From a virus (Duplodnaviria > Heunggongvirae > Uroviricota > Caudoviricetes): a stretch of 23,040 nt of DNA. The notes beneath the pieces were generated by a model. The model searched no databases and was not told where the DNA came from. It saw nothing but the letters and a program-made list of their open reading frames with translations. Below are positions 1-23,040 of the stretch, piece by piece. Position 1 is the stretch's first letter, and each line of letters starts with the position of its first letter. Location of the stretch: positions 1 to 23,040 of IMG/VR virus record IMGVR_UViG_2671181056_000005; one strand, written 5' to 3'. A program made the translations under genes and the position numbers.

Positions 1-8248: not shown

Positions 8249-8249
8249 G

Positions 8250-8420
8250 TTAGCCCCCTAATAACGAAAAGACCCCCGCCAGTGTCCTGAGCAATTGTTC
8301 ATCCACGGTCATAGCCGGGAGTTCAAGCCCAAAGGACGTTAGCAGAGGTCTAATTGCTACGTTATAAGTGAGGGCGATAATCAAGAGATAACCAAAATAT
8401 TTCTTAAGTTTATTCTTCAT
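8250..8420 (-). CDS. Small membrane protein, 56 aa (MKNKLKKYFGYLLIIALTYNVAI...)
   Basis: Hand-translated ORF below the track cut-off; GGGG RBS 7 nt upstream; basic N-terminus then hydrophobic helix. Confidence 0.35.
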   Translation of the reverse strand: MKNKLKKYFGYLLIIALTYNVAIRPLLTSFGLELPAMTVDEQLLRTLAGVFSLLGG

Positions 8421-8438
8421 ATATTCACCCCTTTATTA

Positions 8439-8717
8439 TTATTTTTGTTTGAGTATGTCGAGAACTTGGTCAAATTTGGCGTCCATCGCAACCACTTTCT
8501 TCTCTATACCGTGTAGTGTTTGTTCCATGCGATAAACTCTCTCGGCGATCTGGTCGTGGTTACTTTGCATTGTTTCAAACTTCTGATTAAACAATGCATC
8601 ATTGGACTCTAATTTCGACAATCTATTTTCTGTTGCTAATTGATTTCGGTGAAGTCTCCATAATCCACCGCAAATTAAGGCGATAACACCGATACCGCCA
8701 TATATAATTTCAGTCAT
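8439..8717 (-). CDS. Membrane-anchored coiled-coil protein, 92 aa
   Basis: N-terminal hydrophobic helix IIYGGIGVIALICGGLW followed by heptad-like charged region. Confidence 0.55.
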   Translation of the reverse strand: MTEIIYGGIGVIALICGGLWRLHRNQLATENRLSKLESNDALFNQKFETMQSNHDQIAERVYRMEQTLHGIEKKVVAMDAKFDQVLDILKQK

Positions 8718-8763
8718 TACGCCCCCGATATTTTTATAATTTCATGGCAGAATTATTTAGATA

Positions 8764-8808
8764 AAAATAATCCCGCCTAACTCAAAAGAATTAAGCGGGA
8801 TTTATTAT
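8764..8808 (-). terminator. Rho-independent terminator after the gpJ-like gene
   Basis: Minus-strand RNA stem CCCGCUUAA / UUAGGCGGG (one G-U) followed by AUUAUUUUUAU. Confidence 0.55.
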
Positions 8809-8820
8809 TAAAATTAAATT

Positions 8821-11800
8821 TTAAGAAACAGTAATACCAGTAGTGGCTTTTTTAGTTACCATTACCGTTAAATCACTGATCCATGTGCTAGGCGTCCAGT
8901 TGTTGATTGCGCTTGATTGCACTTCAAAGGTCAAGGTCACAGCACCCTTACCCGCTGGCATATCAATAACACCTGAGTAAAGACCAGTATTACCGCCATA
9001 CGCCCTATTATACAACTCTGACCCATTCTTACGAACAATAAGGCGACAGGTGTCGTAAAACGTATTATTGTTCGACCCTTCACGCGCTCGCAATCCACCA
9101 AAACTAACAGCCGGAATAACGATTTGACGATCGAACTTGTGATCATCTTCAACGCGAACAGTGACCGTACCCTGTGGATAACCAGCATAACCATTATCAA
9201 CGTTAACATCACGATGCGGGAACTTACGTCCAATCACCTTAACGAAATCACCCTTAACCTGAGTAGCTTCAAGCATACCCTTAATAACACAGCTAGAGTT
9301 AATCGTGACGTTGTTCAGAGTACCAGAATCGGCAGTGATATTACCTTTAACGGTTGCATTCATGAACGTAGCGGACCCGTTCTTGTTGATATGCCATCCG
9401 GTCGATCCGTTCCAGTTGGAAGACTGGATATAGTTACCGATTTTAGCGTTATCAATTGCACCGTTTACGATCTTCGCGTTAGTGATTGCCCCGTCCTGAA
9501 TCTTCGCGCTGTTAATTGCAGCATTGCCGATTTTAGCCGTGGTAATCGCCGCATCATTAATCTGGGCTGTACCAATTGCAGCATTACGAATCATCGCATT
9601 ATCGAGATAAACCTTGTTACCTTCGATACCAAACGGGCATACTTCCGATCCGTTCTGTGGAGCTACAGCGATTTTATCAGCATTAAAGATGATTCTCGTC
9701 GGTTGTGCCGGATCGTTGGTTGCGCTCATGTGAATACCAGCCACGCGACCATCTGCATTAACCGCCAGATTATATTTGCTGTTAATGGTTCCCTTCAAAG
9801 CATCGATTTTTACATCTGCTTCCTGATTCACGCCAGCAATCTTGCCATCCATTTCTACCCGAACTTGATCAATCTTGCTTGCGCTTGCTGCCTCACTGGT
9901 AGCAATTGCTTGTTTCAGGGTAGTAGCAGATGCACTAACTTCTTTGGTGATATCGCCTTTCAGTTCAGCTTTAACCTGATCAATCTTAGTGGAGCTAGCT
10001 TGCTCGCTGGTAGCAATCAGACTCTTTAAGGTATTGGCTGAGGCTTGGACCGTCTGCCCTGTTTCGGTAGTGATTTGCTTATGCATTGCATCAATTTTAG
10101 CATCGGCATTAGCGCCAGCTTGAGCAATAGCATCCGCGATAGTTTCATCTAAGCGGTCTTGTAAACCAATCAGGTCTTCCAGTGCTTCTTTGTCCTGATC
10201 GTCCCAGCTAATGGTAGATTTCATTTGCATGAAATACGGTTCAGACCAAACAGCATCATCCATACCGAAAATATCGTAGTGAGCACCACGGATATAATAA
10301 TCACCGTCTGCCAAATCAAAGGAAGTATGGCTAACACTATTCGTGCTTACCGCCCTTGCATCGGAGAAAGTGTTATCGGTTGCATACTGGATGATTGACC
10401 CTGCATAATCATGTTCTACGTCATCTGCCCAGCTAACAAACACACTATTAAAGCCACCACGCGCACTAAAACCTTTCATTGGCTTATGTTGTGGGTTGAT
10501 AGCCACTAAACGCGCTGGGGCGCTCTCTGAGTTGTTATAGCCCTTAGCCGATACTTCTACCGTCAGTTGACGCGAAAGGCCGTTAAACTGGTTCATATCA
10601 AGCGTATAAGTCCATGATTCAGGATCGCGGGTACGGTACTGAATAGACTTACCAGCCTTGTTAGTCACCTTGATAATGTATGCTTCAAACAGGTCACTAA
10701 ACTTGTTAGTTTCACCGTTGATCTCAACATCTAAGCCTTGCTGGTTTTCCCATTCGATAATCAGATCATTACCTTCGAAAGTTCCTGGCGTGCTACCCTG
10801 ATTTTTGATTCGAATAACCGGAGTCGGCAATTCATAGGTAACAGTCGGATTCTGGTTAATCAGTTCTACCCAATCGGATCGAGCGATGATACCGAAAGCA
10901 CAAACTCGGTAATCATAAGAGCGATCTTTCGCCAGTGCATTGACACTGAAAATTTGCTGCGAAGTCTGTCCCAGCTTAATCCAGTTAGGCGATCCACTTA
11001 CACGGTAATCAATCTGGAAGCCGTAGCGGTTAAAATCTTCCGGTGCATCCCATGTCAAAGTAACGTTTTTACCGTAAATCGTCTCACCAGTTGCCTTAAT
11101 CCTGAAATTAGTAGGCTTCTGTACTGTCATTGAATCCGGTAAACCACTTGGTCGGTTATCTGGGTTAGCCGCATAGTTCAGGTCAGTATAAACCTGAGAA
11201 TTATATTCTGTGGCGGTGATAGTCATCATCCCAGCAATACCAGAATCAATCGAGCGATCAATTGCAGTAATACGCCATAAGGAATTATTCAGCTTCAATT
11301 CATCATAGGTTACGCTGATAACGTCCCAAACTTCGGCAGTGAATGCGTCAGTAGTCATAAAGCTGATAACCTGAGTGATACGAGATTTATTTCGCTCAAT
11401 GCTCGCGAGTTTATCAATCTGATCTTTAGACTTAACGAAACGATATTCTACATCCTTAGCAATAATTCGACCATCTGCGCGAACAGTAGCATCGTTTTCA
11501 GCATCAGCCGGATAACGTAGCATTTGCTCTGAATAGTCAATTGATGGTTCTTGATACATCGCGTTAATGGTATTGAAATAACCGTTAGTGCCACCTGTTT
11601 TCAGTGATACCTTACCCATCATGATATTGTCTTCATTGAAGGTATGCTTAACAATATCAGGAGCATCCAGTTTCAGCGTAATACGTCCAAAGGATTCGAA
11701 CATCACCCCGCCGAAAGTCTGCATAAGGCTAGTTAAGTTCTCTTTAAAGCTGGCGTTCGGATCACATGCACCGTTTGAATGTAGATCCATCTGGCGTACT

Positions 11801-12597
11801 TGCTTACGTACTTTCAGGAATGAATCAACGTTAATGTTTTCAATTGGTACGGATAAGCCATATTTTTCATTTGTTAGGTAGTGGAAAATCTGATCCACGC
11901 CGTTAGTGCTAGCCTCAATAGCATTGGTTTCAAGGTTACGGATTTTAAGGCCGCAAACGTCTACTGCTACCTGGCTATTTGGCTGGAGAATATCAACACC
12001 AGCAGCAAGAGATTTGTCATCACGACGTAACACAATACACATGGTCGCAATGCCGTTACCCTTGAAAGCGTCGGTCCAGTCTGAGCCTAAATGACGTTTT
12101 GCCAGCGACAAAGCGGTGTTAGGATTCTTGCCCGTGCGGAACTCGACTTCTAATACTTTACGATATTCTTCTTTAATGTTGCCCTTATCGAGAATACCAT
12201 CACGGATCGTCATGTTCTTACCAACAAGAACATTTTTATTATCAATAAAGAGTGCTTTGTAATGGTCGATTTCACCCTCGGCTACAGAGAAGATTTGCAC
12301 TAGCTTATTGTTTTCTTGCTTAGAAACTGCTTTGTAAACACAGTTTGTGCCAGTGCGGGTAGTACCGAAAACGACTGGTATCACCGCTTTCGGATCGTTT
12401 GATGTTCCTAGTGTCACCGCATTATCTGGGCTTTGTACTTTAGGTGTTTTTGGTGCGCCTACAGTGGAAGCGATCAAAGTCATTGCACCAGCAGCCATAC
12501 CGATAGCGACTGCGGTCATAACCGAAAATGTTGCGGCTGCCGCCATCCCCGCCGAAGCACCAGCAATAACCGCGCCTACCAATATTTCAAATCCCAT
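8821..12597 (-). CDS. Tail tip / host specificity protein, lambda gpJ-like, 1258 aa
   Basis: C-terminal ~150 aa resemble recalled lambda J C-terminus (TVTVRVEDDHKFDRQIVIP, VIDMPAGKGAVTLTF, MVTKKATTGITVS); FN3-like central region; N-terminal Ala/Gly-rich hydrophobic segment; start coupled TAATG to upstream gene. Confidence 0.85.
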   Translation of the reverse strand: MGFEILVGAVIAGASAGMAAAATFSVMTAVAIGMAAGAMTLIASTVGAPKTPKVQSPDNAVTLGTSNDPKAVIPVVFGTTRTGTNCVYKAVSKQENNKLVQIFSVAEGEIDHYKALFIDNKNVLVGKNMTIRDGILDKGNIKEEYRKVLEVEFRTGKNPNTALSLAKRHLGSDWTDAFKGNGIATMCIVLRRDDKSLAAGVDILQPNSQVAVDVCGLKIRNLETNAIEASTNGVDQIFHYLTNEKYGLSVPIENINVDSFLKVRKQVRQMDLHSNGACDPNASFKENLTSLMQTFGGVMFESFGRITLKLDAPDIVKHTFNEDNIMMGKVSLKTGGTNGYFNTINAMYQEPSIDYSEQMLRYPADAENDATVRADGRIIAKDVEYRFVKSKDQIDKLASIERNKSRITQVISFMTTDAFTAEVWDVISVTYDELKLNNSLWRITAIDRSIDSGIAGMMTITATEYNSQVYTDLNYAANPDNRPSGLPDSMTVQKPTNFRIKATGETIYGKNVTLTWDAPEDFNRYGFQIDYRVSGSPNWIKLGQTSQQIFSVNALAKDRSYDYRVCAFGIIARSDWVELINQNPTVTYELPTPVIRIKNQGSTPGTFEGNDLIIEWENQQGLDVEINGETNKFSDLFEAYIIKVTNKAGKSIQYRTRDPESWTYTLDMNQFNGLSRQLTVEVSAKGYNNSESAPARLVAINPQHKPMKGFSARGGFNSVFVSWADDVEHDYAGSIIQYATDNTFSDARAVSTNSVSHTSFDLADGDYYIRGAHYDIFGMDDAVWSEPYFMQMKSTISWDDQDKEALEDLIGLQDRLDETIADAIAQAGANADAKIDAMHKQITTETGQTVQASANTLKSLIATSEQASSTKIDQVKAELKGDITKEVSASATTLKQAIATSEAASASKIDQVRVEMDGKIAGVNQEADVKIDALKGTINSKYNLAVNADGRVAGIHMSATNDPAQPTRIIFNADKIAVAPQNGSEVCPFGIEGNKVYLDNAMIRNAAIGTAQINDAAITTAKIGNAAINSAKIQDGAITNAKIVNGAIDNAKIGNYIQSSNWNGSTGWHINKNGSATFMNATVKGNITADSGTLNNVTINSSCVIKGMLEATQVKGDFVKVIGRKFPHRDVNVDNGYAGYPQGTVTVRVEDDHKFDRQIVIPAVSFGGLRAREGSNNNTFYDTCRLIVRKNGSELYNRAYGGNTGLYSGVIDMPAGKGAVTLTFEVQSSAINNWTPSTWISDLTVMVTKKATTGITVS
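9436..9590 (-). repeat. Tandem 30-nt (10-aa) repeats inside the gpJ-like gene
   Basis: Period-30 nucleotide repeat encoding AQINDAAITT / AKIGNAAINS / AKIQDGAITN / AKIVNGAIDN. Confidence 0.6.
9832..10041 (-). repeat. Tandem ~105-nt (35-aa) duplication inside the gpJ-like gene
   Basis: Protein segments ASANTLKSLIATSEQASSTKIDQVKAELKGDITKE and ASATTLKQAIATSEAASASKIDQVRVEMDGKIAG. Confidence 0.5.
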
Positions 12598-13016
12598 TAT
12601 TCACCCCCGAATCTATAAACTTGTTCATAGTCAATGTCTGAAACAGGAATGGTCATCCAGATACCATCTTCTTCAACGAGGCCATAACCGGAATAATGAG
12701 GAACTACGGAATAATAATTACGGTTTCCTAATTTGTGGGCTGTGACCAGTAAGTCGCCGTCCTGTAAATCATCAGTGACTAATTTGAAATGTTTCTTAAT
12801 TGGTTGAAGGATATTTGAATACCCGCTTAATTCTTTGCAGATTTTCAAGCCTTCTTCTTTAGTTGAATATTTTTTATAAAGAGAATTATATAGGTCAGTA
12901 CCAGCGAGAATATCGATGATCTTACATGCAATGAGATTGCAATCATTCTCGCCTTGAACGAACTCCTGACCTATTAAAGAATTGATGTAATCGGTGATAA
13001 GCCTAGTTTTTAGCAT
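12597..13016 (-). CDS. Tail tip assembly protein, gpK-like (NlpC/P60-type Cys/His motifs), 140 aa
   Basis: ATG at 13016 has GGAGG 8 nt upstream; the track start at 13172 would overlap the upstream gene by 110 nt and is not used; motifs ENDCNLIA and VVPHYSGYG; stop overlaps the gpJ-like start. Confidence 0.5.
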   Translation of the reverse strand: MLKTRLITDYINSLIGQEFVQGENDCNLIACKIIDILAGTDLYNSLYKKYSTKEEGLKICKELSGYSNILQPIKKHFKLVTDDLQDGDLLVTAHKLGNRNYYSVVPHYSGYGLVEEDGIWMTIPVSDIDYEQVYRFGGE

Positions 13017-13062
13017 GTTGAATACCTCCATGCTGTTATTTACTAGGCTTAGGGAGAAGGGA

Positions 13063-13716
13063 TTATTTCTTCGATGAATGCCACTTGCTTTCGCTATTCC
13101 ACTTCCCGGCACGGGAGAAGAATAGATCGTTCTCGTTTCCAACATAGGATCGGTGGATACCATCGGAAGCATGACTACGAGCGTTTTTATCTAGAACTTC
13201 CCAGATACTATTAAGCTGAAATTCTGATTCGTTTTTACACTCTTCATCTTCATGTTCGATGTTAATACCGATGGAATCGACTACCCCACGGAAAACAGGG
13301 TAAGTAGTTTCAACCTTGCCCGTGTTGGGGTTAAGGAAAACCATCTCGATTTTCACATCAGATTTATCGAATTGCTTGTTACGAATCAGGGTAATGTATT
13401 CTTCGCGAACGTTAGAAACAGTTACGTTGATCCCGTTGTTGTTGATCTCCTTCTCTTCGGTATTCGATGAGATTTGAAGAAAGTCACCCGTTGCAAGATA
13501 CGTAAAACCGTTATAGTCCAAATCGAAATACCCATCAGTAAGCCGTAGAACGTCCCCTGACGCTGTTATCACTTCGATAATATGAAACATCGATCCAGTG
13601 GAGAAAAGTTGCGGTAGCGTCAATCTAGACACATTCTGACCTGTCTGGTCGTTGTATACCTCGATGAAGTCCAGATTAGTGCATAGTTTGCTGAATGATT
13701 CCTGAATAGTTGCCAT
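13063..13716 (-). CDS. Minor tail protein, gpL-like, 217 aa
   Basis: Position after the tape measure gene; N-terminus MATIQESFSKLCTNL and NVTVSNV resemble recalled lambda gpL; GGAG RBS; start coupled TAATG to upstream gene. Confidence 0.55.
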   Translation of the reverse strand: MATIQESFSKLCTNLDFIEVYNDQTGQNVSRLTLPQLFSTGSMFHIIEVITASGDVLRLTDGYFDLDYNGFTYLATGDFLQISSNTEEKEINNNGINVTVSNVREEYITLIRNKQFDKSDVKIEMVFLNPNTGKVETTYPVFRGVVDSIGINIEHEDEECKNESEFQLNSIWEVLDKNARSHASDGIHRSYVGNENDLFFSRAGKWNSESKWHSSKK

Positions 13717-14276
13717 TATACATTCTCCACTAATTCAAATTTCATCTTGCCGATCTGGGCGATCTTCCAATCGATGTTTTCAGTTTTGAGAACAAATTCA
13801 CCTTCTACGTTCTGATACTTGATCACCTCACCCGCCAGGACGTTCTGACGCAAGTTAGGGAAGAGTTTCATTTCGCCACCTGATTTCACGTCTTCGGTGA
13901 TCGTGTAGATTTTCTTGTGGTTCTCAAACTGGATGATAGTTCCTGCTTTCAGTGTTCCGGTGAAGTTGGAGATTCTCACCTTACGCCCACCGCGAGCAGT
14001 ACCAGCAGCAGCCGTTACCATCTGGCGTACATCACCTGTATATTTTGAAAAGTAAGACAGTGGCACACTAAAAGGACGACCAAAAAGGTGACGTGCTACA
14101 AATTCTTTTACTTCGTTAATATCCTGAGCCATGTAATTCGCGGTAAATTCTGCTTCGTAAAAATGGATGCCAGTAAAGCGACGCTGGAACTTACCGGAGA
14201 TAGATTGCGCCTTGAAGAAAGGCTGTTTTGATTTAAGAGTAAAATCTGTGATTTTAATATTCTTGGATTTGAACAT
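13716..14276 (-). CDS. Minor tail protein in the gpM / distal tail position, 187 aa
   Basis: First gene after the tape measure gene; start ATG 14276 or 14291, the latter lying inside the hairpin stem. Confidence 0.5.
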   Translation of the reverse strand: MFKSKNIKITDFTLKSKQPFFKAQSISGKFQRRFTGIHFYEAEFTANYMAQDINEVKEFVARHLFGRPFSVPLSYFSKYTGDVRQMVTAAAGTARGGRKVRISNFTGTLKAGTIIQFENHKKIYTITEDVKSGGEMKLFPNLRQNVLAGEVIKYQNVEGEFVLKTENIDWKIAQIGKMKFELVENV

Positions 14277-14282
14277 AGAAAA

Positions 14283-14324
14283 AGCCCCCATAGTTTTATG
14301 ATTATTTATGACTATGGGGCTTTT
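14283..14324 (-). terminator. Stem-loop with U-tract immediately after the tape measure gene
   Basis: Plus-strand AGCCCCCATAG (14283-14293) / CTATGGGGCT (14312-14321), 18-nt loop; on minus-strand RNA followed by UUUUUCU; contains the GGGGG RBS and one candidate start of the next gene. Confidence 0.45.
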
Positions 14325-14326
14325 AA

Positions 14327-16756
14327 TTACATCTTACGGCGCTGAGCGTCTTCTACCGCCTGAGCAACTAATTTAGCGTGACGTTTGATAGCATCCATGA
14401 CCATCTTGTCTGAGCTATTAACGTTGCCGTTAATGTTCAAAGGCGCATTAACTTCAATCGGCTGAGAGTTACCACCGCCTGATTTTTGAGCAGCAAGGAA
14501 GTCTTTCAAATCACCGTTAGTACGCTGATCAACTACTCGTTCCCCCTTATCAAGCAACCATGTACCCTCACGAGGGATGTTATCGATACCATCATGAGCC
14601 ATACCGCTAACATTAGTAGACTTGATGTTTGCGATGTTCCCCATGTTCTGAGAAACAGCCAATGCAGCAGCAGCGATTTTTTGACCTGTGGTTACGTTGG
14701 TCGGATCGTTCCATGCATCGGTAGCTGCCGTCCACATGTTCACCGTCGCTTGTCCAATGGAGAATGCCTTATGAGCATTGAAAGCCATCTGCATAGCTTT
14801 TGTGTTTTCCTGCCCGAAGAGAGTCATTGCAGCAGCAAAACCGCCGTACATATCATCGGCTATTGACTGACGAGCATCAGCGTATTTCTTCTCAATTGCA
14901 GCCATCCGTTTTTGATGGTTTTCATTGAGTTTTTCTAATGCTTCCATCCGTTTAGCCGGATCGGTGATCCCATCAATCTTGAGTTTATCGGTCTTATAAT
15001 CTTGTTCAGCATCCGATTTCTCTTTATCGATTGCATTAAATTTAGCAAACGGATTATTTGAGTCTTGATAATCATAACCACTAGTTAATTGATTGGTTTT
15101 ATAACCATCCATTCCCTGTAAAGAATTTTCAATCTGAGAATAGTTTTGCTCGGTATCGTTCACACGACGCATATATTCTTCGTAGGAGATAGCTTTACCA
15201 TCAAGTAACCGTTTATGGCTTTCTAGCTCGTTGTCCCTGATTTGTTGCAATTGTGTTAAAGCATTCAGAGCATCAATCGGATCAGCACCCAACATCATTT
15301 TATAAACGTTTTCAGTATTCTGATCGATTAGCGCCTGGCGTTTCGCGGCTGCGTCTTCCTGAGAGATTAAGCCCAGAGCTAACGCGTCGTTCACATCTTT
15401 TAAGCTGTTTTGCAACTGGCTATTTTGAGAAGTGATAGACGCTGCAACTTGCCCTTGCAATTTAACATCAAGTGCATTCAGTCGCTTGATTGCATCCTCG
15501 CGTGCTTTCTGTGCTTTTTCTGCGGCTTCCTTAGCCTTTTTAGCTGCCTCTTCCGCTTTCTTTTTGGCTTCTTCCTCGGCTTTCTTCTCGTTGCCAGATT
15601 TACCCAATGATTCTGGTCTTACTGGTTTATTTGGTAGAGTTAAATCAGTGTTAGGATCTGCCTTGCGTGTCAGATGTTCACCAGCATCTACGACAATCAG
15701 AGCACCATTTTTCTTATAAGACCCACCAAAACGTTTCTTAAATCCTTCTACATCAAAGCCAGCAGTACGAGGATCGACACCAGCACCACGGATCGCGGCC
15801 TTTTCCCAATCTGCTAGATTATTCCAACGCTTTTCTTTATTGTACTTGTCAATAATCTTTTGAGCGTCTTTATGGTTGGCGTTAAGAATACCGCCAGTTG
15901 CGGTCTTGCCTTCTTTATTCAGTCGATCTAATGCCCTGAATAGAGAACTCTTTTCCCAATCAATATTAAACCAGTCAAATAACCAGTTTAAACTATCAAC
16001 CAGCGGACCAGAAATGGTCATACCGACACCTTTCAGGTTATTTTCCAGCTTATTGATATTTTGAGAAAATTTATCATATTTTTTAGCGTTTTCTTCGGTG
16101 ACGTTAACAGATTGATTCTGAATAGCGATCATCGCCTCTTGAGCAGTATTATATTTCTCAAGCTGGCTGGTCATATGGCTTGAATCACTGGCTAAAGATT
16201 CCATCATGAACTTGATTTCAGCCATTGATTTTCCGGCTTTCTTCATGTCATAGAACACTTGGATCGCCGCTTTCATACCACCTTGCGGATCAGTCATGAA
16301 GTGAGCATAGTTTTCTAACTTAAGGCCAACCGATTCTAAGTCATCGGCAATACCGCCACCGTTAGCCCATGCATCACCCATTTTATCTAAGGTGTCTTTG
16401 TTGATATCACCAAATTTTTCAACTGTTAGGCCAGTGCCAGAAAATTCCTTTTCTAGTCTTTGAAGGGATTCAATCGAGAGTCCGGTCGCCTTAGATACTT
16501 CTGAATACTGTTTAACGTATTCCGCACCAGCTTTAGCGGCTGCAAAAACTGCGGTCGTAACTAAGCCGATACCACCAGCAGCCAAACCAGCAGAGCCAGC
16601 AATCCCACGAAGAGATCCAGTCAAACCAGACAAGCCACCACCAAAATCAATACCACTTGCCTTTTCAGACAAACTATCGAGAAGGTCGGCGGCTTCACTG
16701 GTACTTCTCCTTAGACCTTTATTATCCCCTTCTATTGTTACTATATGTTTTGTCAT
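14327..16756 (-). CDS. Tail tape measure protein, 809 aa
   Basis: Length, position after the chaperone pair, Gly-rich N-terminus, long coiled-coil with KKAEEEAKKKAEEAAKKAKEAAEKAQKA low-complexity repeat. Confidence 0.85.
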   Translation of the reverse strand: MTKHIVTIEGDNKGLRRSTSEAADLLDSLSEKASGIDFGGGLSGLTGSLRGIAGSAGLAAGGIGLVTTAVFAAAKAGAEYVKQYSEVSKATGLSIESLQRLEKEFSGTGLTVEKFGDINKDTLDKMGDAWANGGGIADDLESVGLKLENYAHFMTDPQGGMKAAIQVFYDMKKAGKSMAEIKFMMESLASDSSHMTSQLEKYNTAQEAMIAIQNQSVNVTEENAKKYDKFSQNINKLENNLKGVGMTISGPLVDSLNWLFDWFNIDWEKSSLFRALDRLNKEGKTATGGILNANHKDAQKIIDKYNKEKRWNNLADWEKAAIRGAGVDPRTAGFDVEGFKKRFGGSYKKNGALIVVDAGEHLTRKADPNTDLTLPNKPVRPESLGKSGNEKKAEEEAKKKAEEAAKKAKEAAEKAQKAREDAIKRLNALDVKLQGQVAASITSQNSQLQNSLKDVNDALALGLISQEDAAAKRQALIDQNTENVYKMMLGADPIDALNALTQLQQIRDNELESHKRLLDGKAISYEEYMRRVNDTEQNYSQIENSLQGMDGYKTNQLTSGYDYQDSNNPFAKFNAIDKEKSDAEQDYKTDKLKIDGITDPAKRMEALEKLNENHQKRMAAIEKKYADARQSIADDMYGGFAAAMTLFGQENTKAMQMAFNAHKAFSIGQATVNMWTAATDAWNDPTNVTTGQKIAAAALAVSQNMGNIANIKSTNVSGMAHDGIDNIPREGTWLLDKGERVVDQRTNGDLKDFLAAQKSGGGNSQPIEVNAPLNINGNVNSSDKMVMDAIKRHAKLVAQAVEDAQRRKM

Positions 16757-16759
16757 AAA

Positions 16760-17110
16760 TTACCCCGTTTGTGCGCTTCTGAGTTTCTCAAGCAAAGATG
16801 GATCAAACATGTTCAATATTGCAGCGTTGCGTTCTTCTTCTTTCTTACGTGCAATTTCTTCCATTTCTTCTTTAGTTTTAAAGAGTTTTTCTTCTCTAAT
16901 TAACTGGAATTGGCTAGGCTTGAGTTTCTTTGCAGTTTCGCGTGTCATTCCTTGCGACGTCATATACATGGAATATTGCAACATCGCATTCTGCATATCA
17001 TGAAACGCGGGGCTTTGTGGTTCTAAGTAGGTGTCGAAAATGTATAATTTCCAAAACAGAGTGATTGGCATATTATCCATTTCATCTTTACTAAGCCCCG
17101 ATCGCATCAT
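16760..17110 (-). CDS. Tail assembly chaperone, T-frame part of a G/GT-type pair, 116 aa
   Basis: Immediately upstream of the tape measure gene; no Shine-Dalgarno before its ATG; reading frame opens 15 nt before the upstream stop in the -1 frame. Confidence 0.55.
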   Translation of the reverse strand: MMRSGLSKDEMDNMPITLFWKLYIFDTYLEPQSPAFHDMQNAMLQYSMYMTSQGMTRETAKKLKPSQFQLIREEKLFKTKEEMEEIARKKEEERNAAILNMFDPSLLEKLRSAQTG

Positions 17111-17139
17111 TTGCCGGAAATAGAAATTCAGAAGCGGGT

Positions 17140-17448
17140 TTACTTTACCTCGTTTTCAATTACTGCCGGTTCTTGCATCAATGATGCTTGAGCAACCAAA
17201 CCGATTAATTCACTGCGGACGTTAGTATACAGTGCCTTAACTTGTTCCATAGATTCAAATACTGGCTTACCGTCTTCATCTTCAATACAACGAAGAATAG
17301 AACGTTCATCACGGTCATCTTTATCGGTATTGAAAACATGTTCGTTAAATTCTTTTACTGACATAGGGCGAGCATAGAAAGTGAATCCACCGATGATCAG
17401 AGATTCGCGTTTCGGAGAAAGAGCTTTCAGCATTTCATTAATATTCAT
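17140..17448 (-). CDS. Tail assembly chaperone, gpG-like, 102 aa
   Basis: Position; GAGGA RBS 7 nt upstream; acidic C-terminus ending ...ENEVK with codons GUA AAG UAA. Confidence 0.55.
   Translation of the reverse strand: MNINEMLKALSPKRESLIIGGFTFYARPMSVKEFNEHVFNTDKDDRDERSILRCIEDEDGKPVFESMEQVKALYTNVRSELIGLVAQASLMQEPAVIENEVK

Positions 17449-23040: not shown

Follow-up and report, generated by a model that had tools for sequence, protein, structure and literature searches.

In phage lambda, the tail tip protein gpI (tail tip assembly/insertion protein, TAPI) has two helices (H1 and H2), a plug formed by residues 159-175 and strands that thread the hub domains of gpJ, and opening takes place upon binding to LamB (PMC11101478). 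The protein has been described as both the plug and a tripod for gpH's C-terminus, and gpL, gpI plus gpJ's N-terminal part have together been equated with pb3 of phage T5 (PMC10721106), where the plug takes on a new fold and becomes anchored in the outer membrane (PMC10038345). In RcGTA, the large "megatron" protein has an N-terminal iris/penetration domain (PMC7296036). Fusions of TAPI with TAPJ in prophages were noted in 2006 by Iyer, Burroughs and Aravind, who also mentioned NlpC/P60-only versions of K in TAPI-TAPJ operons (PMC1779556).

The fibre gene and its neighbours

The window analysed here, a stretch of 23,040 nucleotides, belongs to an uncharacterised, non-lambdoid, siphovirus-type prophage of E. 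coli. On its minus strand, which carries all the features described below, an ORF of 1258 codons (8821..12597, stop codon at 8821-8823; ORF list and translation) encodes a central tail fibre or tip protein of 1258 aa. The ORF is a real gene; in an E. coli prophage copy that is 97% identical, RefSeq has it start and stop at the same places, and 54 E. coli genomes list the CDS under the name "phage tail tip domain-containing protein". The product would, with a probability of about 80%, be a trimeric central tail fibre and distal hub protein that unites a gpI-C-like module, the hub, FN3 domains, a helical segment, a straight fibre and a lambda-J-type receptor-binding domain (RBD) in one polypeptide. 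The first-pass annotation had called it a gpJ-like tip protein, which was borne out by matches to the hub domains and to Ig_GpJ_C (Pfam, PDB profile, Foldseek).

The position of lambda K and RcGTA g14 is taken by a 139-aa DUF6950 protein (12597..13016; Pfam E 3e-12; RefSeq calls the 139-aa form), the stop of which overlaps the fibre ATG at 12597. Pfam did not find Prok-JAB in this protein, whereas lambda K gives NLPC_P60 and Prok-JAB; in one distant syntenic locus NLPC_P60 occupies the DUF6950 position. The K-like gene and the fibre ORF have no separate I gene between them, and tblastn with lambda gpI, gpK and gpL found nothing else in the window, the gpI search failing to recover the BLASTP match to the fibre N-terminus given below. 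Next comes a 217-aa hub attachment protein (13063..13716), the counterpart of gpL and RcGTA g13 with HDI, recognized by Pfam Phage_phiJL001_Gp84_N (E 8e-6; 26.5 bits against a cut-off of 26) and named DUF2163 protein in RefSeq. It is followed by a 191-aa distal tail protein (13716..14291; PHROG 1302 "distal tail protein", E 1.6e-16; weak Pfam DTP-pb9_B-dom) and by a presumed tape measure protein of 809 aa (14327..16756), judging by position, size and coiled-coil-rich sequence, an assignment supported by Pfam TMP_3 on the syntenic genes of related loci.

The N-terminal module

The fibre protein begins with MGFEILVGAVIAGASAGMAAAATF...APKTPKVQSPDN...VIPVVFGTTRTG, as had been described, and the proposal that its first ~90 residues resemble the hydrophobic C-terminal part of gpI was confirmed by several searches. 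In a single BLASTP comparison, aa 48-92 align with gpI 156-208 at 36% identity (E 1e-5); a profile of 27 homologous N-termini searched against the whole PDB matched gpI 118-221 (E 1.3e-6); and hhalign against an alignment of the gpI family gave a probability of 95.9% (E 5e-9), pairing aa 46-109 with gpI 155-223. PHROG 32, the gpI family, matches the fibre protein at PHROG positions 100-200 of 203 (E 0.009), and the N-terminal profile also matches T5 pb3 262-314 in the PDB (E 4e-8). With one family profile, positions 7-105 matched gpI and positions 219-423 matched gpJ 266-481, in that order (PDB). The hydrophobic part adds little to these statistics, and BLASTP and hhalign cover only aa ~46-109. 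Judged by sequence comparison, aa 1-92 and the C-terminal half of lambda gpI are homologues, the similarity being beyond chance. The ubiquitin-like N-domain of gpI, which Pfam uses to define Lambda_tail_I (PF06805), is absent from the fibre protein, and the RcGTA megatron sequence in the PDB was not matched by the N-terminal profile.

An Ala/Gly-rich hydrophobic segment (aa 1-47; 12457..12597), aligned with gpI 118-155 in the profile searches, is the putative counterpart of helices H1/H2 and is predicted to insert into membranes. Strong hydrophobicity (Kyte-Doolittle 19-residue mean of at least 1.6) occurs in the whole protein only at positions 10-39, and the AF2 monomer has pLDDT <50 for aa 1-56, as expected of a monomer model. 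The following APKTPKVQSPDN... segment (aa 48-70; 12388..12456) would correspond to the lumen plug (gpI 159-175), with APK--TPKVQSPDN aligned to APKARTPRIQTTDN by BLASTP. Then comes the beta-strand AVIPVVFGTTRTGTNCVYKAV (aa 71-92; 12322..12387), the likely counterpart of gpI NVLPVLYGEMRVGSRVVSQ and of T5 pb3 262-KFIPVVYG; AF2 places a strand at 79-91 (pLDDT ~89-90), a 6-residue loop and a further strand at 98-107.

It might be argued that the gpI similarity is a compositional artefact, and that an ordinary J-like protein simply starts with ~50 residues of low-complexity leader, membrane anchor or signal peptide. Residues 1-47 are indeed Ala/Gly/Val-rich, and Ala/Gly composition can inflate HMM scores (the HMMER bias correction was applied); Pfam is without a model for this part of gpI, hence no curated family lends support; and the exhaustive search for the module gave two spurious matches, to the repeat proteins P0014 and P0022. 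It is the non-hydrophobic part, APK..P.IQ..D...PV.YG..R.G, however, that carries the significant alignments, and this part is colinear in gpI, T5 pb3 and the 27 homologues; G78 is invariant in these homologues, and the order of hydrophobic segment, plug, strand and hub equals that of lambda gpI followed by gpJ, so that an artefact is very improbable. Still harder to credit is a pseudogene, or an artefact of annotation, in which a small I-like gene was accidentally joined in-frame to J in one genome. The adjoining side-fibre gene is interrupted by IS5 in this genome, and therefore some decay of the prophage has occurred and it may not make infectious particles, but the fibre ORF is uninterrupted at 1248-1258 aa in 54 complete E. 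coli genomes as well as in phage DCP80, and distant metagenomic relatives carry the same N-terminus.

Somewhat less remote, but still unlikely, is the idea of a precursor that is cut where the gpI-like module joins the J-like body, e.g., by the adjacent DUF6950/NlpC-P60-like protein, leaving a separate gpI-like peptide in the virion as in lambda. That gpK processes lambda TAPI was a prediction of Iyer et al. (PMC1779556), a papain-fold-related gene lies directly upstream in every locus examined, and the I|J boundary of lambda corresponds here to aa ~92-98. Against this, the loop between the two AF2 strands (pLDDT ~90) would be the only possible cut site, the equivalent stretch of T5 pb3 is uncut in the solved structures, and the ubiquitin-like domain and the JAB peptidase, the pair behind the cleavage proposal, are missing.

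The gpI-like module, on the preferred reading a part of the fibre protein itself, occurs in about 29 distant protein clusters (the two spurious ones having been removed), some 20 of which are J-like proteins of 650-2300 aa matched at their own N-terminus, and six related loci share the gene order TMP-Dit-hub-(DUF6950 or NLPC_P60, 132-145 aa)-fibre, with Lambda_tail_I and JAB on record at none of the six. Since the stretch is contiguous in T5 pb3 and in dozens of distant relatives, lambda looks like the split form. The earlier suggestion of an I-J fusion or a missing I gene is therefore correct in part: a gpI-C homologue is joined to a J-like protein and a separate I gene is absent, but only TAPI-C is present, and on these comparisons "fusion" is probably the wrong direction.

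Hub, FN3 domains and straight fibre

The region of aa 93-486 (11140..12321) comprises the J-type baseplate-hub domains HDII, an insertion, HDIII and HDIV, as assigned by profile, AF2 and Foldseek. In the PDB, the family profile matched the T1 tip protein (9l9p_S, E 1.8e-62), T5 pb3 262-875 in a colinear manner (E 3.8e-57) and lambda gpJ 266-481 (E 1.2e-28). The AF2 model of the hub, with pLDDT mostly 80-95, retrieved T5 pb3 (E 1.4e-26, TMq 0.66), lambda gpJ (2.6e-16) and RcGTA 6tba_8A (1.2e-15) in Foldseek, while Pfam Phage-tail_3 reached 19.7 bits on this region, under its cut-off of 23 bits. BLASTP detected no identity to lambda gpJ outside the last ~300 aa.

Three FN3-like domains follow (aa ~495-792; 10222..11115), at about 495-590, 596-700 and 703-792, with boundaries set by eye from W and Y-x-x-R-V motifs in the translation. 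Pfam fn3 is weak over 508-570 (E 0.0025), and positions 482-722 of the family profile match titin and other FN3 domains in the PDB. The next segment (aa ~795-945; 9763..10215), probably alpha-helical given its heptad-like sequence, corresponds in position to the AHS of lambda gpJ (cf. PMC11101478) and includes a 37-aa duplication. The Phage_Tail_Tip domain (aa 931-1028; Pfam PF09327, E 5.6e-18) then runs into five 10-aa repeats of the form I-x-N/D-A/G-A-I-x-x-A-K (aa ~1003-1055) in the straight fibre, the two together spanning aa 931-1055 (9433..9807).

The first-pass annotation had reported 30-nt repeats (9436-9590) and a 105-nt duplication (9832-10041) and supposed that they promote recombinational variation. 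Both are present but weaker: the repeat search gave four to five 30-nt units at 9433-9601 with only 63-73% identity, and a 68-nt pair (9839-9906 and 9950-10017) with 72% identity and a spacing of 111 nt, not 105, which at the protein level is the 37-aa duplication (aa 861-883 and 898-920). Neither block was reported by Tandem Repeats Finder, even at a minimum score of 30, and its sole row in the fibre ORF is an unrelated 22-nt array at 8903-8924. In BLASTP, lambda J has a gap opposite the 10-aa block. The five units are also found in DCP80, the copy number is equal in all four E. coli alleles compared, and the one length difference, of 30 nt in one allele, sits in the RBD loops, all of which speaks against a role in variation; the repeats are old, degenerate protein repeats.

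Receptor-binding domain

A conserved pre-RBD linker, …GTLNNVTINSSCVIKGMLEATQVKGDFVK (aa 1067-1123; 9229..9399), aligns with lambda J 946-1003 and with A8 gpJ, and is the same region as the chimera junction at lambda J position 964 (PMC11338833). Behind it, aa 1124-1258 (8824..9228) form an Ig_GpJ_C domain (Pfam PF12421, E 9.3e-34; 3-135/135, a match over the full length). For lambda J in the PDB the figures are E 1.1e-34 and 42% identity over the last ~170 aa, so the description of the last ~150 residues as lambda-J-like holds. Among the E. coli alleles identity falls from at least 96% to 62-76% right after the linker, divergence among the four alleles being confined to the RBD; this domain is a swappable cassette beginning just past the conserved linker, and the part that varies between prophage copies.

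The prediction of a LamB receptor fared less well. In its favour, lambda J shares the Pfam RBD family, and the lambda RBD puts four loops into the LamB lumen (PMC11101478). The closest solved RBD, however, is that of A8 gpJ (9wca; E 3.8e-54, 52% identity), which delivers DNA via OmpC in lamB-deleted cells (Brödel et al. 2024, PMC11338833), lambda J being at only 42%; LamB is therefore not supported as a prediction and appears unlikely, though not negligibly so. The A8 and lambda RBDs are 46.5% identical yet use different porins, and thus overall identity does not predict the receptor; given the indels in the RBD loops among alleles of this prophage gene, even within the family the specificity is probably not uniform. 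From these comparisons OmpC is the leading candidate, with LamB or OmpF as possible alternatives.

Proposed mechanism

If homology with lambda gpI/gpJ and T5 pb3 is a guide, the three N-terminal modules would lie inside the tip cone of the virion, where they would stopper the tube and keep hold of the tape measure protein by its C-terminus. The beta-strand of the gpI-C-like module would form part of the hub fold, the straight fibre would be lengthened by the five 10-aa repeats, and, the plug being covalently built into the fibre, a 3:3 stoichiometry would be automatic. Upon binding of the RBD to a trimeric outer-membrane porin (one of those just named), a signal may travel upwards along the fibre, with the FN3 strings and the hub domains moving outwards and the plug being freed, the hydrophobic helices then dropping onto or into the outer membrane; exit of the tape measure protein and DNA would come afterwards.

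Comparison with known systems

In lambda, the C-terminal half of gpI, with hydrophobic H1/H2, plug and beta-strand, is matched by aa 1-92, and the hub domains of the tip attachment protein gpJ by aa 93-486; the distal order of FN3 domains, helical segment, straight fibre and Ig_GpJ_C RBD is that of gpJ. Unlike in lambda, one polypeptide takes the place of two, this lineage is without the gpI ubiquitin-like N-domain (PF06805) and the gpK JAB domain, the fibre has an additional 48-aa block of 10-aa repeats, and the RBD is closer to an OmpC-using allele. The A8 RBD (PDB 9WCA/9WCB) has the NNWTP and SNN(N/Q) loop features in common with the one described here, but 48% of positions differ and the A8 domain sits on a lambdoid J scaffold.

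For aa ~70-616, structure and profile are both matched best by T5 pb3 (PDB 7ZHJ/7ZQP; pb3 262-875); the PVVYG...AEGEID stretch comes straight after the pb3 plug hairpin, and the hub is followed by two or more FN3 domains. However, pb3 includes HDI, which is here on the separate 217-aa protein, its plug consists of a beta-hairpin tipped by a short LFGL instead of two long hydrophobic helices, and T5 makes its fibre and RBP as proteins of their own (pb4, pb5).

RcGTA (g13 hub, g14 peptidase, g15 megatron; PDB 6TBA; PMC7296036) has its genes in the same order, with a Dit, a DUF2163/Gp84_N hub, a papain-fold-type protein of ~140 aa and a large J-like protein, whose own N-terminus is the hydrophobic channel-closing or penetration element and whose hub part matches by fold (E 1.2e-15). 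A relative in a GTA context (P0024, next to DUF2460, Gp84_N and NLPC_P60) has the N-terminal module (E 7e-5), but g15 itself gives no direct sequence match to the N-terminal profile, the megatron ends in a fibre-binding domain and not in a lambda-type central fibre with RBD, and the present element is a prophage of an enterobacterial host rather than a GTA. In the TAPI-TAPJ fusions (PMC1779556) an I-type module is likewise joined to the J protein, though TAPI there has the ubiquitin-like domain and here TAPI-C stands alone. A plug built into the fibre was thus known in outline beforehand, and the present protein is a tidy example and no surprise, its fused layout matching both that of the RcGTA megatron and the TAPI-TAPJ fusions of 2006.

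The fibre gene and its tail module

The tail-tip protein, referred to here as the fibre, is encoded by a single open reading frame of 1258 codons at 8821-12597 (ORF list and translation); the first-pass annotation had placed it at these coordinates, to which the minus strand has now to be added. It is the largest gene in its tail module and also the last; the module lies wholly on the minus strand, and the fibre gene follows the genes for the tape measure protein (14327-16756), the distal tail protein (13716-14291; PHROG 1302, E 1.6e-16), a 217-aa hub-attachment protein (13063-13716; Pfam Phage_phiJL001_Gp84_N) and a 139-aa DUF6950 protein (12597-13016; Pfam DUF6950), the stop of which overlaps the fibre ATG. 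The mechanical ORF of the DUF6950 gene (12597-13172, minus) would give 191 aa and a 110-nt overlap with the hub gene, and the 139-aa form starting at 13016 is favoured by RefSeq and by the homologues. This protein carries an N-D-C-N motif at the position of the catalytic Cys of NlpC/P60 enzymes, and lambda gpK gives a marginal DUF6950 match at its own Cys region (E 0.067). Neither the DUF6950 protein nor the 217-aa hub protein had a match among the PDB sequences.

Megablast against 50,697 phage and 72,556 plasmid records gave no near DNA match to the fibre gene, which is not that of a known phage or plasmid. Of 5,426 complete E. coli genomes, 55 (about 1%) carry its DNA in the chromosome, at 80-97% identity. 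In strain GN4741 the gene is part of a prophage that adjoins a serine recombinase and sits within ycdX, which neighbours the csg operon; it is annotated there merely as "phage tail tip domain-containing protein". The end of that prophage (locus L001, 12732-16454) abuts a truncated ycdX adjoining the csg curli operon, and ycdX is accordingly the suggested integration site; the window itself encodes a large serine recombinase at 1297-2991 (Resolvase, Recombinase and Zn_ribbon_recom domains). The closest protein from an isolated phage, at 38% identity, is that of Escherichia phage DCP80, which was also the sole phage match to the first 100 aa by tblastn, and a word-indexed protein search with aa 1-300 gave only six close relatives or fragments.

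The DCP80 record (PQ671644.1, 141 kb) is labelled Straboviridae/Tevenvirinae/Gaprivervirus. Its positions 11763-29269 carry a siphovirus-type module with an 804-aa tape measure protein, Dit, hub, a 138-aa DUF6950-like protein and a 1252-aa fibre with a gpI-like N-terminus, two genes of which are unannotated (5143-5703 and 6499-6915 of that locus, L005). The taxonomy or the assembly of the record looks questionable.

A gpI-like module at the N-terminus

The first 47 residues of the fibre are rich in Ala, Gly and Val and form its sole strongly hydrophobic stretch; they are followed by APKTPKVQSPDN and then by AVIPVVFGTTRTGTNCVYKAV. In a single BLASTP comparison, aa 48-92 aligned with lambda gpI 156-208 at 36% identity (E 1e-5). 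PHROG 32, the gpI family, matches the fibre at its positions 100-200 of 203 (E 0.009), and the match of PHROG 31, the J family, falls in the N-terminal extension of its profile. The Pfam model Lambda_tail_I (PF06805), which spans only gpI 14-97, i.e., the ubiquitin-like domain, does not match the protein even at E ≤ 10.

Exhaustive phmmer comparison of aa 1-130 with 1.84 billion representative proteins yielded 32 matches at E ≤ 0.001, about 20 of which are proteins of 650-2300 aa aligned at their own N-termini; the clusters P0014 and P0022 among the matches were set aside as spurious repeat proteins. A profile built from 27 N-termini of these matches was searched against all PDB sequences, where it found the T5 baseplate hub protein pb3 at 262-314 (E 4e-8) and lambda gpI at 118-221 (E 1.3e-6), with the hydrophobic region, plug and strand colinear. 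Comparison of the profile with a gpI-family alignment by hhalign gave 95.9% probability and E 5e-9, a result that owes most to how diverse the query side is, because the gpI-family alignment is shallow (at least 70% identity). At the level of sequence, aa 1-92 are thus homologous to the C-terminal half of gpI. The gpI-like N-terminus noticed in the first pass is therefore real by BLASTP, profile and hhalign, but it comprises only this C-terminal half (TAPI-C), without the ubiquitin-like domain. The lack of a separate I gene, also suspected at that stage, was borne out: in tblastn searches of the window, lambda gpI, gpK and gpL found only the J C-terminus and no gpI counterpart, and the stop of the K-like gene overlaps the fibre ATG.

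In a local hmmsearch, gpI fell on profile positions 10-104 and the N-terminus of gpJ (residues 23-54), weakly (E 0.047), on positions 97-124, so that the boundary between lambda I and J corresponds to about aa 92-98 of the fibre. A 135-kDa chain that spans this boundary could be made as a precursor and cleaved between the gpI-like module and the J-like body. This is disfavoured, since in the AlphaFold2 model the gpI-like strand at 79-91 (pLDDT about 89-90) is separated from a second strand at 98-107 by a loop of only 6 residues. Uncleaved, the fibre would keep the module and the J-like body in one chain.

Hub, downstream domains and fold

A family profile of 16 full-length members, searched against the PDB, matched the T1 tip protein 9l9p_S (E 1.8e-62), T5 pb3 at 262-875 (E 3.8e-57), the F2 pyocin fibre (E 1.3e-47), lambda gpJ at 266-481 (E 1.2e-28) and lambda gpI at 115-221 (E 2.4e-7). 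The AlphaFold2 model of aa 1-500 had a mean pLDDT of 78.8, with aa 1-56 below 50 and aa 60-486 mostly at 80-95; Foldseek against the PDB placed T5 pb3 best (E 1.4e-26, TMq 0.66-0.68), followed by JBD30, Chi, lambda gpJ (2.6e-16), RcGTA 6tba_8A (1.2e-15) and T1. The Pfam hub domain Phage-tail_3 scored 19.7 bits for the window protein alone, under its cut-off of 23 bits, and passes in 12 of the 16 family members at E ≤ 0.001. The fibre thus has the homology and the fold of a tip hub, and the hub domains HDII-HDIV are present, both by the family profile against gpJ and by the match of the model to it.

The hub is followed by three FN3-like domains (aa ~495-792; weak Pfam fn3, with profile matches to titin FN3 domains), a helical segment (aa ~795-945) and the straight-fibre domain Phage_Tail_Tip (PF09327, aa 931-1028; E 5.6e-18, 65.5 bits against a cut-off of 22). 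Five 10-aa repeats and a conserved linker come next, and the chain ends with the receptor-binding domain (RBD) Ig_GpJ_C (PF12421, aa 1124-1258; 116.9 bits against 26.2, profile positions 3-135 of 135).

Repeats, alleles and the receptor-binding domain

Two repeat blocks had been proposed to promote recombinational variation. The units are there, but those of 30 nt, at 9433-9601, are only 63-73% identical, and the supposed 105-nt duplication is a 68-nt pair with 72% identity and a spacing of 111 nt. Tandem Repeats Finder (minimum score 30) reported neither block, so they are not recent DNA repeats. They encode five copies of I-x-N/D-A/G-A-I-x-x-A-K and a 37-aa helical duplication. Repeat numbers are equal in all four alleles compared (the window, GN4741, PI7 and one O6:H16 strain, all from E. 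coli), and DCP80 has all five 10-aa units despite about 40% overall identity, which makes them old structural repeats; in the alignment with lambda J the 10-aa block falls in a gap. The PI7 allele, 30 nt shorter, might have lost one repeat. This was rejected, since the alignment puts the indels in RBD loops (columns 1134-1140, 1179-1180 and 1206) in both the PI7 and O6:H16 alleles, each 10 aa shorter. Identity among the alleles is at least 96% up to the linker ...ATQVKGDFVK and 62-76% after it. Allelic variation is thus confined to the RBD, which is the variable cassette, and the degenerate repeats are no source of current variation.

The RBD itself is lambda-J-like, as the first-pass annotation had it (PF12421, E 9.3e-34; lambda gpJ in the PDB, E 1.1e-34), and pairwise alignment gave significant similarity to the C-termini of both gpI and gpJ. 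The accompanying prediction of a LamB-type receptor fared less well. The best PDB match of the domain is "A8 gpJ 713" (9wca/9wcb; E 3.8e-54). The A8 domain, taken from the C-terminal end of a naturally occurring E. coli gpJ, was joined to lambda J at position 964, and the chimera uses OmpC to deliver DNA into lamB-deleted cells (PMC11338833). Over the last ~170 aa, the window protein is 52% identical to A8 and 42% to lambda. The A8 and lambda domains are 46.5% identical to each other and yet use different porins, so family membership cannot predict LamB; from these identities, OmpC would be a slightly better guess.

Among the 16 family members scanned, Ig_GpJ_C was found in the window protein only, which makes it a mosaic of a non-lambdoid scaffold and a lambda-type tip; the C-terminal ends of DCP80 and the metagenomic relatives differ from it. 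The RBD DNA of the window allele recurs at 95% identity or more in 17 genomes. A recent exchange of the domain with lambdoid prophages was rejected, as lambdoid gpJ genes share merely short patches of 60-80% identity. A gene family in which at least two alleles of the RBD follow a conserved linker offers candidates for retargeting lambda-type vectors.

Other features of the window

A complete IS5 (21845-23040; inverted repeats GGAAGGTGCGAACAAG and CTTATTCGCACCTTCC, transposase ORF 21913-22893) reaches the window end and, relative to the GN4741 copy, breaks a side tail-fibre gene about 391 nt after its start. The first ~23 codons of the ORF at 18702-21914 (minus) are therefore IS-derived, and the side fibre lacks its N-terminal ~130 aa. 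The prophage copies of strains GN4741 and ETEC4090 are free of the IS5 and intact. The side fibre has the trimerisation domain of T4 Gp34 (E 9e-25) together with a chaperone domain, Peptidase_S74, and a 168-aa protein encoded between the genes for tail tube and chaperone (17491-17997, minus) has the N-domain of the T-even Gp38 adhesin (E 4e-15); the two form a T-even-like side-fibre/adhesin set within a tail module of siphovirus type.

Directly downstream of the fibre, a 92-aa protein (8439-8717, minus) with one N-terminal transmembrane segment, a coiled coil and a weak DUF7201 match may be a lysis or superinfection-exclusion component; more small genes and a Peptidase_M15 endolysin (6816-7169) follow. 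The stretch 3152-6820, for which the otherwise syntenic GN4741 prophage has no counterpart, may be variable cargo or else a defence island; it includes a CapR-domain protein (3065-4249, minus), a 189-aa ORF and a UvsW-like helicase (4965-6464, plus).

A possible role for the N-terminal module

In the solved structures of the lambda tip, three copies of gpI lie inside the cone, each with an unresolved N-domain, a pair of hydrophobic helices (H1, H2) predicted to be transmembrane, a lumen-closing plug (159-175) and strands running between the hub domains of gpJ; upon LamB binding the plug loosens and H1 and H2 vanish towards the membrane (PMC11101478). The plug of T5 pb3, whose hairpin tip is at 230-238, becomes anchored in the outer membrane by refolding (PMC10038345), and it lies just upstream of the pb3 stretch matched by the fibre N-terminus. 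By analogy, the N-terminal module would sit in the tip lumen as plug and support of the tape measure, and binding of the fibre to a receptor, probably a trimeric porin, would release the module, the helices of which could then engage the outer membrane.

Comparison with known tail tips

The fused layout and its gene context are conserved. DCP80 and four metagenomic loci (L008, L009, L010 and L011) each encode a tape measure protein, a Dit of ~190 aa, a hub protein of ~200-225 aa, a DUF6950 or NLPC_P60 protein of 132-145 aa and a long fibre with a gpI-like N-terminus, and a further metagenomic locus, L006, has the DUF6950-fibre pair with the fibre gene (6001-11092) broken by an insertion sequence. 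The latter is an IS3-family element with rve and HTH_Tnp_1 genes, dividing the fibre into N- and C-terminal parts of 430 and 864 aa. Lambda_tail_I and JAB are absent from the annotations of these six loci, and ubiquitin-like or JAB sequence was undetectable in the window, so that all seven loci with TAPI-C inside the fibre are without the gpI ubiquitin-like domain and the gpK JAB domain. The JAB domain of gpK was predicted to cut the ubiquitin-like domain off TAPI (PMC1779556). It is possible, although we hold it rather doubtful, that such lineages consistently lack both domains, that the prophage provides, in a tractable host, a natural "minimal" system for the roles of the gpI N-domain and gpK, and that the RBD alleles may define new porin specificities for lambda-based delivery vectors.

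The architecture is already known in outline, from TAPI-TAPJ fusions (2006), the megatron (2020) and the equivalence of gpL+gpI+gpJ with pb3 (2023), and the understanding of siphovirus tip function is unchanged by the present findings. What they provide is a clean sequence-level bridge among three solved tips, those of lambda (gpI+gpJ), T5 (pb3) and RcGTA (megatron), and they expose an annotation gap, Pfam having no model for the TAPI-C module and RefSeq only the generic tail-tip name. In view of pb3 and of how broad the fused family is, we infer that the contiguous form is ancestral and that the lambda I gene arose by a fission that gained the ubiquitin-like domain; lambda's separate I gene would then be the exception.

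With lambda J the fibre shares the Ig_GpJ_C RBD, the Phage_Tail_Tip domain and the hub domains HDII-HDIV. Lambda J, however, begins at the hub and receives its plug from a separate gpI (gene order L-K-I-J), whereas the fibre carries the plug as its own aa 1-92, the order here being L-like, K-like and then the fibre with overlapping stop and start. The likeness to gpI is limited to the TAPI-C part, the ubiquitin-like beta-grasp N-domain being missing, and lambda K combines NLPC_P60 and Prok-JAB, whereas the protein in its position here matches DUF6950 only. T5 pb3 holds HDI-HDIV in one chain; the match to the fibre starts at pb3 262, and the HDI-type Gp84_N resides on the 217-aa protein. The RcGTA gene transfer agent shares, in its genes g12-g15, the order of Dit, Gp84_N/DUF2163 hub, a papain-fold protein of ~140 aa and a large J-like protein. 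Residues 1-46 of its g15 "megatron" form an iris/penetration domain; it closes the channel and was proposed to enter the outer membrane (PMC7296036). The fibre has a hydrophobic N-terminus and a plug homologue, and no direct sequence match to g15; an indirect link of the gpI-like N-terminus to RcGTA is given by cluster P0024, which has a GTA-like context, and the context of L009 (DUF2460, Gp84_N, NLPC_P60) is GTA-like as well.

Follow-up and report, generated by a model that had tools for sequence, protein, structure and literature searches.

The junction between two small tail genes in the 23,040-nucleotide stretch of phage DNA analyzed here (the window) is most likely the G/GT tail assembly chaperone -1 recoding site of a lambda-like E. 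coli prophage, in a reduced form of the NNA_AAG type. In the mechanism that we propose from sequence comparisons, most ribosomes translating the G ORF would end at its UAA (17142..17140) and release a 102-aa chaperone, while a small fraction would slip back by 1 nt with tRNA-Lys on AAG (17145..17143), and this tRNA would then re-pair with the overlapping AAA (17146..17144). The next codon would be GUA (17143..17141), after which the T frame would be read to 16760. The product would be a 229-aa G-T fusion, with the T domain beginning directly at the slip. If its domains act as those of lambda do, such a protein would use its G part to bind the tape measure protein, and the tail tube protein would be brought in by its T part. 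The occurrence of slippage, its efficiency, any stimulation by the stop and the roles of the two domains are what we infer from the evidence below. A G/T site is an ordinary and well-known phage strategy and the accepted picture of G/GT expression is unchanged by this one; the present instance is unannotated.

Organization of the G/T junction

As read from the sequence, the G-like, T-like, and neighboring tail genes are all on the minus strand, in the order tail tube, gp38-like adhesin, G, T, tape measure, distal tail proteins, and a 1258-aa ORF. The major tail or tail tube protein gene (18172..18645, 157 aa) matches phrog_158 (1.2e-20) and, weakly, Pfam Phage_TTP_11/12, and its counterpart in one related locus (L053) is called 'phage tail tube protein' by PGAP. 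The gp38-like (adhesin) gene at 17997..17491 lies between the tube gene and G, while the tape measure protein gene (14327..16756, 809 aa; phrog_13674, 4e-64) lies directly downstream of T, the end of which at 16760 is four bases ahead of the tape measure gene start. The G/T pair is thus placed between the tube and tape measure genes, with one extra gene, the gp38-like one, before G. The 1258-aa ORF matches tail fiber PHROGs, and its counterpart in E. coli PSJ-22 is termed 'phage tail tip protein' by PGAP.

Matches of G to Pfam Phage_TAC_13 (PF16459) were sub-threshold in six of seven family members, and G matched the 'tail assembly chaperone' family phrog_344 at 1.4e-6. Its AF2 model has a pLDDT of 79, with residues 93-100 falling below 50 and modeled as disordered. 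When this model was compared with the PDB by Foldseek, the top and sole meaningful match, extending over the whole length, was 2OB9, the HK97 tail assembly chaperone (probability 1.0, E 2e-3, TM 0.53). On the evidence of its model, G has a tail assembly chaperone fold that is best likened to that of the HK97 protein. For T, the match to Pfam Phage_tail_T (PF06223, the lambda gpT family) reached 21.1 bits, below the cut-off of 25.9; similar searches with the T family gave weak matches in three of seven members, the best remote member scoring 25.3 bits, and an hhalign comparison of the family with lambda G-T was not significant (E=0.1). T thus appears weakly related to lambda gpT at the level of sequence. 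The T family is a small one, comprising 21 clusters among 1.84 billion representative proteins. The AF2 model of T is poor (pLDDT 57), too poor for a fold search, and the most confident part is residues 1-30, in which a helix at 3-15 runs across the segment between the slip and the first ATG as well as across both Met residues.

The G ORF occupies 17140..17448 (stop included in the coordinates) and is preceded by a good Shine-Dalgarno sequence, AGAGGA. Its 3' end reads ...GAA AAC GAG GTA AAG TAA, and an earlier note on this DNA, which had described a gpG-like ORF ending GUA AAG UAA, was accurate on this point. That note was also right that the T frame is -1 relative to G and open only shortly before the stop, although the distance is 13 nt rather than 15 nt, which is a trivial difference: a UGA at 17156..17158 closes the T frame upstream, so that it can be read only from 17155 onward, with the G stop beginning 13 nt later, and the shift window is confined to 17155..17143. 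The T-domain coding segment after the slip spans 16760..17143 and encodes 127 aa plus stop, whereas T counted from the ATG at 17110 has 116 aa. A slip at AAG is predicted to yield the junction ...ENEVK-VNPLLNFYFRQ-MMRSGL..., in which the T-frame codons 17111..17143, from the slip to the first AUG, contribute the 11 residues VNPLLNFYFRQ to the fusion; the 11-residue stretch and the length of about 229 aa are as the note had them.

The sole candidate for an independent T start is a tandem ATG ATG at 17105..17110, and the T frame of the window contains no ATG, GTG, or TTG upstream of the ATG at 17110..17108. The claim that T is without a Shine-Dalgarno sequence held, in that the duplex with the anti-Shine-Dalgarno at the T ATG has a dG of -1.7 kcal/mol versus -6 to -12 for most genes of the window. 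Two further ORFs in the window are also without a Shine-Dalgarno sequence.

The proposed shift site is G_GUA_AAG (17143..17149), comprising GUA_AAG at 17148..17143 and the tetramer A_AAG at 17146..17143, and is followed directly on its 3' side by the 0-frame stop UAA, a possible 'shifty stop' enhancer. A canonical X_XXY_YYZ heptamer is absent from the overlap, again as previously noted, and G_GUA_AAG puts GGU at the -1 P-site position. The canonical rule of tandem slippage accordingly holds for the A site (AAG to AAA) and fails for the P site (GUA to GGU), while GUA_AAG conforms to the NNA_AAG hexanucleotide rule of an in-frame A_AAG following an NNA codon. Since tRNA-Val on GUA re-pairs only partly with GGU, the candidate signal is best described as a reduced NNA_AAG (Z_ZZN) rather than a full X_XXY_YYZ.

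Conservation of the proposed slip site and of the upstream T frame

Junctions were scored in 63 loci, the window and 62 related loci of 24-100% identity, of which L061 was checked by hand. The related loci came from IMG/VR, metagenomes, one MAG, Salmonella, Providencia, and Edwardsiella genomes, and the E. coli phage DCP80. T was in the -1 frame relative to G in 63/63 loci, and every overlap held exactly one in-frame A_AAG (63/63), located at the homologous Lys or at most three codons away from it, although these counts, coming from related lineages of a small family, are not fully independent. The comparison with related G/T junctions that had been suggested earlier therefore shows the -1 frame, the A_AAG, and its position to be kept from 100% down to about 24% identity. 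In the genes of the window, in-frame A_AAG accounts for 0.39% of codons, which gives a chance expectation of ~2% for an overlap of five codons, yet the site recurs in 62/62 related loci. A slip of tRNA-Lys from AAG to AAA joining G to T, the central proposal of the earlier note, has thus gained comparative support, while the specific version in which the slip occurs in the P site at the stop is inseparable in silico from one in the A site or in tandem. The slip may take place in the A site, during translocation, or in tandem, or else in the P site while the ribosome awaits release factor, and the same protein would result by either route.

The codon 5' of AAG is AAA, UUA, GAA, GCA, or GUA, such that the base before AAG is always A. 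The most frequent arrangement is G_GUA_AAG followed by UAA, which is found in 45 loci, the window among them, and the same heptanucleotide is followed by UAG in one locus (L015) and by UGA in another (L045). UAA also follows G_GAA_AAG in five loci (56% identity), A_AAA_AAG in two (about 25% identity), A_GUA_AAG in one Providencia locus, and G_GCA_AAG in L061. The remaining arrangements have a sense codon after the site, namely G_GUA_AAG followed by AAA in three loci (63%; Edwardsiella and Salmonella included) or by CCA in one Salmonella locus, A_GUA_AAG followed by GAA (one locus, 43%), A_AAA_AAG followed by UCC (one locus), and U_UUA_AAG followed by CCG (DCP80, 34%). Canonical heptamers thus occur in the most distant relatives, as A_AAA_AAG in L036, L052, and L063 and as U_UUA_AAG in DCP80. 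Re-pairing in the -1 P site is also non-canonical in the A_GUA_AAG relatives, where the codon would be AGU. Judged from these sequences, the site of the window's clade is a reduced one, in which only the A-site half is slippery.

A stop codon (UAA, UAG, or UGA) is next to AAG in 56/63 loci, representing 7 of the 12 junction types, and it recurs in distant lineages. In the other five types (L035/L058/L064, L055, L051, L063, and DCP80), the stop is replaced by a sense codon and A_AAG is kept. An adjacent stop is thus apparently not required, because five junction types do without it, and it may only enhance slippage.

The slip site is also constrained at the level of codons. The heptamer is identical in all 38 unique close sequences, whereas the codons on either side of it vary. 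In eight representative G genes, only 7 of the 43 conserved columns with a degenerate residue use a single codon, and these seven include the adjacent, codon-invariant pair Val101 (GTA) and Lys102 (AAG); the other conserved Val columns of G vary in codon in all four cases. This constraint falls within the variable and poorly modeled C-terminal tail of G. Codon invariance in a disordered and variable tail points to selection on an RNA signal rather than on the protein.

A second line of evidence comes from the 33 nt that separate AAG from the first ATG. Nine of its 14 variable columns are third positions of the T frame and are synonymous, compared with 24% expected of random changes (binomial P=0.0018). 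In distant relatives, Arg codons are exchanged among CGG, CGC, and AGG and Leu codons among CUG, UUG, UUA, and CUA, while V-N-P-L-L-x-F-Y-[FY]-R-Q is kept. DCP80 and L051 have diverged greatly from the window; beginning with the first post-slip residue, both read x-[DN]-W-x-K-x-F-R-Y-R, and both retain the F-x-[FY]-R motif. An insertion of 3 nt in this region of L015 preserves the frame, and the UAA to UGA change in L045 converts GUA to GUG (Val) in T, so that both frames are respected. The two Met residues, by comparison, are Ala-Leu in L061 and Leu-Ile-Leu in DCP80, which indicates that the candidate start codons of the window are not conserved. By its pattern of substitution, the 33-nt stretch ahead of the ATG codes for protein in the T frame and is under purifying selection. 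The 11 residues are the conserved start of the T domain, predicted to be helical, and not the spacer that the term 'linker' had implied. Because this segment is coding and no start codon lies upstream of the ATG, a -1 shift between 17155 and 17143 during translation of G would be the only way into the T frame of the window.

Alternative explanations and candidate stimulators

These observations bear directly on the simplest alternative, that T is produced only as a separate 116-aa protein through reinitiation or de novo initiation at ATG 17110 or 17107, with no fusion being made. The ATG ATG pair lies 30 nt past the G stop and hence within reach of termination-reinitiation, Met is common at this position in the relatives, and gene callers and PGAP list T as a separate ORF. 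It should also be noted that neither folds nor the alignment revealed a frameshift stimulator at the junction, and that TAC proteins made without frameshifting are known in some phage groups, according to Vladimirov et al. 2022 as cited in PMC10885494. However, the T ATG is without a Shine-Dalgarno sequence (dG -1.7) and the start is not conserved, as illustrated by L061, DCP80, and the at least eight different starts that have been called. Separate synthesis also leaves unexplained why purifying selection in the T frame extends over the 33 nt upstream of the ATG, and it offers no account of why the -1 relation is universal, why A_AAG is invariant, or why distant relatives have canonical heptamers. 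We consider it improbable as the sole source of T, while initiation or reinitiation at ATG 17110 is possible as an additional route beside the frameshift.

Given entry from G, the shift might be placed at A_AAC (17155..17152, within GAA AAC at 17157..17152), with tRNA-Asn slipping onto AAA. This tetramer is in frame and inside the open part of the T frame, and in eukaryotic systems AAC shifts well from the A site (PMC5009743), but A_AAC is outside the effective E. coli tetramers (PMC4066793), the residues that its slip would add (RGK) are not conserved, and the codon itself changes to AGC in L038 and L041, while L023 and the Salmonella relatives have GAA or TCG in its place. We rejected A_AAC as the slip site due to this lack of conservation in relatives and view it as very unlikely. 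The change of frame could also be ascribed to transcriptional slippage, to a sequencing or assembly indel, or to a decaying pair of pseudogenes without an expressed T. The prophage of the window carries an IS beside a truncated fiber gene and may be defective, and the runs of 6-7 A in L036, L052, and L063 could support polymerase slippage. In the window, though, there are only three consecutive A, too few for slippage by RNA polymerase, while an indel or artifact is at odds with the identical junction in 45 independently assembled loci and pseudogenes with the strong purifying selection on both the G and T ORFs. An origin of this kind is therefore scarcely credible, and a ribosomal slip at A_AAG is the reading that we retain.

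As for elements that could stimulate such a slip, the downstream 58 and 103 nt fold less stably than shuffles (z = +1.7 and +1.1, respectively), and an alignment fold of nine sequences gave a consensus of -1.36 kcal/mol in which no pair covaries. These z-scores and the absence of covariation led us to reject a hairpin or pseudoknot downstream. Rfam yielded only noise at the junction, and no phage-encoded tRNA is found in the window. An SD-like element 10-14 nt upstream of the slip site is neither present nor conserved. The GAGG (GAG-G) lying directly upstream was rejected as a stimulator, since its spacing is wrong and relatives have UCGG, GCGG, or GAAG, and likewise as a Shine-Dalgarno sequence for a T-frame start, since it varies in this way and a start codon is missing from the 5-10 nt beyond it. 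That leaves the stop beside AAG as the sole candidate enhancer found in the sequence.

The decoding properties of the site are relevant to its efficiency. Enterobacterales have a sole Lys tRNA, with the anticodon mnm5s2UUU, while GUA and GCA are decoded by cmo5U34 tRNAs of the extended-wobble class. This class was reportedly described as favorable for shifting by Licznar et al. in 2003. The minimal -1 motif is Z_ZZN, and among tetramers A_AAG is the one most prone to shifting in E. coli; IS1222 (G_CGA_AAG) makes natural use of NNA_AAG, which also occurs in B. subtilis cdd (A_CGA_AAG), and the efficiency of such sites depends on how the tRNA at the 5' codon wobbles (PMC5009743; PMC4066793). In E. 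coli, one tRNA-Lys serves both AAA and AAG (PMC5009743). Sharma et al. 2014 obtained 0.15% frameshifting for tetramers without a stimulator versus a background of 0.11%, while A_AAG reached 5.6% only with the IS3 pseudoknot (PMC4066793). Since no stimulator was found here and the stimulator-free tetramers of Sharma et al. were near background, a low efficiency is expected, and slippage at the window's site is probably low, maybe very low. A low yield would fit the example of lambda, which needs little GT, its G:GT ratio being about 30:1 (PMC5009743).

It is conceivable that the 0-frame stop is itself the stimulator, with tRNA-Lys slipping by -1 in the P site while UAA awaits release factor, a variant of the 'shifty stop' frameshifting that Weiss et al. 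reportedly described in 1987. We regard this as somewhat unlikely. If true, it would constitute a natural -1 'shifty stop' without a heptamer or RNA structure, and the GT:G ratio would track the termination efficiency of the host (RF1/RF2 supply and the UAA-A context). In either case, the family provides a natural series at one homologous site, consisting of AAA_, UUA_, GAA_, GCA_, and GUA_AAG, each with or without an adjacent stop, which is usable to measure the contributions of the P-site codon and the 3' stop to -1 slippage in E. coli.

Distribution, annotation, and comparison with known systems

The segment is present on the chromosome in 51/5426 complete E. coli genomes at 90-99% identity, as well as on ~30 IMG/VR prophage contigs of ~35 kb, while a scan of genome contigs returned a single match, on a mis-binned MAG contig. 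The junction had no megablast match in collections of phages and plasmids, and DCP80 was reached by tblastn only. The family is hosted by ~1% of complete E. coli genomes and by Salmonella, Providencia, Proteus, and Edwardsiella. In RefSeq, G is named 'cytochrome' and T is a 'hypothetical protein' beginning at an internal ATG (17071 in the window), with no ribosomal slippage annotated at the G/T junction. Databases place the start of T at no fewer than eight different Met codons, resulting in lengths of 73-123 aa, as is expected of an ORF without a genuine start of its own. A word-indexed protein search with an artificial 229-aa fusion gave no match, whereas T and G searched separately both did, and these searches turned up no G-T fusion, either annotated or naturally in frame. 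The site is consequently of practical use mainly for annotation, as G is systematically misnamed "cytochrome", the T starts are inconsistent, and the fusion has never been annotated. Frameshift finders based upon heptamers will miss a site of the GUA_AAG type.

Several known systems share parts of this arrangement. The dnaX-type A_AAA_AAG is the same heptamer that L036, L052, and L063 have at the homologous place, whereas the window has GUA instead of the first AAA, no upstream Shine-Dalgarno at 10 nt, and no downstream hairpin. Classic natural shifty stops are +1 shifts (prfB). The prfB type resembles the window's junction in having a stop that is slow to decode in the A site after a slippery P-site codon, but the predicted shift is -1 here and the stop is apparently non-essential, with five junction types keeping A_AAG without it. 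More similar in their re-pairing are IS3 (A_AAG), IS1222 (G_CGA_AAG), and cdd (A_CGA_AAG), in which only tRNA-Lys re-pairs cognately (AAG to AAA) and an extended-wobble tRNA decodes the 5' codon, the last base of which is A; their downstream pseudoknot or upstream Shine-Dalgarno element was, however, not found or conserved at the window's site.

The chaperone frameshift of lambda G/G-T (HK97 gp10-type) was reportedly established by Levin, Hendrix & Casjens in 1993 and Xu, Hendrix & Duda in 2004. As read from the lambda sequence, the slip site is G_GGA_AAG. The P-site codon of the window is thus GUA, which is not slippery, whereas that of lambda is GGA; the stop directly follows the shift codon in the window, while lambda G runs for five more codons; and the window has a gp38-like adhesin gene between the tube gene and G. 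The two are alike in the lack of a known strong RNA stimulator and in a ..A_AAG slip by tRNA-Lys near the end of G, which is a prediction in the present case. In both, the downstream ORF is in the -1 frame without start signals of its own, and the two ORFs are located between the tail tube and tape measure genes.

Naming and variation of the gpG-like gene

The gpG-like protein (G; window 17448..17140, minus strand) is consistently named "cytochrome" by RefSeq/PGAP across E. coli, Salmonella, Proteus and Edwardsiella, as seen in the protein-search matches P0064-P0090 and in the related locus of E. coli PSJ-22 (L053 6073..6381, NZ_AP027634). Because fold and context indicate a tail assembly chaperone, this label is a misannotation that has propagated. 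One G variant, a 96-aa E. coli protein from nr (P0084), has the sequence ...ENEVK-CKPASEFLFSANDAIGA, which implies a 2-nt insertion directly after AAG; the stop would thereby be lost and the downstream ORF (T) would lie in the +1 frame. This variant reflects a sequencing error or else a copy of the prophage that is broken.

Fibre, adhesin and transposase genes

Within the lambda-like siphovirus tail module, the tail tube gene (18645..18172, minus strand) is flanked by two genes, both on the minus strand: a T-even-type, gp37-like long tail fibre distal subunit of 1070 aa (18702..21914; phrog_1699, 1.7e-120) and, between the tube gene and G, a gp38-like adhesin of 168 aa (17491..17997; Pfam Gp38_N, 3.6e-15). 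Relatives with the same fibre/tube/adhesin layout were also found. A 326-aa transposase gene on the plus strand (21913..22893; phrog_3598, 4e-174) directly adjoins the fibre gene at its 5' end. Since the fibre gene of PSJ-22 encodes 1179 aa (L053 1286..4825) versus 1070 aa in the window, where the transposase gene lies alongside, the window copy looks to have been truncated by an IS, and the prophage may be defective.

Downstream starts and the opposite end of the window

As listed, the minus-strand tail ORFs 12597..13172 and 13716..14291 lack a Shine-Dalgarno (anti-SD duplex energies of +0.4 and +1.6 kcal/mol, respectively), the former overlaps ORF 13063..13716 by 110 nt, and PGAP starts in PSJ-22 differ from the listed ones (DUF6950 protein, 420 nt); hence, these mechanical starts are probably wrong. 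At the end opposite the tail module lie a 564-aa large serine recombinase (1297..2991, plus strand; TTG start in the ORF list), an endonuclease-like gene (3065..4249, minus strand) and a DnaB-like helicase (4965..6464, plus strand), which together are consistent with an integrated prophage.

A related module in phage DCP80

Among deposited phages, only Escherichia phage DCP80 (L001, PQ671644.1) carries a related module of G, T and tape-measure genes, and it has every gene of that region annotated as "hypothetical". Its 141-kb genome is filed under Straboviridae/Tevenvirinae/Gaprivervirus, a taxonomy under which a siphovirus-type G/T/tape-measure module is unexpected.
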